A stretch of 64,000 nt of DNA, taken from Pseudomonas aeruginosa PAO1. Its GTDB lineage: Bacteria; Pseudomonadota; Gammaproteobacteria; Pseudomonadales; Pseudomonadaceae. Positions 1 to 64,000 of the stretch are shown here, piece by piece. Position numbers and translations under genes: made by a program. The number at the start of each line of letters is the position of its first letter. Position 1 is the first letter of the stretch. The notes under the pieces were generated by a model. It searched no databases and was not told where the DNA came from. It worked only from the letters and a program-made list of their open reading frames with translations. The DNA lies in the NCBI RefSeq assembly GCF_000006765.1, contig NC_002516.2; one strand, given 5' to 3'.

Positions 1-230
1 GGCCGCACCAGGAAGCCGGCGGCGAAGGCCATCAGGGCGAAGATGAAGGCCGTGGTGTCGTTGACGCCGGCGAAGAACTGCTTGCTGATCACCGCCGCCA
101 GGGCGCCGTAGAGGAAGAAGTCGTACCACTCGAAGACCGTGCCCAGCGAGGAGGCGAAGATCACCTTGCGCTCCTCCTGGGGCGTGGTCGCAGGCACTGT
201 GTAGGAAGGGGTCGTTGCGTACTCGGTCAT
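1..230 (-). CDS. MFS transporter, MHS family (5' part only; runs off window start; about PA3709)
   Basis: Translated by hand from ATG at 230: MTEYATTPSYTVPATTPQEERKVIFASSLGTVFEWYDFFLYG..., the MHS TM1 signature (G..EWYDF). Confidence 0.9.
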   Translation of the reverse strand, partial: MTEYATTPSYTVPATTPQEERKVIFASSLGTVFEWYDFFLYGALAAVISKQFFAGVNDTTAFIFALMAFAAGFLVR

Positions 231-259
231 TGCGGCTCTCCCGCCCCTTGTGGGGGCTC

Positions 260-267
260 TTATTGTT
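260..267 (-). promoter_or_regulatory. Possible Hfq/Crc CA motif (AACAATAA) upstream of the MFS start
   Basis: Matches AAnAAnAA about 30 nt before the ATG; short motif, so chance match possible. Confidence 0.4.
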
Positions 268-338
268 GTCTGCCATTTCCGTTTTCAGCGTCGACCGCTG
301 CGGCGCCGGGCGCCACGCGATACGGGGTGTAGCGATCC

Positions 339-2012
339 TCAGGCCTCCACCGCCTCCTTGCCGCCGGCCGCCATGGCGCTTTCGACGACCTGCGGCGCGG
401 CCTCGCGGCGGCGCTCGGCGAGAATCATCTGCGCCGCCTTCTCGGCGATCACCAGCACCGGCGAACAGGTGTTGCCGGAGGTCAGGCTGGGCATGATCGA
501 GGCATCGGCGATGCGCAGGCCGGGGATTCCGTGCACCCTCAATTGCGCATCCACCACCGCTTGCGGCCCCTGGCCCATGCGGCAGGTGCCGGCAGGGTGG
601 AAGATGGTGGTGCCGATCTCCGCCGCAGCGCGCTGCAGATCCTCTTCGCTGCGGTATTCCGGGCCGGGCTTGTATTCCTGCGGACGGAAGGCGGCCAGCG
701 CCGGTGCGGCGGCGATGCGGCGGGTCAGGCGTATGGCGTCGGCGGCGACCTTCAGGTCGCGCGGATCGCTCAGGTAGTTGGGCTGGATCGACGGCGCCTC
801 GCCCGGGTCGAGCGAGCGGATGCGCACCGTCCCCCGGCTGTGCGGGCGCAGGTCGCAGACCGACGCGGTGAACGCAGGGAAGGCATGCAGCGGCTCGCCG
901 AAGCGATCCAGCGAGAGCGGCTGGACATGGTATTCGAGGTTGGCCGAGGGCTGCTGCGGATCGGAGCGGGCGAAGGCGCCCAGTTGGCTCGGCGCCATCG
1001 ACAACGGCCCGCTGCGGCTCGCCAGGTAGCGCAGGCCCATGCCCAGCTTGCCCCATAGGCTGCCGGCGATCTGGTTGAGGGTGGGAACGCCGTCGACCTT
1101 GTAGATCATGCGCAGCTGCAGGTGATCCTGGAGATTGCCACCGACCCCGGGCAACTCGTGGACGACCCCGGCGCCGAGCCGCTCCAGCAGGTCCCGCGGG
1201 CCGATCCCGGAGCGTTGCAGCAGGCACGGCGAACCGATCGCGCCGGCGCTCAGGACGATCTCGCGGCACGCCTCGAAGCGCTGCTCGCGGCCCTGCCAAC
1301 GGACCGACAGGGCCCTGGCGCGGCCGTCCTCGAGGAGCACTCGCTGGACTTCGGCATGGGTCAGAACCGTCAGGTTGGCGCGCTGGGCGATGCCGCGCAG
1401 GAAGCCTTTCGAGGCATTCCAGCGCACCCCGCCGCGCTGGTTGACCTGGAAGTAGCCGCAGCCTTCGTTGTCGCCACCGTTGAAATCCTCGACGCTGGCG
1501 ATGCCGGTCTGCGCCGCCGCCTGCTGGAAGGCATCGAGCAGCTTCCAGGAGAGCCGCTGGCGTTCTACCCGCCATTCGCCGCCGGCGCCGTGCATTTCGC
1601 TGGTCCCGGCGAAATGGTCCTCCATCCTGCGGAACAGCGGCAGCAGCTCTCTCCAGCTCCAGCCCGGATTGCCTTCGGCCACCCACTGGTCGTAGTCGCG
1701 GGCCTGGCCACGCATGTAGATCATGCCATTGATCGAGGAGCATCCTCCGAGCACCTTGCCGCGCGGGTACTTCAGGGAACGACCGTTGAGCCCGGGGACC
1801 TCGTCGGTGTCGAAGCACCAGTCGGTACGCGGGTTGCCGATGCAGTAGAGGTAGCCGACGGGAATGTGGATCCAGGGATAGTTGTCCGGGCCGCCGGCTT
1901 CCAGCAGCAGGACACGGTTGGCAGGGTCGGCGGAAAGCCGGTTGGCCAGCAGGCAGCCGGCAGGTCCGGCGCCAACGATGAGGTAGTCGTAGGTATCCAG
2001 TACCTCGGGCAT
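339..2012 (-). CDS. GMC-family FAD oxidoreductase (choline dehydrogenase-like; about PA3710)
   Basis: GAGPAG Rossmann motif, GKVLGGCSSINGMIYMRG, C-terminal IFHPAGTCRMG and DASIMP..SGNT. Confidence 0.93.
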   Translation of the reverse strand: MPEVLDTYDYLIVGAGPAGCLLANRLSADPANRVLLLEAGGPDNYPWIHIPVGYLYCIGNPRTDWCFDTDEVPGLNGRSLKYPRGKVLGGCSSINGMIYMRGQARDYDQWVAEGNPGWSWRELLPLFRRMEDHFAGTSEMHGAGGEWRVERQRLSWKLLDAFQQAAAQTGIASVEDFNGGDNEGCGYFQVNQRGGVRWNASKGFLRGIAQRANLTVLTHAEVQRVLLEDGRARALSVRWQGREQRFEACREIVLSAGAIGSPCLLQRSGIGPRDLLERLGAGVVHELPGVGGNLQDHLQLRMIYKVDGVPTLNQIAGSLWGKLGMGLRYLASRSGPLSMAPSQLGAFARSDPQQPSANLEYHVQPLSLDRFGEPLHAFPAFTASVCDLRPHSRGTVRIRSLDPGEAPSIQPNYLSDPRDLKVAADAIRLTRRIAAAPALAAFRPQEYKPGPEYRSEEDLQRAAAEIGTTIFHPAGTCRMGQGPQAVVDAQLRVHGIPGLRIADASIMPSLTSGNTCSPVLVIAEKAAQMILAERRREAAPQVVESAMAAGGKEAVEA

Positions 2013-2183
2013 GGCGAGCCTCGTCTTGTCGTTCTTGTGATGGGCCGTCGGACCTGCGGATGACCGGCAAGTCTCGAACGGCTTGAGGCTAGTCGTTCAT
2101 TCGCGATAAAAAAACAAACGTTTCGGGGCAGCTATTGTTCGTTTTCTAACAGCCCCCCCTCGGCCCGGCAGAAGGCGCTCCCC

Positions 2184-3089
2184 ATGTTCGACTGGAATGA
2201 CCTGCGTTTCTTCCTCGAGTTGCAGCGCAGCGGTCGCCTGCTGACCGCCGCCAAGCGTCTCGGCACCACTCACGCCACGGTGGCCCGGCACATCGAGAAC
2301 ATCGAGCGCGACCTCGGCACCCAACTGTTCGCCCAGCACACCGGCGGCTACCAGTTGACTCCGGCCGGCCAGGCGCTGCTCAAGCACGCCGAGGCGATGG
2401 AGAACACCGCGCTGCTCGCCCAGGAAGAAATGAGCCAGAGCATCTCGCCGCTGGGGCAGATCCGCATCGGCGTCACCGAAGGCCTCGGCAGCGTCTTCCT
2501 CGCTCCGCGCCTGGCGCAATTGATGCGCCACTACCCGGGCCTGGAGGTCGAGCTGGTCTCGGTGCCGCGCTTCGTCAGCATCACCAACCGCGAAGCGGAC
2601 ATCGCCATCTCCCTCGACCGGCCGAGCGCCGACCTGGTGATCACCCGCCTGCTGACCCGCTATCGCCTGGCGTTGTTCGCCAGCCCCGCCTACCTGGAAC
2701 AGGCGCCGCCGCTGCGCGACCGCGACGACCTCGGCAGGCACCAGTGGATCGGCTACGTCGACGACCTGCTGTTCAGCCAGGAACTGATGTTCCACCACAG
2801 TTTCTGCCGCCACCCGCAGGTCGTGTTCCGCAGCACCAGCGTGGTCGCCCAGCAGCAGGCGGCACAGGCCGGCATCGGCCTGGCGATCCTGCCGCACTTC
2901 ATGGGTAGCCGCGATCCGTTGCTGGTACCGGTGCTGCCCGAGGAAAGCATCCAGCGCGAGTACTGGATGAGCACTCGGCGGGAGTTGCACCGCTCGGTGC
3001 GCCTGCGGGTGGTCTGGGACTTCCTGCTGGAGCTGTGCCAGCGCGAGCGAGAGGTTCTGCTCGGCCCTTCGGCAACGCCGCCGCCCTGA
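2184..3089 (+). CDS. LysR-family transcriptional regulator, divergent from the GMC gene (about PA3711)
   Basis: N-terminal HTH (DWNDLRFFL..AAKRLGTTHATVARHI..LF...GYQLTPAG), 301 aa. Confidence 0.93.
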   Translation: MFDWNDLRFFLELQRSGRLLTAAKRLGTTHATVARHIENIERDLGTQLFAQHTGGYQLTPAGQALLKHAEAMENTALLAQEEMSQSISPLGQIRIGVTEGLGSVFLAPRLAQLMRHYPGLEVELVSVPRFVSITNREADIAISLDRPSADLVITRLLTRYRLALFASPAYLEQAPPLRDRDDLGRHQWIGYVDDLLFSQELMFHHSFCRHPQVVFRSTSVVAQQQAAQAGIGLAILPHFMGSRDPLLVPVLPEESIQREYWMSTRRELHRSVRLRVVWDFLLELCQREREVLLGPSATPPP

Positions 3090-3125
3090 TGGCGGCGGTT
3101 ATCCGCGGAACGACACTCCGCCGTC

Positions 3126-3821
3126 TCAGGCCAGGCGTTGCAGCGCCTGTCTGGCCTGGTTCTCCAGCTCCAGCTTGAACGAGGGCTCCAGGCGCAGCTG
3201 CCGCGCCAGCTCCTCGAGGTAGGAGCGCTCCATGAAGCTTTCCTCGTCGACCATCAGCAGGCTGGCCAGGTACATCTCCGCGGCGATCTCCGGGGTGCTC
3301 GCGGCACGGGCGATCTCGGCCGGGTCCAGCGGCTTGTTCAGCTCGCGCTCCAGCCAGCCCTGCACCTCGCGGTCGCTGGTCAGCTTGGCCACCTCGCCTT
3401 CGATCATCTGCCGTTCGCGCTCGTCGATGTGGCCGTCGGCCTTGGCCGCACCGACGATGGCCTGGAGGATCGCGTGGCTATGCACTTCGGCCTGGGCTTC
3501 CGGCAGGCGGTCGACGGTCTGCGGCTGCGCCTGCGGCGCGGCGCCGTTCTGTTGCTGCTGCCAGTTGTTGTAGGCCTTGTAGGCGATCACCCCGAGCGCG
3601 GCGAGGCCGCCGTAGGTGATCGCCTTGCCGCCGAACTTGCGCGCCTTCTTGTTTCCCAGCAGCAGGCCGATGGCGCCGGCCGCCAGGGCTCCGCCGCCGG
3701 CGCCGGAAAGCAGGCTGCCGAGCTGTCCGCCGCCGCTGGCGCCGGGCTTGCCGCCGGACTTGTTCTGCAACATTTCCTGCCCGGACTTGAGCAATTGGTC
3801 GAGCAAACCACGGGTATTCAT
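3126..3821 (-). CDS. YebE/DUF533 (TerB-like) membrane protein (about PA3712)
   Basis: Start MNTRGLLDQLL after GGAGG SD; AAKADGHIDERE and AAEMYLASLLMVDE motifs. Confidence 0.85.
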   Translation of the reverse strand: MNTRGLLDQLLKSGQEMLQNKSGGKPGASGGGQLGSLLSGAGGGALAAGAIGLLLGNKKARKFGGKAITYGGLAALGVIAYKAYNNWQQQQNGAAPQAQPQTVDRLPEAQAEVHSHAILQAIVGAAKADGHIDERERQMIEGEVAKLTSDREVQGWLERELNKPLDPAEIARAASTPEIAAEMYLASLLMVDEESFMERSYLEELARQLRLEPSFKLELENQARQALQRLA

Positions 3822-4142
3822 GAGGAACCTCCAGGACGTTCGGTAACAACCGGATTCGACCGACTCTAGCCCTTCGCGTCCGCGCTGCCCGCCGGGAGTT
3901 TGCTTCGAGATATTGCCGGCCTCCCCGGACACCGTGGCAAAGCGCGACACATGTCACATTTCTCCAGATAGAGGCCTAGTGCCAGCAGAAAGCCCTTCGA
4001 CGCGCCGGCATGGCCCTCTAAACTCCGCGCCCGCCCGCGACTGCGGGTCGGCGTCCGACGCCAGCCGCTCCGCGCGCATTCGCAACAGCAATCTGTGAAC
4101 ATGGCTCCCCCGAGCCACCCACTGCCTCGCAAAGGACTTCCC

Positions 4143-6005
4143 ATGACCATCTCCCGCCGCGACTTCCTGAACGGCGTAGCCCTGACCATCGCCGCAGGCC
4201 TGACCCCCGCCGAGATCCTCCGCGCCGCCCCCGGCGGCCGCTACTATCCGCCCGCGCTCACCGGCCTGCGCGGTAGCCATCCGGGCGCCTTCGAAGTCGC
4301 ACACCAGATGGGCTGGGAGAAGAAGACCTTCGATGTCGACCACCTGCCGATCGAAGAGGAATACGACCTGGTGGTGGTCGGCGGCGGCATCAGCGGCCTC
4401 GCCGCCGCCTGGTTCTATCGCGAACGGCACCCCGCGGCGCGCATCCTGGTCATCGAGAACCACGACGACTTCGGCGGCCATGCCAAGCGCAACGAATTCC
4501 AGGCCGGCGGGCGCACTATCCTCGGCTACGGCGGCAGCGAGTCGCTGCAATCGCCGAACGCCCTCTATAGCGAAGACGCCAAACACCTGCTGAAACGCCT
4601 GGGCGTCGAGCTCAAGCGCTTCGAGACAGCCTTCGACACCGACTTCTACCCCGGCCTGGGCCTGTCCCGCGCGGTGTTCTTCGACAAGGCCAGCTTCGGC
4701 GTGGACAAGCTGGTCAGCGGCGACCCGACGCCGATGGTTGCCGACGAGGTCCCCCGCGATCGTCTCAATGCCCGCTCCTGGCGCGCCTTCATCGGCGACT
4801 TCCCGCTGAGCCGCGAAGACCGGGAGGCGCTCATCGCGCTGTACGAGTCACCTCGCGACTATCTTGCCGGCAAGAGCGTGGAAGAGAAGGAAACCTACCT
4901 GGCGAAGACCAGCTACCGCGACTACCTGCTCAAGAACGTCGGGCTCTCGGAAACCTCGGTGAAGTACTTCCAGGGCCGCAGCAACGACTTCTCTGCCCTC
5001 GGCGCCGACGCCCTGCCGGCGGCCGACGCATACGCCGCCGGCTTCCCCGGCTTCGACGCCCTCGGCCTGCCGCAACCCAGCGAGGAGGCCCAGGCGGAAA
5101 TGGACGAGCCGTACATCTACCATTTCCCCGACGGCAACGCCTCGCTGGCTCGGCTCATGGTGCGCGACCTGATCCCCGCGGTGGCGCCGGGCCGAGGCAT
5201 GGAGGACATCGTCATGGCCCGCTTCGACTACTCGAAGCTGGACCTCGCCGGGCACCCGGTGCGCCTGCGCCTGAACAGCACCGCCGTCAGCGTGCGCAAC
5301 CGCGCCGGCGGCGTCGATGTCGGCTACAGCCGCGCCGGCCGCCTGCACCGGGTACGCGGCAAGCACTGCGTGATGGCCTGCTACAACATGATGGTGCCGT
5401 ACCTGCTGCGCGACCTCTCCGAGGAGCAGGCCCACGCGCTGAGCCAGAACGTCAAGTTCCCGCTGGTGTACACCAAGGTATTGCTGCGCAACTGGCAGGC
5501 CTGGAAGACCCTCGGCATCCACGAGATCTACGCGCCGACCCTGCCCTACTCGCGGATCAAGCTGGACTTCCCGGTCGACCTCGGCAGCTACCGGCATCCA
5601 CGCGACCCGCGGCAGCCGATCGGCGTGCACATGGTCTACGTGCCGACCACCCCGAACGCCGGCATGGACGCCCGCACCCAGGCTCGCGTAGGCCGCAGCA
5701 AGCTCTACGCGATGAGCTTCGAGCAACTGGAAAAGGACATCCGCGACCAGCTCCAGGCCATGCTCGGCCCGGCGGGCTTCGACCACCGCCGCGACATCAC
5801 CGGCATCACCGTGAACCGCTGGTCGCACGGCTACTCCTACTTCATGAATACCCTCTACGACGACGAGGCGGAAAGCGAAGCGCTGATGGAACTGGCGCGA
5901 AGCAAGGTCGGCAATGTCGCCATCGCCAACTCGGATGCGGCCTGGGATGCCTACGCCCATGCCGCCATCGACCAGGCGGTGCGGGCAGTCCGCGAACTGG
6001 GTTGA
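4143..6005 (+). CDS. spdH: Spermidine dehydrogenase (FAD; Tat signal)
   Basis: MTISRRDFL twin-arginine signal, VVGGGISGL FAD motif, 620 aa; position matches PA3713. Confidence 0.88.
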   Translation: MTISRRDFLNGVALTIAAGLTPAEILRAAPGGRYYPPALTGLRGSHPGAFEVAHQMGWEKKTFDVDHLPIEEEYDLVVVGGGISGLAAAWFYRERHPAARILVIENHDDFGGHAKRNEFQAGGRTILGYGGSESLQSPNALYSEDAKHLLKRLGVELKRFETAFDTDFYPGLGLSRAVFFDKASFGVDKLVSGDPTPMVADEVPRDRLNARSWRAFIGDFPLSREDREALIALYESPRDYLAGKSVEEKETYLAKTSYRDYLLKNVGLSETSVKYFQGRSNDFSALGADALPAADAYAAGFPGFDALGLPQPSEEAQAEMDEPYIYHFPDGNASLARLMVRDLIPAVAPGRGMEDIVMARFDYSKLDLAGHPVRLRLNSTAVSVRNRAGGVDVGYSRAGRLHRVRGKHCVMACYNMMVPYLLRDLSEEQAHALSQNVKFPLVYTKVLLRNWQAWKTLGIHEIYAPTLPYSRIKLDFPVDLGSYRHPRDPRQPIGVHMVYVPTTPNAGMDARTQARVGRSKLYAMSFEQLEKDIRDQLQAMLGPAGFDHRRDITGITVNRWSHGYSYFMNTLYDDEAESEALMELARSKVGNVAIANSDAAWDAYAHAAIDQAVRAVRELG

Positions 6006-6168
6006 AGGACGGCGACGGCAGCGGAACCCGCGCTGCCGTCGCGCCCTTCCGATGTCCAGCAAGACTGACAGAAATGTACTGACAGCGATTTCAACCCCTA
6101 CTCCACGAAAGCCGTTCAAAGACCCTATGTTTCTCGGCCTCCCCTCGAAATAACCTAGGGAAAACACA

Positions 6169-6182
6169 TAGGAAATTTCCTA
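6169..6182. promoter_or_regulatory. Perfect 14-bp palindrome TAGGAAATTTCCTA, RcsB-box-like
   Basis: Self-complementary sequence in an AT-rich intergenic region about 150 bp upstream of an RcsB-like regulator. Confidence 0.55.
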
Positions 6183-6328
6183 CTAGCATTCAGAAAAGTC
6201 CTGATTAAACCGACAGACACCATCGCTAGAATTCGAGCCCGTCCGGAGCTGCCTCCTGGCGGATTATCCGCCTGCCGGCGTTGCCGGTAGCCGCTGCGGA
6301 AACCCCCACCTCGATCGGGTTCGATTTC

Positions 6329-6970
6329 ATGAAAACACGCGTCATCCTCGTCGACGACCACGCCCTCACCCTGATCGGCATGCGCTATCTGCTGAGTGCG
6401 TACGACGACCTGCGGATCGTCGCCCAGGCCCAGGACGCCGATGGCTTGCTGGCGCAGCTCGAAGCGCACCCCTGCGACCTGCTGATCACCGACCTGATGA
6501 TGCCCGGCAGCCAGCAGGCCGACGGCTTGCGCCTGGTGCAGAAGGTCCGGCGGCGCTATCCGGACCTGCCGATCATCGTCGTCACCATGCTCGGCAACCC
6601 GGCACTCGTTTCATCCCTGCTCAAGCTGGGCATTCACGGCCTGGTGAGCAAACGCGGCATGCTCGACGATCTGCCCAAGGCGATCCGCCACGCCGGCCGT
6701 CGACCATTCATCTCGCGCTCCATCGCACACCTGCTGGAAGTGGGCGAAGCCGAGCACGGCAAGCCGCTGGCCAGCCTCGAACAACTCACCCCGCGCGAAG
6801 TGGAAGTGCTGCGCCTGTACGGCAGCGGCCTGGCGGTCGGGGAAATCGCCATCCGACTGTGCCGCAGCAAGCAGACCATCAGCGCGCAAAAGAGCAGCGC
6901 CATGCGCAAGCTTGGCCTGGACAGCAATGCCGGACTCTTTATCTACATCCGGGAAAACGGCCTGGCCTGA
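6329..6970 (+). CDS. Orphan RcsB-like response regulator (REC plus LuxR-type HTH; about PA3714)
   Basis: ILVDDH, LLITDLMMPG phosphoacceptor, KQTISAQKSSAMRKLG (compare RcsB KTISSQKKSAMMKLG); no adjacent kinase. Confidence 0.9.
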   Translation: MKTRVILVDDHALTLIGMRYLLSAYDDLRIVAQAQDADGLLAQLEAHPCDLLITDLMMPGSQQADGLRLVQKVRRRYPDLPIIVVTMLGNPALVSSLLKLGIHGLVSKRGMLDDLPKAIRHAGRRPFISRSIAHLLEVGEAEHGKPLASLEQLTPREVEVLRLYGSGLAVGEIAIRLCRSKQTISAQKSSAMRKLGLDSNAGLFIYIRENGLA

Positions 6971-7090
6971 GCAGCGCGGCCGCGATATGTCCGCCCCGCC
7001 AGCCCGCTTCGCAAGGTCCGCGCAGCCGCTAGAATGTCCCGCAGCGCCGGGCGTCTTCCGTGCCCGCCTCCGCCAAAGGACTCTTTTCAC

Positions 7091-7894
7091 ATGGACCGTA
7101 ACCGCCGCCTCTCCGCCCGACTCTGCCTCCTGCTGCTGGGACTCGCCAGCCAGGCCGAAGCCCGCGAACCGCAGCCCTGCGCGTCGCGACTGCTTGACGC
7201 CGTAGCCAGGCAGGTCGGCCACGATGGCTGGATAGCCCCTTCGTACGAATCTTCCGGTCCGTTCCTCGCCGTGGCCTGCAAGCCCTGGCCGGACGACCCC
7301 GCGCAGACGGTGATCGCCATGGCCTACCTGGATCCGGGCGACACCGCCGTGGAAGGCGAACGCCACCCGCATCTGCTATTGGCCAAGGCCGACAGCCGCA
7401 GCGGCAGGCTGCTCGAACGCTACGACAGCGACTTCGAAGAAGACGCCTCCGTCGCCGTCGGCAGCGACAGCCTCTGGCTGGACACCGCGCGCTATCGCCT
7501 GAGCCCGACGGTGCGCGCCTTCGGCGTGGTATTCCATAGCGTGGCGCGTGGCGCCAGTTGTCCGGAAGCCGGCTTCGACAACCTGCTGACCCTGGTGGTG
7601 CCGGCCGGCGAAGGCAAGCTGCGGCCGGTGCTCAATACCTACCTGGACCAGTGGAGGACGCTGAAAGGCTCGGTCTGCTCCGCCGAGCCCGGGTTCGAAC
7701 AGGAAGTCTCGCACCTGACCCTGGAACTCGGCCGCGGACGCTCCAACGGCTTTGCCGACCTGGTCATCACCTCGCGGGTCAGCGACGGCGAAACGGAGAA
7801 CGGCAAACCCTTGCGCACGGTGAAGCGCACGCTGCGCTATGACGGCGAGCGCTACCCGTTCGAGGAGTATTCGGACTTCTGGCACCGCCAGTGA
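7091..7894 (+). CDS. Exported hypothetical protein (about PA3715)
   Basis: Basic N-terminus, hydrophobic core and AEA cleavage site; typical codon usage; several Cys. Confidence 0.75.
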   Translation: MDRNRRLSARLCLLLLGLASQAEAREPQPCASRLLDAVARQVGHDGWIAPSYESSGPFLAVACKPWPDDPAQTVIAMAYLDPGDTAVEGERHPHLLLAKADSRSGRLLERYDSDFEEDASVAVGSDSLWLDTARYRLSPTVRAFGVVFHSVARGASCPEAGFDNLLTLVVPAGEGKLRPVLNTYLDQWRTLKGSVCSAEPGFEQEVSHLTLELGRGRSNGFADLVITSRVSDGETENGKPLRTVKRTLRYDGERYPFEEYSDFWHRQ

Positions 7895-7972
7895 GGGGAG
7901 ACCGTGGCCAGCAGCCACGGCGAAACAGCGGAACCGCGCGCCCGCCGCAAGGGACGGACGCGCCCGGGGAAC

Positions 7973-9679
7973 TCAGCTCTCGCTGGTTTCCTCGCTCTCT
8001 TCGACGGGCGCCGGCTCCTGCTCCGGCTCGCCTTCGTCGTCCTGCTCGTCGTCCGACTGGCAATACGGGGTCGGGTCCTGCGGCCAGATCGCCTTGCCAT
8101 TGCCGTCGAGCAACTGTTCGGCGCCGCAATCGGTGGTGGCCACGGTGAAGCGCGGCTTGCCGTTCAGGTCGTACAGTGCGCGCAAGGTTTCCGTCGCCTC
8201 GTCGCCAGTGCCGCTGACTTCGTAGCCCAGGATGTAACCCTGCTGCGGATTCACCTCCAGCTTCTGCCAGAGCGCTGGAACCAGCGTGCGTCCCTGGCGA
8301 TCGAGCAACACGGTGTGGGCAGCGTTGTCCATACCGTCGAGACCTTCCAGGAAACGACCGTCATAAGCAGACTGGATGCTGATCAGTTCGTCCGGCTCCA
8401 GCAGCATCTTGCCGCTGCGGTCCATCAGGCCCACCACCGGCACCTGGCTTTCCGAACCCATGAAGCTGACGGTCTTCTGCGGCCCGCCCTTCTTCGCCAC
8501 GACGAACAGGTCGTTGCCCAGCGCGCCGATCTGCGCATAACCCGGCTTCACCCACTCGCTGCCTTCGTCGAGGTTGAAGATGCCGAAGTCGGCGCTGAAC
8601 AGGCCGGTGCTCACGCCGACGGCAGCCAGGCCGGGCACGTCGACGGTGTAGCCAAGCGCGGTGAGGCCGGCGCTGTCGGCCGAATCGTACTGCGGCTGCA
8701 CCTTCCAGGCGCCGCTGCGATCGATCAGGCCGTACTTGCCCGACGAGCCATCTTCCATGCGCTGCTGGGCCAGCCCGCCCTGCTTGCCGAAGGCGCCGCA
8801 ACCGGCGAACTGGGCGGCGATCGCCACCTTGCCCTGGTAGTCGAGGTAGCCACAGGGGCTGTCGTACTTCTCGCGGAACGCGACCAGGCCGTTGGCCGGG
8901 GTGCCCAGGTAATCGTAGCTCTTGCCGTCACCGACCACGTCGCCCTTGGCATCCACCAGTTGGGAGCCCTTGCCGATGACGCTGGCGCTCATCACGCCGT
9001 CGTGGAGGTCGCCCAGGCTCTCGTAGGCCACGGCCTTCTGTTCGCCGGTAGCGAGGTTGATGATCCACTTCTCCTCGCCACGCTCGGCGCTGATCAAGCC
9101 ACCGTGTTCGGCGACGCTGCCGTTGACCAGGGTGGTGTCGTAGAGCGCCTCGGTGAGCTGCTTGCCCTTGGCATCGAGGATGCCGCGCTTGCCATCGATC
9201 TCGTAGATGATGAATTCGTTGGCACTGTTGGGGTAGATGTCGTCGAAACGCGGCGCCTGGACTTCCTTGCCCTGGCCGTCGACCACGCCGTACTTGCCAT
9301 CGCGGACGAAGCCATAGAGGTTGGGGGTGAGCAGCGACAGGGCTTCGCCGATATCGTCGCGCAACACCTTGCCGTCCTTCGCCTGGATCAGGTTCCAGCG
9401 CTCCTCGCGCGCCGCCATCAGGGTGCCCTGGTAGGCGCTGGCGACGATATTGTCGTAGTCGTTGTCGAACGGCACGAGCAGCTTGGCGTCCTGGTCGATC
9501 ACCGCGCACTGGCCGTTGAGGCATAGCGGGATGCTCAGTGCAGCCATGCTCGGTGCGGCCGGTTGCGGCGCGACTGCCGCAGGCTTCGGCGCATCGTCGC
9601 CCTGGTTGCAGGCGCTGAGGAGCAAGGTGGAAACGGAGACGGCGAGGGTGTTGCGGCCGATACGCGACAGTCTTTGCAT
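7973..9679 (-). CDS. WG-repeat lipoprotein with acidic C-terminal tail (about PA3716)
   Basis: MQRLSRIGR..LLLSAC lipobox; repeated units such as KYGVVDGQGK, KRGILDAKGK, CGYLDYQGK, KYGLIDRSG. Confidence 0.85.
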   Translation of the reverse strand: MQRLSRIGRNTLAVSVSTLLLSACNQGDDAPKPAAVAPQPAAPSMAALSIPLCLNGQCAVIDQDAKLLVPFDNDYDNIVASAYQGTLMAAREERWNLIQAKDGKVLRDDIGEALSLLTPNLYGFVRDGKYGVVDGQGKEVQAPRFDDIYPNSANEFIIYEIDGKRGILDAKGKQLTEALYDTTLVNGSVAEHGGLISAERGEEKWIINLATGEQKAVAYESLGDLHDGVMSASVIGKGSQLVDAKGDVVGDGKSYDYLGTPANGLVAFREKYDSPCGYLDYQGKVAIAAQFAGCGAFGKQGGLAQQRMEDGSSGKYGLIDRSGAWKVQPQYDSADSAGLTALGYTVDVPGLAAVGVSTGLFSADFGIFNLDEGSEWVKPGYAQIGALGNDLFVVAKKGGPQKTVSFMGSESQVPVVGLMDRSGKMLLEPDELISIQSAYDGRFLEGLDGMDNAAHTVLLDRQGRTLVPALWQKLEVNPQQGYILGYEVSGTGDEATETLRALYDLNGKPRFTVATTDCGAEQLLDGNGKAIWPQDPTPYCQSDDEQDDEGEPEQEPAPVEESEETSES

Positions 9680-9889
9680 GCGGATATGTTCTCGTATGAT
9701 CCCTGAGATATGTGTCCAGCCGCGATGCGCGCGACATCGCGGAGCGCGGTAGCCTTCCCGACGGAAAGGCGCGGGCATGATGCCCGTGCCGCGGACCGCC
9801 TGGCAATGCCCTGATCCGTCGGCTCGGCGACAGGCGGCGCGCTTGCTGGCAGAATCGCGGCTTTCCGCAAACCGCGCAGGTACCGCCCC

Positions 9890-10231
9890 ATGAACGACCG
9901 ACTGCAGATCGAAGACCTCCTCCTGGGCGACGGCAAGGAGGTAGTGAAGGGTGCGCTGATCACCACCCAGTACAAGGGCACCCTGGAAGACGGCACGCTG
10001 TTCGACTCCTCCTACGAGCGCGGCCGGCCATTCCAGTGCGTGATCGGCACCGGACGAGTGATCAAGGGTTGGGACCAGGGCCTGATGGGCATGAAGGTCG
10101 GTGGCAAGCGACGGCTGTTCGTCCCTTCCCACCTGGCCTACGGCGAACGGCAGGTCGGCGCGCACATCAAGCCCCACTCCAACCTGCTGTTCGAGATCGA
10201 ACTGCTGGAAGTGCTCACCCGCGACGACTGA
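9890..10231 (+). CDS. FKBP-type peptidyl-prolyl isomerase (about PA3717)
   Basis: YKGTLEDGTLFDSS, VIKGWDQGLMGMKVGGKRRL.VPSHLAYG. Confidence 0.95.
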   Translation: MNDRLQIEDLLLGDGKEVVKGALITTQYKGTLEDGTLFDSSYERGRPFQCVIGTGRVIKGWDQGLMGMKVGGKRRLFVPSHLAYGERQVGAHIKPHSNLLFEIELLEVLTRDD

Positions 10232-10329
10232 GCCGAGGGACGGCGGCGGCCTCTGGTCGCCCGTGCCGAACCAATGCGCAGGACGAATAGTCGCTCGGCT
10301 ACCCGCCCTGCACGAAGCCGGTTTCTCTT

Positions 10330-11571
10330 CTAATCCGCGGGGCGAGCCGCGGAACCCGTGGCAATGGCGCGAGGCAGGCCGTCCAGCGCACGCAGCAGGC
10401 AGAACCCCAGGACGGCCCCCGCCGCGCCCGCGACCAGCATCAGGCCGATCGCGCCCGACCAGTCGAAACGGCTGACGATCAGGCCGATCAGCAAGGGGCC
10501 GATCACCTGCCCCAGGTAGTTGCCCTGCATTACCCAGCCGATGGCCAGTGGCGTCAGCGAAGGCGCGGGTGAGGCCAGCGGCGCGGTCGCCAGCACGGTG
10601 GTGGGGAGCATGCCGGCGACCGCCGAGAAGACGAACCCCAGCGCAATCGCCAGGAGCCCCGGCATCGCGGCATGGAAGAACGCCGCACCGGTGAGTCCCA
10701 TCAGGATCGCGGTGCTCGCCAGCAAGGCGCCGGGACGTATGCCGCGGGAAAGGATGAAACCCGCCGCGACATTGCCCAGGGCGTTCGCCGCGACGATGGC
10801 CGCGCCGATGAGTCCCGCAGTCTCCAGGGCGACGCCCAGGCGCTGCATGAGGAACACGGGGAGGAACGTCATCAGGGCGAAGAACTGCAGGTTGTAGGTG
10901 GTGAAGCCGAGCGCCAGCAGGGTGATCGCCGGAACCTTGAGCAACGTGCCAAGACCGGCCGGCCTCACGCCTGCCGCCCTGCACCCATCGTCGGCAGGGA
11001 CGCTGAGCGGCAGCAGCAGCGCCGCGACCAGTACCAGCAGTGCGCTCAGTTGCCAGTCGGCACGCCAGTCCGCGAGCAGCGGCCCGAACAGCATCGAGAG
11101 GGCGATTCCGCCTGCCATGAAGGTGCTCCACAGACCGAACACCACGCTGCGCCGCGTCTCGCTGGTGATCCTGTGCAACACGGCGGGCGCCGCCACTACC
11201 ACGATGAGGAAACCGAGCCCCTCGACGAAGCGAGTGGCAAGCAACCAGGTGAAGTCCTGCATCGACGCACCGAGCAGGCTCGCCCCGCCGAGAATCGCCA
11301 GCCCACCGGTCAGCAGCCGGCGATCTCCCCAGCGACGCACCAGGAGGCCGGCGGCGATGCCGCCGAATACGCCGACGAACGGAAAGGCGGACATGATCCA
11401 GCTCAGCGCGGCGAGGTCGCCGCCGAAGCTCCGTTGCAGCGACGGCAGGGCGATGGTCGCCTTGCCGACATGCAGGGCAGCGGCGATGCCGGCGAAGATC
11501 ACATTGGCAACTGCCAGCCATCGCGGGCTGGCCTGGGGGTGCGGACGAGCGAGAGTGGACGGGCTATCCAT
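10330..11571 (-). CDS. MFS transporter preceded by a SoxR box (about PA3718)
   Basis: About 12 hydrophobic segments; GLLVRRWGDRR loop motif; SoxR-type promoter upstream. Confidence 0.9.
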   Translation of the reverse strand: MDSPSTLARPHPQASPRWLAVANVIFAGIAAALHVGKATIALPSLQRSFGGDLAALSWIMSAFPFVGVFGGIAAGLLVRRWGDRRLLTGGLAILGGASLLGASMQDFTWLLATRFVEGLGFLIVVVAAPAVLHRITSETRRSVVFGLWSTFMAGGIALSMLFGPLLADWRADWQLSALLVLVAALLLPLSVPADDGCRAAGVRPAGLGTLLKVPAITLLALGFTTYNLQFFALMTFLPVFLMQRLGVALETAGLIGAAIVAANALGNVAAGFILSRGIRPGALLASTAILMGLTGAAFFHAAMPGLLAIALGFVFSAVAGMLPTTVLATAPLASPAPSLTPLAIGWVMQGNYLGQVIGPLLIGLIVSRFDWSGAIGLMLVAGAAGAVLGFCLLRALDGLPRAIATGSAARPAD

Positions 11572-11626
11572 CGTTGCCTCCGGGCATGGAGTGGCGCCCG
11601 GCAAGATCGCCAGACGCTCTGCGCGG

Positions 11627-11657
11627 ATTCTGATAGCTCAAGTTAACTTGAGGTAAA
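11627..11657 (-). promoter_or_regulatory. SoxR (MerR-type) promoter: -35 TTTACC, 19-bp spacer, -10 CAGAAT; palindrome CTCAAGTTAACTTGAG at 11637-11652
   Basis: Perfect 16-bp palindrome matching the core of the E. coli soxS SoxR box; 19-bp spacing typical of MerR-family promoters. Confidence 0.9.
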
Positions 11658-11718
11658 GAGCCCAGGAATCAAACGATGTGTTCCATCGCCCGCACCAATG
11701 GCAATCCGGCACGCCCGC

Positions 11719-11880
11719 TCAGTAGAAGTGCTCGCCGTAGAGGTCCCAGGCATTGCGCCGGGCTGCCCGGCGCAGCTGCTCGGTGTAATCCCGCCGGCCG
11801 ACGGCGGATCGTCCCGAGCTGGCAGCGACAGCTTCGGTCTCGGTGCGGGACGGTTTGTTGCGCGGAGTGTTCAGGGACAT
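11719..11880 (-). CDS. armR: ArmR, 53-aa antirepressor of MexR (too short for the ORF track)
   Basis: Translated by hand: MSLNTPRNKPSRTETEAVAASSGRSAVGRRDYTEQLRRAARRNAWDLYGEHFY. Confidence 0.95.
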   Translation of the reverse strand: MSLNTPRNKPSRTETEAVAASSGRSAVGRRDYTEQLRRAARRNAWDLYGEHFY

Positions 11881-11887
11881 GGCGGCG

Positions 11888-12313
11888 TCACCAGTTCATC
11901 CCCGTCGCCGGCCCGCTCAGCAGTGCCTTCGCCATGCCGCGGGCGGACGCCAGGTCCGGCGCCACGCTCACCGGCGGGCCGTAGACAGCCTGCAGCACCG
12001 GCGCCAGTTGCTGCAGGTCGGCGAGGTTGTCCGGCTGGCCGTTGGCACTGAGCAGGATGCCCCGGCAATGCTCGACGAAGCGCTGGCGATTTTCCTTGAG
12101 CCACAACACCAGGCGCTTGCGCGCCTGCTGGTCGCCTTCAGCTGTTTCCTGCGGGAGCGGCGGATAGACCAGGGCGAAATCGCGCTCGACGGCCAGCAGC
12201 GCCTCGACCTCCTCCAACCAGCGCTCGACATCGGCCAGCTCGCGGGGCATCTCGCGGACCTGGACCAAGGGAAAGGCATCGATATCCAACAGGCTCTTAG
12301 CGGGGGCATTCAT
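11888..12313 (-). CDS. PA3720 protein, co-transcribed with armR
   Basis: 141-aa ORF MNAPAKSLLD... ending 7 nt before the armR start; divergent from nalC. Confidence 0.85.
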   Translation of the reverse strand: MNAPAKSLLDIDAFPLVQVREMPRELADVERWLEEVEALLAVERDFALVYPPLPQETAEGDQQARKRLVLWLKENRQRFVEHCRGILLSANGQPDNLADLQQLAPVLQAVYGPPVSVAPDLASARGMAKALLSGPATGMNW

Positions 12314-12370
12314 GGGGGGACTCCTGCGGGGAGGCAAGGCGGAGGAATGAGCGGAAGTGCTTGCCAAAAC

Positions 12371-12391
12371 AGTACTGTACGATACAGTTCT
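12371..12391. promoter_or_regulatory. Likely NalC (TetR-type) operator
   Basis: Dyad AGTACTGTA-cga-TACAGTTCT (8/9 arm match) between divergent PA3720 and nalC. Confidence 0.7.
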
Positions 12392-12517
12392 TAAATGACC
12401 AGCGTCAACCCTAACGAGAAACGCTCTCAGCAAACCGCCTGGAGGCTTGAACGGACCGTCCCGACGGCCCACCATGCGCACCTTCCGACCGCCACCCCGC
12501 GAGGCCCGATACCGCTC

Positions 12518-13159
12518 ATGAACGATGCTTCTCCCCGTCTGACCGAACGCGGCAGGCAACGCCGCCGCGCCATGCTCGACGCCGCTACCCAGGCCTTTCT
12601 CGAACACGGTTTCGAAGGCACCACCCTGGACATGGTGATAGAACGGGCCGGTGGTTCACGGGGGACCCTGTACAGCTCCTTCGGCGGCAAGGAGGGCCTG
12701 TTCGCCGCGGTGATCGCCCACATGATCGGGGAAATCTTCGACGACAGCGCCGATCAGCCGCGCCCCGCCGCCACGCTGAGCGCCACCCTCGAGCATTTCG
12801 GCCGGCGCTTTCTCACCAGCCTGCTCGATCCCCGCTGCCAGAGCCTCTATCGCCTGGTGGTGGCGGAATCCCCGCGGTTTCCGGCGATCGGCAAGTCCTT
12901 CTACGAGCAGGGGCCGCAGCAGAGCTATCTGCTGCTCAGCGAGCGACTGGCCGCGGTCGCTCCTCACATGGACGAGGAAACGCTCTACGCGGTGGCCTGC
13001 CAGTTTCTCGAGATGCTCAAGGCCGACCTGTTCCTCAAGGCCCTCAGCGTGGCCGACTTCCAGCCGACCATGGCGCTGCTGGAAACCCGCCTCAAGCTGT
13101 CGGTGGACATCATCGCCTGCTACCTGGAACACCTGTCGCAGAGCCCCGCGCAGGGCTGA
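12518..13159 (+). CDS. nalC: TetR-family repressor NalC
   Basis: MNDASPRLTERGRQRRRAMLDAA...TetR HTH; 213 aa; divergent from PA3720-armR. Confidence 0.95.
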   Translation: MNDASPRLTERGRQRRRAMLDAATQAFLEHGFEGTTLDMVIERAGGSRGTLYSSFGGKEGLFAAVIAHMIGEIFDDSADQPRPAATLSATLEHFGRRFLTSLLDPRCQSLYRLVVAESPRFPAIGKSFYEQGPQQSYLLLSERLAAVAPHMDEETLYAVACQFLEMLKADLFLKALSVADFQPTMALLETRLKLSVDIIACYLEHLSQSPAQG

Positions 13160-13171
13160 GCGACGCGCCGA

Positions 13172-13522
13172 TCAGGCGGAGGGCGGCAGCGCCTGGCCCG
13201 GCAGTTCGGTGAGGTGGATCTCGGTGACCAGGGGTTCCTGGCGCGGCAGGGTACGTTCGAGCAGGGGCGAGAAACGCGCCAGCGCGCCGATCAGGTCCCA
13301 CTGGGTCTCCAGGGCGGCCCCCAGCTCCGAGAGTTCGTTCAGGACCCGATGACCGACCCGTTGCAGGCGTGGCTCTTCGCTCTGGCTGAGCTCCACCGAA
13401 AGGTGCGCCAGCATGGTGGTCATGTTGTTCATGTTGCGTGTCGCCAGGACCAGGATATTGGCCAGCAGGGCGACATCGCTGTCAGGCAGGGAGGCGTGGG
13501 GAGAACCGGCGTTGGCGTGCAT
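13172..13522 (-). CDS. Small helical hypothetical protein (about PA3722); start uncertain
   Basis: 116-aa ORF convergent with nalC; plausible composition. Confidence 0.6.
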   Translation of the reverse strand: MHANAGSPHASLPDSDVALLANILVLATRNMNNMTTMLAHLSVELSQSEEPRLQRVGHRVLNELSELGAALETQWDLIGALARFSPLLERTLPRQEPLVTEIHLTELPGQALPPSA

Positions 13523-13710
13523 GCGAGCATCCTTTCTCGAAGTGCGGTCCGGAGCGAACGTCGCGGGAGAATAACATCATATTGCCATTACGCAATATCT
13601 CCCACGAAACGCTCAGGTTGATTTCCTGATGCCAGGCAGACCGCCAAGGTCGGCAAAGGTTTCCATCAGGTGGGCCGCCAGCGCCTCGCCGCGCCGACGG
13701 CCCCGACGGC

Positions 13711-14817
13711 TCACTGCATTTCCAGGGATTTGCGCGGCGGCGTGCTGCGATGAGCGGCTCGCAGGTACTGCGGCGGCCAGGGCATCTGCTCGTTGCGCAG
13801 TTCGTCGGCGGCGTGCAACGGCCAGTACGGATCGCGCAGCAGTTCACGGGCAAGCAGGATCAGGTCGGCCTGACCGGTGCGCAGGATATGCTCGGCCTGC
13901 ACCGGCTCGGTGATCATGCCCACCGTGCCGCTGGCGATGCCGGCCTCCTTCTTCACCCGTTCGGCGAACTCGGTCTGGTAGCCCGGTCCTACCGGGATTT
14001 CCGCATTCGCCGCGGTACCGCCGGAAGACACGTCGATCAGGTCCACGCCCAGGTCCTTCAGGTGCCGGGCCAGTTCCACGGTCTCGTCGGGGTTCCAGCC
14101 ATCCTCCACCCAGTCGGTGGCGGACAGCCGCACGAATAGCGGCAACTCTTGCGGCCAGGCCTTGCGCACCGCGGCGGTGACCTGCAGAAGCAGGCGGATG
14201 CGGTTCTCGAAGCAGCCGCCGTACTGGTCGCGACGCTGGTTCGACAGCGGCGAGAGGAACTGATGCAACAGGTAGCCGTGGGCCGCATGCACCTCCGCGA
14301 CCTTGAAGCCGGCAGCCAGGGAGCGCTCGGCGGCGCGTACGAAGGCCTGCACCAGCGCCTCGATCTGCGCCTCGCTCAGGGCCTCGGGGGTCGTGTGCTG
14401 GGGATCGAACGGGATCGCCGACGGCGCCACCGGTATCCAGCCGCCGTCGCCGATCGGCACGCTGCCGTGCTTGCCCAGCCACGGCCGCCAGGTACTCGCC
14501 TTGCGCCCGGCGTGGGCCAGCTGGACCCCGGCGACCGCGCCCTGGGATTCGATGAAACGGGTGATGCGATGCAACGGCTCGACATGCGCGTCGCTCCAGA
14601 TGCCGAGGTCGTCAGCGGTGATGCGCCCCTCGGGCAACACCGCGGTGGCTTCGACTATCACCAGGCCGGCGCCGCCCACCGCGCGGCTGCCCAGGTGCAC
14701 GAGATGCCAGTCGTTGGCCAGGCCCTCCTGCGCCGAGTACTGGCACATGGGCGATACGGCGATGCGGTTGGGCAAGGTGATTTGACGCAGGCTAAGAGGC
14801 TCGAACAGCAGACTCAT
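13711..14817 (-). CDS. Old yellow enzyme / NADH:flavin oxidoreductase, YqjM-like (about PA3723)
   Basis: NRIAVSPMCQYSA, HAAHGYLLHQFLSPLSNQRRDQYGG. Confidence 0.93.
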   Translation of the reverse strand: MSLLFEPLSLRQITLPNRIAVSPMCQYSAQEGLANDWHLVHLGSRAVGGAGLVIVEATAVLPEGRITADDLGIWSDAHVEPLHRITRFIESQGAVAGVQLAHAGRKASTWRPWLGKHGSVPIGDGGWIPVAPSAIPFDPQHTTPEALSEAQIEALVQAFVRAAERSLAAGFKVAEVHAAHGYLLHQFLSPLSNQRRDQYGGCFENRIRLLLQVTAAVRKAWPQELPLFVRLSATDWVEDGWNPDETVELARHLKDLGVDLIDVSSGGTAANAEIPVGPGYQTEFAERVKKEAGIASGTVGMITEPVQAEHILRTGQADLILLARELLRDPYWPLHAADELRNEQMPWPPQYLRAAHRSTPPRKSLEMQ

Positions 14818-14986
14818 GGCAGGACTCCCGGTCGGTCTTGGAATAAGTGCTCACACCTGAACTTTAGACCGGGTTCGCGGAGGCCAACGGCCCAAGCGAC
14901 ATAAAGCAGCCGCCCTCCTGGCGGAAGACGGCTTGAGCGACCCCGACCGGCATTCCTTCCTGGAGTGCCGGCCGGGACCACCGAGC

Positions 14987-16531
<1,545 letters not shown>

Positions 16532-16656
16532 TTACCGCCGCCTTGTGGGCTGATCGGAACAGCCGTATCAGTCCTTCGGGTAGAAGGAACTGCACTCCCC
16601 TGGCTCGGTCCCGTTTTCGACGGTGCTTTCGTGTACCAAAAAGAACCCGCGGCCAA

Positions 16657-16676
16657 ACCTGCCAGAACTGGCAGGT
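16657..16676 (-). promoter_or_regulatory. las/rhl box OP1 of lasB (ACCTGCCAGTTCTGGCAGGT)
   Basis: Near-perfect 20-bp dyad with CT-N12-AG, about 183 bp upstream of the ATG. Confidence 0.92.
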
Positions 16677-16716
16677 AGCCTTGATTTCGCCGGAAATCTG
16701 TATGTTTTCGCTGGAA

Positions 16717-16736
16717 TAGCTAGCAGAAAAGCAGGT
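16717..16736 (-). promoter_or_regulatory. las/rhl box OP2 of lasB (ACCTGCTTTTCTGCTAGCTA)
   Basis: CT-N12-AG box exactly 60 bp upstream of OP1. Confidence 0.85.
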
Positions 16737-16769
16737 GGCAGCTAGGTTGCCCCCAGCTCCGGGACGCGC

Positions 16770-18485
16770 TCAGCGAGGGGCCATGTGGACGATCATCAGT
16801 TGCACGCTTTCCTGGCCGCGGAATTCGTTGACGTCGAGCTTGTAGGCCAGCTCGGCCCAGCGCACGGTAGGGTTGGGCCACTGCTCGCGGTCGATGTTGA
16901 AGGCAATGCCATCCAGTTGCAGCGAGCCGCATTCGCTTTTCAGCACCAGCTTCAGGTGACGCTCGCCGACGATCCGCTGCTGCACCAGCTGGAACACCCC
17001 GTGGAACATCGGCTCGGGAAAGTGCTGGCCCCAGGGACCGGCCTGGCGCAACGCGCGCGCCAGCTCCAGGTGGAACTCCTGGATGCTCAACTGGCCATCG
17101 GAGAGCAGGCGCCCGGCCAGGTCCTCCTCGGCCAGTTGGCGGCGTACTTCGGCATCGAAGGCGGCGGAGAAAGCGCCGAAGTTTTCCTGCGGCAACGATA
17201 GTCCGGCAGCCATCGCGTGGCCGCCGAACTTGCTGATCAGCCCGGGATGACGGGCGGCTACCGCGTCCAGCGCGTCGCGGATGTGGAAGCCGGGAATCGA
17301 CCGTGCCGAGCCTTTCAGGCTGCCGTCGCCGGCATCGGCGAAGGCGATGGTCGGCCGGTGGTAGCGCTCCTTCAGGCGCGAGGCGAGGATTCCGATCACG
17401 CCCTGGTGCCAGTCGGCGTCGAACAGGCACAAGCCGAACGGCAGTTGCTCCAGGCTCAGCTCCTTGAGCTGCGCCAGCGCCTCGCGCTGCATACCCTGCT
17501 CGATGGCCTTGCGGTCCTGGTTCAACTGGTCGAGCTGCACCGCCATGTCGCGGGCCAGCGCTTCGTCGTCGCAGAGCAGGCATTCGATGCCGAGGGACAT
17601 GTCGTCGAGCCGACCCGCCGCGTTCAGGCGCGGACCGAGGATGAAACCCAGGTCGGTGGAGGTGATCCGTACCGGAGGCCGCCCGGCCACCTCCAGCAGC
17701 GCGCGCAAGCCCGGCCGGGCGCGGCCGGCGCGGATGCGCGCGAGGCCCTGGTGGACCAGGATGCGGTTGTTGGCATCGAGCGGCACCACATCGGCGACGC
17801 TGCCCAGCGCCACCAGGTCGAGCAGCTCGGCGAGGTTCGGTTCCTTCAGCCCGCGCCGGGCGAACCAGTCCAGCTCGCGCAGGCGCGCCCGCAACGCCAG
17901 CATCACATAGAAGATCACCCCGACCCCGGCCATGGCCTTGCTGGGGAATTCGCAGCCCGGCTGGTTGGGGTTGATGATCGCATCCGCCGCCGGCAGTTCC
18001 GGGCCAGGCAGGTGGTGGTCGGTGACCAGCACCTTGAGCCCCGCGGCTTTCGCCGCCTGGACGCCGTCCACGCTGGAGATGCCGTTGTCCACCGTCACCA
18101 GCAGGTCGGGACGCTTCTCCAGGGCCACGCCGACGATCTCCGGGGTCAGGCCGTAGCCGTACTCGAAGCGGTTCGGCACCAGGTAATCGACCCAGGCCGC
18201 GCCGAGCATGCGCAGGGCCAGCACGCCGACGCTGCTGGCGGTGGCGCCGTCGGCGTCGAAGTCGCCGACGATGAGAATCCGCTGGCCGCCCTCCAGGGCG
18301 TCCACCAGCAGCGCCACGCCCTCCTCGATGCCTTTCAGCCGCTGGTAGGGAATCAGCCGCGCCAGGCCCTTGTCCAGCTCCTCGGCGCAACGCACGCCAC
18401 GAGCCGCGTACAGGCGCGCCAGCAATGGCGGAAGGTCGCCGAGATCGGGCAGGGTTTCGGGCAGGGGGCGGGGTTCGATACGCAT
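16770..18485 (-). CDS. recJ: ssDNA-specific exonuclease RecJ
   Basis: GDFDADG, TVDNG, TDHH (DHH) and GGHAMAAG motifs. Confidence 0.97.
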   Translation of the reverse strand: MRIEPRPLPETLPDLGDLPPLLARLYAARGVRCAEELDKGLARLIPYQRLKGIEEGVALLVDALEGGQRILIVGDFDADGATASSVGVLALRMLGAAWVDYLVPNRFEYGYGLTPEIVGVALEKRPDLLVTVDNGISSVDGVQAAKAAGLKVLVTDHHLPGPELPAADAIINPNQPGCEFPSKAMAGVGVIFYVMLALRARLRELDWFARRGLKEPNLAELLDLVALGSVADVVPLDANNRILVHQGLARIRAGRARPGLRALLEVAGRPPVRITSTDLGFILGPRLNAAGRLDDMSLGIECLLCDDEALARDMAVQLDQLNQDRKAIEQGMQREALAQLKELSLEQLPFGLCLFDADWHQGVIGILASRLKERYHRPTIAFADAGDGSLKGSARSIPGFHIRDALDAVAARHPGLISKFGGHAMAAGLSLPQENFGAFSAAFDAEVRRQLAEEDLAGRLLSDGQLSIQEFHLELARALRQAGPWGQHFPEPMFHGVFQLVQQRIVGERHLKLVLKSECGSLQLDGIAFNIDREQWPNPTVRWAELAYKLDVNEFRGQESVQLMIVHMAPR

Positions 18486-18528
18486 CAGGTCACTCGTTCG
18501 GCTCGACGGAAGGAAACGGCGGCGGCGA

Positions 18529-19068
18529 TCAACGCTCGCCCTGCAGCCACTCCAGCTGCAACTCGTGCTGGCCGTTCTCGTCGGTGACGAACAGGGTGCC
18601 CTCGCTGATCATCACGGTCCAGTTGATCGAACGCGGCAGGTCGCGGGACAGGCTCTCCAGGGGTTCCTGGGGCACTGCCGCGACGTTGATGTTCTTCAGG
18701 CTGCGCACGCTGTCCAGCACCTTGGTCTGCCAGACCCGCAGGTTGCCATAGGCGAGCAGGCTGAAGCGCTCGCAGCGACGCGAGCACCAGGTGATGCGCT
18801 CGGCGTCCGGCTGGCCGACTTCGATCCAGTGCAGGACCCGGCCGTCCAGGCTCTTTTCCCAGAGCGCCGGTTCGTCCACGTCCGACAGGCCACGCCCGAA
18901 GGCGATCTGCTCGCCGTACCACAGCACGTAGGCCAGCAAGCGCACGGCCAGGCGCTCCTCGGTCTCGGAGGGGTGCCGGGCCACGGTCAGGCGCAACGTC
19001 TCGTAGACCCCGCGGTCCAGGTCGGTGAGGGAAATATCGGCTTTATAGGGCGTGGATTGCAGGGCCAT
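18529..19068 (-). CDS. yaeQ: YaeQ family protein
   Basis: MALQSTPYKADISLTDLDR..ARHPSETEER..DEPALW..HWIEVGQPD. Confidence 0.9.
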   Translation of the reverse strand: MALQSTPYKADISLTDLDRGVYETLRLTVARHPSETEERLAVRLLAYVLWYGEQIAFGRGLSDVDEPALWEKSLDGRVLHWIEVGQPDAERITWCSRRCERFSLLAYGNLRVWQTKVLDSVRSLKNINVAAVPQEPLESLSRDLPRSINWTVMISEGTLFVTDENGQHELQLEWLQGER

Positions 19069-19174
19069 GGGAATACCGGCGTGGGAAGCGAAAGGGCGCA
19101 AGTCTAACCTGAAACCCGCCCGCGTGCGGTCCGCCGGCCGACCGCCTGCCCTGCCTTTCTCGCGTCGCTGCCGC

Positions 19175-19867
19175 TCAGCGCGGGGCGTAGCGGCCCCAGA
19201 GTTCCTCGAACTCGCGCCGATAGGCGCCGATCAGCACGGCGTCGTCGGTTACCAGCAGGTTCTCTTCGTTGTTGACGCTGGCGCTGCGGGTCCAGTTGAA
19301 ACTGCCGTTGAGCAGCCAGGCGCCATCCACCAGGGCGAACTTGTGGTGCATGTGGAAGGGACTGTCGTCGATTCGCAGCGGTACGCCGGCCTCGCGCAGC
19401 GCATGGATGTCGCTGCCTTCGTCGAACTGCTTGTCATCGTCGCTGATGATCCGCACCGGAACGCCGCGCCGATGGCAGGCCAGGATTTCCGCACTGAGCT
19501 GGTCGTCGGAGATGGTGAACACGCAGATGTCCAGGCTCTGCCTGGCCTGCCGGCACAGTTCGCGGATCTTCCGCCGACACTCCTCGCCGGGACTGAAATA
19601 GGCGCTGGCGCGGCTGCGCGGCGGCGCCGCGGTAACCTCCAGGGTGCGCACCACCTGCTCCAGCCACTTCAGGGCGGCTATCCGTTCGCCCTGCTCCTCC
19701 AGGAGGACCAGCTCACGCACCAGGTCGAAGGCACGGTTGCGCAGGAAACGCACCTGGTCGGGTGCCAGCTCGCTGCCCAGTTGGCGCAGTTCGTCCCGCT
19801 CCTCGTTGCTCAGCTTCAGATCGGCCAGGCTGTCGCGCAGCTGGCGGTCCAATCCGTCGAAGTCCAT
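19175..19867 (-). CDS. Single-HKD phospholipase D / Nuc-Zucchini-like protein with N-terminal helical domain (about PA3727)
   Basis: H174-x-K176-x4-D181 followed by GSFNWT; SD GAGGAG; starts 18 nt after the ATPase stop. Confidence 0.88.
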   Translation of the reverse strand: MDFDGLDRQLRDSLADLKLSNEERDELRQLGSELAPDQVRFLRNRAFDLVRELVLLEEQGERIAALKWLEQVVRTLEVTAAPPRSRASAYFSPGEECRRKIRELCRQARQSLDICVFTISDDQLSAEILACHRRGVPVRIISDDDKQFDEGSDIHALREAGVPLRIDDSPFHMHHKFALVDGAWLLNGSFNWTRSASVNNEENLLVTDDAVLIGAYRREFEELWGRYAPR

Positions 19868-19885
19868 TTCCCGCTCCTCGTGTCC

Positions 19886-22800
19886 TCAGGGTTGATCGTT
19901 CTCCAGCGGCCTCTGCTCGCCGCCCAGCAACCGGCCCAGTTCGTCGAGGCGGCTGGATATCTCGTTGATGCGGTTGTGCGTGCGCAGGTCGACGTCGATC
20001 TTGCGGTCCATCACCTTGATCAGCGGCAGGAAACTGTCCTGCAGGCAGGCGGCAAGGCTCTCCAGCACCTGCTGCACGCCCGGCTGCGCAGGCGCCGTCA
20101 CCTCGACGTTCAGCGCCGGCGCACCCTGGCCGAGCTGGCGCAATCCAGCCAACAACTCGTCCCAGGGCGCCGGTTGTACCGGCTGGGGTTCGCGAGCCAG
20201 GCCACGGACGCTTTCCACAAGGTCGTTGAGCTGCGCAACCAGCCGTCCGCCGACGTCGGCGTCGCTGCCGCCCATGGACTTGTTGCGCAGGAAGTCACGC
20301 TTGATCTGCGCCCAGCGCTCGGCCTGCTCGGGGCTCTGGTTGCCGCGCAGTTCGGCGAGCTTCAGCAGGTTCTCCTCGGCTCCGGTGGTCAGCAGTTGCG
20401 ACTCGCCCTGGTAGTGGTCGGCGATCAGTTGCAGCAGCTCGGCATCGTTCATCACCGCGGAGATCTTCTCCGCCATCTTGTTCATGTTGCGGTAGCTGCC
20501 CTGCAGCTTGAACGGCGGCTCGCTGCGGTACTGGTCGGCCTGGGCGGCGCTGGCGATGTACTGCTGGTTGACCTTGAGCACCACGTCGCGCACCTGCATG
20601 AGGCGTTGCAGGGTGCTGCTGATCTCGTTGATCTCGGCACCGCTGTAGCCGTGGGCCAGCTCGTTGCTGGAGAACGGCTTGCCCTCGGCCTTGGCGACGA
20701 AGCGATAGACGTCGGCCATGTCGCGGGTGGCCAGCGGCGCGAGAACCGGGTTGGAGGTCAGGGCGTTCTCGATGTAGCTGAGGGAGAACGCCTCCTGCAT
20801 GCCGCTGAGGGTGTCGCCGAGGTTGTAGATGTCGGCGCGGTTGGCGAGCATGTCGGGAATGCGGAAGACCTCGCCGGACTCGGTGTAGGGGTTGCCCGCC
20901 ATCACCACGCAGAACTTCCGCCCACGCATGTCGTAGGTCTTGGTCCGGCCCTTCCACACCCCTTCCACCCGGCGCGTGCCGTCGCAGAGGGAGATGAACT
21001 TCTGCAGGAACTCCGGATGGGTGTGCTGGATGTCGTCGACATAGAGCATCACGTTGTTGCCCATCTCCAGCGCCAGGTTGAGCTTCTCCAGTTCCTGCCG
21101 CGAAGTCGCGTCCGGCGCCTGCCCGGGGTCGAGCGAGCGCACCTCGTGGCCGAGGGCAGGACCGTTGATCTTCATGAAGATCAGCCCCAGGCGGTGCGCC
21201 ACGTACTCCATCAGGGTGGTCTTGCCGTAGCCTGGCGGGGAGATCAGCATCAGCAGGCCCATCAGGTCGGTGCGCTTGTTCTCGCCCACCGTCCCCATCT
21301 GCTTGGCCAGGTTGTCGCCGATGACACCCAGGTAGACGTCATTGATCAGCTTGTTGCGAACGAACGAGGACAGCGGTCGCGGCTTGAACTCGGCCAGGCG
21401 CAATGCCTCGCGCTCGTGTTCGACGATCTCCTGGCGCAGCGCCTGGTAGCGCCGCAGCCCCGGCAGGAATTGCTGGCGATGGCGACGCAGGCGGCCGAAG
21501 AAGTCGTCCACCGCCAGCGCCAGGCCGCGTTCGAAGATGCGCGGATGCTCGCCCATCAGGCCGTCGACCTGGAAGCGCAGGTCGACCTCGGTGATCCGTC
21601 GTGGCATCTCCTCGTCCAGCAACGAGAGCGCCACCGCCTCGTCCAGGTAGGCCGCCAGCGGCTGGAACTCGGCGTCGCCACATAGTCCGCGCAGCCAGTT
21701 GCCGGCCAATTCCCACTGGGCGGCGGGCCGCTCGCCGAGACGCTCCAGGGTCTGCCGGTAGTCGTCCCATAGACGCGCGCCTTGCAGGCGCAGCTTGAGT
21801 CCTTCCTGCAATTGCCGGGCATATTTGCTGAAGGTGAATTCGGGACGCTCGGCGGACAATTCCCAGACCAGGTACTCGGCCGCCTCGTCGATATGCTGCG
21901 GGTCCAGCGCGATGGGCTGTTCGGCGAGCAGCGCACGCATCGCCGCGGCCACTTCGCCGCGAAGGGCGAGCAGGCCGTCGTCACGACCGAACATCTGCTG
22001 GATGCTGCGGCTGCTGCGTGCCCGCTCGGGCCAGCCGGCGACTTCCCGCTCCTCGCGCCGGCGGCTCCAGAACAGGCTGGCGAAGGCCCGCGCCGAGGGT
22101 GCGTAGCGTAGCAGTCCGGCGCTCTCGCGCAACGGCAGCAGGCGAACCAGGATCGCCGCCGCATCGTGGTCGTGAATGCCTTTCTCGTAGCCCTCCTTGT
22201 AGCGCGGTGCGGCGAAATCGCGGATCGCCCGCGCCAGCTCGTCCGGCTGCGCCAGCAGCGCCTGCAAGCGCTCCAGGCTGAAGCCATCGCGGCCCGCGTC
22301 GGCGGCGGCGAGCACTTCGCCGGCGAGATATTCGGCGCGGTACAGCGTCTCCGATTCGGATTCCAGGTTCACCTGCCAGAACTCGCGCAACTCATCGAGC
22401 CGCGGGTCCTGCAGCGGTTCGAGGAAATCGGTGCCGGTCAGGTGCAGGTACAGCGCGTCGCCGCGCGGCATCAGGGTCAGGTCGAGTTCCTGGGTGTTGA
22501 CGCTGAAGCGGTGGCGCGGGCCCAGGCGGATGACGTCGCCGCCCTCCTCGAACAGCTCGCTCTTGTCGCGCAATGCGCGGACCGCCTGGTCGCGCGCGGC
22601 CTTCAGGCGCGCCTCGACGTCGTCGGCCTTGACGCTGTCCTTCAATTCGCGAAGACGTTCGGCCAGTTCGCGCAACTTGAGGATCAGCGGGTCGGCGGCG
22701 AAGAACGCGTTCAGTTCCTCCGCCTGGGTGAAGCGCGCGGTGCGTCGTTGCAGGCTGTCGAGAATTCGCCGGGCGGCGTCGAGCAGTCCCTGGGCCTTGC

Positions 22801-25126
22801 GCTGGCGCTCGTCGAGCAGGGTCTGCTTGTGCGCTTCGAAGGTTTCCAGCAGCTCCTCGCGCTTGGCCAGGATGTCGCCGAGGAACTGCTCATGGTCGCC
22901 GAACTGGCTTTCCAGTTCCTCCAGTTGCACCAGCAGGCGCGACAGTTGCTCGTCGCAGCGCTCGGGGTCCTGGGCCTGGGCCAGGGCGTTGGTGATGCCC
23001 TGGCCAAACAGTTTGAACTGGGCGCCGAACTGGGCCACGGTCTCGCTCGAACCGAGTCCCTTGCGCCGCTGCTCGGCGCGCGCCTTGGCCTGGTTCAGGC
23101 GGGCGTAGATCTCCGAGATCGACTCGATGATGCGGGTCCGCTGGGTCGCGTCGTCGATGCGCAGCGAAGCCATCAGCGAGGACAGCATGTCGAGGTCGCC
23201 GGCCATCGCCTCCAGGGCCGCCAGCGGCTCGCCGAGCTGGGCCACGGTCTCGGCTTTCTGCGCCTCGCCATCGAGGCTCTGCAGGCGCTCCAGCAAGGGC
23301 TGCAGGGCCTGTTCGCTGGCGAGGAAGGTCGCGGTGGCGGCGGCCACCCGCTCGTGGGCCGCGAGCAGTTCGGCCTCCATGGCGTCGAGTCGCGCCACGT
23401 CGATGTAGCGGTACTCGCGGATGGTCAGCAGCGACCCACGCTGGGCGGTGATGCCATTGAGCCCGTCGACGAACTGCTGCACCCGGTCCCAGCCGTCGGG
23501 CAGCAAGCCGGAGAGCAGCGCCTTGTGCCGCTCCTCCGCGTCGATCATCGCCTGGGCCGACTGGCGGCGGATACTTTCGACCTTCTCGTACTCGTCGAGC
23601 ACCAGCTCGGCGGTCGCCGCCACTTCGCGCAACAGCGGCGCCAAGCCGTCCAGTTGGTCGCTGCCGAGCCAGTGGTAGACGTCGAACAGGCGCTGGGTGT
23701 TCTGGCACAGCAGCGAGTAGCGCTGGATCGAAACCGCCGGGGTCTCGATCTCCCGGCACAAGTCGTAGAGGTCGGAGACGCCGCGCACCAGCTCGGCATT
23801 GCCGATCCGCCCGAGAAAACCGCTACGCGCCGGTTGGCGGGCCGCGTACTCCTCGGTGCAGAACGGCGTCTGCCAGACCTGCATCGGATGGATGCGGGTC
23901 GGTTCCTCGCCTTCGGCGGCGAAGATCACCATGCGCCCGTCCTCCAGGCGCGCGTAGCCGTGGCCGAACAGCGGATTCTGCAACTGGCGGTTGATCAGGT
24001 TGTAGGTGAGCAGCACGTTCCGCCCCTGCTCGGGATGGTAGAAAACGTACTGCACGTCCTCGCCGTTGGGCGAGCGTACCGAGCGCTTGAAGCGCATGCC
24101 TTCCATGGATTGCTCGAAGGTGCGGTACTCGCCGTTCTGCAGGTAGTAGCCGCCGGGGAAGATGATCCCGTGGTCCTCCGGCAACTGGATGCAGGCCAGG
24201 CCGATGGCGTCGATGCGCTCGACCTTGCCGGTCAGGCTGTTGAACACCAGGTAGCGCCACTGCTCCTCGCGATAGGGCAGGACCTTGAGCAGCAGCAGGC
24301 TGCCGAGGCGGGCGAACTCAACCTGCGCGTCGTCCAGCGACTGGGTCTTGTCCATCACCTCTTCGCGATAGATGCCCAGGCCGACCTCGGTGTTGTTCTC
24401 GACCTTGATGGTCAGGTCGCCGCCAATGGTCTCGACGAACAGGGTGTCGAGGATGTTCAGGTGCGGGAAGCGGCCCTCCACCACCATCTCGCGGGTAGCC
24501 CGCTGCCATTCGAAGTCGAACGGTGCCGGCAAGGCGATGTCGCGCTCGCCGCGGTTGTCGATGTAGCGGACTTCGCTGCCGTCGCTGGAGATCGACCAGC
24601 GGAACACGCGGATGTCGGTGATCCGCTCGCCGATCTGGAAGCTGGCCAGCAGCTTGCCGTCGCGGATCGCCAGTTGCAGCAGGCGGGTGTTCTTGTAGTA
24701 GGTGTAAAGCTCGTTGAAGTCGTTGACGAAGCCCGGCGCGGCGAGAAAGCTGTCCCCCAGTGGCACAGGCTCCGCCTCGTAGCCTTCGCTGCCCTCCACC
24801 AGGCGGTAGAGGGAGAACACGTCGGCCACGCCGGTTTCCTTGCGCAGGCCGATGAACACGTTGTAGCCGAACAGCAGGCAATCGCCGACCTGGACGATAT
24901 CGCGGGCGATGCAGTTGTTCTCGGTACGGATGCGGACCCGGCCGATCACATCCATCTGGCTGTCGCCGAACTCCTCCAGGCGACTGGCGTTGAGCCTTTC
25001 GGCGGTCTGCCGCAGGCGCTGGCCCTGCTCCAGCAGGCGCTTGTGCAGCACCTCGTAGGCGCCGCCCTCGGCAACGGCCTTGTCCAATACGTCCTGCGCG
25101 GGAGTTGCGGCTTGAGTGTCCGACAT
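19886..25126 (-). CDS. 1746-aa AAA+ ATPase with long N-terminal beta-rich and coiled-coil regions (about PA3728)
   Basis: Walker A SPPGYGKT (1296-1303), Walker B MLYVDD (D1364-D1365), sensor-like GNP, candidate Arg finger ANR (R1430). Confidence 0.9.
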   Translation of the reverse strand: MSDTQAATPAQDVLDKAVAEGGAYEVLHKRLLEQGQRLRQTAERLNASRLEEFGDSQMDVIGRVRIRTENNCIARDIVQVGDCLLFGYNVFIGLRKETGVADVFSLYRLVEGSEGYEAEPVPLGDSFLAAPGFVNDFNELYTYYKNTRLLQLAIRDGKLLASFQIGERITDIRVFRWSISSDGSEVRYIDNRGERDIALPAPFDFEWQRATREMVVEGRFPHLNILDTLFVETIGGDLTIKVENNTEVGLGIYREEVMDKTQSLDDAQVEFARLGSLLLLKVLPYREEQWRYLVFNSLTGKVERIDAIGLACIQLPEDHGIIFPGGYYLQNGEYRTFEQSMEGMRFKRSVRSPNGEDVQYVFYHPEQGRNVLLTYNLINRQLQNPLFGHGYARLEDGRMVIFAAEGEEPTRIHPMQVWQTPFCTEEYAARQPARSGFLGRIGNAELVRGVSDLYDLCREIETPAVSIQRYSLLCQNTQRLFDVYHWLGSDQLDGLAPLLREVAATAELVLDEYEKVESIRRQSAQAMIDAEERHKALLSGLLPDGWDRVQQFVDGLNGITAQRGSLLTIREYRYIDVARLDAMEAELLAAHERVAAATATFLASEQALQPLLERLQSLDGEAQKAETVAQLGEPLAALEAMAGDLDMLSSLMASLRIDDATQRTRIIESISEIYARLNQAKARAEQRRKGLGSSETVAQFGAQFKLFGQGITNALAQAQDPERCDEQLSRLLVQLEELESQFGDHEQFLGDILAKREELLETFEAHKQTLLDERQRKAQGLLDAARRILDSLQRRTARFTQAEELNAFFAADPLILKLRELAERLRELKDSVKADDVEARLKAARDQAVRALRDKSELFEEGGDVIRLGPRHRFSVNTQELDLTLMPRGDALYLHLTGTDFLEPLQDPRLDELREFWQVNLESESETLYRAEYLAGEVLAAADAGRDGFSLERLQALLAQPDELARAIRDFAAPRYKEGYEKGIHDHDAAAILVRLLPLRESAGLLRYAPSARAFASLFWSRRREEREVAGWPERARSSRSIQQMFGRDDGLLALRGEVAAAMRALLAEQPIALDPQHIDEAAEYLVWELSAERPEFTFSKYARQLQEGLKLRLQGARLWDDYRQTLERLGERPAAQWELAGNWLRGLCGDAEFQPLAAYLDEAVALSLLDEEMPRRITEVDLRFQVDGLMGEHPRIFERGLALAVDDFFGRLRRHRQQFLPGLRRYQALRQEIVEHEREALRLAEFKPRPLSSFVRNKLINDVYLGVIGDNLAKQMGTVGENKRTDLMGLLMLISPPGYGKTTLMEYVAHRLGLIFMKINGPALGHEVRSLDPGQAPDATSRQELEKLNLALEMGNNVMLYVDDIQHTHPEFLQKFISLCDGTRRVEGVWKGRTKTYDMRGRKFCVVMAGNPYTESGEVFRIPDMLANRADIYNLGDTLSGMQEAFSLSYIENALTSNPVLAPLATRDMADVYRFVAKAEGKPFSSNELAHGYSGAEINEISSTLQRLMQVRDVVLKVNQQYIASAAQADQYRSEPPFKLQGSYRNMNKMAEKISAVMNDAELLQLIADHYQGESQLLTTGAEENLLKLAELRGNQSPEQAERWAQIKRDFLRNKSMGGSDADVGGRLVAQLNDLVESVRGLAREPQPVQPAPWDELLAGLRQLGQGAPALNVEVTAPAQPGVQQVLESLAACLQDSFLPLIKVMDRKIDVDLRTHNRINEISSRLDELGRLLGGEQRPLENDQP

Positions 25127-25275
25127 CCTGGTCTTCCTGGGTCTACGGCGGTCATCGATGGAAACCGGCCCGAGCGGCCTGCCCCGGGCGCAGCCAACAG
25201 GCCACGCCAGGGGCTGCGCCGCTCAGGGCGCGGGCGGAACGCCTCCGCAGTTGGCGGAGGAGGCTGCGGGTCGAC

Positions 25276-27342
25276 TCAGACTTCCGCCGCCGGCTCGTTC
25301 TCGTGGCCGCTCTTGCGTTCCGGCATCACCGCAGCGGCTGCGCCACGGCCGTTGAGCAGGCGGGCGAGGACGTCCTGCACCACCGGGCTCTTGCCGACCA
25401 CACCTTCGATGGCCTTGCCCACCGACAGCGACTTGGCGAAGGAGTTGAAGAAGTCGCCCTCGCCGCCGACGATCTCGATGTTCGCCTTGCCCAGCGCGGT
25501 GGCGAGCACCTCGGCCTGGTCCTTGGCGATGTCCTTGTTCGCGGCGATGGCCGCCATGGCCTCCTCGAAGCTCTTCTCCAGCTGCATGCGGAACTCTTCG
25601 TGCTGGCGAGCGCTGTCGCTGAGGGCATCCAGGGCGCCGAACTTCTTGCCAAGCCCCTCGGCCTCGGCATTCAGGCGCTGCAGCAGTACTTCCGCTTCCG
25701 CGCTGCCCTGGTCCTTGGTGGCCTTGGCCTTGGCCGCGCCGAGCTGCTCCTCGCCGCGCGCCTGGGCGCCGAGCTTCTCGGCCAGCACCTTGGCTTCGGC
25801 CAGGCCGTCCTTCTCCTTGGCCGCGGCCTGCGCCTCGAGCACCCGGGCGTCGGCCAGGCCGCGCTCTTCGTCGCCCCTGGCTTCGGCGATCAGTTGTTCG
25901 GCACGTACCCGCGCCGCTGCCAAGCCATCCTTTTCCTTCGCCGCGGCGGTGACTTCCAGCACCCGCGCATCGGCCAGGCCCGGCGCTGCGCGCTCGGCCT
26001 CGATGCCCTCGGCCAGACGCTTCTTCGCCTCGGCCTGCTTCGACGCCGCCTCCAGCTCGGCCTGCGCCATGGTGTTGATTTCCACCGCCTTGTGCTTGGA
26101 GCGGGCCTCGTCGGCTTCCGCCTGCTTGACCTGGCGTACCAGCTCCTGCTCGGCTTCCGCCTGGGCCTGCAGCAGTATCACCTGCTTGACCCGCTCGGCC
26201 TCGGAAACCTCGCGCACCTCCTTGATCCGCTCCTCCTCTTGGGCCACGGTCTTTTCCACCGCGACGCGCTCGCGAATCACATTGGCAATGTTCTTGCGCT
26301 GCTCTTCCAGCGCCTTTTCCTTCTCGATCTTCTGCAGCTCCACCTCACGCTCGCGGGCGACGATCTCCAGGTCCTTGGCGCGGGTGACCTTCTCCACCTC
26401 GATGACCACCGCGCGCTGGCGGTTCTGCTGCGCCACCTCGACCTCGCGCTGGTGGTTCTCGGTGCGCACGTCGATTTCCTGCTGCGCCTGGATCCGCGCC
26501 TGCTCGGCCTTCAGCCGCTCCTCTTCCTTGACCCGCGCGGTTTCCGCTTCCTCGCGGGCACGGATGGTCTCGATCTCGCGCTTCTGCCGGGCCTCGGCGT
26601 CAGCCTGCTGGCGCTCCAGGGCCAGGGCCGCCTCGCGGGTCTCGACGTTCTTCTTCTTGATCGCCAGCTCTTCGTTGCGCTCCAGTTCGTTGGTGATGAC
26701 GTTCTGGGTGGCGGTCAGCTCGGTGATCTTGCGGATGCCCTCGGCATCAAGGATGTTGCTCGGGTCCAGCGAGTTCTTCGCGGTCTGCTCCAGGTAGTCG
26801 ATGGCGACGTCTTCCAGGACGTAGCCGTTCAGGTCGTTGCCGATCACCTCGATGATGCGGTCACGGAAGTCCTGGCGATTCTCGAACAGCTGGACGAAGT
26901 CGAACTGCTTGCCGACGGTCTTCAGCGCCTCGGAGAACTTGGCATTGAACAGCTCGTTCACCGCCGAACGGTCGGAAGCACGGTCGACGCCGATGGCCTT
27001 GGCCACCTTGAGCACGTCGTCCTGGGTCTCGTTGACCCGCAGGTAGAAGGCAACGGTGATGTCCGCGCGCATGTTGTCGCGGCAGATCAGGCCGTCCTTG
27101 CCGCGCCGGTCGACCTCCAGGGTGATCAGCGAGATGCGCATGAACTCCTTCAGGTGGATCACCGGATAGACCAGCGCACCGGTGAAATGCACCTTGGGCG
27201 TCGACGACATGTCGTTGACGATCAGCGCGGTGCCTTGCGGGACCTTGATGTAGAAGGCCTTGAACAGGGCCAGCAGGCCCACGACCAGCAGAACGACCAG
27301 GCCCACTCCCAGCAGGAGGGGCATCAGCGACGTCATATCCAT
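25276..27342 (-). CDS. Flotillin / SPFH (YqiK-like) protein (about PA3729)
   Basis: N-terminal TM helix, SPFH segment (LICRDNMRADITVAFY), very long Ala/Glu coiled coil, C-terminal IEIVGG. Confidence 0.88.
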   Translation of the reverse strand: MDMTSLMPLLLGVGLVVLLVVGLLALFKAFYIKVPQGTALIVNDMSSTPKVHFTGALVYPVIHLKEFMRISLITLEVDRRGKDGLICRDNMRADITVAFYLRVNETQDDVLKVAKAIGVDRASDRSAVNELFNAKFSEALKTVGKQFDFVQLFENRQDFRDRIIEVIGNDLNGYVLEDVAIDYLEQTAKNSLDPSNILDAEGIRKITELTATQNVITNELERNEELAIKKKNVETREAALALERQQADAEARQKREIETIRAREEAETARVKEEERLKAEQARIQAQQEIDVRTENHQREVEVAQQNRQRAVVIEVEKVTRAKDLEIVAREREVELQKIEKEKALEEQRKNIANVIRERVAVEKTVAQEEERIKEVREVSEAERVKQVILLQAQAEAEQELVRQVKQAEADEARSKHKAVEINTMAQAELEAASKQAEAKKRLAEGIEAERAAPGLADARVLEVTAAAKEKDGLAAARVRAEQLIAEARGDEERGLADARVLEAQAAAKEKDGLAEAKVLAEKLGAQARGEEQLGAAKAKATKDQGSAEAEVLLQRLNAEAEGLGKKFGALDALSDSARQHEEFRMQLEKSFEEAMAAIAANKDIAKDQAEVLATALGKANIEIVGGEGDFFNSFAKSLSVGKAIEGVVGKSPVVQDVLARLLNGRGAAAAVMPERKSGHENEPAAEV
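25741..25980 (-). repeat. Tandem 120-bp (40-codon) internal duplication in the flotillin
   Basis: GLADARVLEVTAAAKEKDGLAA.. versus GLADARVLEAQAAAKEKDGLAE..; DNA copies end at 25980 and 25860. Confidence 0.85.
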
Positions 27343-27377
27343 AGCAGCAGTTCTCCTTGATTCTCACCGAGCCCGGG

Positions 27378-28019
27378 TCAGATACCGCGGAACTCTTCCT
27401 CGGTAACGACCCGATAGGCGTGCTCCGCCTCCAGGTACTCCAGCAGCACGACGCGATCGCCGCGCTTGAAGCCTTTGTTTTCTTCCGCACGAACTTTCAG
27501 GATCAGCCCGGCGCCGCCGTCTTCCAGCAACGCCTCGCCATGTTGCAGGGTGACCCGCCCGCTGCGCACCACCGCGACCTGGCCCAGCACCGACTTGCTG
27601 CTGGTGCTTTCCAGCTTGCGGAACAGCGGCCGCAACGGCCGGCACAGCGTGGCCGCCAGCGGCGCCGCCAGGAACAGCGCGCCCACCGCCACCACGGCGC
27701 CCAACGGGTAGCGCAGCCAGCCGAGCGGCAATGCGCTGAGCAGCCACAGCTGGACGAAGTAGCAGAGGAACCAGGCGAAGAAGGACAGCAGGGTCAGCAC
27801 CAGGGTGACCGGTACGCCGTTGAGTTTCAGCTTCGCCAGCAGCGCGGCGAGGCCTTCGGCCTGGCCGGCGCCATCGACGACCGACTCGGCGTCGAGATCG
27901 AGCACATCGATCTCGACCATGCCCAGGGCGACGATGCCCCAGTAGATGATCGCTAGGATCAGAAGAAAGCTGAACAGCACGGTCGGGAACGACAGCGCCG
28001 TCTGCAGGAAACCTTCCAT
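27378..28019 (-). CDS. YqiJ / NfeD-like membrane partner of flotillin (about PA3730)
   Basis: Several TM helices, GVPVTLVLTLL motif, C-terminal OB-like beta segment (GQVAVVRSG..GEALL..KRGDRVVLL). Confidence 0.82.
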   Translation of the reverse strand: MEGFLQTALSFPTVLFSFLLILAIIYWGIVALGMVEIDVLDLDAESVVDGAGQAEGLAALLAKLKLNGVPVTLVLTLLSFFAWFLCYFVQLWLLSALPLGWLRYPLGAVVAVGALFLAAPLAATLCRPLRPLFRKLESTSSKSVLGQVAVVRSGRVTLQHGEALLEDGGAGLILKVRAEENKGFKRGDRVVLLEYLEAEHAYRVVTEEEFRGI

Positions 28020-28074
28020 TGTCGCTCTATCCCTGAAAAACGGGCCCGGACGCCTTCGCCGGGCCGCGGGCCTA

Positions 28075-28770
28075 TCAGGCCTTGCCCTTTTCCTTCAGGC
28101 GCGCCAGCACGCCATCCACGCTGTTGCCCGAGGCCTTGATCCCAGCCGCGCGCAGCTTGGCGTCCAGCGCATCGTCCGGCGCCGCCGCGCTGGCCAGTTC
28201 GGCCGCGGCATCCATGGTCGCCGCGCGTTCGGCCTGGCGCTGCTTGATCCGCTCCAGGGAGTCCACCGCGGTCTGCAGCTTGCTCTTCGAGTTGCCGTAG
28301 CGCTGGGCAACGGCCATCTGCGCCTTCTGCACGCTCTCGGTGGCCTTGACCGTATCCACCTGTTGCTTGAGCTGGCGGATGTTGCCCTCGGCCTGGCTCA
28401 CCGACTTGCGCAACTGGGCTACGCTGGCGGCGAATTCCGCGACCTGGGCACGCTCGCCCTCGAGCTGGTTCTCCAGGGTCGCGATCTTCTCCGCGACCTC
28501 CCGGGCCAGCTCCTCGTTGCCGGCCTCCAGTGCCTTGATCGCGTATTGCTCGTACTCGGCGACCTGGGCCGCGCCCTTCTCGACGCGCTCCTGGGCCAGG
28601 CGGTGGCGGGCCATGATCGAGGCCAGCGCTTCCCGCGACTTGCGCAGTTCGACGTCGGCGTCGCGGATCTCCTGGTCGAGGATGCGCAGCGCCTGGCTGT
28701 CGACGATCGCCTCGCCAACCTCGTTGGCTCCGCCGCGCAGGGCGCTCAGCAGCTTGCTCCATACCGTCAT
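28075..28770 (-). CDS. PspA/IM30 (ESCRT-III superfamily) protein, YjfJ-like (about PA3731)
   Basis: MTVWSKLLSALRGGANEVGEAIVD..LDQEIRD..; coiled coil; ATESVQKAQ; SD GGGAGG. Confidence 0.9.
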   Translation of the reverse strand: MTVWSKLLSALRGGANEVGEAIVDSQALRILDQEIRDADVELRKSREALASIMARHRLAQERVEKGAAQVAEYEQYAIKALEAGNEELAREVAEKIATLENQLEGERAQVAEFAASVAQLRKSVSQAEGNIRQLKQQVDTVKATESVQKAQMAVAQRYGNSKSKLQTAVDSLERIKQRQAERAATMDAAAELASAAAPDDALDAKLRAAGIKASGNSVDGVLARLKEKGKA

Positions 28771-28784
28771 GATGGTGTCCTCCC

Positions 28785-29405
28785 TCAGGCCCGGGCTTTC
28801 AGGTAGCCGGCGTAGACTTCCGTGGCGCGGATCACGTTGCCGGCCAGGGTTTCGATTTCGTGCAGCACGCTGGCCAGCGACGAAGTCGTGCTCAACGCGC
28901 CGAACATGCTGTAGCAGCGCTCCTCGCCCGGCAGGTTGAGCAGGCCGATGCTCGACAGCGGGAACAGTTGCCGGCTGAGCAGGACCTCTTCGTTGAAGGC
29001 GGTCGCGTCGGTAACGTCGCTTTCCGGCCAGAGCAGCGCCTCGACGATGATCTGCTCGCCCTGGGGCGCGACGAACACCGGCAGGTCGCCGTATTCGCGC
29101 ATGATCACGTAGAGACTCGCTTCCGCCCCCTCGATCAGCTCGATCTGGGCCTCGCCGCTGCTGAACAGCTCGGTGCCGCTCAGGGCCTCGGCCAGCGAGC
29201 GAGCGTTCCATACCCGGGCTTCCGTCATGTCTTCCTCCTTCTCCAAATGAGCCGCTCCGGCAGCCGGGCGACGCAGCATCCGCTCGATGCCGGCGAGCGC
29301 CGCGGCGTTCTCCGGCAAGATCCAGACTTCCTTCTTCACCAGGCCCTGCTCGCGCAGGCGCTGGCGAAAGACACGCTGATAATGGGCCGATGATTTCCGT
29401 TGCAT
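28785..29405 (-). CDS. YjfI/DUF2170 protein with N-terminal basic extension (alternative internal start at 29228; about PA3732)
   Basis: GDLPVFV..EQIIVEALLW..PLSSIGL..YSMFGAL core; upstream in-frame MQRKSSAHYQRVFRQRLREQGLVKKEVWILPE. Confidence 0.82.
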   Translation of the reverse strand: MQRKSSAHYQRVFRQRLREQGLVKKEVWILPENAAALAGIERMLRRPAAGAAHLEKEEDMTEARVWNARSLAEALSGTELFSSGEAQIELIEGAEASLYVIMREYGDLPVFVAPQGEQIIVEALLWPESDVTDATAFNEEVLLSRQLFPLSSIGLLNLPGEERCYSMFGALSTTSSLASVLHEIETLAGNVIRATEVYAGYLKARA

Positions 29406-29411
29406 GGACTC

Positions 29412-29440
29412 ACACTACGAGATCACATGTAAGATTTCAA
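29412..29440 (-). promoter_or_regulatory. Predicted sigma70 promoter TTGAAA-17-TAGTGT; predicted +1 at the A of ATG 29405
   Basis: -35 at 29440-29435, -10 at 29417-29412, 6 nt (GAGTCC) to the ATG. Confidence 0.65.
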
Positions 29441-29454
29441 CAGATCACATGTAA
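29420..29454. repeat. Two exact 13-bp direct repeats AGATCACATGTAA, 22-bp period
   Basis: Copies at 29420-29432 and 29442-29454, each containing the palindrome ACATGT; they flank the -35. Confidence 0.9.
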
Positions 29455-29739
29455 TAAAAACCAACGCACGCGCATATCTACGCCGGGCCGGCCGGAGCAT
29501 GGAAAAGAAACACGGGGAGGAAAGAGAGAAAGAAATGGCACGAGGGGCCTCCCTGGCTCGGTGTCTGGCGCGCTACATCCTGTATCGACTCCCGCATTAA
29601 ACCCTCTATGCAAAAGGAATTGAAGGACCGCCGGGCATATCGGGAAAAAACGGGAAACGTCTCACCCTACCGCGGCACCCGCCCGCACCGCCGGCAAATG
29701 CTCTAGGCTATGCGCACACTGCAGCCTGACGGACACCGC

Positions 29740-30939
29740 ATGGAACATTCGCCCAAACCGCTGGCCGGCCTGAAGGTGGTCGAGCTCGGCACCCTGATCG
29801 CCGGCCCTTTCGCCTCGCGGATCTGCGCCGAGTTCGGCGCCGAAGTGATCAAGATCGAGTCGCCCGACGGCGGCGATCCACTGCGCAAGTGGCGCAAGCT
29901 CTACGAAGGCACCTCGCTGTGGTGGTTCGTTCAGGCACGCAACAAGAAATCCCTGACCCTCAATCTCAAGCACGCCGAAGGCCAGGCGATCCTGAAACGC
30001 CTGCTCGGCGATGCCGACATCCTGATCGAGAACTTCCGCCCCGGCGTACTGGAAAAGCTCGGCCTGGGCTGGGATGTCCTCCACGCGCTGAACCCGCGCC
30101 TGGTGATGGTGCGCCTGTCGGGCTTCGGCCAGACCGGCCCCTACAAGGACCAGCCGGGCTTCGGCGCGGTCGGCGAGTCGATGGGCGGACTGCGCTACAT
30201 TACCGGCTTCGAGGACCGCCCGCCGGTTCGCACCGGGATTTCCATCGGCGACTCGATCGCCGCCCTGTGGGGCGTGATCGGCGCGCTGATGGCGCTGCGA
30301 CACCGCGAGGTCAACGGCGGCGAGGGACAGATGGTCGACGTCGCCCTCTACGAGGCGATCTTCGCCATGATGGAAAGCATGGTTCCGGAATTCGACGTGT
30401 TCGGTTTCATCCGCGAGCGCACCGGCAACATCATGCCGGGCATCACCCCCTCCTCCATCCACACCAGCGCCGATGGCCGCCACGTACAGATCGGCGCCAA
30501 CGGCGACGCGATCTTCCGCCGCTTCATGCAGGCCATCGGCCGCGACGACCTGGCCAGCGACCCGCGACTGGCCAGCAACGACGGGCGCGATGCGCGCCGC
30601 GACGAACTCTATGGGGTTATCGACCGCTGGGTCGCCTCGCAGCCCCTGGAGGAAGTGCTGGCGGTGCTGGCGCGAGCCGAAGTCCCGGCCAGCCGCATCT
30701 ACTCCGCCGAAGACATGTTCCGCGATCCGCAATTCCTTGCCCGCGAGATGTTCCTCTCGGCACGCTTGCCGGACGGCAAGCCATTCCGCATGCCTGGCAT
30801 CGTACCCAAGCTGTCCGCCACGCCAGGCTCGGCGGATTGGGTAGGCCCGGAACTGGGCGAGCATACCGATGCCCTGCTCGCCGAGCTGGGCTACGACAGC
30901 GAGGGCATCGCCGCCCTGCGCCGGGAAGGCGCCATCTGA
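29740..30939 (+). CDS. CaiB/BaiF class III CoA-transferase (alternative start 29710; about PA3733)
   Basis: PLAGLKVVELG..IAGPFA, GAEVIKIE, RNKKSLTLNLK, ADILIENFRPG. Confidence 0.93.
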   Translation: MEHSPKPLAGLKVVELGTLIAGPFASRICAEFGAEVIKIESPDGGDPLRKWRKLYEGTSLWWFVQARNKKSLTLNLKHAEGQAILKRLLGDADILIENFRPGVLEKLGLGWDVLHALNPRLVMVRLSGFGQTGPYKDQPGFGAVGESMGGLRYITGFEDRPPVRTGISIGDSIAALWGVIGALMALRHREVNGGEGQMVDVALYEAIFAMMESMVPEFDVFGFIRERTGNIMPGITPSSIHTSADGRHVQIGANGDAIFRRFMQAIGRDDLASDPRLASNDGRDARRDELYGVIDRWVASQPLEEVLAVLARAEVPASRIYSAEDMFRDPQFLAREMFLSARLPDGKPFRMPGIVPKLSATPGSADWVGPELGEHTDALLAELGYDSEGIAALRREGAI

Positions 30940-30982
30940 ACGGTACGCGGAGCCCTTCATCGGTGCTCCGCGGATAGTGCAG

Positions 30983-31015
30983 CCCCCTCTCCCCTATCCA
31001 GTCAGGGAGAGGGGG
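30983..31015. repeat. Inverted repeat CCCCCTCTCCC / GGGAGAGGGGG between convergent genes (REP-like or terminator)
   Basis: 11-bp perfect arms, 11-nt loop. Confidence 0.6.
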
Positions 31016-31124
31016 TTATCCGCACGCTTCCACGAGCATGGCGCCATCCGGCAAGAGCCGCTGCACCGGCGCGCGCCTTCGGCCTGACCGCCCGATGCGC
31101 AACGCGCCCTCGAACGAGACGGTG

Positions 31125-31409
31125 CTAGCGCGACGAATACAGCAGCACGTGATCCCGCTCGCGGAAGGTCGCCAGCACGTCTTCCTCCATCCGCCCGACC
31201 AGCACCTGCAATTCCCGGCGAATGGTCTGCACGGCATCCTCGAGATAGCTTTCGTCGTTCAACTGCACCTTGGCGATGACCCGCTGCAACAGGGTTTCCC
31301 CCTGCGGATCGACCAGCGTGACCACCCGTCCGCCATCGGGCCGGGGCTGGCTGAGGGTGAAGGGATGGGGAGCGAAGGCATCGGCCAGTCGTTGCTTCAG
31401 GCTGTCCAA
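31125..31409 (-). CDS. Small DUF3509-like protein, probable TTG start
   Basis: LADAF.P....PRPDGG..LTL pattern; GGAG SD 7 nt before the in-frame TTG at 31409. Confidence 0.7.
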   Translation of the reverse strand: MDSLKQRLADAFAPHPFTLSQPRPDGGRVVTLVDPQGETLLQRVIAKVQLNDESYLEDAVQTIRRELQVLVGRMEEDVLATFRERDHVLLYSSR

Positions 31410-31632
31410 ATCAGGTCTCCTGTTTCGACGAATAAGACTCGTCAAAGACCGAAAAAACGCGAATAGGGTTCGTCGATGCAAGCATTTACCGGACTAACGG
31501 CAGCATCTGGCGAAAGGCCACGTGCCGGCGCAAATAGCCATTCGAGCCGAACCAGGCCAACGCAACGATCAGCCCGCTATAAGGGAAGCACCGGGAAAAA
31601 CTCCAACCATCCCACCCTCGCGCAACGCCTTC

Positions 31633-31652
31633 ACCTGCTTGAAATTGCAGTA
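31633..31652 (+). promoter_or_regulatory. Candidate las/rhl box ACCTGCTTGAAATTGCAGTA
   Basis: NNCT-N12-AGNN with a CTGC/GCAG dyad; first 8 nt identical to lasB OP2; 64 bp upstream of the hydrolase ATG. Confidence 0.65.
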
Positions 31653-31716
31653 TCCGGCGCGTCCGTCAGGCAGTAACAACGAGACTTCCCCCTGCGCATC
31701 GAACAGCGAGGATCTC

Positions 31717-32727
31717 ATGACTGCCTTCGCATCCCCCCGCAGCGCCTGGCGCGCCTTCATCCTCGCGCTGGCATTCGCCGCCGGCACGGCACAGGGCTCG
31801 CTGCTGTTCGGCGCCGTCGGCCTGGCCAACGACCAGTACGCGCGTCCGGTCGCCGACACCGAGATCGCCAGCACCGCCGTGCTCGCCGATTGTCGTGGCT
31901 TCGTCGGGACCATCGCCAGGATCGTCCTGCTGGACGGCTCGATCCGCTGCAACGAGGCTTTCCCCTATGGCTTCGCCAGCCCGATCAGTACCAGCGTCTA
32001 CTATCCGGCGGACATCGCCGCGTCCGACGCCAAGCTTCCGGTCATCACTTTCGTCGGCGGCATACTTTCCAACGCCGGCAACTATCACGAACTGATGAAA
32101 CTGTGGGCCAGCCACGGCTTCATCGTGGTGATCTCCTCCGACTTCATCAATTCCTTCCCGCTGATGCACGCCCTCGGCATCCTTGAGGTCGCGAAACTGG
32201 ACAGGGACCCGGCCTCGGCCCTGCATGGCCGGGCCGACTTTTCCCGGACGCTGGTCGCCGGGCACTCCGCCGGCGGCCAGGCCACACTGCAGAGCGCCAG
32301 CCTCTCTGCACAAGCCCTGCAACTCATCGAGCCACGGTTGAAGCTGGTCGGCGCCCTGCCGATCGAGCCAGGCCCCCTGGCCATCGGTTCCACGGTAAAG
32401 ACCCCGACCCTGCTGCTGACCGGACTGGCCGATGTGGTCGTGCCGCCGCTCAGTTGGCCGATCCTCTGGCAGGGCCCGTTGATCCGCGACGTGCCCGCCT
32501 GGGGCGCCACGGCCACCACGGCGACCCACTTCAGCCCGCTGCGACAGATCGAGTACAACGAGTTCGCCGGCATCAGCGTCGCCTGGGTGCTGTACCAGGG
32601 AAAGAACGATGCCCAGGCCCGCGACTATTTCGTCGGGCGCTACTACAAGCTGGCCAGCGACATCCAGTTCAACGATCCACTGAGGCTGCTCCGCCCCTCG
32701 CGCAACAAACTCGCCGCTGCCCTTTGA
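31717..32727 (+). CDS. Secreted alpha/beta hydrolase (chlorophyllase/cutinase-like; about PA3734)
   Basis: Signal-peptide-like N-terminus; WASHGFIVV; nucleophile GHSAGG; candidate Asp (GLADVVVP) and His (ATHFSP). Confidence 0.82.
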   Translation: MTAFASPRSAWRAFILALAFAAGTAQGSLLFGAVGLANDQYARPVADTEIASTAVLADCRGFVGTIARIVLLDGSIRCNEAFPYGFASPISTSVYYPADIAASDAKLPVITFVGGILSNAGNYHELMKLWASHGFIVVISSDFINSFPLMHALGILEVAKLDRDPASALHGRADFSRTLVAGHSAGGQATLQSASLSAQALQLIEPRLKLVGALPIEPGPLAIGSTVKTPTLLLTGLADVVVPPLSWPILWQGPLIRDVPAWGATATTATHFSPLRQIEYNEFAGISVAWVLYQGKNDAQARDYFVGRYYKLASDIQFNDPLRLLRPSRNKLAAAL

Positions 32728-32735
32728 GAAGACAT

Positions 32736-32770
32736 GAAAAAGCCCGCCATCAAGGCGGGCTTCTTCCTTT
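32736..32770. terminator. Bidirectional intrinsic terminator
   Basis: AAGCCCGCC-atcaa-GGCGGGCTT flanked by A and T runs between convergent genes. Confidence 0.8.
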
Positions 32771-32780
32771 CACGACAGGC

Positions 32781-34190
32781 TCAGAGCGGCTTGCCGCGAT
32801 TGCCGTGCTGGCTGACGAAGGCCTGTACCTTGGCCAGCTCGTTCGGCAATACGGTGCAGCGCTCCTCGCGCTCGAACAGGTCGGCGAGGTGCGCAGGCAG
32901 CGCCGGTGCCTGGCCGATGCCGGCCTTCTCCACCGCTTCGGGGAACTTGACCGGATGCGCAGTGCCCAGGGTCACCATCGGCACGCTCAGGCTGCGCCGG
33001 CATTCGCGGGCGGCACGCACGCCAATGGCGGTGTGCGGGTCGAGCAACTCGCCACTGGAGCGGTATACCTCGGCGATGGTCTCGCAGGTCTGCTCGTCGC
33101 TGACCGCCAGGGAGTCGAACAGCTTGCGCGCCTCGGTCCAGCGCTGGTCTTCCACCGACAGCTTGCCGCTGGCCTTGAAGGCATCCAGCAGTTCGGCGAC
33201 GGCCTTGCCGTTGCGGCCGTGCAGGTCGAACAGCAGGCGTTCGAAGTTGGACGAGACCATGATATCCATCGACGGCGACAGCGAGGGATGCAGGGTGTCC
33301 TTGTCGTAGCGATTACCGCTCATGAAGCGGTGCAGGATGTCGTTGCGGTTGGTCGCGACGATCAGCTGGCTGACCGGCAGGCCCATGTTGCGCGCCAGGT
33401 AGCCGGCGAAGATGTCGCCGAAGTTGCCGGTCGGCACCGAGAACGCCACCGAGCGATGCGGCGCGCCGAGCTGCAGCGCGGCATGGAAGTAGTAGACGAT
33501 CTGGGCCATGATCCGCGCCCAGTTGATCGAGTTCACCGCTACCAGGCGGGTACCCTTGAGGAAGCCCTGGTCGGCGAAGCTGGCCTTGACCATCTCCTGG
33601 CAGTCGTCGAAGTTGCCTTCGATGGCGATGTTGTGGATGTTGTCGCCGAGGATGGTGGTCATCTGCCGGCGCTGCACCTCGGACACGCGGTTGTGCGGGT
33701 GCATGATGAAGATGTCGACGTTGTCGCAACGGCGGCAGCCTTCGATGGCCGCGGAGCCGGTATCGCCGGAGGTGGCCCCCATGATCACCACACGCTCGCC
33801 GCGCTTGGCCAGCACATGGTCGAGCAGGCGGCCGAGCAGTTGCAGGGCGAAATCCTTGAAGGCCAGGGTCGGGCCGTGGAACAGCTCCAGCACCCATTCG
33901 TTGCCGTTCAACTGGCGCAGCGGCGCCACTGCGTCATGGGCGAAGACGCCATAGGTTTCCTCGAGGATCTTCTTGAAGTCGGCATCGGCGATGCTGCCGG
34001 CGACGAACGGGCGCATCACCCGGAAGGCCAGCTCGTGGTAGGGCAGGCCGACCCAGGAGGCGATCTCCTCGAGGGTGAAGCGTGGCAGGTTTTCCGGGAC
34101 GTAGAGGCCGCCGTCGCTGGCCAGGCCGGCGAGGAGGACATCTTCGAAGTTCAGGGCGGGCGCTTGGCCGCGGGTGCTGATGTAACGCAT
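32781..34190 (-). CDS. thrC: Threonine synthase
   Basis: MRYISTRG, ELFHGPTLAFKDFAL PLP-lysine motif, 469 aa. Confidence 0.97.
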   Translation of the reverse strand: MRYISTRGQAPALNFEDVLLAGLASDGGLYVPENLPRFTLEEIASWVGLPYHELAFRVMRPFVAGSIADADFKKILEETYGVFAHDAVAPLRQLNGNEWVLELFHGPTLAFKDFALQLLGRLLDHVLAKRGERVVIMGATSGDTGSAAIEGCRRCDNVDIFIMHPHNRVSEVQRRQMTTILGDNIHNIAIEGNFDDCQEMVKASFADQGFLKGTRLVAVNSINWARIMAQIVYYFHAALQLGAPHRSVAFSVPTGNFGDIFAGYLARNMGLPVSQLIVATNRNDILHRFMSGNRYDKDTLHPSLSPSMDIMVSSNFERLLFDLHGRNGKAVAELLDAFKASGKLSVEDQRWTEARKLFDSLAVSDEQTCETIAEVYRSSGELLDPHTAIGVRAARECRRSLSVPMVTLGTAHPVKFPEAVEKAGIGQAPALPAHLADLFEREERCTVLPNELAKVQAFVSQHGNRGKPL

Positions 34191-34242
34191 GTTCAAAACC
34201 TTCGCTGTTGACGCGGGCCCGCGAGCGGCGCCCGGCGTTCGA

Positions 34243-35547
34243 TCAATTCAGTTGTTCGACACGGATGCGGACCACCGGCCCGGACACGCCTTCCAGCGCT
34301 TCCAGGGCGGCGATGGCATCGTTGATGCGTTGTTCGATGACCCGGTGGGTAACCAGGATCATCGGCACCAGGCCGTCCTGTTCCTCGGCCTCCTTCTGCA
34401 TGATCGATTCGATGTTGATGCCGCGCTCGGACAGGATGGTGGCCACCTGGGCCAGTACGCCCGGGTGGTCCTTGGCCTGGATGCGCAGGTAGTAGGCGCT
34501 TTCGCAGGCTTCGATCGGCAGGATCGGGTGGTCGGACAGCGCGTCCGGCTGGAACGCCAGGTGCGGTACGCGGTTCTCCGGATCGGAGGTCATGGCGCGG
34601 ACCACGTCGACGAGGTCGGCCACCACCGAGGAAGCGGTCGGCTCCATTCCGGCACCGGCGCCGTAGTAGAGGGTCGAGCCGACGGCGTCGCCGTTGACCA
34701 TCACCGCGTTCATCACGCCGTTGACGTTGGCGATCAGGCGATCCGAGGGAATCAGGGTCGGGTGCACGCGCAGCTCGAAGCCGCTCTCGGTGCGACGCGC
34801 CACGCCCAGGTGCTTGATGCGATAGCCGAGGGCGTCGGCGTAGTTGACGTCGGCGCTGGTCAGTTTCGAGATGCCTTCGGTGTAGGCCTTGTCGAACTGC
34901 AGCGGAATGCCGAAGGCGATCGAGGCGAGGATGGTCAGCTTGTGGGCGGCGTCGATGCCTTCCACGTCGAAGGTCGGGTCGGCCTCGGCATAGCCCAGGG
35001 CCTGGGCCTCGGCGAGCACGTCGGGGAAGGTACGGCCCTTCTCGCGCATTTCGCTGAGGATGAAGTTGCCGGTACCGTTGATGATCCCGGCCAGCCAGTT
35101 GATGCGGTTGGCCGACAGCCCCTCGCGGATCGCCTTGATCACCGGGATGCCGCCGGCGACAGCGGCCTCGAAGGCGACGATCACGCCCTTCTCGCGGGCC
35201 TTGGCGAAGATCTCGTTGCCGTGCACGGCGATCAGCGCCTTGTTCGCGGTGACCACGTGCTTGCCGTTCTCGATGGCCTTGAGCACCAGCTCGTGGGCCA
35301 GGGTGTAGCCGCCGATCAACTCGACGACCACGTCGATCTCGGGATTGCACGCTACGTCGAAGATATCGGCGGTGATGGGGGTCGCACCGGTATCGCACTT
35401 CGGGTTCGGCCGGCGGGCGGCGATCTGCGCAACCTCGATACCGCGCCCGGCACGGCGGGCAATCTCCTCGGCGTTGCGTTCGAGTACATTGAAGGTACCG
35501 CCACCGACGGTCCCCAACCCACAGATGCCTACTTTGACCGGTTTCAC
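34243..35547 (-). CDS. hom: Homoserine dehydrogenase with C-terminal ACT domain (GTG start)
   Basis: KVGICGLGTVGGG, VVTANKA, FEAAVAGGIP, DPTFDVEG.DAAHK. Confidence 0.97.
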   Translation of the reverse strand: MKPVKVGICGLGTVGGGTFNVLERNAEEIARRAGRGIEVAQIAARRPNPKCDTGATPITADIFDVACNPEIDVVVELIGGYTLAHELVLKAIENGKHVVTANKALIAVHGNEIFAKAREKGVIVAFEAAVAGGIPVIKAIREGLSANRINWLAGIINGTGNFILSEMREKGRTFPDVLAEAQALGYAEADPTFDVEGIDAAHKLTILASIAFGIPLQFDKAYTEGISKLTSADVNYADALGYRIKHLGVARRTESGFELRVHPTLIPSDRLIANVNGVMNAVMVNGDAVGSTLYYGAGAGMEPTASSVVADLVDVVRAMTSDPENRVPHLAFQPDALSDHPILPIEACESAYYLRIQAKDHPGVLAQVATILSERGINIESIMQKEAEEQDGLVPMILVTHRVIEQRINDAIAALEALEGVSGPVVRIRVEQLN

Positions 35548-35694
35548 GCTGGAACTCCCCATCTCACCTACGACGGCCGGACGCGCCGGCCTGCTATGGT
35601 TCCCCGAGCGAATCGAGGTTGACGCGACCACTGTACGGGCCACGACACATCCTGGCGATGGATTCCGCCAGCGGGCGGCGGAAATCGCCAATGA

Positions 35695-35733
35695 TGAAAA
35701 CAAAAGAGCCGCACATTACGAAGCGGCTCTTTA
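35695..35733 (-). terminator. Intrinsic terminator after dsbC
   Basis: AAAGAGCCGC-N10-GCGGCTCTTT followed by a T-rich run on the minus strand. Confidence 0.7.
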
Positions 35734-35760
35734 TTAGTCAATTGTTCGGCAGACCCGGCG

Positions 35761-36489
35761 CTATTTGGCCTCCAGCGCCAGCTTGGCCAACTGCTTGGCC
35801 GGCTGGTAGCCGGGGAGCAACTGGCCGTTGGCAAGGACGATCGCCGGCGTTCCCTGCACCCCGACCATCTGGCCCATCTGGAACTGCTTGTCGACCGGGT
35901 TCTTGCACTCGGAAGACTTGATCTCCTTGCCGTTCATCATGGCGTCCATCGCCTTGGTCGGCTCCTTCGCACACCAGACCGCCTGCAGTTGCTTGTCGCC
36001 CGCCGACTGCGGCCCCTGCCGCGGGAACGCCATGTAGCGCACCTCGATCCCCTGCTCGGTCAGGTCCGGCACCTCGGCATGCAGCTTCTGGCAGTACGGG
36101 CAGGTGGTATCGGTGAACACCGTGATGTGCGCCTTGGCCTGGCCCTTGGCCGGATACACCACCATCTCGCTGGCGGGCACGCCGTTGATCGCCTTGGCGA
36201 TCGCCTGGCTCTCGGCCTTCTCGGTCAGGTTGACCGGCTTGCCGTCCTTCACCTGGTAGAGGTAGCCCTGCATGACGAACTGGCCGTCGGCGCTGGCGTA
36301 GAGCACCCGGCCGCCCTTCAGCTGCACCTGGTAGAGCCCCTGCAGCGGGCTGCTGGCGATGGAGTCGATGGGCAGGTCCGGTTGCAGGGCCTGCAGGGTC
36401 TTGCGGATGTTCTGATCGGCATTGTCTGCCAGGGCCAGGGTACTCATCAGGCCGAGGGCGGCAGCAGCCAGAAAACGGGTCACGCGCAT
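35761..36489 (-). CDS. dsbC: Disulfide isomerase DsbC
   Basis: Signal peptide, VFTDTTCPYCQKLH, GVQGTP. Confidence 0.95.
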   Translation of the reverse strand: MRVTRFLAAAALGLMSTLALADNADQNIRKTLQALQPDLPIDSIASSPLQGLYQVQLKGGRVLYASADGQFVMQGYLYQVKDGKPVNLTEKAESQAIAKAINGVPASEMVVYPAKGQAKAHITVFTDTTCPYCQKLHAEVPDLTEQGIEVRYMAFPRQGPQSAGDKQLQAVWCAKEPTKAMDAMMNGKEIKSSECKNPVDKQFQMGQMVGVQGTPAIVLANGQLLPGYQPAKQLAKLALEAK

Positions 36490-36615
36490 GTGTCACTCCT
36501 GTCGTGCGGTCGGCGAAGCCTACCATAGACCGCTATCCCGACGGGCCCGACGCTTGTCGCAGAACGCTACGAAAGCGCCTCTTTTCGGGTAGGTACGGAT
36601 TTTTCGGACAAAGCG

Positions 36616-37512
36616 TCAGCCTCGCGGGTGGTGGCGTGCGTGCAGATCCTGGAGGCGGGCCCGGGCGATATGGGTATAGATCTGGGTGGTCGACAGGTCG
36701 CTGTGGCCGAGCAGCATCTGCACCACCCGCAGGTCGGCGCCATGGTTGAGCAGGTGGGTGGCGAAGGCGTGGCGCAGGGTGTGCGGCGAAATCGACGTGC
36801 CGATCGCCGCCACCTGCGCGTGATGCTTGATGCGATGCCAGAAGGTCTGGCGGGTCATCTGTTCGCCGCGCAGGCTGGGGAACAGCACGTCGCTGGGCCG
36901 CCCGCCGAGCAGGTCGCCGCGGGCCTCGCGCAGGTAGCGTTCGAGCCAGCCGATGGCTTCCTCGCCGAGCGGCACCAGGCGCTCCTTGCTGCCCTTGCCG
37001 AACACCTTGACCACGCCCTGGCGCAGGTTGACCTGCTCCAGGGTCAGGCCGACCAGTTCGCTGACCCGCAGGCCGCAGGCATACAGCACTTCGAGCATGG
37101 TGCGATCGCGCAGGCCCAGCGGGTCGTCGACTTCCGGCGCCGCCAGCAATGCCTCGACGTCCGCTTCGGAGAGGGATTTCGGCAACGGCTTGCCCAGTTG
37201 CGGCAGGTCCACCTGCAAGGTGGGATCCTCGGCGATCAGGCCGTCGCGCAGGCAATAGCGATAGAAGCCACGCAGGCCGGAGAGGAAGCGCGCGGTCGAG
37301 CGGGCCTTGTAGCCCTGTTCCAGGCGCCAGGCCAGGTGATCGAGGATGGCGTCGCGGCCGATGCCCTCCAGGCGCAGCCCGCGGCCATCGAGCCAGGCGT
37401 TGAACTGCTGGAGGTCGTTGCGATAAGCCTCGCGGGTGTTGTCGGCAAGGCCTTTTTCCAGCCACAGGGCATCGAGGAAACGGTCGATCAGGGGATGTTC
37501 GAGGGTACTCAT
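36616..37512 (-). CDS. xerD: Site-specific tyrosine recombinase XerD
   Basis: LYACGLRVSEL, GKGSKERLVP, SPHTLRHAFATHLL..GADLRVVQMLLGH..TTQIY; adjacent to dsbC. Confidence 0.97.
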   Translation of the reverse strand: MSTLEHPLIDRFLDALWLEKGLADNTREAYRNDLQQFNAWLDGRGLRLEGIGRDAILDHLAWRLEQGYKARSTARFLSGLRGFYRYCLRDGLIAEDPTLQVDLPQLGKPLPKSLSEADVEALLAAPEVDDPLGLRDRTMLEVLYACGLRVSELVGLTLEQVNLRQGVVKVFGKGSKERLVPLGEEAIGWLERYLREARGDLLGGRPSDVLFPSLRGEQMTRQTFWHRIKHHAQVAAIGTSISPHTLRHAFATHLLNHGADLRVVQMLLGHSDLSTTQIYTHIARARLQDLHARHHPRG

Positions 37513-37726
37513 GGATGAAGGCTGCGAACCAAATGAAAGCGCGGCTAGTCTTTCATAGCCTGGGCGCTATCGCGAGCGTTGGCCGTCATCGCCACGTAAT
37601 GGTTAGTCAGGCCGGTCGACAGGAGGTCGGCCGGCTTCCCGTGCCCGCGGGAAAAAGCGGAGCCATGTGGCTCGATGGTTCGCCCCGGCTCAGGACGAGC
37701 GGAGCGACGCTGACAAGGAATCCTCG

Positions 37727-39562
37727 ATGGACCAGAACGCTATCCTGCTCGCTCTCGGCGGCATCGGTGCCGCCGCCCTGCTCAGTCAATGGCTGGCCTG
37801 GCGCCTGCGCCTGCCAGCCATTCTTTTCCTGCTGCTGTCCGGGATCGTCGCCGGCCCGCTACTCGGCTGGCTCGATCCGGACGAGATGTTCGGCCCCCTG
37901 CTGTTCCCACTGGTATCCCTGGCAGTGGCGCTGATCCTCTTCGAGGGCAGCCTGACCCTGCATTTCAGCGAATGGAAGGAAATCGGCACCGTGGTGCACC
38001 GAATGGTGACCATCGGCGCGCTCTCGACCTGGGGCGTGATCGCCCTGGCCGCCCACTACCTGCTCGACTTCAGCTGGGAAATGGCCCTGCTGTTCGGCAC
38101 CCTGACCCTGGTCACCGGGCCCACGGTGATCGTTCCGATGCTGCGGGTGGTCCGGCCCAAGGCCGCGGTGGCGAACATCCTGCGCTGGGAAGGCATCGTC
38201 ATCGATCCCATCGGCGCCCTGCTGGCGGTAGTGGTGTACAGCTTCATCATCTCCAGCGGCGAAGGCGATGGCTGGCTACACAGCCTGCAGACCTTCGGTG
38301 GAGTGATCCTCTGCGGCAGCCTGTTCGGCATCCTCGGCGGCTGGGCGCTGGGCATCGTCCTGCGCCGCCACTGGCTGCCGGACTACCTGCACAACCTGGC
38401 GACGCTGGCCGCGGTGCTGGGCGTATTCATCGCCTCGAACCGGGTGATGCACGAATCCGGACTGCTCGCCGTCACCCTGATGGGAATGGGCCTGGCCAAC
38501 ATGAAGGGCGTCGACGTACGGCAGATCCTGCACTTCAAGGAAAACCTCAGCGTCCTGCTGATTTCCGGCCTGTTCATCCTCCTGGCCGCGCGCCTGGACA
38601 TCAATGCCCTGCTCGGCCTGGGCCCGGCGGCGCTGCTGGTGCTGCTGCTGATCCAGTTCGTCGCCCGGCCGCTGAACGTGGCGCTGTCGACCTGGGGTTC
38701 GCCGCTGAGCTGGCGCGAGCGCGCCCTGCTCAGCTGGATCGCCCCGCGCGGGATCGTCGCCGCGGCGGTCTCGGCGATCTTCGCCATCCGCCTGAGCGCC
38801 GAAGGCCATGCCCAGGCGGCGCTGCTGGTGCCGCTGACCTTTCTGGTGATCATCGGCACGGTGGTCCTGCAAAGCGCCACCGCCCGCCCCCTGGCGCGCC
38901 TGCTGAAGGTCGCCGAGCCCTCGCCCAGCGGCTACCTGATCGTCGGCGCCAATCCGGTCGGGCGCGCCATCGGCAAGGCCCTGAAGAGCCTCGGCAGCCG
39001 CGTGCTGCTGACTGATTCGAGCTGGGAAAACATCCGCGCCGCCCGCATGGACAACCTGCCCACCTATTTCGGCAATCCCACCTCGCAGCACGCCGAAGCC
39101 CACCTCGACCTGGTCGGCATCGGGCATTTGCTGGGGGTTTCTCCAGCCGGCGAGCTGAATACCCTGGCGGCCATGCGCTTCCGCCACGAGTTCGGCCATC
39201 GCCAGCTGTTCGGCCTGCCGACCAGCCAGGAAGCCAAGCGTACCGACAAGCACCGCTCCAGCGACGAACACCGTGGCCGCCCACTTGGCCAGCGACCGCT
39301 GACCTACGCGCAGTTCGCCAGCCTGCTGTCGCGCGGCGCCGAAATCCGCACCACCCTGCTCACCGACACCTTCGGCTGGAACGACTACCAGGCGCTGCAC
39401 GGCGAGTCCGCGATCCTGCTGTTCGCCCGCGATCCGAACGGCAGGATGCACGTCGCCACGCCACAGTCCACGCTGGCGCCGGGCACCGGCTGGACGCTGC
39501 TGTCGCTGATCGACGCGGAACCGTCAGTCAGCAAGTCGCAGGCCACGGAAATCGCCGACTAG
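37727..39562 (+). CDS. CPA1 cation/H+ antiporter with C-terminal RCK/TrkA-N-like domain (about PA3739)
   Basis: ILFEGSLTL, VTGPTVIVP, WEGIVIDP, APRGIVAAAV. Confidence 0.9.
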   Translation: MDQNAILLALGGIGAAALLSQWLAWRLRLPAILFLLLSGIVAGPLLGWLDPDEMFGPLLFPLVSLAVALILFEGSLTLHFSEWKEIGTVVHRMVTIGALSTWGVIALAAHYLLDFSWEMALLFGTLTLVTGPTVIVPMLRVVRPKAAVANILRWEGIVIDPIGALLAVVVYSFIISSGEGDGWLHSLQTFGGVILCGSLFGILGGWALGIVLRRHWLPDYLHNLATLAAVLGVFIASNRVMHESGLLAVTLMGMGLANMKGVDVRQILHFKENLSVLLISGLFILLAARLDINALLGLGPAALLVLLLIQFVARPLNVALSTWGSPLSWRERALLSWIAPRGIVAAAVSAIFAIRLSAEGHAQAALLVPLTFLVIIGTVVLQSATARPLARLLKVAEPSPSGYLIVGANPVGRAIGKALKSLGSRVLLTDSSWENIRAARMDNLPTYFGNPTSQHAEAHLDLVGIGHLLGVSPAGELNTLAAMRFRHEFGHRQLFGLPTSQEAKRTDKHRSSDEHRGRPLGQRPLTYAQFASLLSRGAEIRTTLLTDTFGWNDYQALHGESAILLFARDPNGRMHVATPQSTLAPGTGWTLLSLIDAEPSVSKSQATEIAD

Positions 39563-39674
39563 ACTTCAACGAACCGACGAAAGACCGTCGTCACCCTATC
39601 CAAGGTTGGGTGACAAACGAAGCCCACGAAGAGGATGATTGCATCTAGCCATCATCCTCTTTTTTCATCAGGCC

Positions 39675-40361
39675 ATGACCATGTCCAATCAACAACATTC
39701 CCGCCTGGGCCAGATCCTGATCAACAAGGGGCTGATTAGCGCCGCCCAACTGGACGCCGCGATCCAGGCGCAGTTGAGCAACCACAAGCGCCTGGGCGAA
39801 ACCCTGATCGAGCAGGGCCTGCTGAGCGAACGGCAACTGAAGAAGGCGCTGAAGAAGCAGACCAACCTGCGCCTGGCCGCGACCCTGGTCGCCGCCCTGC
39901 TCAGTCCGTTCCAGATGGCCAGCGCCGACATCCAGCGTATGCAGCCGCCAGCGGCCATGAGCCGCCAGGAATTGCCGAAGAACCTGCGTCCGCTGACCGA
40001 CGTCGAGATGAGCAACGTCAACGCCCAGGGCCTCAACGAAAGCCTCGAGGGCCTGTTCCTGAAGGCCGAGGGCGGCGACGGACTGGCCGCGGTGAAGCAA
40101 CTGGCGAAGCTGGTGATGCCGATGCTCGACAGCCTGGAGGCGGAAACCTCGATGAGCGACGTTCGCTACGAAACCGGCAAGACGCAAAGCACGCTCAACC
40201 CCGACGGCTCGGTCAACCTGCGCCTGCCGAGCAGTATCGGCGAGGTGCGCTTCGACAATATTCGCATTGCCGGCGCGCCGCGCGAGCAGACGTTCGGCAG
40301 CGTCAGCCTGCAACAGATCGACCTGTCCCAGGCCTCCCTGAAGATCAGCCTGCGGCCCTGA
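39675..40361 (+). CDS. MshEN c-di-GMP-binding domain protein (about PA3740; start 39675 or 39681)
   Basis: Two 24-aa RLGxxLxxxGxxxxxxLxxAxxxQ motifs separated by 5 aa (39702-39860). Confidence 0.88.
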   Translation: MTMSNQQHSRLGQILINKGLISAAQLDAAIQAQLSNHKRLGETLIEQGLLSERQLKKALKKQTNLRLAATLVAALLSPFQMASADIQRMQPPAAMSRQELPKNLRPLTDVEMSNVNAQGLNESLEGLFLKAEGGDGLAAVKQLAKLVMPMLDSLEAETSMSDVRYETGKTQSTLNPDGSVNLRLPSSIGEVRFDNIRIAGAPREQTFGSVSLQQIDLSQASLKISLRP

Positions 40362-40394
40362 TCCCAACCCAGGGCCGGATCGTCCGGGGATATG

Positions 40395-40422
40395 GAAAAG
40401 GCACCCGTGGGTGCCTTCTTTC
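40395..40422. terminator. Bidirectional intrinsic terminator
   Basis: AAGGCACC-cgtg-GGTGCCTT with flanking A/T runs between convergent genes. Confidence 0.7.
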
Positions 40423-40430
40423 CGCCTGTC

Positions 40431-40856
40431 TCAAGCCGCCTGGCTGGCCGGGAACCCCGGCAGGACCGGAACCGGCCGCTTTTCGTCGTCGATGGCAACG
40501 AAGCTGAACAGGCCGTGTATGGCCTTCTCGCGACCGTCGGCGTACATGCTTTCCAGGTACACCTCGACCTCCACCTTGAGGCTGGTGTTGCCGACCTTGA
40601 CCACCCGTCCGACCAGTTCGACGATCGAGCCCGCCGGGATCGGGTGGTTGAAGTCGATGCGATCGGTGGAAACGGTCACCAGCGGCAGGCGGCAGAAACG
40701 GGTCGCGGTGATGAACGAGACCTCGTCCATCCAGGCCAGCGCAGTCCCGCCGAACAGGGTGTTGTGGTGATTGGTGGTGGGCGGGAATACCGCCTTGGTC
40801 ACACGGGTTTCGGAAAGCTCGGTGCGACGCAGGATTTCTTGCTCTCTGGGGGTCAT
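40431..40856 (-). CDS. Hotdog-fold acyl-CoA thioesterase (about PA3741)
   Basis: VFPPTTNHHNTLFGG.ALAWMDE, VVKVGNTS. Confidence 0.9.
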   Translation of the reverse strand: MTPREQEILRRTELSETRVTKAVFPPTTNHHNTLFGGTALAWMDEVSFITATRFCRLPLVTVSTDRIDFNHPIPAGSIVELVGRVVKVGNTSLKVEVEVYLESMYADGREKAIHGLFSFVAIDDEKRPVPVLPGFPASQAA

Positions 40857-40963
40857 GCCACGAATACCGGATGGAGTGGCTGCCTGGGTGCCGCGGATGT
40901 TGTACTGGTTATGCGCTGCCGTGGGCAGTAGGAAGCGCCGCCGGAAAGGCGAACGCCAGACAT

Positions 40964-40990
40964 GAAAAAAGCAGCCCTCGGGCTGCTTTT
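40964..40990 (-). terminator. Intrinsic terminator of the rpsP-rimM-trmD-rplS operon
   Basis: AAAAGCAGCC-cgag-GGCTGCTTTTTT on the minus strand just after the rplS stop. Confidence 0.88.
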
Positions 40991-41007
40991 CTCGGAGAAG
41001 AACCGGA

Positions 41008-41358
41008 TTAGACCAGTTTTTCCTTGATGCGCGCGGCCTTGCCGGACAGGGCGCGGAGGTAGTACAGCTTGGCCTTGCGCACGTCGCCGCGACGCTTGAC
41101 GCTCAGGCTGTCGACGATCGGGCTGTAGGTCTGGAAGGTACGTTCCACGCCCACGCCGTTGGAGATCTTGCGCACGGTGAAGGCGCTGTTCAGGCCACGG
41201 TTGCGCTTGGCGATAACGACGCCTTCGAAGGCCTGCAGACGCTGACGGTCTCCTTCCTTCACCTTGACCTGGACGATCACGGTATCGCCGGGGGCGAACG
41301 CCGGGATCTCTTTGTTCATCTGTTCAGCTTCGATCTGCTGAATGATCTTGTTGGTCAT
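41008..41358 (-). CDS. rplS: 50S ribosomal protein L19
   Basis: [39 protein letters not shown]. Confidence 0.99.
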
Positions 41359-41399
41359 GCTGTGCTCCTAAGACCGGCAATCGGCCAGCCATCGATACG

Positions 41400-42158
41400 T
41401 TAACTATCGTCCCGCTGACGGATATATTCCGCCAGCAGCTTCTGCTCTTCTCCAGAAAGCGAGCGGCTATCCAGAAGATCGGCGCGTCGTTCCCAGGTCC
41501 GCCCAAGGGCCTGCTGCAAACGCCAACGCCGGATGTGTTCATGGTTGCCACTGAGCAACACTTCAGGAACACGTTTGTCCGCGTACACCTCGGGTCGGGT
41601 GTAGTGCGGGCAGTCGAGCAGGCCATCCGTGAAGGAGTCCTCCTCGGCGGAATCTGCATGACCCAATGCACCGGGCAGCAACCGCGTCACTGCATCGACC
41701 AGCACCATGGCCGGCAACTCACCGCCGGACAGGACATAATCGCCGATCGACCATTCTTCATCGACGTGCTCTTCGATGAAGCGCTCGTCGATGCCTTCGT
41801 AGCGCCCGGCGATGAGGATCAACGCTTCCTCTTCGGCCAGTTCGCGTACGCCCGCCTGCGTCAGCTGGCGGCCTTGCGGCGAAAGGTAGATCACCTTCGC
41901 CTTCCTGCCCCCGGCGGCTTGCCTGGCATCCGCCAGCGCGCCCTCCAGAGGCTTGATCTTCATCACCATGCCAGGGCCACCGCCGAAGGGCCGGTCGTCC
42001 ACCGTCTGGTGGCGGTCCTCGGTGTAGTCCCGTGGATTCCAGCAGGTCAGCGTGAGCAACCCCTGCTTTACCGCACGGCTGGTGATGCCATAGTCACTGA
42101 TCGCGCGGAACATCTCCGGAAAGATGCTGACGACGCCCACCCACAAACGCTTGTCCAT
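41400..42158 (-). CDS. trmD: tRNA (m1G37) methyltransferase
   Basis: [33 protein letters not shown]. Confidence 0.99.
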
Positions 42159-42164
42159 GGATGA

Positions 42165-42692
42165 TCAGAAGTCCGCGTCCCAGTCCACCCGCATCTCGCC
42201 AGCGGCCAGGTCGATCGACAGCACGCACTGCCCGGTGTAGGGCAACAGGCGCTCGCGGTCGTCCAGGCTGCCCGCGCAGGGCTTGACCACCATGACATCG
42301 TTGGCACCGGTTTCCAGCAGATGGTCGATCACGCCGAGCAACTGCCTGCCCTGGTCGATCACCTTCAGGCCTTCCAGCTGGTGCCAGTAGTACTCACCTT
42401 CCTCGAGAGAGGGCAACTCGCTACGCGGGATGCAGATCTCGTAACCGGTGAAGGTGCGGGCCTCTTCGCGATCGTCGAGCCCCTTGAGCTTGGCGGCCAG
42501 GACCTTGCCATGCAGGCGCCCCCTGACCAGCTCGGCCTGCCGAATCTCGCCGTCGCGCCGGAGCGTCCAGCGGCGATAGTCCAGCAGGTTGTCCAACGGG
42601 TCGGTAAAGGAATACACCTTCACCTCACCGCGGATGCCGTACACCGAAACGATCTTGCCGATCACGACCAGGTCGTCGGCGGGTGTCGGCAT
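42165..42692 (-). CDS. rimM: 16S rRNA maturation factor RimM (alternative start 42701)
   Basis: GKIVSVYGIRGEVKV, EYYWHQLEG, ETGANDV. Confidence 0.97.
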   Translation of the reverse strand: MPTPADDLVVIGKIVSVYGIRGEVKVYSFTDPLDNLLDYRRWTLRRDGEIRQAELVRGRLHGKVLAAKLKGLDDREEARTFTGYEICIPRSELPSLEEGEYYWHQLEGLKVIDQGRQLLGVIDHLLETGANDVMVVKPCAGSLDDRERLLPYTGQCVLSIDLAAGEMRVDWDADF

Positions 42693-42707
42693 TTCACTCA
42701 TGACGGC

Positions 42708-42959
42708 TTAGGCGTTTGCCTTGGCAGCGTCCTTGAGCAGCTGAGCAACGCGCTCAGACGGCTGTGCACCCTGGCCGAGCCAGTAGGTAGCACGCTCCTG
42801 GTCGACGGACAGACGCACTTCGCCACCAGTCGCAACCGGGTTGAAGAAACCGATGCGCTCGACGAAGCGACCATCGCGCGCATTGCGGCTGTTGGTCACG
42901 GTCAGGTGGTAGAAGGGGCGCTTTTTGGAGCCGCCACGAGCAAGACGGATGGTTACCAT
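42708..42959 (-). CDS. rpsP: 30S ribosomal protein S16
   Basis: [31 protein letters not shown]. Confidence 0.99.
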
Positions 42960-43030
42960 GTGAACTTCGTTCCTGTAGTCGGTGCTTGCAAAATGAATGC
43001 ACGCTGGGCCCACGGCCCGAAAGGCCGCAT

Positions 43031-43058
43031 ATTCTAAGGATTATCGGGGAATTTGCAA
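43031..43058 (-). promoter_or_regulatory. Predicted sigma70 promoter of the rpsP operon (TTGCAA-16-TAGAAT)
   Basis: Near-consensus hexamers about 70 bp upstream of rpsP. Confidence 0.65.
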
Positions 43059-43168
43059 ATCTCTTTTTCGGCCACCCATCGGCCGGCGCGGAGAGCGCGG
43101 GAAGCACACGGTCCGCCCGCCGGCCGACGGAGCGAAACCGCCGGCGTGGCCAGCGGCCGCGCGTCCGA

Positions 43169-44542
<1,374 letters not shown>

Positions 44543-44842
44543 GCGCGATCCTTCCACGGGGGTTGCGGCAAGCGGCGGATTATAACCAAGAGCGCGTCGC
44601 GGGACACGCGATGAAAGACGGAGTGTGTGTCCGGCGACGACCGGAGGCCAGCCTCAAGTCCTTGATTTGCCGATGCGTTCCGTCTTTGCCGAAGCGACCG
44701 CCGGACCATGAGGTCGCGGCGCCCGCGGCAGGCGGTCCGCCAACCCGGCCACAGGTACGAGAGAACTGTTCGCAACGGCTTTCTCGCGACGCTCGATCTA
44801 TGCCAAACTCCCATCCTTTCGGGCCCGCGATTACAAGGACTT

Positions 44843-45643
44843 ATGCATCCCCTGCTGCCCAGCCTCATCGCTGCTGTTCTCTATCTCGGCACCGCCGCCT
44901 ACCAGGGTGCCTGTGTGTCCAAGCGCACCGCGCCGGGCAAACCCCTGCTGCTCCTGTTCGGACTCCTGGCACTGGTCGCCCACGCCTTCAGCCTCTACCA
45001 GCAATTGCTGACCCCGGCCGGCCTGGTGCTGGACTTCTTCAACGCCGCCAGCCTGATCGCCGCCGCGGTAATTCTCCTGACCCTGCTGGCGACCTTGCGG
45101 ATACCGGTGGAGAACCTGCTCCTCCTTCTATTCCCGCTGGGCGCCCTCACCACCCTGCTGGCGGTACTCATCCCCCACGGCACCGTCGAGCCGATCAACG
45201 AACAGCCGGGCATCCTGGCCCACATCCTGCTCTCGATCCTGGCCTACGGCCTGCTCACCATCGCGGTGTTCCAGGCGCTCTTGCTGCTGCTCCAGGACTA
45301 CCGCCTCAAGCACAAGCATCCGTCCGGGCTGATCCGCAACTTCCCGCCCCTGCAAACCATGGAAAGCCTGCTGTTCGGCTTCCTCTGGGGCGGCTGGTCG
45401 CTGCTTTCGCTGTCGCTGCTGTCCGGATGGCTGTTCGTCGACAACCTGTTCGCCCAGCACCTGGCGCACAAGACCATCCTGTCCTGCTTCGCCTGGGTGG
45501 TCTTCGCCGTGCTCCTCTGGGGTCGCCACCAGCTCGGCTGGCGGGGCCACAAGGCGATCCGCTGGACCCTGGCCGGTTTCTGCCTGTTGATGTTGGCGTA
45601 CTTCGGCAGCAAGCTGGTGCGGGAATTCATCCTGCACATCTGA
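44843..45643 (+). CDS. CcsA-like cytochrome c assembly family membrane protein (YpjD-like; about PA3747)
   Basis: HILLSILAY, PPLQTME, HKTILS; divergent from ffh as in enterobacteria. Confidence 0.85.
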   Translation: MHPLLPSLIAAVLYLGTAAYQGACVSKRTAPGKPLLLLFGLLALVAHAFSLYQQLLTPAGLVLDFFNAASLIAAAVILLTLLATLRIPVENLLLLLFPLGALTTLLAVLIPHGTVEPINEQPGILAHILLSILAYGLLTIAVFQALLLLLQDYRLKHKHPSGLIRNFPPLQTMESLLFGFLWGGWSLLSLSLLSGWLFVDNLFAQHLAHKTILSCFAWVVFAVLLWGRHQLGWRGHKAIRWTLAGFCLLMLAYFGSKLVREFILHI

Positions 45644-45655
45644 TGGGCCTCCTTC

Positions 45656-46948
45656 ATGGATGAGCTGCACCCCGGGTACCTGGTCGGCCTGCTGGTTCTC
45701 TTGGTCGCCTGCTCGGCGTTCTTCTCCTGCGTCGAGACCGCCCTGCTCAACCTCGACCGTTACCGCCTGCGCCTGCAGGCCAAGCAAGGCCTGCGCGGGG
45801 CCCGGCGCAGCAGTTGGCTGCTGCTGCACGACGACCGCCTGCGCGGCACCCTGTTGTTCGGCCGCACCCTGGTCAACGTCAGCGCCGCCGCCCTGGCCAG
45901 TTGGGCCGCGCTGCGCCACTGGGGCGTCATCGGCCTGGCCGTCGCCATCCCCGGCATGACCCTGCTCCTGCTGCTGTTCGGCGCCCTGCTGCCGCGCCGC
46001 TACGGCGCCCTTCGCTCGGAACGCGTCGCCCTGCCGCTCAGCCTGCCGCTCCTGATCCTGCAGCGCCTGTGCTGGCCCCTGCTGTGGCTACTGACCCTGC
46101 TGAGCAACGCGCTGCTGCGCCTGCTCGGCGTCGCCGCGGCGGAACAGGACGACAGCGGACGCAGCCGCGACGAAGAGGCCCTGCATCCGGCCGACAACCC
46201 CCAGGCCAGCGAGGTCAACCGGCATGACATGCTGCTCGGCCTGCTGGACCTGGAGAAGGTCACGGTCAACGACCTGATGATCCCGCGCAACGAAATCGAA
46301 GGCATCGACCTCGACGACGAACTCGAGGTCATCGTCGAGCAGTTGCGCACCACCAGCCACACCCGCCTGCCGGTCTACCGCGACGACGTCAACCAGATCG
46401 AAGGGGTCGTGCACATGCGCCAGATCGCGCGCCTGCTGACCCAGGGCCGCCTGACCAAGGAGAATCTCCGCCAGGCCTGCATGGAGCCGTATTTCGTGCC
46501 GGAAAGCACGCCGCTGTCGACCCAGTTGGTGAACTTCCAGAAGGAGAAGCGCCGTATCGGCGTGGTGGTCGACGAATATGGCGAGGTGATCGGCATCGTC
46601 ACGCTGGAGGACATCCTCGAAGAGATCGTCGGCGACTTCAACGACCTCGACAGCCTCGACAACCCGGATATCCAGGCCCAGGAGGACGGCAGCTTCGTCA
46701 TCGACGGCAGCGCCAACCTGCGCGAGCTGAACAAGTCGCTTGGCTGGCAATTGCCCTGCGACGGCCCGAAGACCCTCAACGGCCTGGTCACCGAAGCCCT
46801 GGAGCAGATCCCCGATTGCGCGGTGTGCCTGCGCATCGGCCCCTACTGCCTGGAAATCCAGCAGTCGGCGGAAAACCGTGTGAAAAGCGTGCGCGCCTGG
46901 CATCCCCGCGCGCTGACCCCGCTGGTCGAAAGCGACGCCAGCGTCTGA
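45656..46948 (+). CDS. HlyC/CorC (CNNM-CBS-CorC) transporter-associated protein, YfjD-like (about PA3748)
   Basis: SAFFSCVETA, CBS pair (HTRLPVY; VVVDEYGEVIGIVTLEDILEEIVG), CorC tail. Confidence 0.9.
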   Translation: MDELHPGYLVGLLVLLVACSAFFSCVETALLNLDRYRLRLQAKQGLRGARRSSWLLLHDDRLRGTLLFGRTLVNVSAAALASWAALRHWGVIGLAVAIPGMTLLLLLFGALLPRRYGALRSERVALPLSLPLLILQRLCWPLLWLLTLLSNALLRLLGVAAAEQDDSGRSRDEEALHPADNPQASEVNRHDMLLGLLDLEKVTVNDLMIPRNEIEGIDLDDELEVIVEQLRTTSHTRLPVYRDDVNQIEGVVHMRQIARLLTQGRLTKENLRQACMEPYFVPESTPLSTQLVNFQKEKRRIGVVVDEYGEVIGIVTLEDILEEIVGDFNDLDSLDNPDIQAQEDGSFVIDGSANLRELNKSLGWQLPCDGPKTLNGLVTEALEQIPDCAVCLRIGPYCLEIQQSAENRVKSVRAWHPRALTPLVESDASV

Positions 46949-47251
46949 TCCGGGATTGCCGAACCGGCCCCGCGGCGCTCTATAATCGACCCCAGCTTAT
47001 CCAGCCCTGCCGCCGGTTCCGCCGCTACCCGCAGCCCGAGCCCCGGCCAGTCACCCGCCAGTCCCGCCTGCCCGCCCGGCCCCGATGCCGACGGTACCAG
47101 CCGGCGCACGGCGCGCAGCCCCATCCTCCCTGCGCGACCGATCTCGTCCGCCCCACCCGGGCGCCGCGCCGCCGCATCGGCGCACTGGCCATAACCATCC
47201 GGCCGCACGGAAGCACTCCGTCGTGCCCCGACTGCCAGGGACCTTCCCACC

Positions 47252-48565
47252 ATGACCGCCGCCACCCTCGCCGCCGACGCCGCTCCGGAACCGGCCAACT
47301 CGACCACCCGGGTCGCAGTCGCCAGCTTCATCGGCACCGCCATCGAGTTCTACGATTTCTACGTCTATGCCACTGCCGCCGCCCTGGTGATCGGTCCGGT
47401 ATTCTTCCCGCAGACATCCGGCACCGCGCAGATGCTCAGCGCCTTCCTCACCTTCGGCATCGCCTTCCTCGCCCGTCCGCTGGGCTCGGCGCTGTTCGGC
47501 CACTTCGGCGACCGCATCGGGCGCAAGTCGACCCTGGTCGCCTCGCTGCTGCTGATGGGGGTATCCACCACCCTGATCGGCGTCCTCCCCGGCTACGACA
47601 GCATCGGCTACTGGGCGCCGTTGCTGCTCTGCGTGCTGCGCTTCGGCCAGGGCCTCGGCCTCGGCGGCGAGTGGGGCGGCGCCGCGCTGCTGGCCACGGA
47701 GAACGCGCCGGCCGGCAAGCGCGCCTGGTTCGGCATGTTTCCCCAGCTCGGCCCGTCGATCGGCTTCCTCGCCGCCAACGGCCTGTTCCTGGCCCTGGCG
47801 ATGCTGCTCAGCGAGGAGCAGTTCCGTGAGTGGGGCTGGCGGATCCCGTTCCTGCTCAGCGCGGCGCTGGTCGTGGTCGGCCTCTACGTACGCCTGAAGC
47901 TGGCGGAAACCCCGGTGTTCGCCAAGGCCATGGCCAAGCACGAGAGGGTCCGCCTGCCGATCGCCGAGCTGTTCGCCCAGCACTGGCGGCCGACCCTGCT
48001 CGGCGCCCTGGCGATGGTGGTGTGTTATGCGCTGTTCTATATCTCCACGGTGTTCTCGCTGAGCTACGGGGTGGCCAGCCTCGGCTTCAGCCGCGAGGAG
48101 TTCCTTGGTCTGCTGTGCCTCGCGGTGCTCTTCATGGCCGCCGCCACGCCGCTGTCGGCCTGGCTCAGCGACCGCTTCGGACGCAAGCCGGTACTGCTGC
48201 TCGGCAGCCTGGCGGCGATCGCCTCCGGCTTCGCCATGGAGCCGCTGCTCAGCCAGGGCTCGACGTTCAGCGTCGCCCTGTTCCTCTGCATCGAGCTGTT
48301 CCTGATGGGGGTCACCTTCGCCCCGATGGGCGCGCTGCTGCCGGAAATATTCCCCACCCACGTGCGCTACACCGGCGCGTCGGCGGCCTACAACCTGGGC
48401 GGCATTCTCGGCGCCTCGGTGGCGCCCTATATCGCCCAGAAGCTGGTCGGCATCGGCGGCCTGGGCTGGGTCGGCGGCTACGTCTCCGCAGCGGCGCTGC
48501 TCAGCCTGCTGGCGGTGCTGTGCCTGAAGGAAACCCGCGACAACGACCTCGGCGCAGTGTCCTGA
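47252..48565 (+). CDS. MFS transporter, MHS family (YhjE-like; about PA3749)
   Basis: GTAIEFYDFYVY, FGHFGDRIGRK, GLGLGGEWGGA. Confidence 0.93.
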   Translation: MTAATLAADAAPEPANSTTRVAVASFIGTAIEFYDFYVYATAAALVIGPVFFPQTSGTAQMLSAFLTFGIAFLARPLGSALFGHFGDRIGRKSTLVASLLLMGVSTTLIGVLPGYDSIGYWAPLLLCVLRFGQGLGLGGEWGGAALLATENAPAGKRAWFGMFPQLGPSIGFLAANGLFLALAMLLSEEQFREWGWRIPFLLSAALVVVGLYVRLKLAETPVFAKAMAKHERVRLPIAELFAQHWRPTLLGALAMVVCYALFYISTVFSLSYGVASLGFSREEFLGLLCLAVLFMAAATPLSAWLSDRFGRKPVLLLGSLAAIASGFAMEPLLSQGSTFSVALFLCIELFLMGVTFAPMGALLPEIFPTHVRYTGASAAYNLGGILGASVAPYIAQKLVGIGGLGWVGGYVSAAALLSLLAVLCLKETRDNDLGAVS

Positions 48566-48572
48566 GTCTCGC

Positions 48573-49322
48573 TCAGGCTACCGCGACGCCGCCCTTCTCC
48601 CTCGCCGCCAACCAGTCGGCGAGGGCCCCGGCCCAGACCTGGTAGCCCAGCTGCGACGGATGAAAGCCGTCGATGGCCAGGTAGCCCGGAAGCAGGTCCA
48701 GCGAGATCGGGCAGTAGCCGGCGCCGGTCGCGCCAGCGAGATCGCGCAGCGCCTCGTCGAGCAGCCGCCCGCGCCACCCCAGCAGGGCCCGCAGCAACCC
48801 GGGCAAGGCGGAAAAATGCCGCAGCGGCGGCACCGCGGTGCAGGTCACCTGCGCGCCGGCCGCCTGGAAGCCTTCGATCAGGGCCGCGCAGTCGGCACGC
48901 CAGCGTTCGAGGGAGCGCAGGCTGGTGGTGTCATTGACGCCGAAGACCAGGATCACCTGGTCGAAGAAACGTCCCGCCACCTGCGGTAGCAGGCGTTCGC
49001 GCGCCTCGCCGCTGGTGATGCCGTTCTCGCCCAGCGCCTGCCAGGCCACCGGGCGGCGCAGACGCTCGCCCAGCGCCGCGGCCAGGCGGCCGGCCAGGGC
49101 GTAGTCCAGGCAACTGGCGCCGACCCCGGCCACTGTCGACTCACCGAATAACAGCAAGCGCAGCGGCTCTTCGGCACCGGACCCACCGACCAGCCCTTCG
49201 CGAGGTCCCGCCGCGGGCGCCAGGCGCAAGGCTCGGCGGCGGGTGCGGATAGCCAGCGGCACCGCCAGCGGCAGCAACGGCAGAGCCGCCGCCCACCAGG
49301 CCAGCGTTGCCAGCCGGCGCAT
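48573..49322 (-). CDS. SGNH/GDSL hydrolase (about PA3750)
   Basis: LFGESTVAG block I, FGVND block III, DGFHP block V. Confidence 0.88.
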   Translation of the reverse strand: MRRLATLAWWAAALPLLPLAVPLAIRTRRRALRLAPAAGPREGLVGGSGAEEPLRLLLFGESTVAGVGASCLDYALAGRLAAALGERLRRPVAWQALGENGITSGEARERLLPQVAGRFFDQVILVFGVNDTTSLRSLERWRADCAALIEGFQAAGAQVTCTAVPPLRHFSALPGLLRALLGWRGRLLDEALRDLAGATGAGYCPISLDLLPGYLAIDGFHPSQLGYQVWAGALADWLAAREKGGVAVA

Positions 49323-49323
49323 C

Positions 49324-50505
49324 TCAGAGTTCGACGCGAACCGCCTGGGCGGCCCGGGTCGCCTTGGCGCGGGCGGCGTCGATCGACTCGTCGCGCGCCA
49401 GGGCCACGCCCATCCGCCGCTGGCCATCCACTTCCGGCTTGCCGAACAGGCGTAGCGCCGTATCCGCCTCGCTCAGCGCGGCGCCGAGGTTGGCGAAAGC
49501 GACCTGCCGGGACTTGCCTTCCACCAGGATCACCGCCGAGGCCGACGGGCCGAGCTGGCGGATCACCGGGATCGGCAGGCCGAGGATCGCCCGCGCGTGC
49601 AGCGCGAACTCGGAAAGATCCTGGGAAATCAGGGTCACCAGGCCGGTATCGTGCGGACGCGGCGACACCTCGCTGAACCACACCTGGTCGCCCTTGACGA
49701 ACAGTTCGACGCCGAACAGCCCGCGTCCGCCGAGGGCCTCGGTCACTGCCCGGGCGACCCGCTCGGACTCGGCCAGGGCCTGCGCGCTCATCGCCTGCGG
49801 CTGCCAGGACTCGTGGTAGTCGCCCTTGACCTGGCGGTGACCGATCGGCGCGCAGAAAGTGGTGCCGTCGACGTGGCGCACGGTGAGCAGGGTGATTTCG
49901 TAGTCGAAATCGATGAAGCCCTCGACGATCACCCGGCCCTTGCCGGCGCGCCCGCCTTCCTGGGCATAGTCCCAGGCCGCCTGCAGGTCGTCGGGGCCTT
50001 TCAGGACGCTCTGGCCCTTGCCCGACGAACTCATGATCGGCTTCACCACGCAGGGGTAGCCGACGCGCTCGACGCCACGGCGGTAGTCCTCGAAGGTATC
50101 GGCGAAGTGATAGGGCGAGGTCGGCAAGCCGAGCTCCTCGGCAGCCAGCCGGCGGATACCCTCGCGGTTCATGGTCAGTTGCGCGGCGCGGGCGGTGGGC
50201 ACCACGGTGTAGCCTTCGGCCTCCAGCTCGACCAGGGTCGCGGTGGCGATGGCCTCGATCTCCGGCACGATGTAGTGCGGCTTCTCCTGCTCGATCACCG
50301 CGCGCAGGGCGGCGCCGTCGAGCATGCTGATCACGTGGCTGCGATGTGCCACCTGCATGGCCGGCGCGTTGCCATAGCGATCGACGGCGATCACTTCGCA
50401 ACCCAGGCGTTGCAGCTCGATGGCGACTTCCTTGCCCAGCTCGCCGGAGCCACAGAGAAGGACGCGGGTCGCGCTCGGCGACAGGGGGGTACCGATACGG
50501 GTCAT
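49324..50505 (-). CDS. purT: Formate-dependent GAR transformylase
   Basis: [39 protein letters not shown]. Confidence 0.98.
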
Positions 50506-50542
50506 GGAAGAACCTCGGAAATGAAAGAAAACGGAATCCGCT

Positions 50543-50737
50543 TCAGGCGGAACCGCTGACCAGCCCTTGCGCCTTGGCGCGCTCGAAACAGCGACCGAGC
50601 ACCTCGCGGCGCTCGTCGTTGCTCATCAGGCCCCAGCGGGTGATCTCGGCCGCCGTGCGCTGGCAGCCGATGCAGATGTCCTGCTCGTCCAGCGCACAGA
50701 CATGCACGCAGGGCGAAGCCACCGGTCGCTCGTTCAC
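50543..50737 (-). CDS. DUF1289 family small Cys-rich protein (GTG start overlapping the upstream stop; about PA3752)
   Basis: [28 protein letters not shown]. Confidence 0.82.
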
Positions 50738-51258
50738 GCCGGGTCCTCGACGAGGTCGCGGGCGTAACGGCGGGCATTGTGCACATAGTGGGCGGCGCTG
50801 GCCTCGAGCATTTTCTTCTGCGGCTCGCTCAGCTCGCGCACTACCTTGCCCGGCGAGCCCATCACCAGCGAGCCGTCGGGAATCTCCTTGCCCTCGGGAA
50901 TCAGCGCGTTGGCGCCGATGATGCAGTACTTGCCGATCTTCGCCCCATTGAGGATCACCGCGTTGATCCCCACCAGGCTGTAGTCGCCCACGCTGCAACC
51001 ATGCAGCATGGCGTTGTGGCCGACGGTGACGCCCTTGCCGAGGGTCAGCGGATAGCCCATGTCGGTGTGCATCACCGAGCCGTCCTGGACGTTGCTGTGC
51101 TCGCCGATATGGATCAGCTCGTTGTCGCCGCGCAGCACCGCGCCAAACCAGACGCTGGCGCCGGCATCCAGGCGAACCTTGCCGATCACCGCTGCGCTGG
51201 GCGCGATCCAGCTGTCGGGATGGGTTTCGACGCGGGCATCGCCCAGGCGGTATTTCAT
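50734..51258 (-). CDS. Gamma-carbonic anhydrase / YrdA-like hexapeptide-repeat protein (about PA3753)
   Basis: [25 protein letters not shown]. Confidence 0.92.
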
Positions 51259-51295
51259 CGCGATCTCCTCATGGCCGGGGTCTGCGCCCCGTCGG

Positions 51296-51907
51296 TCAAC
51301 TCAGTTTGATGAACGAAGCCGGCGGCGTGTGCAGGTCGATGGGGTCGTCGTACAGCAGGTTGACCAACTCCACCACCATGATGGCCGTCAGGCCCCAGAT
51401 CTTGAACTCGCCGAAGCGATAGCTGGGCACGTACCAGCTGCGGCCGAAGTAGTCGATACGGTGGGTGACCTCGCGCGGGTCGTCGCGAAAGAAACTCAGC
51501 GGCACGTTGAACACCGCGGCGATCTCGCCGTCGTTGGGCTGGTACTCGACGAAGTCGGGAATGAAGGCGACATAGGGAGTGACCTCGATGCCATGCCGCG
51601 AGACCAGGGTGCTCAGCGGCCCGACCACTTCCACCAGGCCCGGCGGCAAGGCGATCTCCTCCTCCGCCTCGCGCAGGGCGGTGCGCACCAGGTCGGCATC
51701 TTCCGGGTCGCGCCGCCCGCCGGGGAAGGCGACCTCGCCGCCATGGGTGGACAAACCGGCGGCGCGCAGGGTCAGCACCAGCTCCGGATCGTCGCTGCGG
51801 GTGATGGGCACCAGCACGGCCGCTTGGGGGAAGCGCTGGTCGGTATCCAGTTGGCGGGGGCGGTGCGCCTCGATGCGTTGGCGCAGCTCGTCGAGCGTGC
51901 AGTTCAT
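51296..51907 (-). CDS. Nudix CoA pyrophosphatase (NudL/YeaB-like; about PA3754)
   Basis: [18 protein letters not shown] plus ALREAEEEI; IWGLTA. Confidence 0.9.
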
Positions 51908-52047
51908 ACTGCCGGGGTTTCCGAGGTCTTGTCGTTTCCCCGAGATCATGGCACGAAAGCCCCGGCCAGCCCACCCCTCCCGCACGGGGCCTTGTCGCCT
52001 CCCGGCCAGCCGAGCAAGATAGGCCTTTCCCCGAAGAAGAACCTGGC

Positions 52048-52602
52048 ATGAAATTCTGCAGCCTGTGCGGCGCCACGGTGGTCCAGCGCATCCCGGACGG
52101 CGACAACCGCCTGCGCTACGTCTGCGACGCCTGCCACACCGTGCACTACCAGAACCCGCGTATCGTCGCCGGCAGCCTGCCGGTGTGGGACGGCCAGGTC
52201 CTGCTCTGCCGTCGCGCCATTGCGCCGCGCCTGGGCTACTGGACGCTGCCGGCCGGCTTCATGGAGAACGGCGAGACCCTCGCCCAGGCGGCGGCCCGCG
52301 AGACAGAGGAAGAAGCCAACGCGCGGATCGGCGACCTGCAGCTCTATACCCTTTTCGACCTGCCGCACATCAGCCAGGTCTACCTGTTCTTCCGCGCCGA
52401 GCTGCTCGACCTGGATTTCTCCGCCGGCGATGAAAGCCTGGAGGTGCGGCTTTTCGACGAAGCGGAGATTCCCTGGTCGGAGCTGGCTTTTCCGACCATC
52501 GGCCGTACCTTAGAATGCTACTTCAGCGACCGCCGCGAAGGCTGCTTCCCGGTGCGCAACGAAGCCATTGCACCTATGCTGGCTTCCTATAAGAAAGACT
52601 GA
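52048..52602 (+). CDS. Zinc-ribbon Nudix hydrolase (about PA3755)
   Basis: CSLCG..CDAC zinc ribbon; GFMENGETLAQAAARETEEEA Nudix box. Confidence 0.9.
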   Translation: MKFCSLCGATVVQRIPDGDNRLRYVCDACHTVHYQNPRIVAGSLPVWDGQVLLCRRAIAPRLGYWTLPAGFMENGETLAQAAARETEEEANARIGDLQLYTLFDLPHISQVYLFFRAELLDLDFSAGDESLEVRLFDEAEIPWSELAFPTIGRTLECYFSDRREGCFPVRNEAIAPMLASYKKD

Positions 52603-52664
52603 ACGCCAAACACTCGAACACCGCCGCCGTTGCGGCTCAAGGGAACATCGGGGATTTCACTTCC

Positions 52665-53165
52665 ATGCGCTGGTTGCTTGCTTTGCTGTGCTTGACCTTC
52701 GCCAGTCTGACCCAGGCCAATGCCGCGCCGAGCCTGGAAGGCAAGGTGGACAAGGTCCTGGTGCTCAAGTCCGAGCGAAAACTGCTGCTCCTCAACAAAG
52801 GCAACGTCCTGAAAAGCTACCGTGTCTCGCTGGGCAAGCGCCCGACCGGCCCGAAGCTGGCCGAAGGCGACAACCGCACCCCGGAAGGCTTCTACTGGAT
52901 CGACTGGCGCAAGACCAGCAACAACTACAACCTCTCCATGCACATTTCCTACCCCAACGCCCGCGACGTGGCCAAGGCCCGGGAAAAGGGCCTGCCGGCC
53001 GGTGGCATGATCATGATCCACGGCACCCCGCTGGATGACGAATACCCGGAGTGGTACTTCTCCACCCTGGACTGGACCAATGGCTGTATCGCCATGAACA
53101 ACACCGACATGCGCGAAGTCTGGAGCGTGGTGAAAGACGGCACGCTGATCGAGATCCGCCCCTGA
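52665..53165 (+). CDS. L,D-transpeptidase (YkuD) family exported protein (about PA3756)
   Basis: Signal peptide; EGDNRTPEG; IMIHG..WTNGCIAM catalytic His/Cys. Confidence 0.9.
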   Translation: MRWLLALLCLTFASLTQANAAPSLEGKVDKVLVLKSERKLLLLNKGNVLKSYRVSLGKRPTGPKLAEGDNRTPEGFYWIDWRKTSNNYNLSMHISYPNARDVAKAREKGLPAGGMIMIHGTPLDDEYPEWYFSTLDWTNGCIAMNNTDMREVWSVVKDGTLIEIRP

Positions 53166-53208
53166 CAGAACCAGGCTGATACCACTCGTCAGCCGTCAGC
53201 CACGCCAG

Positions 53209-53246
53209 GAACGCCGCCGCGAGATTTTCCGGCGGCGTTTTCTTTT
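53209..53246 (+). terminator. Intrinsic terminator
   Basis: AACGCCGCC-N12-GGCGGCGTT followed by TTCTTTT. Confidence 0.65.
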
Positions 53247-53330
53247 ATCCGTCAAACCCTTGCATCCCTTACTCAGGCCGAGTCAATCGACGGGACGGCT
53301 GGCTGACGCGTGCGCGACGCACAACTGGCA

Positions 53331-53359
53331 TTGACGTGGTATTCAAGTGGTATTAGTTT
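53331..53359 (+). promoter_or_regulatory. nag operon promoter (TTGACG-17-TAGTTT) with tandem GTGGTATT operator repeats at 53336-53343 and 53347-53354
   Basis: Direct repeat with an 11-bp period overlapping the spacer; resembles the NagQ TGGTATT motif. Confidence 0.75.
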
Positions 53360-53407
53360 TCCCAGCATTACCGGGCGACAACAACACAATCCGCATCGGA
53401 ACCTCTC

Positions 53408-54151
53408 ATGAAGACAGCCCACGACCTGCTCCTGGCCCTGCGTCCCGACGAGGCGCAACCCACCCCCCTCTATCTGCAACTGGCGCGCAATCTCGAGAGC
53501 GCGATCCATGCCGGCCAGTGGAAAGCGGAGGAAGCGCTGCCCTCCGAACGCAACCTCAGCGAAACCCTGAACATTTCCCGCGTCACCGCGCGCAAGGCCC
53601 TCGAAGTACTCTTCGAGCAGGGCCTGATCCGCCGCAACCAGGGCTCCGGCACCTTCATTACGCCGCGTCTCGAACAACCGTTGTCGCGTCTCTCCAGCTT
53701 CAGCGAGATGCTCCGCCTGAAAGGCTTCACCCCCGGCTCCACCTGGCTGGAGCGCGGCATCGCCCTGCCCACCCACGACGAACTGATCCGCCTCGGCCTC
53801 TCGCCGACCGAGAAGGTCACGCGCATGAAGCGCCTGCGCAAGGCCGACGGCACAGTGATGGCGATCGAGAACAGCACCCTGCCGGCGCGCCTGCTGCCGG
53901 ACCCGACAGCGGTCGGCGATTCCCTCTACGAATACCTGGACGGCATCGGTCGCCCAGTGGTCCGCGCCCTCCAGCACGTGCGCGCGATCAACTCGTCCGC
54001 GTCCGATGCCGCGCTGGTCGGCATCGCGCCGGGCACCGCGATGCTGCTGATGACCCGGATCGGCTACCTCGAGGACAACACCCCGATCGAGCTGACCGAC
54101 ACCTACTGCCGCAACGACTACTACGACTTCGTCGCCGAACTGCGACGCTGA
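53408..54151 (+). CDS. GntR/HutC-family regulator of GlcNAc utilisation (NagQ/NagR type; about PA3757)
   Basis: PLYLQL..LPSERNL..ISRVTARKAL winged HTH plus UTRA domain; heads the nag operon. Confidence 0.92.
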   Translation: MKTAHDLLLALRPDEAQPTPLYLQLARNLESAIHAGQWKAEEALPSERNLSETLNISRVTARKALEVLFEQGLIRRNQGSGTFITPRLEQPLSRLSSFSEMLRLKGFTPGSTWLERGIALPTHDELIRLGLSPTEKVTRMKRLRKADGTVMAIENSTLPARLLPDPTAVGDSLYEYLDGIGRPVVRALQHVRAINSSASDAALVGIAPGTAMLLMTRIGYLEDNTPIELTDTYCRNDYYDFVAELRR

Positions 54152-54167
54152 CCGACACGGAGCCGCC

Positions 54168-55259
54168 ATGCTCGAAGGCAACATTCTCACCCCGCAAGGC
54201 TGGGTCCTCGGCCGCCTACACATCCAGGACGGGCGTATCCAGCGGATCGAAGGCGAGCCCTGCGATCCGGCCGGCAACGCCGATCCGTACCTGCTGCCAG
54301 GCTTCATCGACCTGCATGTGCACGGCGGCGGCGGCCGCGACATCATGGAAGGCGGCGACGCCTTCGCCACCATCGCCCGCACCCACCGGCGCTTCGGCAC
54401 GACCTCGCTGCTGGCCACCACCATGACCGCACCGCGCGAGGAGATCGCCGACATCCTCAGCCAGCTCGGCGCTTACTGCCGCCGCTCGCTGGAGGGCGGT
54501 TCACGGATACTCGGCGTGCACCTGGAAGGCCCCTACATCAACTCCGGCAAGCTCGGCGCGCAGCCCAACTTCGCCCATGCCGCGGTGCTCGAGGAAGTCG
54601 AGGACTACCTGCGCCGCGCGCCGATCCGGGTGATCACCATCGCCCCCGAGATCGCCGGACACCGGCCGCTGATCCGCGCCCTCGCCGAGCGCGGCGTACG
54701 CCTGCAGATCGGCCATACCCTGGGCAGCTACGAGGACGGCGTGGCCGCACTGGAAGCCGGCGCCAGCAGCTTCACCCACCTCTACAACGCGATGACCGGC
54801 CTGCACCACCGCGAACCGGGTATCGTCGGCGCGGCCCTGGCCCACGCACGCTACGCCGAGCTGATCCCCGACCTGCTGCATGTCCATCCCGGCGCCATCA
54901 GGGTGGCCCTGCGTTCGATCCCGTGCCTGTACTGCGTGACCGACTCCACCGCCGCCGCCGGCATGCCCGACGGCCAGTACAAGCTCGGCAGCCACACGGT
55001 GACCAAGTGCCTGGGCGGCGTGCGCCTGCCCGACGGCACTCTGGCCGGCAGCACCCTGACCATGGACCAGGCGCTGCGCAACCTGGTGAAGATCGGCCTG
55101 CCCCTGGCCGAAGCCTCGCAACGCCTTTCGCAATTCCCCGCCGATTACCTCGGCCTCGCCGAGCGCGGCCGCCTGGCGCCCGCAGCCTGGGCCGATGTGG
55201 TGCGCCTGGATCGCTCCCTGGAACTCGACGCCGTGATGGTGGAAGGAGAACTCGAATGA
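54168..55259 (+). CDS. nagA: N-acetylglucosamine-6-phosphate deacetylase
   Basis: PGFIDLHVHGGGG, GVHLEGP, THLYNAM, VTDS. Confidence 0.96.
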   Translation: MLEGNILTPQGWVLGRLHIQDGRIQRIEGEPCDPAGNADPYLLPGFIDLHVHGGGGRDIMEGGDAFATIARTHRRFGTTSLLATTMTAPREEIADILSQLGAYCRRSLEGGSRILGVHLEGPYINSGKLGAQPNFAHAAVLEEVEDYLRRAPIRVITIAPEIAGHRPLIRALAERGVRLQIGHTLGSYEDGVAALEAGASSFTHLYNAMTGLHHREPGIVGAALAHARYAELIPDLLHVHPGAIRVALRSIPCLYCVTDSTAAAGMPDGQYKLGSHTVTKCLGGVRLPDGTLAGSTLTMDQALRNLVKIGLPLAEASQRLSQFPADYLGLAERGRLAPAAWADVVRLDRSLELDAVMVEGELE

Positions 55260-56278
55260 CTTCGCTGATGCTCGAGGAAGCGCTCTCCGCCGCCACGGTG
55301 GCGAGCCGTCAACTGGCCGTGCTCGACGCCTGCCTGCCGGCGCTTGGCCAGCGTCTGCGGGAGGTCGATCCGAACCTGGCGCTGACCGTCGCGCGCGGCA
55401 GCTCCGACCATGCCGCCAGCTACTTCGCCTACCTGGCCATGCAGCACGCCGGCTTGCCGGTGGCCTCGCTGCCCATGTCGGTAGTGACCCTGAACCGCTC
55501 GCCACTGCGTGTCGCCGGGCAGGCCGTCTTCGCTTTCTCGCAGTCCGGGCAGAGCCCCGATCTCGTGGACAGCCTGCGCATCCTGCGCGAACGCGGCGCC
55601 CTGGGCATCGCCCTGGTGAATGCCGAGGATTCGCCGCTGGAAGCCGCCAGCGAATTCGTCGTGCCGCTCTGCGCCGGCGCCGAGCGCAGCGTCGCAGCGA
55701 CCAAGAGCTTCATCGCCACGCTCAGCGCCAGCGCCCGCCTGCTCGCCCACTGGCAGCGCGACAATGCCCTGCTGGCCGCAGGCCAGGGCCTGGCGGCCGG
55801 GCTGGAGCAGGCCGCCAGGCTCGACTGGTCGCCGGCCATCGAGGTCCTGCGCGACTGCCAGCGGCTGATGGTGATCGGTCGCGGCGCCGGCTACGCCATC
55901 GCCCAGGAGGCCGCGCTGAAATTCAAGGAAACCTCGGCGATCCAGGCCGAGGCCTTCAGCAGCGCCGAGGTCCGCCATGGACCGATGGCGCTGGTCGAGG
56001 AGCGCTATCCGCTGCTGGTGTTCGCTCCCCGCGGCCCGGAGCAGGAAGGCCTGCTGGCGCTCGCCGAGGATATGCGCCAGCGCGGTGCGCAGGTATTGCT
56101 CGCCGCCCCGGACGACATCGCCGAACGCGACCTGCCGCTGCAGCGCGCCGCGCATCCGGCGCTCGATCCGATCCTGGCGATCCAGAGTTTCTACGTCATG
56201 GCCGCCGGCCTGGCCGAAGCCCGCGGCATGGACCCGGACCAGCCACGGCACCTGAGCAAAGTCACCCGAACCCACTGA
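55256..56278 (+). CDS. SIS-domain protein (GlmS C-terminal-like); probable glucosamine-6-P deaminase of NagB-II type (about PA3759)
   Basis: ARGSSDHA, SQSGQSPD, VAATKSF, EAALKFKE, HGP, PRHLSKVT; no glutaminase domain; ATGA overlap with nagA. Confidence 0.9.
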   Translation: MTSLMLEEALSAATVASRQLAVLDACLPALGQRLREVDPNLALTVARGSSDHAASYFAYLAMQHAGLPVASLPMSVVTLNRSPLRVAGQAVFAFSQSGQSPDLVDSLRILRERGALGIALVNAEDSPLEAASEFVVPLCAGAERSVAATKSFIATLSASARLLAHWQRDNALLAAGQGLAAGLEQAARLDWSPAIEVLRDCQRLMVIGRGAGYAIAQEAALKFKETSAIQAEAFSSAEVRHGPMALVEERYPLLVFAPRGPEQEGLLALAEDMRQRGAQVLLAAPDDIAERDLPLQRAAHPALDPILAIQSFYVMAAGLAEARGMDPDQPRHLSKVTRTH

Positions 56279-56294
56279 GCCTGAGCGCGCGCCC

Positions 56295-58823
56295 ATGAAC
56301 AACAAGAATCTCGCCCTCAAAGCGCCCCTGAGCGGCCCCGTGATGCCGCTCAACCGAGTACCCGACCCGGTGTTTTCCAGCGGCACCCTGGGCGAAGGCA
56401 TCGCCATCGACCCGCTCAACGACTGCCTGCACGCGCCCTGCGCCGGGCTGGTCAGCCACTTGGCGCGAACCCGCCACGCGCTCAGCCTGCGCGCCGACAA
56501 CGGTGCCGAGCTGCTGCTGCACGTCGGCCTCGACACCGTACAGCTGCAAGGCGAAGGCTTCGAGGCGCTGGTCGAGGAAGGTGCGCGGGTGATCGAGGGC
56601 CAGCCGCTGCTGCGCTTCGACCTGGACCGCGTCGCCCGCGGCAGCCGCAGTCTGATCACGGTGATGATCCTGACCAACGGCGACGGCTTCCAGGTACGCC
56701 CGCTGACCACCAACCCGGTGGAGGTCGGCGCGCCGCTCCTGCAACTGAGTCCGGAGAAGGCCGAGCAACGTCCGGCCAATCCCGCGCCTGGCGAAGGCTC
56801 CGCGCAGCGCCAGGTCCGCGGGCGGGCGCGGGTCGCCCATCATGGCGGTCTGCACGCACGCCCGGCAGCGCTGCTACGCAAGACCGCGCAGGGCTTTTCC
56901 AGCCAGGCCGAACTGCACTTCGCCGGGCAGGTGGCCAGCGTCGACAGCCTGGTCGGCATCATGGGCCTGGGGGTCGCCGAACAGGACGAGGTAGAGGTGA
57001 TCTGTCGCGGCGAAGACAGCGAGGCGGCCCTCGGCGCCCTGCTCGCGGCCCTCGCCAGCGCCACCGCGGGGGCTCCGAAGGATGCCCCGCGCGCCATCGC
57101 CCCGGGCGAGCCGGCGCGACCTGCGGCTGTCGCCGGTACCCTGGCCGGCGTCTGCGCTTCGCCCGGCCTGGCCAGCGGTCCCCTGGCGCGGCTCGGCGCC
57201 ATCAGCCTGCCGGCGGATGACGGCCGGCATCGTCCCGAGGAACAGCACCTCGCCCTGGACCAGGCCCTGCAACGGGTGCGCGACGACGTACAGGGGAGCC
57301 TGCAGCAGGCCAGGCTCGGCGGCGACGAGAACGAAGCGGCGATCTTTTCCGCGCATCTCGCGCTGCTGGAAGACCCGGGTCTGCTGGACGCCGCCGACAT
57401 GCTGATCGACCAGGGCGTCGGCGCCGCCCACGCCTGGCACCGGGCGATCCAGGCCCAGTGCGAGATTCTCCAGGCGCTGGGCAACCTGCTGCTGGCCGAG
57501 CGCGCCAACGACCTGCGCGACCTGGAAAAACGCGTGCTGCGGGTACTGCTCGGCGACACCGCGCCGTTGCGGGTGCCTGCTGGGGCCATCGTCGCCGCCC
57601 GGGAGATCACCCCCTCCGACCTCGCGCCGCTGGTGGATGCCGGCGCGGCTGGCCTGTGCATGGCCGAAGGCGGCGCCACCTCCCACGTGGCCATCCTCGC
57701 CCGCAGCAAGGGCCTGCCGTGCCTGGTGGCGCTCGGCGCCGGGCTGCTGGAGCTGGAGGAAGGCCGGCAGGTGGTGCTGGACGCCGGCCAGGGCCGGCTG
57801 GAACTCAGCCCCGACGCTCGACGCCTGGAGCAGGTCGCCTTGCAAGTGGCGCAGCGCGAGGAACAACGCCGCCGCCAGCAGGCCGATGCGCAGCGCGAGG
57901 CGCTCACCCGCGACGGCCGGCGCATCGAGATCGGCGCCAACGTCGCCTCGCCGCGCGAGGCCGCCGAAGCCTTCGCCAACGGCGCCGACGGGGTCGGCCT
58001 GCTACGCACCGAGTTTCTCTTCCTCGAGCGCCGCGCCGCGCCCGACGAAGAGGAGCAGCGCAACGCCTACCAGGAGGTCCTGGACGCCATGGGCCAGCGC
58101 AAGGTGATCATCCGCACCATCGATGTCGGCGGCGACAAGCACCTCGACTACCTGCCGCTGCCGGTGGAAGAAAACCCAGCACTGGGCCTGCGCGGCATCC
58201 ACCTCGGCCAGGCGCGCCCGGAGCTGCTCGACCAGCAGTTGCGCGCGCTGCTGAGGGTCGAACCACTGGAACGCTGCCGGATACTGCTGCCGATGGTCAG
58301 CGAGGTCGACGAACTGCGCGCCATCCGTCGCCGCCTCGGCGAGCTGGCCACGCAGTTGGGGATCGAGCGCCTGCCCGAACTCGGGGTGATGATCGAAGTG
58401 CCCTCCGCCGCCCTGCTCGCCGATCAACTGGCCGAACACGCCGACTTCCTCTCCATCGGCACCAACGACCTGTCGCAGTACGCCCTGGCCATGGACCGTT
58501 GCCACGCCGGCCTGGCCGACCGCATCGACGCCCTGCACCCGGCGCTGCTGCGGCTGATCGCCCAGACCTGCGCCGGAGCAGCCCGCCACGGCCGCTGGGT
58601 CGGCGTCTGCGGTGCGCTGGCCTCGGACCCGCTGGCGACACCGGTACTGGTCGGCCTCGGGGTCGAGGAATTGTCCGTCGGGCCGAACCTGGTCGGCGAG
58701 ATCAAGACCCGGGTGCGCCAGCTCGACGCCGCTGAATGCCGCCGCCACGCCCAGGCGCTACTGGACCTGGGCAGCGCCCGGGCGGTGCGCGACGCCTGCC
58801 TGCAACACTGGCCGCTGGCCTGA
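56295..58823 (+). CDS. nagF: PTS EIIA-HPr-EI fusion protein for GlcNAc
   Basis: EIIA LLLHVGLDT, HPr GLHARPA, EI GGATSHVAILAR, GLLRTEFLF, SIGTNDL. Confidence 0.92.
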   Translation: MNNKNLALKAPLSGPVMPLNRVPDPVFSSGTLGEGIAIDPLNDCLHAPCAGLVSHLARTRHALSLRADNGAELLLHVGLDTVQLQGEGFEALVEEGARVIEGQPLLRFDLDRVARGSRSLITVMILTNGDGFQVRPLTTNPVEVGAPLLQLSPEKAEQRPANPAPGEGSAQRQVRGRARVAHHGGLHARPAALLRKTAQGFSSQAELHFAGQVASVDSLVGIMGLGVAEQDEVEVICRGEDSEAALGALLAALASATAGAPKDAPRAIAPGEPARPAAVAGTLAGVCASPGLASGPLARLGAISLPADDGRHRPEEQHLALDQALQRVRDDVQGSLQQARLGGDENEAAIFSAHLALLEDPGLLDAADMLIDQGVGAAHAWHRAIQAQCEILQALGNLLLAERANDLRDLEKRVLRVLLGDTAPLRVPAGAIVAAREITPSDLAPLVDAGAAGLCMAEGGATSHVAILARSKGLPCLVALGAGLLELEEGRQVVLDAGQGRLELSPDARRLEQVALQVAQREEQRRRQQADAQREALTRDGRRIEIGANVASPREAAEAFANGADGVGLLRTEFLFLERRAAPDEEEQRNAYQEVLDAMGQRKVIIRTIDVGGDKHLDYLPLPVEENPALGLRGIHLGQARPELLDQQLRALLRVEPLERCRILLPMVSEVDELRAIRRRLGELATQLGIERLPELGVMIEVPSAALLADQLAEHADFLSIGTNDLSQYALAMDRCHAGLADRIDALHPALLRLIAQTCAGAARHGRWVGVCGALASDPLATPVLVGLGVEELSVGPNLVGEIKTRVRQLDAAECRRHAQALLDLGSARAVRDACLQHWPLA

Positions 58824-58847
58824 CAAGAACAATCGGAGACCACCGCC

Positions 58848-60560
58848 ATGCCCCCGTTCCTGATCGAAAGCCTGCAACGCCTGGGCCGCGCCCTGATGCT
58901 GCCGATCGCGATCCTGCCGATCGCCGGCCTGCTGCTGCGCCTGGGCGACGTCGACCTGCTCGACATTCCGCTGGTCCACGACGCCGGCAAGGCGATCTTC
59001 GCCAACCTGGCGCTGATCTTCGCCATCGGCATCGCCGTCGGTTTCGCTCGCGACAACAATGGCACCGCCGGCCTCGCCGGCGCCATCGGCTACCTGGTGA
59101 TGATCTCGGTGCTCAAGGTGATCGATCCGGGCATCGACATGGGCGTGCTCTCCGGCATCATCAGCGGCCTGGTGGCTGGCGCCCTGTATAACCGCTTCAA
59201 GGACGTGAAGCTGCCGGAATACCTGGCGTTCTTCGGCGGCCGCCGCTTCGTGCCGATCGCCACCGGGATCAGCGCGGTCTGCCTGGGCCTGCTGTTCGGG
59301 GTGATCTGGCCACCGCTGCAACAGGGCATCAACGGCCTCGGCCAACTCATGCTGGAAAGCGGCAGCTTCGGCGCCTTCGCCTTCGGCGTGCTGAACCGCC
59401 TGCTGATCGTCACCGGGTTGCACCACATCCTCAACAACCTGGTGTGGTTCGTCTTCGGTAGCTTCACCGACCCGGAAACCGGGCGCGTCGTCACCGGCGA
59501 CCTGGCGCGCTATTTCGCCGGCGACCCGAAGGGCGGCCAGTTCATGGCCGGGATGTTCCCGGTGATGATGTTCGGCCTGCCCGCCGCCTGCCTGGCGATG
59601 TACCGCAACGCCCGTCCGGAGCGGCGCAAGCTGATCGGCGGGCTGCTCCTGTCGATGGCCTTGACCGCCTTCCTCACCGGCGTCACCGAGCCGGTGGAGT
59701 TCGCCTTCATGTTCCTCGCGCCGCTGCTCTACCTGCTGCATGCGCTGCTCACCGGCCTGTCCATGGCCCTCACCGACCTGCTCGATATCCGCCTCGGCTT
59801 CACCTTCTCCGGTGGCGCCATCGACCTCGCCCTGGGCTGGGGCCGTTCCACCCACGGCTGGATGCTCTGGCCGCTGGGCCTGCTCTATGCCGGCATCTAT
59901 TACCTGGTGTTCGACTTCTGCATCCGCCGCTTCAACCTGAAGACCCCGGGCCGCGAAGACGACGCGAGCAGCGAATCGGGCGACAACGCCGAAGCCGAGC
60001 GCGCCCCGGCATTCATCCGCGCCTTGGGTGGCGCAGCCAACCTCGAAGTGGTGGACGCCTGCACCACGCGCCTGCGTCTGCGCCTGGTCGACCGCAACAA
60101 GGCCTCGGACGCCCAACTCAAGGCCCTCGGTGCGATGGCCGTGGTACGTCCGGGCAAGGCCGGCAGCCTGCAGGTGGTGGTCGGCCCACAGGCCGACAGC
60201 ATCGCCGACGAGATCCGCCGCGCCCTGCCCTTCGATACGCAACCGGGCGAAGCCGTACCGCCGCTGGGCAGTCCGCACACAGCCGAAGAGGTGGTGGCGA
60301 TGCAGGCCACCGTCGACGCCGCCGAAGCCCAGGCCTGGCTCGGCGCCCTCGGCGGCGCCGGCAACCTGCGCGAGGTACGGGACGTCGCACTGACCCGCCT
60401 GCGGGTCAGCGTGGCGGACGAACGCAAGCTGGCCACCGAGCAACTGCGTCGTCTCGGCGGACAGGGCGTCAGTTCCCTCGCCGGCGGCATCTGCCATATC
60501 CTGGTGGGCCCCCGCGCCGCGGCCCTGAGCCAGGCCCTGCAACCGCTGCTGCGGCGCTGA
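58848..60560 (+). CDS. nagE: PTS GlcNAc permease EIIC-EIIB with a second degenerate EIIB
   Basis: LQRLGRALMLPIAILP, FFGGRRFVP, GVTEPVEF, DACTTRLR (C405). Confidence 0.93.
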   Translation: MPPFLIESLQRLGRALMLPIAILPIAGLLLRLGDVDLLDIPLVHDAGKAIFANLALIFAIGIAVGFARDNNGTAGLAGAIGYLVMISVLKVIDPGIDMGVLSGIISGLVAGALYNRFKDVKLPEYLAFFGGRRFVPIATGISAVCLGLLFGVIWPPLQQGINGLGQLMLESGSFGAFAFGVLNRLLIVTGLHHILNNLVWFVFGSFTDPETGRVVTGDLARYFAGDPKGGQFMAGMFPVMMFGLPAACLAMYRNARPERRKLIGGLLLSMALTAFLTGVTEPVEFAFMFLAPLLYLLHALLTGLSMALTDLLDIRLGFTFSGGAIDLALGWGRSTHGWMLWPLGLLYAGIYYLVFDFCIRRFNLKTPGREDDASSESGDNAEAERAPAFIRALGGAANLEVVDACTTRLRLRLVDRNKASDAQLKALGAMAVVRPGKAGSLQVVVGPQADSIADEIRRALPFDTQPGEAVPPLGSPHTAEEVVAMQATVDAAEAQAWLGALGGAGNLREVRDVALTRLRVSVADERKLATEQLRRLGGQGVSSLAGGICHILVGPRAAALSQALQPLLRR

Positions 60561-60588
60561 CGGCAGGAGGGCTGGACCTCGGCCAATC

Positions 60589-60715
60589 GGCGGATAACCG
60601 CCAAGCGGTTATTCGCCCCACGCCACAGCTCCCCCGTTCGGGTTCGATAATCGCGAAGCGGTTGTTCGCGCCACGCCACAGCCCCGGGTCGGGCTCTCCC
60701 CGTGAGGCGGATAAC
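60589..60715. repeat. REP-like palindromic tandem repeats
   Basis: Two 41-bp copies (60589-60629, 60642-60682) with a GGATAACCGC..GCGGTTATTC core, plus a partial third copy at 60706. Confidence 0.7.
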
Positions 60716-60716
60716 G

Positions 60717-60746
60717 AAAAGGGCGGCCACTGGCCGCCCTTCTTGC
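60717..60746. terminator. Bidirectional hairpin terminator between nagE and the YqfO-like gene
   Basis: AAGGGCGGCC-act-GGCCGCCCTT with flanking A/T. Confidence 0.65.
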
Positions 60747-60761
60747 TTGTCCGAGGAAAAC

Positions 60762-61079
60762 TCAGAAGACCATGTCGGTCAGGCGCCAGACTTCGTAGGC
60801 CGGGGTCTCATAGGGATGCGCCGCCTTCAGCGCCTTGACGCTGGCGTGGATGAGCTCGTCGGCCACCACCAGCTCCACTTTCCACTCCGCCACGTGCTCG
60901 ACCTGGCCGACCTGGCCCAGGTAGGGTTGGCTACCGTCCAGGGGCCGGAACTGGCCCTGGCCAAGGGACTGCCAGCAGCAACTGTCGTACGCCCCGATGC
61001 GCCCGCCACCCGCGGCGAACACCGCTTGCTTGACGACATCCAGATGGCTCTCAGGCACATAGAAACACAGCTTGTACAT
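60762..61079 (-). CDS. YqfO-like / NIF3 insert-domain small protein (about PA3762)
   Basis: YKLCFYVPE..AAGGGRIGAYDSC..GQGQFRP..HPYETPAYEV. Confidence 0.88.
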   Translation of the reverse strand: MYKLCFYVPESHLDVVKQAVFAAGGGRIGAYDSCCWQSLGQGQFRPLDGSQPYLGQVGQVEHVAEWKVELVVADELIHASVKALKAAHPYETPAYEVWRLTDMVF

Positions 61080-61258
61080 CGTTTTCTCCGCACGAATCGA
61101 ATGCTGCACGAGGCGGTCGGTGGTTGTGCGACTGCCGACGCCAAATAATGGCACTTTGCCTTGACATGATGAATATTTGACGCTGCCTTTACGACAGATA
61201 AGCGCAACATTTGTTCGCTCGTCACAACACCTTCGTGCGGGCGTTCACAGATTTACGT

Positions 61259-61537
61259 TCAGCCGCGGAAACGCCGCCACCTGGCCTTCAGCCCGGAGGC
61301 GGAAGGCGCATGGCTGCCGTCGCAATACGGCAGGTCGGCGGAGCGCCCGCAGCGGCACAACAGCAACAGGCGCTCGCGGGTCGCGTGGAGCGTCAGGCCG
61401 TTGCGGCAGTCGGCGGGACAATCGGGAAGCGAAGCCGAAGCCCCGCAGGTACAGAGCCGCAAGGTGTCGCCGGGAGAGACCCGGCGAACCTCGGGAAGAA
61501 GGTCGGGCGACGAGTTGGAGTCCGCATCGCCCGCCAT
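61259..61537 (-). CDS. CDGSH (NEET) iron-sulfur protein with two cluster-like motifs
   Basis: C61-R-C63..C72-DGS-H76 canonical motif; C29-T-C31..C40-PAD-C44 variant; starts 6 nt after the purL stop. Confidence 0.82.
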   Translation of the reverse strand: MAGDADSNSSPDLLPEVRRVSPGDTLRLCTCGASASLPDCPADCRNGLTLHATRERLLLLCRCGRSADLPYCDGSHAPSASGLKARWRRFRG

Positions 61538-61543
61538 GCCGGA

Positions 61544-64000
61544 TCAGTCCACCCAGACCCGGGCGTTGCGGAACATGCGCAGCCAGCCGCCGTCTTCCTG
61601 CCAGTCGTCCGGACGCCAGGAATTCTGCACGGCGCGGAACACCCGCTCGGGGTGCGGCATCATGATGGTGACCCGGCCGTCGCGGCTGCTCAGCCCGGTG
61701 ATGCCGCGCGGCGACCCGTTGGGGTTGGCCGGGTAGGCTTCGGTGACCTTGCCGTGGTTGTCGACGAAACGCAGCGACACGCAGCCGGAAAGGTCGGCCT
61801 CGAGCAACGCTTCCTCCGACTCGAACTCCGCATGGCCTTCGCCATGGGCGATGGCGATCGGCAGGCGCGAACCGGCCATGCCCTGCAGGAAGATCGACGA
61901 CGACTCCTGCACCTGGACCATCGCCACCCGCGCCTCGAACTGCTCGGAACGGTTGCGCACGAAGTGCGGCCAGAACTCGGTGCCGGGAATCAGCTCGTGC
62001 AGGTTGGACATCATCTGGCAGCCGTTGCAGACGCCGAGGGCGAAGCTGTCCTTGCGCGCGAAGAACGCCTGGAAGCCGTCGCGGGCGCGGGCGTTGAAGA
62101 GGATCGACTTGGCCCAGCCCTCGCCGGCGCCGAGCACGTCGCCGTAGGAGAAGCCACCGCAGGCCACCAGGCCCTTGAAGGCGTCCAGGTCGACCCGCCC
62201 GGCGAGGATGTCGCTCATGTGCACGTCGATCGCGGCGAAGCCGGCGCGGTCGAACGCCGCGGCCATCTCCACCTGGCCGTTGACGCCCTGCTCGCGGAGG
62301 ATCGCCACTTTCGGCCGCACGCCCTTCTTGATGTAGGGCGCGGCGATGTCGTCGTTGACGTCGTAGCTGAGCTTGATCGACAGCCCGGGGTTGTCTTCGT
62401 CCAGCAGCGCGTCGAACTCCTGCTCGGCGCAGTCGGCGTTGTCGCGCAGACGCTGGATCTGGTAGCTGGTCTCGCTCCAGATGCGTTGCAGGATGCGGCG
62501 CTGGGCGCTGTAGACGGTCTCGCCGTTGTAGTTCAGGTTGATCTCGTAGCCGTTGACCGGCTGGCCGATCACCGCCACGCAGTCGTCGAGACCGGCGGCG
62601 CTGAACTGCGCGAGGACTTCCGGAGTGGCACCCTCGCGAACCTGGATCACCGCGCCCAGTTCCTCGCTGAACAACACGGCCGCCAGCTCTTCGCGGCTAT
62701 CGGCCAGGGCATCGAGGTTCAGCTCGACGCCGCAGTGACCGGCGAAGGCCATCTCCAGCACGCTGGTGATCAGGCCGCCGTCGGAACGGTCGTGGTAGGC
62801 GAGGATATGGCCGTCGGCATTGAGCCCCTGGATCACCGCGAAGAAGGCTTTCAGGTCCTCGGCGTCGTCGACGTCCGGCACGGCGCGGCCGAGCTTGCCG
62901 TGGACCTGGGCCAGGATCGAGCCGCCGAGACGGTTCTTGCCGCGGCCGAGATCGATCAGGATCAGGTCGGTCTCGCCCTTGTCCAGGCGCAGTTGCGGGG
63001 TCAGGCTCTGGCGCACGTCGGCGACCGGGGCGAAGCCGGTGACGATCAGCGAGACCGGAGAAGTGACGCTCTTGTCCTCGCCATTGTCCTGCCAGCGGGT
63101 CTTCATGGACATCGAGTCCTTGCCCACCGGGATGGTGATGCCCAGTTCCGGGCACAGTTCCATGCCCACGGCCTTGACCGTGTCATACAGGCGCGCGTCC
63201 TCGCCGGGGTGGCCGGCGGCGGCCATCCAGTTGGCGGAAAGCTTGATGTCGGACAGCTTGCCGACACGCGCGGCAGCCAGGTTGGTGACCGTCTCGCCGA
63301 TGGCCATGCGTCCGGAAGCCGGGGCGTCCAGCAGCGCCAGCGGGGTACGCTCGCCCATCGCCATGGCCTCGCCGGTGTAGACGTCGAAGCTGGTGGCGGT
63401 GACGGCGCAGTCGGCCACCGGCACCTGCCAGGGCCCGACCATCTGGTCGCGGGCCACCAGCCCGGTGATGGTGCGGTCGCCGATGGTGATCAGGAAGCTC
63501 TTGCTGGCCACGGCGGGATGGCGCAGGACGCGCTCGACGCTTTCCTGCAGCTCCAGCCCGGCGGCGTCGAAATCGTCGCCCAGCTCGGCCTCGCGGGTGA
63601 CCGCGCGGTGCATGCGCGGCGCCTTGCCGAGCAGGACTTCCAGCGGCATGTCCACCGGCTTGTTGTCGAAATGGCTGTCGGCGACGGTCAGCTGGCGCTG
63701 CTCGATGGCCTCGCCGACCACCGCGAACGGGCAGCGCTCGCGCTCGCAGATGGCCTTGAAGGTCTCGAAGTCGGCGGCGTCCACCGACAGCACGTAGCGC
63801 TCCTGCGACTCGTTGCACCAGATTTCCAGCGGGCTCATGCCCGGCTCGTCGTTGGGCACCGCGCGCAGCTCGAAGCGACCGCCGCGGCCGCCGTCGTTGA
63901 TCAGTTCCGGCAGGGCGTTGGACAGGCCGCCGGCACCGACGTCATGGATGAAGCTGATCGGGTTGCGCTCGCCGAGCTGCCAGCAGCGGTCGATCACTTC
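61544..64000 (-). CDS. purL: Phosphoribosylformylglycinamidine synthase (3' part; gene starts beyond the window)
   Basis: [47 protein letters not shown]. Confidence 0.99.

Follow-up and report, generated by a model that had tools for sequence, protein, structure and literature searches.

A conserved flotillin, NfeD and ATPase core in bacABCDEF, a modular envelope-stress operon of Pseudomonas aeruginosa

The window analyzed here is a 64,000-nucleotide stretch of the Pseudomonas aeruginosa PAO1 chromosome, whose minus strand carries six co-oriented genes between positions 19175 and 29405. All six open reading frames were found with the sizes and spacing given in the initial annotation; the intergenic gaps, in order from bacA to bacF, are 14, 55, 35, 149 and 18 nt. 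SD-like sequences precede most starts, as had also been claimed: purine runs are clear 5' of bacB, bacD, bacE and bacF and weak before bacC, and inspection of the sequence upstream of the bacA start found none. More than 1000 contigs of P. aeruginosa carry all six exact proteins, near-invariant throughout, and BacA scores 339 bits with the NCBIfam BacA equivalog, whose cutoff is 300 (it also matches DUF2170/YjfI); the genes are thereby identified as the published chromosomal operon bacABCDEF (PA3732-PA3727). The system itself is therefore already known, and the same gene neighbourhood was described in 2024 in PspA comparative genomics; the initial annotation had rightly pointed to both.

That the six genes form one co-transcribed unit agrees with published data. 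In 2024, RT-PCR detected transcripts spanning each of the five junctions (PMC10948618). PA3728-PA3732 are jointly raised in a proteome study (PMC13637947), and likewise on infection by two lytic phages (PMC12041424). No terminator-like site was found on the minus strand inside the cluster. The bacD-bacE spacer has a predicted folding energy of -94.5 kcal/mol (z = -2.9; none of 200 shuffles folds as well) and no match in Rfam. The GC content of the cluster is uniform with its flanks, where the housekeeping genes recJ, yaeQ and thrC are found; recJ, on the same strand, is two genes downstream.

Table 1. Features of the bac locus (window positions)
Feature	Residues	Position	Strand	Remarks
bacA (PA3732)		28785-29405	-	206 aa; DUF2170/YjfI
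bacB (PA3731)		28075-28770	-	231 aa; PspA/IM30 (ESCRT-III superfamily), YjfJ type
bacC (PA3730)		27378-28019	-	213 aa; YqiJ/NfeD-like membrane protein, C-terminal soluble domain
bacD (PA3729)		25276-27342	-	688 aa; flotillin family (SPFH), N-terminal membrane anchor, long coiled coil
bacE (PA3728)		19886-25126	-	1746 aa; DUF3686, DUF7902, MoxR-like AAA+
bacF (PA3727)		19175-19867	-	230 aa; single-HKD PLD-family enzyme
bacA promoter region		29406-29455	-	direct repeat and promoter-like hexamers
Distal 12-bp near-palindrome		29444-29455	-	ACATGT core; candidate operator
-35-like hexamer TTGAAA		29435-29440	-	sigma-70-like
Proximal 12-bp near-palindrome		29422-29433	-	ACATGT core; candidate operator
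-10-like hexamer TAGTGT		29412-29417	-	ends 6 nt before bacA ATG
BacA N-terminal domain	1-47	29265-29405	-	conserved, basic
BacA linker	after 47		-	variable; internal SD and Met61 (ATG 29223-29225)
BacA DUF2170/YjfI CesT-like domain	66-202		-	family profile
bacD-bacE spacer		25127-25275	-	149 nt; strong predicted RNA structure, without T-run
BacE DUF3686	38-485	23672-25015	-	Pfam
BacE DUF7902	606-689	23060-23311	-	Pfam; within long helical middle region
BacE MoxR-like AAA+ module	~1160-1645	20192-21649	-	conserved; C-terminal tail variable
BacF PLD domain	103-224	19196-19561	-	after ~90-aa helical N-terminal extension

Profile matches uphold the family assigned earlier to each of the six components. 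BacA and E. coli YjfI share 34% identity. BacB matches PspA_IM30 in Pfam (E 3.5e-66) and solved Vipp1/PspA structures (E 4e-7), and shares 37% identity with E. coli YjfJ along its full length (E 3e-35). BacC has no Pfam or PDB match, and its family profile aligns with E. coli YqiJ in hhalign (91.6%, E 8e-7). BacD, also without a Pfam match, aligns with the E. coli flotillin YqiK (hhalign, 99.9%, E 1.4e-31, 401 columns), matches NCBIfam FloT weakly and is named 'flotillin family protein' in the sources. BacF is a PLD (Pfam PLDc_2, E 6.7e-30) with the single HKD motif that had been noticed (H174, K176, D181), and its N-terminal extension holds no membrane anchor.

The ATPase deserves a closer look. 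Pfam finds an AAA_5/AAA domain in BacE, AAA_5 above the cutoff, and its motifs are Walker A K1302, Walker B D1364/D1365, N1412 and R1430; the lysine singled out in the initial annotation, K1302, is indeed that of Walker A. The AAA+ module is 47-64% identical across phyla with invariant motifs, and a search of 50%-identity cluster representatives gave 988 matches. For the DUF3686 domain, no solved or Pfam relatives were found. An AF2 model of the AAA+ module (pLDDT 81.8) was compared with known folds by Foldseek; target-normalised TM values are 0.61 for CbbQ, 0.57-0.59 for NorQ and 0.35 for RuvB. Vps4, spastin and katanin are absent among the top 50 fold matches, and Pfam detects no MIT domain in BacE. 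BacE is a cytoplasmic protein, and its C-terminal motor is of the MoxR type, nearest to CbbQ and NorQ and unlike Vps4, which belongs to the classic clade.

Which of the six genes belong together? We surveyed 64 complete loci of other species in which BacE is full-length and no less than 4.8 kb of upstream sequence is available. In all 64, bacC and bacD precede bacE in the order C-D-E, with bacC directly upstream of the flotillin gene, an arrangement far beyond chance. The genes bacA and bacB accompany bacE in 38 of the 64 loci, always together. The other 26 have bacE without an adjacent PspA; it is never found without flotillin and NfeD. A bacF gene occurs in 16 of 63 related loci and is missing from 47, and a PLD present in only a quarter of them is not integral to the machine. 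What is new here is that a rhomboid protease or TelA stands at the accessory positions in other species: the rhomboid gene stands immediately 3' of bacE in 13 loci, and 14 loci have TelA no more than 760 nt downstream. The triad itself was seen in Pseudomonadota, Myxococcota, Actinomycetota, Acidobacteriota and one Clostridia MAG. BacC, BacD and BacE are the evolutionarily fixed core; BacA-BacB and BacF are accessory modules, absent or replaced by rhomboid protease or TelA in other lineages. Co-inheritance, which the initial annotation expected, is thus seen, and is strongest for the triad. Its picture of six genes as one machine with PspA at the centre does not fit these counts, the constant neighbours of the ATPase being flotillin and NfeD.

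The remaining new observations concern bacA. The crystallised protein (PDB 8q8o) comprises residues 61-206 only, a 146-aa form that lacks an N-terminal domain conserved across genera. This domain gives weak matches to MazE-like PF11455, below cutoff, in 11 of 18 members, and a profile search returned no stand-alone relatives. The internal ATG with its SD, a conserved SD-led start not previously described, is kept in 24 of 31 loci; PA3732 appears among the listed targets of RsmA (PMC4066749). The N-terminal domain co-occurs with two palindromes that overlap a sigma-70-like promoter in a leaderless position, which is new as well. The motif TYACATGTRA is present in the window just at the two promoter sites (0.01 expected). 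Where bacA of other genera has the long form, the proximal palindrome is found in 28 of 32 loci and both sites in 26 of 32, at fixed positions; the two-palindrome layout occurs at none of the 7 short-form loci, all of which have a separate RHH-like gene. An ACATGT-core site lies 5' of bacC in 2 of 28 loci without A-B. TAnnnT ends 6-7 nt before the long-form ATG in 25 of 27 loci, and an SD-like motif precedes that ATG in 1 of 28. From these locus counts we infer that the palindromes would serve as operator and the hexamers as a leaderless promoter. The sigma-54 site proposed by two papers was not corroborated.

Several suggestions can be made as to how such a system might work. We would give about an even chance to the whole of the following, inferred steps included: an envelope-stress operon centred on BacC, BacD and BacE, with A-B and F as accessories. 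BacE would be the dedicated ATPase of a flotillin-NfeD assembly, docking through its N-terminal DUF3686 and long helical region, and its conserved pore loops might act on flotillin oligomers, or on the clients that flotillin holds, by assembling, opening or stripping them; it would not be a PspA disassemblase. This proposal, drawn from gene linkage, is tentative, and we hold it at somewhat less than even odds. A PspA gene may lie elsewhere in the genomes that lack an adjacent one, in which case BacE could still act on PspA. With similar reserve we suggest that the flotillin platform might bring an accessory effector to damaged or specialised patches of the inner membrane; in P. aeruginosa, BacB polymers would seal or reshape the membrane and BacF would act on cardiolipin. 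There is a precedent, as an SPFH protein of B. subtilis reportedly tethers PspA to the membrane.

Autoregulation by BacA seems to us slightly favoured. Transcription would begin at the sigma-70-like promoter to give a leaderless bacA mRNA, and the N-terminal domain of full-length BacA would bind the two overlapping operators. The CesT-like domain would bind BacB, so that the state of BacB could set repression by partner switching; AlphaFold predicts a BacA-BacB interaction at 0.981 (PMC13092808). The internal SD and Met61, located where RsmA sites were reported, would probably also yield the 146-aa BacA without the DNA-binding part. A bacA insertion mutant is reported to show BacB-F raised 6-13 fold, but it is an uncomplemented MAR2xT7 transposon insertion, and the rise could be transposon read-out.

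The initial annotation pictured an ESCRT-like machine: flotillin would flag damaged membrane, PspA would form the polymer, and BacE, in the part of Vps4, would take that polymer apart or power it. The operon does transcribe PspA together with an AAA+ ATPase, and it is induced under membrane-perturbing conditions, namely by phage and, for PA3731, by S. aureus PSMs. Yet BacE has no adjacent PspA in 26 loci, its fold is MoxR-type and it has no detectable MIT domain; moreover, PspA rods can form and reshape membranes with no partner ATPase. The idea was voiced earlier by Ravi et al. 2024, who suggested Snf7/Vps4-like ATP-dependent remodelling for PspA-AAA+ associations, and a review that gives bacteria no known Vps4 equivalent leaves the role vacant. 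On balance we consider this machine unlikely. The databases offer another reading, already disfavoured, of BacE as a DNA-repair ATPase acting with recJ: DUF3686 is so described in Pfam, the NCBI product name agrees, recJ is nearby and RuvB is among the AAA+ matches. It is hardly credible, since RuvB matches the generic AAA+ core only, the invariant neighbours of bacE encode membrane proteins, and recJ adjacency turned up in Pseudomonas loci only, with variable insertions between.

The name 'bac' implies a further reading, that the operon is a dedicated regulator of biofilm, virulence and the making of rhamnolipids. Mutants in bacA and bacB are reduced in these traits and in swarming (PMC2587700; PMC10948618). 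A dedicated role of this kind is nevertheless improbable, given the triad's spread across phyla and components that all come from membrane-maintenance families; the phenotypes fit indirect envelope-stress effects, and the bacA mutant carries the caveat noted above. We regard as very improbable a defence against phage or toxins, with the PLD as nuclease effector and the flotillin/PspA/ATPase part sensing membrane damage. In favour are the phage induction, the likeness of BacF to the nucleases Nuc and NucT, and its weak PADLOC matches to DrmC (3.6e-9), MkoB (6e-8) and DpdK (1e-6). PADLOC, however, matched no system, the other five proteins giving coiled-coil noise only; BacF is far nearer to PLD6 than to defence PLDs and is missing from most related loci. 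Housekeeping flanks, uniform GC and near-invariant core genes are unlike typical defence islands, and the classical, non-defence Psp response is likewise phage-induced.

We know related parts from other systems. MoxR ATPases are usually paired with a VWA partner, and the bac operon differs in having no gene for one. PLD6, the cardiolipin hydrolase of mammalian mitochondria, gives the best matches to BacF among solved structures (E 7.6e-32 and 1.3e-29), and BacF stands closest to PLD6/Zucchini, ahead of Nuc (E 2.8e-11) and NucT (E 4.6e-6). The activity of PLD6/Zucchini is itself debated between nuclease and lipid hydrolase, and BacF could be a nuclease instead of a lipid hydrolase. In E. coli, yjfIJ and yqiJK are kept apart, as the initial annotation rightly said, whereas in P. 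aeruginosa their counterparts are joined in one operon.

The six minus-strand open reading frames have exactly the coordinates and lengths that the initial annotation assigned to them, and the gaps between them are indeed 14, 55, 35, 149 and 18 nt. All six protein sequences occur without a mismatch in more than 1000 P. aeruginosa contigs. Hence the genes are PA3732-PA3727, and the system is already known. It is the bacABCDEF locus (PA3732-PA3727 / PA14_16140-16200; Macé 2008, Wallart 2024), identical to it in its proteins, in the order of its genes and in its operon structure. The name "biofilm-associated cluster" was given to PA3732-PA3729 by Macé et al. (2008). Wallart et al. (2024) found by RT-PCR that bacA-F form one six-gene operon (PMC10948618), solved the structure of a 146-aa BacA (PDB 8q8o) and reported that BacB-F go up 6-13 fold in a bacA insertion mutant. 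Lytic phage infection raises PA3728-PA3732 (PMC12041424), exposure to staphylococcal PSM raises PA3731, and PA3732 is listed as a direct RsmA target (PMC4066749). That BacA and BacB interact is predicted in an AlphaFold screen (0.981; PMC13092808).

The cluster has the same GC content as its flanks, which are of a housekeeping kind: yaeQ, recJ and an M4 protease downstream, a CoA-transferase gene and thrC upstream. The position and size of the M4 metalloprotease fit LasB. We found no terminator-like site between bacF and yaeQ. PA3726/YaeQ was considered as a seventh member of the cluster and rejected; it is a neighbour in Pseudomonas only, and its distance is variable. The spacer between bacD and bacE has an unusually stable fold (-94.5 kcal/mol, z = -2.9) and no T-run, and Rfam gave zero matches on the cluster. 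One possible role of this spacer is in processing or stability, by which it would set how much upstream product is made relative to downstream product.

BacA belongs to the DUF2170/YjfI family (Pfam, NCBIfam) and passes the NCBIfam equivalog NF050185, "biofilm formation regulator BacA", with 339 bits against a cutoff of 300. BacB is PspA_IM30 over its full length (Pfam, 223 bits against a cutoff of 33.9) and matches solved Vipp1/PspA proteins in PDB with E values from 4e-7 to 1e-3. BacC and BacD have no Pfam match even at E = 10, the Band_7 model being silent on BacD, and PDB sequence searches, single and profile, returned nothing for BacD, BacC or the N-terminus of BacE. When family profiles built from related loci were compared by hhalign with E. 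coli proteins, BacD matched the flotillin YqiK (99.9%, E 1.4e-31) and BacC matched YqiJ (91.6%, E 8e-7). The two are arranged as a flotillin (SPFH)-NfeD pair, with the BacC gene directly upstream of the BacD gene in all 64 loci of the survey described next.

A profile of the C-terminal module of BacE recovered at least 583 species genomes, and a cluster-representative search gave 988 matches. We kept the 80 loci most similar to the query and searched all their ORFs iteratively with the six proteins of P. aeruginosa to establish which genes are present. The counts come from the 64 of these loci in which BacE is full-length and no less than 4.8 kb of upstream sequence is available. The cluster genes are co-inherited, as their treatment as one system had supposed. 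In 64/64 loci BacC and BacD are the immediate upstream neighbours of BacE and share its strand. The pair BacA-BacB occurs in 38, never one without the other (divergently oriented in four), and BacF is found in 16 of 63. It follows that the fixed unit of this system consists of the NfeD-like protein, the flotillin and the giant ATPase. The most distant loci, from Myxococcota and a Clostridia MAG, contain the triad only and have complete flanks; an Acidobacteriota locus also contains the triad only, but its upstream end is cut off.

As far as the adjacent genes of the 64 loci are concerned, PspA, PLD, rhomboid and TelA are exchangeable additions to the triad. A rhomboid protease gene (PF01694, E 1e-18) comes right after bacE in 13 loci from several orders, ranging from Pseudomonas to an actinomycete; the P. 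aeruginosa cluster has none. A gene for the toxic anion resistance protein TelA (PF05816, E 1e-71) lies no more than 760 nt downstream of bacE in 14 loci, mainly from Xanthomonadales, most of which have no PLD and about half of which have no PspA. On inspection of the loci, the length of the BacE tail does not track with the presence of BacA-BacB or BacF. Some species carry insertions between the flotillin and ATPase genes (see the table).

The relevant passages of Ravi et al. 2024 (mSystems) describe CesT/Tir-PspA with band-7/flotillin, a novel AAA+ protein and YqiJ/YuaF (and PLD), which is exactly this architecture, and state that abbreviated flotillin-YqiJ-AAA+ operons are more widespread. 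Counts, the AAA+ clade and the likeness to PLD6 do not appear in those passages and are supplied here; the rhomboid and TelA alternates and the N-terminal domain of BacA are likewise unmentioned in them.

Features of the bac cluster, its flanks and its promoter region, and loci from other species found through BacE (L numbers)
Feature	Position or loci	Strand	Remarks
M4 zinc metalloprotease, 498 aa	14987-16483	minus	downstream of cluster, same strand
recJ	16770-18485	minus	downstream of cluster, same strand
yaeQ	18529-19101	minus	PF07152, E 5e-62
bacD-bacE spacer	25127-25275		149 nt
Internal SD before Met61	29223-29245	minus	inside bacA
BacA residues 1-47	29265-29405	minus	N-terminal domain
Two 12-bp near-palindromes	-28 and -50 from long-form ATG	minus	ACATGT core; immediately upstream
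TTGAAA hexamer	between the two palindromes	minus	-35-like, by eye
TAGTGT hexamer	ends 6 nt before bacA ATG	minus	-10-like, by eye
Short-form loci (BacA without N-terminal domain)	L044, L061, L063, L064, L067, L070, L073		
Rhomboid-bearing loci	L003-L006, L010, L014, L020, L024, L029, L031, L035-L037		just downstream of bacE
TelA loci	L015, L016, L018, L019, L021-L023, L025, L026, L030, L032, L033, L052, L072		
Insert in L004	5756-6441		TFIIB-type zinc-ribbon protein (Pfam-confirmed) and small TerB-like ORF (by eye)
Insert in L017	3015-6353		apparent nucleotidyltransferase/HEPN-type pair and large ORF (by eye)
Insert in L065	4506-6521		two copies of apparent Rpn-like nuclease gene (by eye)

Pfam divides BacE into DUF3686, DUF7902 and AAA_5/AAA (AAA_5 25.5 bits against a cutoff of 22), and motif inspection agrees with the earlier placing of the Walker A lysine at K1302. 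The C-terminal residues, about 490 in number, are 47-64% identical across phyla, with many invariant positions. Sequence and profile searches of BacE against PDB gave matches confined to Walker A stretches, and the DUF3686 profile found no solved relatives there. AlphaFold modelled the C-terminus with a pLDDT of 40 from the single sequence and of 81.8 from an alignment; the latter model was used for the fold search. The best Foldseek matches in PDB, by target-normalised TM score, were the MoxR-type AAA+ proteins CbbQ (0.61), NorQ (0.57-0.59) and cso-CbbQ (0.58). RuvB scored about 0.35, and none of the first 50 was Vps4, spastin or katanin. The model has a beta-hairpin between Walker B and sensor 1, the pre-sensor-1 hairpin of the MoxR-type clade. 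Pfam detected no MIT domain in BacE and no VWA domain in any protein of the operon. The motor of BacE, as modelled, is a MoxR-type AAA+. Since its fold matches are of MoxR type and it has no MIT domain, BacE is not a Vps4 homologue.

BacF is a PLDc_2 protein (Pfam) with one HKD motif, as had been noticed initially, made up of H174, K176 and D181 (HxKx4D) and followed by G188-S189-x-N191 (GSxN). Its best solved relatives are the mammalian mitochondrial cardiolipin hydrolase PLD6/MitoPLD (E 7.6e-32 and 1.3e-29), with which it aligns nearly without gaps over about 136 residues. The nucleases Nuc (E 2.8e-11) and NucT (E 4.6e-6) come well behind PLD6, and the defence PLDs DrmC, MkoB and DpdK give weak matches only (PADLOC). 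Like BacF, PLD6/MitoPLD/Zucchini and Nuc have a single HKD. Unlike PLD6, BacF lacks a membrane anchor at its N-terminus and possesses a helical extension of about 90 residues. Judging from these alignments, BacF is a PLD6-like enzyme, with cardiolipin and nucleic acid both candidate substrates. For PLD6/Zucchini, lipid versus nucleic acid as the substrate has long been debated.

The initial annotation saw in this cluster an ESCRT-like machine centred on PspA, in which BacE is the analogue of Vps4, with a possible role in defence. The identities of the components and their union in one operon stand; the Vps4-like ATPase and the defence role are not supported. The PspA-centred model is weakened by the AAA+ clade of BacE and by the linkage counts, PspA being adjacent in only 38/64 loci. 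It is still a candidate, as genomes without an adjacent pspA may encode a PspA elsewhere. By gene linkage, the constant partners of BacE would be flotillin and NfeD rather than PspA, and a functional analogy with Vps4 is possible.

An anti-phage defence system is unlikely because no PADLOC model matches (there are just weak PLD and coiled-coil matches), the genes are core genes conserved across P. aeruginosa, in a housekeeping context of uniform GC, and the PLD is missing from most loci (present in 16/63). Other functions are suggested by database names. BacE and its relatives are called "DNA repair ATPase", and nothing in the domains, fold matches or conserved neighbours speaks for DNA repair; the label looks like an inherited misnomer. 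The label "biofilm regulator", like "DNA repair", seems to be an indirect or inherited annotation.

PDB 8q8o comprises residues 61-206 of the 206-aa BacA ORF. Both this structure and the PAO1/PA14 gene models begin at Met61 and so omit the N-terminal domain. Residues 1-47 are conserved as protein in Pseudomonas, Lysobacter, Comamonas, Gilliamella, Cellvibrionaceae and others, the linker that follows varies, and 31 of 38 related BacA genes encode the domain. The first 60 residues, upstream of the crystallised part, are not an annotation artefact. The published work concerns the 146-aa form; it is the cross-genus comparison made here that supports the 206-aa form. The domain resembles PF11455, "Antitoxin MazE-like", in 11 of 18 members, weakly and below cutoff (best E 0.001). 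Its profile found nothing in PDB, and a profile search of protein databases for stand-alone relatives returned BacA fragments only. In the seven short-form loci there is a separate conserved protein of about 110 aa with weak RHH matches, whose gene in most cases directly follows the pspA-like one.

A strong internal SD (GGAGAAGGAGGAA) stands before Met61, and in 24 of the 31 long-form loci this domain boundary likewise carries an ATG in frame together with an SD-like motif. Because these signals are kept although the linker residues vary, two nested BacA products are likely. If so, the RsmA sites reported "around the SD" would map to the BacA linker.

The region upstream of the long-form start is also conserved. 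The palindrome motif occurs in the 64-kb window only at its two sites upstream of bacA (see the table), against 0.01 expected. The proximal site is found in 28 of 32 long-form loci across genera and both sites in 26 of 32. In 25/27 loci there is a TAnnnT whose end lies 6-7 nt ahead of the ATG, and only 1/28 has an SD-like motif before this ATG. No short-form locus has the two palindromes (0/7), and among loci without BacA-BacB an ACATGT-core motif lies upstream of bacC in 2/28. We infer a sigma-70-like promoter that would make a leaderless bacA mRNA, overlapped by palindromic operators that may be bound by BacA's own N-terminal domain. The hexamers were compared by eye with the sigma-70 consensus, and a sigma-70 scanner found no site at its own threshold; it is for the layout conserved across genera, not for the scan, that we propose this promoter. 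The textbook pattern for sigma-54 at -24/-12 is TGGCAC-N5-TTGCW. No match to it with up to three mismatches was found on the minus strand upstream of bacA, and hence the sigma-54 promoter proposed in the 2008 and 2024 papers (Macé; Wallart) is not corroborated. The raised levels of BacB-F in the bacA mutant are in keeping with autorepression by BacA. Since that mutant is an uncomplemented MAR2xT7 insertion, transposon read-out is an alternative for the rise.

What has been shown is the identity of the locus, its structure as an operon, its modular architecture, the MoxR-type motor, the PLD6-like enzyme and the conserved elements of the promoter. The most likely mechanism that we propose is as follows. 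BacD and BacC would form a flotillin platform, and BacE would use ATP to remodel this platform or its clients. BacB (PspA) polymers and BacF might, in P. aeruginosa, be recruited by the platform, so that stressed inner membrane is repaired or reshaped. A tether of this kind appears among the examples cited in PMC7619361, where the B. subtilis SPFH protein YdjI holds PspA at the membrane. BacA could act both as a chaperone of BacB and as a repressor of the operon. If BacB is consumed at the membrane, repression by BacA could lift. PspA-PspF and ExsC-type systems are precedents for such partner switching. Joined into one, these suggestions give a reading that we consider possible, though rather doubtful as a whole. 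BacE would be the first dedicated flotillin/SPFH ATPase. Its MoxR-type motor, borne on a giant arm, would open flotillin cages, load them or strip them. PspA, the PLD6-like lipid hydrolase, rhomboid and TelA would be interchangeable effectors on one platform. Full-length BacA would be a DNA-binding repressor and CesT-like PspA chaperone, the product of a leaderless dual-start gene, tying the assembly state of PspA to transcription by partner switching.

The bac operon joins two questions, the dynamic control of bacterial flotillin assemblies and the regulation of ESCRT-III-like PspA polymers by an ATPase. On the latter, a 2025 review states that a Vps4 equivalent appears to be absent in bacteria (PMC7619361). 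Throughout P. aeruginosa the operon is conserved; phage infection and membrane-active peptides induce it, and phenotypes in biofilm and virulence have been linked to it. With the comparative results, attention moves away from PspA and towards the flotillin-NfeD-ATPase triad. These results suggest, too, that earlier BacA work dealt with a truncated protein and an unsupported promoter model, which bears on the published structure and mutant data. What we add is the counts for the triad, the assignment of the motor to the MoxR type, the likeness of BacF to PLD6, the N-terminal domain of BacA with its proposed operators, the proposed leaderless start and internal start, and rhomboid and TelA as alternates. 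These additions offer leads to specialists; they do not amount to a new kind of system.

We know several systems with which the bac operon can be compared. In E. coli, BacB is 37% identical to YjfJ and BacA 34% to YjfI of yjfIJ(KLMC). The yjfIJ and yqiJK pairs are in separate operons, as stated in the initial annotation, and sit 1.2 Mb apart, unlike the single cluster of P. aeruginosa. Neither pair adjoins a DUF3686 ATPase or a PLD, and YjfI lacks the N-terminal domain of long BacA. As to the canonical Psp system (PspF-PspABC), PspB and PspC were unmatched by Pfam or NCBIfam in any of the six proteins, and the flanking genes include no enhancer-binding protein of PspF type. The bacA promoter, in contrast to that of Psp, appears to be sigma-70-like and conserved, not sigma-54 with PspF.

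The ESCRT-III/Vps4 systems of archaea and eukaryotes, like the operon described here, combine an ESCRT-III-fold polymer with an AAA+ protein, here in one transcription unit, and a functional analogy is possible. In contrast to Vps4, BacE looks MoxR-type, as its pre-sensor-1 hairpin is of that kind; it lacks an MIT domain, and its linkage to PspA is not obligatory. MoxR AAA+ proteins with VWA partners (CbbQ-CbbO, NorQ-NorD, RavA-ViaA) give the best folds for the BacE motor, and AAA_5 agrees. Such proteins are chaperone-like remodellers of specific partner complexes. BacE differs from them in being about six times larger, with DUF3686 and a helical region of about 650 residues, in having no VWA protein in its operon, and in its partners, which by gene linkage are membrane scaffolds.

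SPFH scaffolds are known to organise AAA+ proteases and a rhomboid, as in HflK/C-FtsH and mitochondrial SLP2-PARL-YME1L. BacE, unlike the ATPases of these complexes, is soluble and has no protease domain, and no homology to FtsH/YME1L was found. Here too an SPFH protein is tied genetically to an AAA+ protein and, in 13 loci, to a rhomboid.

Follow-up and report, generated by a model that had tools for sequence, protein, structure and literature searches.

Type II antitoxins autorepress their own operons, and it is their C-terminal part that binds the partner; the genes for DUF3018 proteins lie upstream of mazF/pemK on plasmids. The lambda cI repressor made from PRM, as well as TetR of Tn1721, are autoregulating repressors whose mRNAs start at the AUG and whose operators overlap their own promoters. 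For CheA-L/S, ClpB 93/79 and IF2 alpha/beta, one mRNA carries two in-frame starts, and the short product is without an N-terminal functional domain.

In Pseudomonas aeruginosa, bacA (PA3732) heads bacABCDEF, a biofilm-associated Psp-like operon, and BacA has been studied experimentally as a "possible regulator" of this biofilm- and virulence-associated system. The bac genes form one operon by RT-PCR (Wallart 2024), a BacA-BacB interaction has been predicted, and a sigma-54 promoter for bacA was proposed from sequence inspection, using the short gene model (Wallart et al. 2024). This short form underlies the gene model of PA14, the 8q8o crystal structure and the BacA paper of 2024. BacB-F were reported to be up 6- to 13-fold in a bacA::Tn mutant; the strain carried a MAR2xT7 insertion, was grown with gentamicin and was not complemented, and the published "ΔbacA derepression" could possibly be an artefact of transposon read-out.

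Here, we analysed a window of PAO1 DNA (the whole stretch of 64,000 nt) containing this operon. In our reading, the start of bacA lies 59 codons upstream of that in the gene model behind the crystal structure, and the leaderless long BacA is probably (probability about 0.7) an autorepressor acting through two operators; DNA binding, repression, the signal and the presence of two isoforms are inferred. The published structure, the σ54 promoter proposal and the regulatory model thus far rest on a gene model without the 59 N-terminal residues. Downstream of bacA, the operon continues as follows.

19175..28770, minus strand: remainder of the operon after bacA, bacB-bacF (ORFs)
28075-28770, minus strand: bacB, PspA/IM30-like (ORF)
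27378-28019, minus strand: bacC (ORF)
25276-27342, minus strand: bacD, flotillin/band-7-like (ORF)
19886-25126, minus strand: bacE (ORF)
19175-19867, minus strand: bacF (ORF)

Promoter region and transcription start of bacA

The region upstream of bacA contains the following features.

29442..29454, minus strand: distal operator box, a 13-bp repeat TTACATGTGATCT (from sequence and conservation)
29445-29454, minus strand: 10-bp near-palindromic core of the distal box, TTACATGTGA, at -49..-40 relative to the transcription start site (TSS)
29435..29440, minus strand: -35 hexamer TTGAAA, flanked by the boxes (TTG is a high-information column in a box-anchored profile)
29420..29432, minus strand: proximal operator box, the second exact copy of TTACATGTGATCT, inside the 17-nt -35/-10 spacer
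29423-29432, minus strand: core of the proximal box, at -27..-18 relative to the TSS
29412..29417, minus strand: -10 hexamer TAGTGT, followed by GAGTCC and then by the ATG, 6 nt after the -10
29403..29405, minus strand: ATG start codon of long BacA, whose A at 29405 is the published TSS (Wurtzel 2012, Table S3, TU 841)

An earlier note, made from sequence alone, had described this promoter layout with its two exact 13-bp repeats, and all coordinates were confirmed on the minus strand, including the 22-bp period of the boxes, which corresponds to two helical turns. The 13-mer occurred exactly twice in the 64 kb even with up to two mismatches allowed (expected, 0.19), a number reached in 0/100 shuffles of the sequence, and the core TYACATGTRA was found in the window at the two boxes only (expected, 0.01). 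The pattern of repeats, hexamers and ATG is thus real and far above chance expectation. A generic sigma-70 and terminator scan of 28700-29800 gave no call, the bacA promoter included, because TAGTGT matches TATAAT at only 3/6 positions; since this -10 is too weak for the scan rule, we judged the promoter by conservation instead.

Among 83 orthologous loci from Pseudomonadaceae and Xanthomonadales, we found that conservation 5' of the gene was limited to the two boxes, TTG, TAGNCT and the ATG. The distal box was present as T[TC]ACATGT[GA]A at every locus (83/83), the two boxes were 22-23 bp apart in 80/83 (22 bp in 66 and 23 bp in 14), and the distance from the proximal ACATGT to the ATG was 25-26 nt in 81/83. 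The hexamers, TTGnnn and TAGnCT, were phylogenetically conserved at fixed distances, with a family -10 consensus of TAG[T/G]CT in which positions 1, 2 and 6 retain T, A and T, respectively, and with 5-6 nt conserved between the -10 and the ATG. The TAG of the -10 doubles as an in-frame stop; such a stop lay no more than 21 nt upstream of the ATG in 81/83 loci, and an alternative start was absent in 68/83. Very distant fusions of the N-terminal domain with DUF2170 carried TTAC-NN-GTAA palindromes directly upstream. Conservation of the repeats together with the N-terminal extension, which the earlier note had named as a check, was borne out in the 83 loci and also in the phage-like operons described below.

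The dRNA-seq data of Wurtzel et al. (2012, Table S3) placed the TSS of PA14_16140 at 1374599, 177 nt 5' of the annotated start. This position equals 29405 in the window, because the local geometry is identical, the PA3733 start being 482 nt away in PA14 as well as in the window. The prediction of a leaderless start at 29405 was thus upheld: with the TSS on the A of the ATG, which satisfies the leaderless criterion of a TSS at or a few nt from the A of the start codon, the mRNA has neither a leader nor a Shine-Dalgarno (SD) sequence. The TSS evidence comes from a single data set and a single strain (PA14); the supplement of a PAO1 RNA-processing paper, checked as a second TSS source, did not contain PA3732. 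The claim that the upstream ATG lacks a good SD also held, the median anti-SD duplex energy 5' of the long-form ATG being -2.4 kcal/mol, and the first 60 nt of the mRNA folded worse than shuffled sequences (z = +1.83), indicating an unstructured 5' end. Both boxes fulfil the sequence criterion for the operators of an autorepressor, namely repeated or palindromic sites overlapping the gene's own -35/-10 elements.

Long BacA, its N-terminal domain and the probable internal start

The bacA ORF of 206 aa (28785..29405, minus strand) is divided as follows.

29265..29402, minus strand: codons 2-47, basic N-terminal domain (SSAHYQRvfRQRLReqGLVKKEVWILPE...L..ER.LR.P), MazE-like/DUF3018-related, proposed to bind the operators and to dimerise
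29229..29264, minus strand: variable linker, residues 48-59, with the internal SD (from alignment and codon-difference counts)
29234-29240, minus strand: internal SD AAGGAGG, 5 nt before the ATG at 29228
29226..29228, minus strand: internal in-frame ATG, Met60, where the short gene model (PA14/PAO1 style) and the crystallised protein begin and where a short isoform is proposed to start
28788..29225, minus strand: YjfI/DUF2170 domain (CesT-like chaperone fold), residues 61-206 (Pfam PF09938, E = 7.2e-50, residues 66-202 only; stop codon at 28785-28787)

The product of bacA is likely a 206-aa fusion of the basic N-domain, the variable linker and the YjfI/CesT-like domain. NCBIfam NF050185, the equivalog "biofilm formation regulator BacA", matched it with 339.3 bits (curated cut-off, 300 bits), residues 1-206 corresponding to profile positions 1-206. 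We found that differences within the N-domain by codon position were 0.133/0.065/0.383, and that synonymous differences (0.346) exceeded non-synonymous ones (0.123), a constraint tighter than that in the DUF2170 domain; purifying selection at the protein level runs from residue 5 onward, constraint on the protein is strongest over its 47 N-terminal residues, and the reading frame of the extension is open in all loci. Translation of the extension is inferred indirectly, from this codon constraint, the lack of another usable start, the missing SD and the unstructured 5' end, no ribosome-profiling or N-terminal peptide data being available. The earlier note had suspected an annotation that starts at the internal Met, which proved correct for the PA14 model, 8q8o and the 2024 paper; the 206-aa form is already named in current RefSeq/NCBIfam. 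Residues 61-206 are identical to PDB 8q8o, and under the corrected model the crystal has no DNA-binding feature because the short form, without the N-terminal 59 residues, was crystallised.

AF2 was confident for the DUF2170 part, with the order a-b-b-b-a-b-b-a, and gave low confidence (pLDDT 30-49) for the N-domain within the full-length monomer. Modelled from the family alignment (pLDDT 89.9), the N-domain is predicted to consist of a helix (6-19), an extended segment (20-30) and a second helix (31-45). Foldseek searches with this model gave no match in the PDB and none with E below 3.5 in BFVD, and PDB sequence searches with the N-domain and the family profile gave only chance-level matches, to DnaA (E = 0.7), a Lon-like protease (0.021) and the C-terminal domain of KorA (0.65). 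The resemblance to the KorA dimerisation domain is a lead only. The label ribbon-helix-helix, which the earlier note had attached to the extension, was not supported: the predicted order is helix-strand-helix, not strand-helix-helix, the Foldseek search of the PDB was empty, and no ribbon-helix-helix family appeared in Pfam or NCBIfam scans of BacA.

The resemblance to DUF3018/MazE-like proteins, claimed together with that label, proved real, though indirect and seen at the profile level. Direct Pfam scans of the extension gave no match for residues 1-59 (E <= 10) or 1-50 (E <= 0.1). PF11455 was matched by 19/44 sequences of alignment A3, of which 39/44 are stand-alone relatives; a single A3 sequence, P0243, scored above the gathering cut-off of 22 bits, at 24.9 bits. 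In an hhalign comparison, the BacA N-domain (A2) aligned with PF11455-labelled proteins at 97.6% probability (E = 2.7e-12, 43 columns), with the caveat that these proteins had been collected using a BacA-derived profile. The N-domain is thus homologous to the PF11455 MazE-like family (formerly DUF3018), indirectly, through intermediate sequences. Weak matches to a PHROG "transcriptional regulator" and an NCBIfam "plasmid repression protein F" were also observed. No MazF/PemK-type toxin gene is adjacent to bacA; the next gene is PspA/IM30-like in the window, and a PspA_IM30 gene lies downstream in the orthologues too.

Stand-alone relatives of the N-domain occur in phage-like operons. In 5/5 evaluable loci of this type, the only TNACATGTNA within 3-5 kb lay in a promoter spacer, between the -35 and the -10 of the operon encoding the relative, with about 0.3 matches expected by chance in the 21.7 kb of these loci overall; the promoters of the stand-alone relatives have near-consensus extended -10 elements. 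The five phage-like operons have nothing but the box and the domain in common with the bac operon. Since box and domain co-occur even in unrelated phage operons, the boxes may be regarded as conserved operators accompanying the domain. A viral-contig scan with P0212 recovered no relatives and one with a narrower alignment found one locus, the broad alignment being too diverse; a homologue search with P0243 returned only P0243 itself, and a literature search for the box sequences and UrfF gave nothing relevant. In the searches made, neither a structure nor an operator was found for the N-domain family.

The strong internal SD and its ATG at 29228, also pointed out earlier, were confirmed in 82/83 loci, where the SD core and the in-frame ATG are kept through 63 distinct linker sequences; the SD is also kept in 4/5 of the very distant fusions. 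Its median duplex energy was -12.6 kcal/mol, compared with -8.1 at the start of bacB and -3.2 at background ATGs, and in the linker the non-synonymous change (0.42) was greater than the synonymous change (0.12). A codon-usage test of the SD was suggestive but not specific, as E57 is GAG in 71/72 loci but E32 is GAG in 83/83. GGAG tends to arise by itself in acidic or glycine-rich linkers. W3 of YjfI aligns to W66 of BacA, so that Met60 lies a few residues upstream of the aligned YjfI N-terminus. Because the strong SD and in-frame ATG are retained in nearly all loci, two BacA isoforms are likely made; this is an inference without protein-level evidence for either form, and short BacA has been reported only as a recombinant product.

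Proposed mechanism and rival explanations

The proposal rests on an established part, comprising the anatomy of the locus, the published TSS, the constraint at the protein level, the conservation of the boxes and their co-occurrence with the domain. In the proposed mechanism, transcription from the sigma-70-type promoter TTGAAA-17-TAGTGT would begin at the A of the ATG (29405), and long BacA would be made from the leaderless mRNA. Its N-domain would dimerise and bind the 10-bp palindrome T(T/C)ACATGT(G/A)A, for which there are no binding data, at the two boxes placed two helical turns apart, one just 5' of the -35 and one in the -35/-10 spacer. Cooperative occupancy of the boxes would block RNA polymerase, and the operon would thereby repress itself. 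The SD and ATG at the domain boundary would most likely give a short, more abundant isoform of the chaperone-like domain, the form that was crystallised, and one might speculate that repression is tuned by this short form or by BacB bound to the chaperone-like domain. The autorepressor with two isoforms, inferred in the earlier note, is thus supported by comparison, with DNA binding, repression and both isoforms remaining inferences.

Several other explanations can be considered. One that remains possible is that only the long protein is made and that the internal SD and ATG represent a gene-fusion fossil (the old yjfI start), a translational pause site or a by-product of the acidic/glycine linker. 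Since E. coli YjfI starts near the aligned position, these signals may be relics; GGAG arises from Glu and Gly codons, the codon bias in a single column is not SD-specific, and protein-level data for a short form do not exist. Against this, the internal SD is stronger than the true bacB SD, and it persists in 82/83 loci, 63 linkers and 4/5 distant fusions, within a segment in which non-synonymous exceeds synonymous change. It seems unlikely that the boxes serve another, unlinked regulator while the N-domain binds, for example, a protein or RNA. No binding data exist and the N-domain has no solved DNA-bound relative, which leaves room for such a view; however, box and domain co-occur across unalignable promoters of distant taxa and in the five phage-like operons, and both are missing from E. 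coli yjfI. The reading that the short gene model is right, with the 177 nt before the ATG at 29228 forming a long 5' UTR conserved as RNA, agrees with the PA14_16140 annotation and the TSS table, and the short protein was crystallised. As far as sequence analysis allows, we rejected it on the codon-difference pattern, and it can be all but excluded: change has a three-base periodicity, synonymous differences far exceed non-synonymous ones, the frame is open in all loci, stand-alone protein homologues exist and the NCBIfam equivalog spans residues 1-206.

There is very little to favour a sigma-54 promoter driving the operon, with BacA acting through protein-protein contacts only. Wallart et al. 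(2024) put such a promoter forward, and transcription of psp in E. coli depends on sigma-54; we rejected this candidate, as the GG and GC required at -24 and -12 from the mapped TSS at 29405 are absent, the best sigma-54-like match in 29151-29720 scores 6/12 and falls within the long-form coding sequence, and the hexamers that are conserved resemble those of sigma-70. It is similarly improbable that long BacA, instead of repressing, activates transcription or works as a MerR-like switch that binds the spacer. One box does lie in the spacer, where MerR-type activators bind, and activation could be required because the -10 is weak; however, the spacer is 17 nt, compared with the 19-20 nt typical of MerR targets, the promoters that hold the box in stand-alone relatives can do without an activator, having extended -10 elements close to consensus, and the downstream proteins rise, not fall, in the bacA::Tn mutant.

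The favoured model, that of a leaderless autorepressor with two defined operators, is simple and testable. A bolder reading, for which we would put the odds a little short of even when its parts are taken jointly, is that BacA is a stress switch with dual initiation modes and that its N-domain represents a new DNA-binding family. In this reading, the scarce long form would be the operator-binding repressor, and the abundant SD-led short form would be unable to bind DNA, though it would have the dimerising chaperone domain and the surface that binds BacB in common with the long form; the long:short ratio, together with BacB availability, would set the output of the operon, making a translation-mode-dependent switch for a Psp-like system. 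Separately, the N-domain would define a small, so far uncharacterised family of DNA-binding domains of helix-strand-helix type with TNACATGTNA as its target, serving as a promoter-spacer repressor in phages and related to the DUF3018 antitoxins. With the corrected gene model, a small domain family of chromosomal Psp-like operons, phage operons and DUF3018 antitoxins also gains a probable function and a matching DNA motif.

Comparison with known systems

With the DUF3018/PF11455 antitoxins, which occur with MazF/PemK, BacA has in common the N-terminal motif R-x-x-R-x-R-L-R-x-x-G-L-x-x-x-x-W-[VI]-x-P and homology at the profile level. However, the BacA N-domain has no direct Pfam match and only the first ~36/65 profile positions are common; there is no toxin gene, a CesT-like chaperone domain replaces the partner-binding C-terminus, and it is a Psp-like operon that is regulated. 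E. coli YjfI (DUF2170), of the yjfIJKLMC operon, shares 34% identity over the chaperone-like domain and is followed by a PspA-family gene, but has only 133 aa and neither the N-terminal domain nor the boxes, its upstream region being ordinary. As in PspA-PspF and ExsC-ExsD-ExsA, where a protein of the PspA family or of the type III secretion (T3SS) chaperone fold feeds back on the transcription of its own system, the C-domain of BacA has a chaperone fold and a contact between BacA and BacB is predicted. There, the control that the chaperone or PspA exerts on a separate activator relies on protein contacts alone; in BacA, by contrast, the chaperone-fold domain is covalently joined to what is a putative DNA-binding domain, and the bacA promoter resembles those of sigma-70 rather than sigma-54. 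In comparison with lambda cI and TetR, the DNA-binding fold of BacA differs, a chromosomal stress operon of six genes opens with the leaderless cistron, and bacA carries a second, SD-led in-frame start. Finally, bacA differs from cheA, clpB and the IF2 gene in that its upstream start is leaderless and its downstream start SD-led, suggesting that the two BacA products would use different modes of initiation.

Promoter and transcript start of bacA

The gene at 28785..29405 is bacA/PA3732, the first gene of bacABCDEF, an operon encoding PspA-like, flotillin-like and 1746-aa proteins among others. Residues 1-206 match the NCBIfam equivalog 'biofilm formation regulator BacA' (339 bits), and the Pfam DUF2170 match is limited to residues 66-202. 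The gene model as such has a precedent, since the 206-aa form and the BacA name are already in RefSeq/NCBIfam. The promoter elements, read from the sequence, are as follows.

Features of the bacA promoter and start region
29454-29442, minus strand: distal repeat TTACATGTGATCT
29440-29435, minus strand: -35 hexamer TTGAAA, one G from the distal repeat
29432-29420, minus strand: proximal repeat TTACATGTGATCT, separated from the -35 by TC
29417-29412, minus strand: -10 hexamer TAGTGT, preceded by CG and followed by GAGTCC to the ATG
29405, minus strand: ATG of long BacA, opening the 206-aa ORF 28785..29405
29228, minus strand: internal in-frame ATG (Met60), with AAGGAGG 5 nt ahead

The 13-mer TTACATGTGATCT occurred twice in the 64-kb window with up to two mismatches allowed (0.19 expected; 0 of 100 shuffles reached two), and its 10-bp near-palindromic core, TYACATGTRA (the box), was confined to the same two positions (0.01 expected). 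A generic sigma-70 scan did not call this promoter because TAGTGT fits just three of six positions, although it retains the T, A and final T.

In 80 loci (one genome per species) and three Xanthomonadales loci, all usable orthologues carried the order T[TC]ACATGT[GA]A, a few nt, TTGnnn, a few nt, T[TC]ACATGT[GA]A, 4 nt, TAG[T/G]CT, 5-6 nt and ATG, apart from which their upstream DNA was unalignable. The boxes were 22 bp apart in 66/83 loci and 23 bp apart in 14/83, and the proximal ACATGT lay 25-26 nt from the ATG in 81/83. In 81/83 loci a stop codon in frame with the long ATG, in many cases the -10's own TAG, was present at most 21 nt upstream, and 68/83 offered no alternative to that start. 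The Luteimonas orthologue (L083 2900-3000) had three boxes rather than two, with a 22-bp period and two TTGA-type -35-like hexamers between them. The 304-bp divergent region separating bacA from the CoA-transferase-like PA3733 (29406-29709; PA3733 at 29710-30939, plus strand) was unconserved in other species except for the promoter block and an A/T-rich stretch immediately upstream of the distal box.

For strain PA14, Wurtzel et al. 2012 (PMC3460626, Table S3) listed transcription unit 841 (PA14_16140 and PA14_16150) with a TSS at 1374599, a first-ORF start at 1374776 and a 5' UTR of 177 nt; the annotation of PA14_16140 began at the internal ATG. The PA3733 start is 482 nt from the internal ATG in both PA14 and the window, and the end of unit 841 corresponds to that of the pspA-like ORF at 28075. 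Given this identical geometry, the TSS falls at 29228 + 177 = 29405, the A of the upstream ATG, and the long BacA mRNA is very likely leaderless. The first 60 nt fold more weakly than 197 of 200 shuffles, and the long-form ATG is without anti-SD pairing (median -2.4 kcal/mol). Lys4 (29394-29396) is AAA in 80/82 loci versus 32% AAA across the gene, and the Ser codons after it are A/T-rich in many orthologues. This makes the 5' end rich in A with little structure, which fits a start codon placed at an mRNA terminus. The same table lists a separate TSS (PA14 1376533, 129-nt UTR) for PA14_16180/bacD, which maps to about 27471 (minus strand) within the 3' end of bacC and implies an internal promoter that would escape control at bacA.

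The earlier note's reading of the repeats, hexamers, ATG and internal SD was confirmed. Its leaderless start at 29405 was supported, and one check that it named, conservation of the repeats with the extension in orthologues, came out in its favour; its suspicion that the annotation starts at the internal Met held for PA14_16140, RefSeq/NCBIfam using 206 aa.

The N-terminal domain and the internal start

The extension is a real protein domain under strong constraint. Conservation within BacA is highest in residues 5-47; difference rates at codon positions 1/2/3 were 0.133/0.065/0.383, and synonymous differences (0.346) exceeded non-synonymous ones (0.123), a tighter constraint than in the DUF2170 domain (0.267 and 0.231). 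Glu32 (29310-29312) is GAG in 83/83 loci, compared with 58% GAG for Glu over the gene, a site-specific synonymous constraint without explanation.

A profile of this N-domain, searched against 1.8 billion representatives, retrieved 126 proteins, among them many fusions to DUF2170 with very different linker lengths, as well as proteins of 44-75 aa that stand alone. Residues 1-59 and 1-50 gave no match when scanned directly against Pfam; PF11455 'MazE-like' (formerly DUF3018) was matched by 19 of 44 aligned N-domain-related sequences, one above the gathering score. P0311, a typical PF11455 protein, shares R-x-x-R-x-R-L-R-E-Q-G-L-x-x-x-x-I-W-V-P with the N-domain, and hhalign against PF11455-labelled proteins gave 97.6% probability (E = 2.7e-12), with the caveat that these proteins had themselves been collected with a BacA-derived profile. 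The DUF3018/MazE-like resemblance, claimed by the earlier note, is therefore real at the superfamily level. DUF3018 genes lie upstream of mazF/pemK toxin genes on plasmids.

The ribbon-helix-helix label given along with that resemblance found no support. AlphaFold with the family alignment (pLDDT 89.9) predicted helix 6-19, extended segment 20-30 and helix 31-45; Foldseek of this model found no match in the PDB and nothing with E < 3.5 in a viral library, and PDB sequence searches gave chance-level matches only. The N-domain was poorly predicted in the full-length monomer. In a dimer, the extended segments would probably pair, a prediction without dimer or DNA-binding data, and DNA might be read either by the ribbon so formed or by the basic first helix, which is invariant.

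In the linker (residues 48-62), non-synonymous differences (0.42 vs 0.12 synonymous) indicate almost free evolution at the protein level. A GGAG/GAGG/AGGA core was found 4-16 nt ahead of an in-frame ATG in 82/83 loci with 63 distinct linkers, the ATG lying four or six codons before the first Trp of the DUF2170 domain. Predicted anti-SD pairing (median -12.6 kcal/mol) is stronger than the -8.1 at the true bacB start, and just 0.07% of the remaining ATGs there equalled or exceeded it; SD and Met were retained in 4/5 distant fusions, and a codon-usage test of the SD was suggestive, not specific. In Escherichia coli YjfI (133 aa), W3 aligns with BacA W66, so that its N-terminus falls just after Met60. 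The internal start sits a few residues upstream of that terminus and may therefore be the old yjfI start, whose retention after fusion argues for use. These data support the two isoforms suggested by the earlier note, and we lean towards a functional short isoform, inferred from sequence without protein data.

P. aeruginosa assemblies also contain truncated 99-aa variants (P0255, a cluster of 27 member sequences, and P0292) with a frameshift after about residue 93; these would retain the N-domain and lose most of the chaperone-like domain, and either natural alleles or errors of assembly could account for them.

Co-occurrence of box and domain

The strongest argument for the N-domain binding the box is that the two occur together, although no binding data exist. 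Directly upstream of five very distant fusions we found, respectively, TTACATGTAA (twice); TAACATGTAA/TTACATGTAA/TATCATGTAA; TGACATGTCA; TTACCGGTAA; and TTACGAGTAA/TTACTTGTAA, all with half-sites TTAC/GTAA. Neither N-domain nor box was found for E. coli yjfI. Some distant fusions (L095 1-1377; L096 3085-3633) neighbour E. coli-type yjfK/L/M (DUF2491, DUF350, DUF1190) and a glutathionylspermidine-synthase-like gene, not the flotillin/AAA set, so that the fusion is present in both YjfI-PspA neighbourhood classes.

On phage-like contigs, the stand-alone relatives come last in operons made up of small genes. In 5/5 evaluable loci the sole TNACATGTNA in 3-5 kb lay in the promoter at the head of the relative's operon, within its -35/-10 spacer, the placement of the proximal bacA box (about 0.3 expected by chance in the combined 21.7 kb).

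Phage-like operon promoters with the box in the spacer
CTTGCAg-TAACATGTAA-ctgaTG-TATAAT
CTTGAAg-TGACATGTCA-cgggTG-TATGAT
TTGCAT-TTACATGTAA-tgatcTG-TATAAT
TTGACTg-TGACATGTCA-catatgG-TATGCT
TTGAAT-TACATGTAA-tggtgTGa-GATGAT
Sites at stand-alone-relative loci: L084 2210-2245; L087 1600-1632; L097 ~1165-1200; L100 ~790-825; L102 431 and 719; L104 1566-1597

Weak matches of these relatives to PHROG 'transcriptional regulator' and NCBIfam 'plasmid repression protein F' agree with a regulatory role, and the relatives could be small phage repressors of one family that share an operator, again without binding data.

Alternative readings and proposed autorepression

Other readings exist for both the promoter and the published expression data. 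Wurtzel et al. took the 177 nt as a long UTR (PMC3460626), a reading excluded by the protein-type codon constraint of the extension, with synonymous far above non-synonymous change. Wallart et al. 2024 (PMC10948618) proposed a sigma-54 promoter, which does not fit: counted from the TSS, positions -24/-12 lack GG/GC; the best sigma-54-like match in the region was 6/12. They also reported 6- to 13-fold higher BacB-F in a strain called 'ΔbacA' and proposed negative control via protein contacts; contact between BacA and BacB is predicted in a 2026 paper. The 'ΔbacA' strain carries a MAR2xT7 insertion and was grown with gentamicin; the text of Wallart et al. mentions no complementation, so that transposon read-out remains an alternative for the BacB-F rise. 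The crystal structure from Wallart et al., 8q8o, covers only residues 61-206, and a survey of PSP systems reports a CesT-like fold for YjfI and nothing further. The N-domain, boxes and leaderless start are mentioned neither by Wallart et al. nor in the 2026 paper or the survey, and the literature searched held nothing relevant on the box sequences; current work on bacA rests on a gene model that is incomplete.

We favour the N-domain as the probable box-binding autorepressor, with binding and repression both inferred; box/domain co-occurrence supports the operator role that the earlier note gave the repeats. Leaderless mRNA would yield long, probably scarce BacA, which would dimerise through the N-domain on each palindrome. 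Two dimers 22 bp apart on the same DNA face, one over the -35/-10 spacer and the other adjoining the -35, would exclude RNA polymerase, and the operon would repress itself. The chaperone-like domain dimerises by itself and could bridge operator-bound dimers and also bind BacB; the short isoform or BacB might therefore tune repression. This tuning step is speculative; it would resemble a toxin acting on its antitoxin or PspA acting on PspF. BacA probably brings together elements of known types: autorepression from a leaderless mRNA, an antitoxin-like module for DNA binding, and a gene with two starts.
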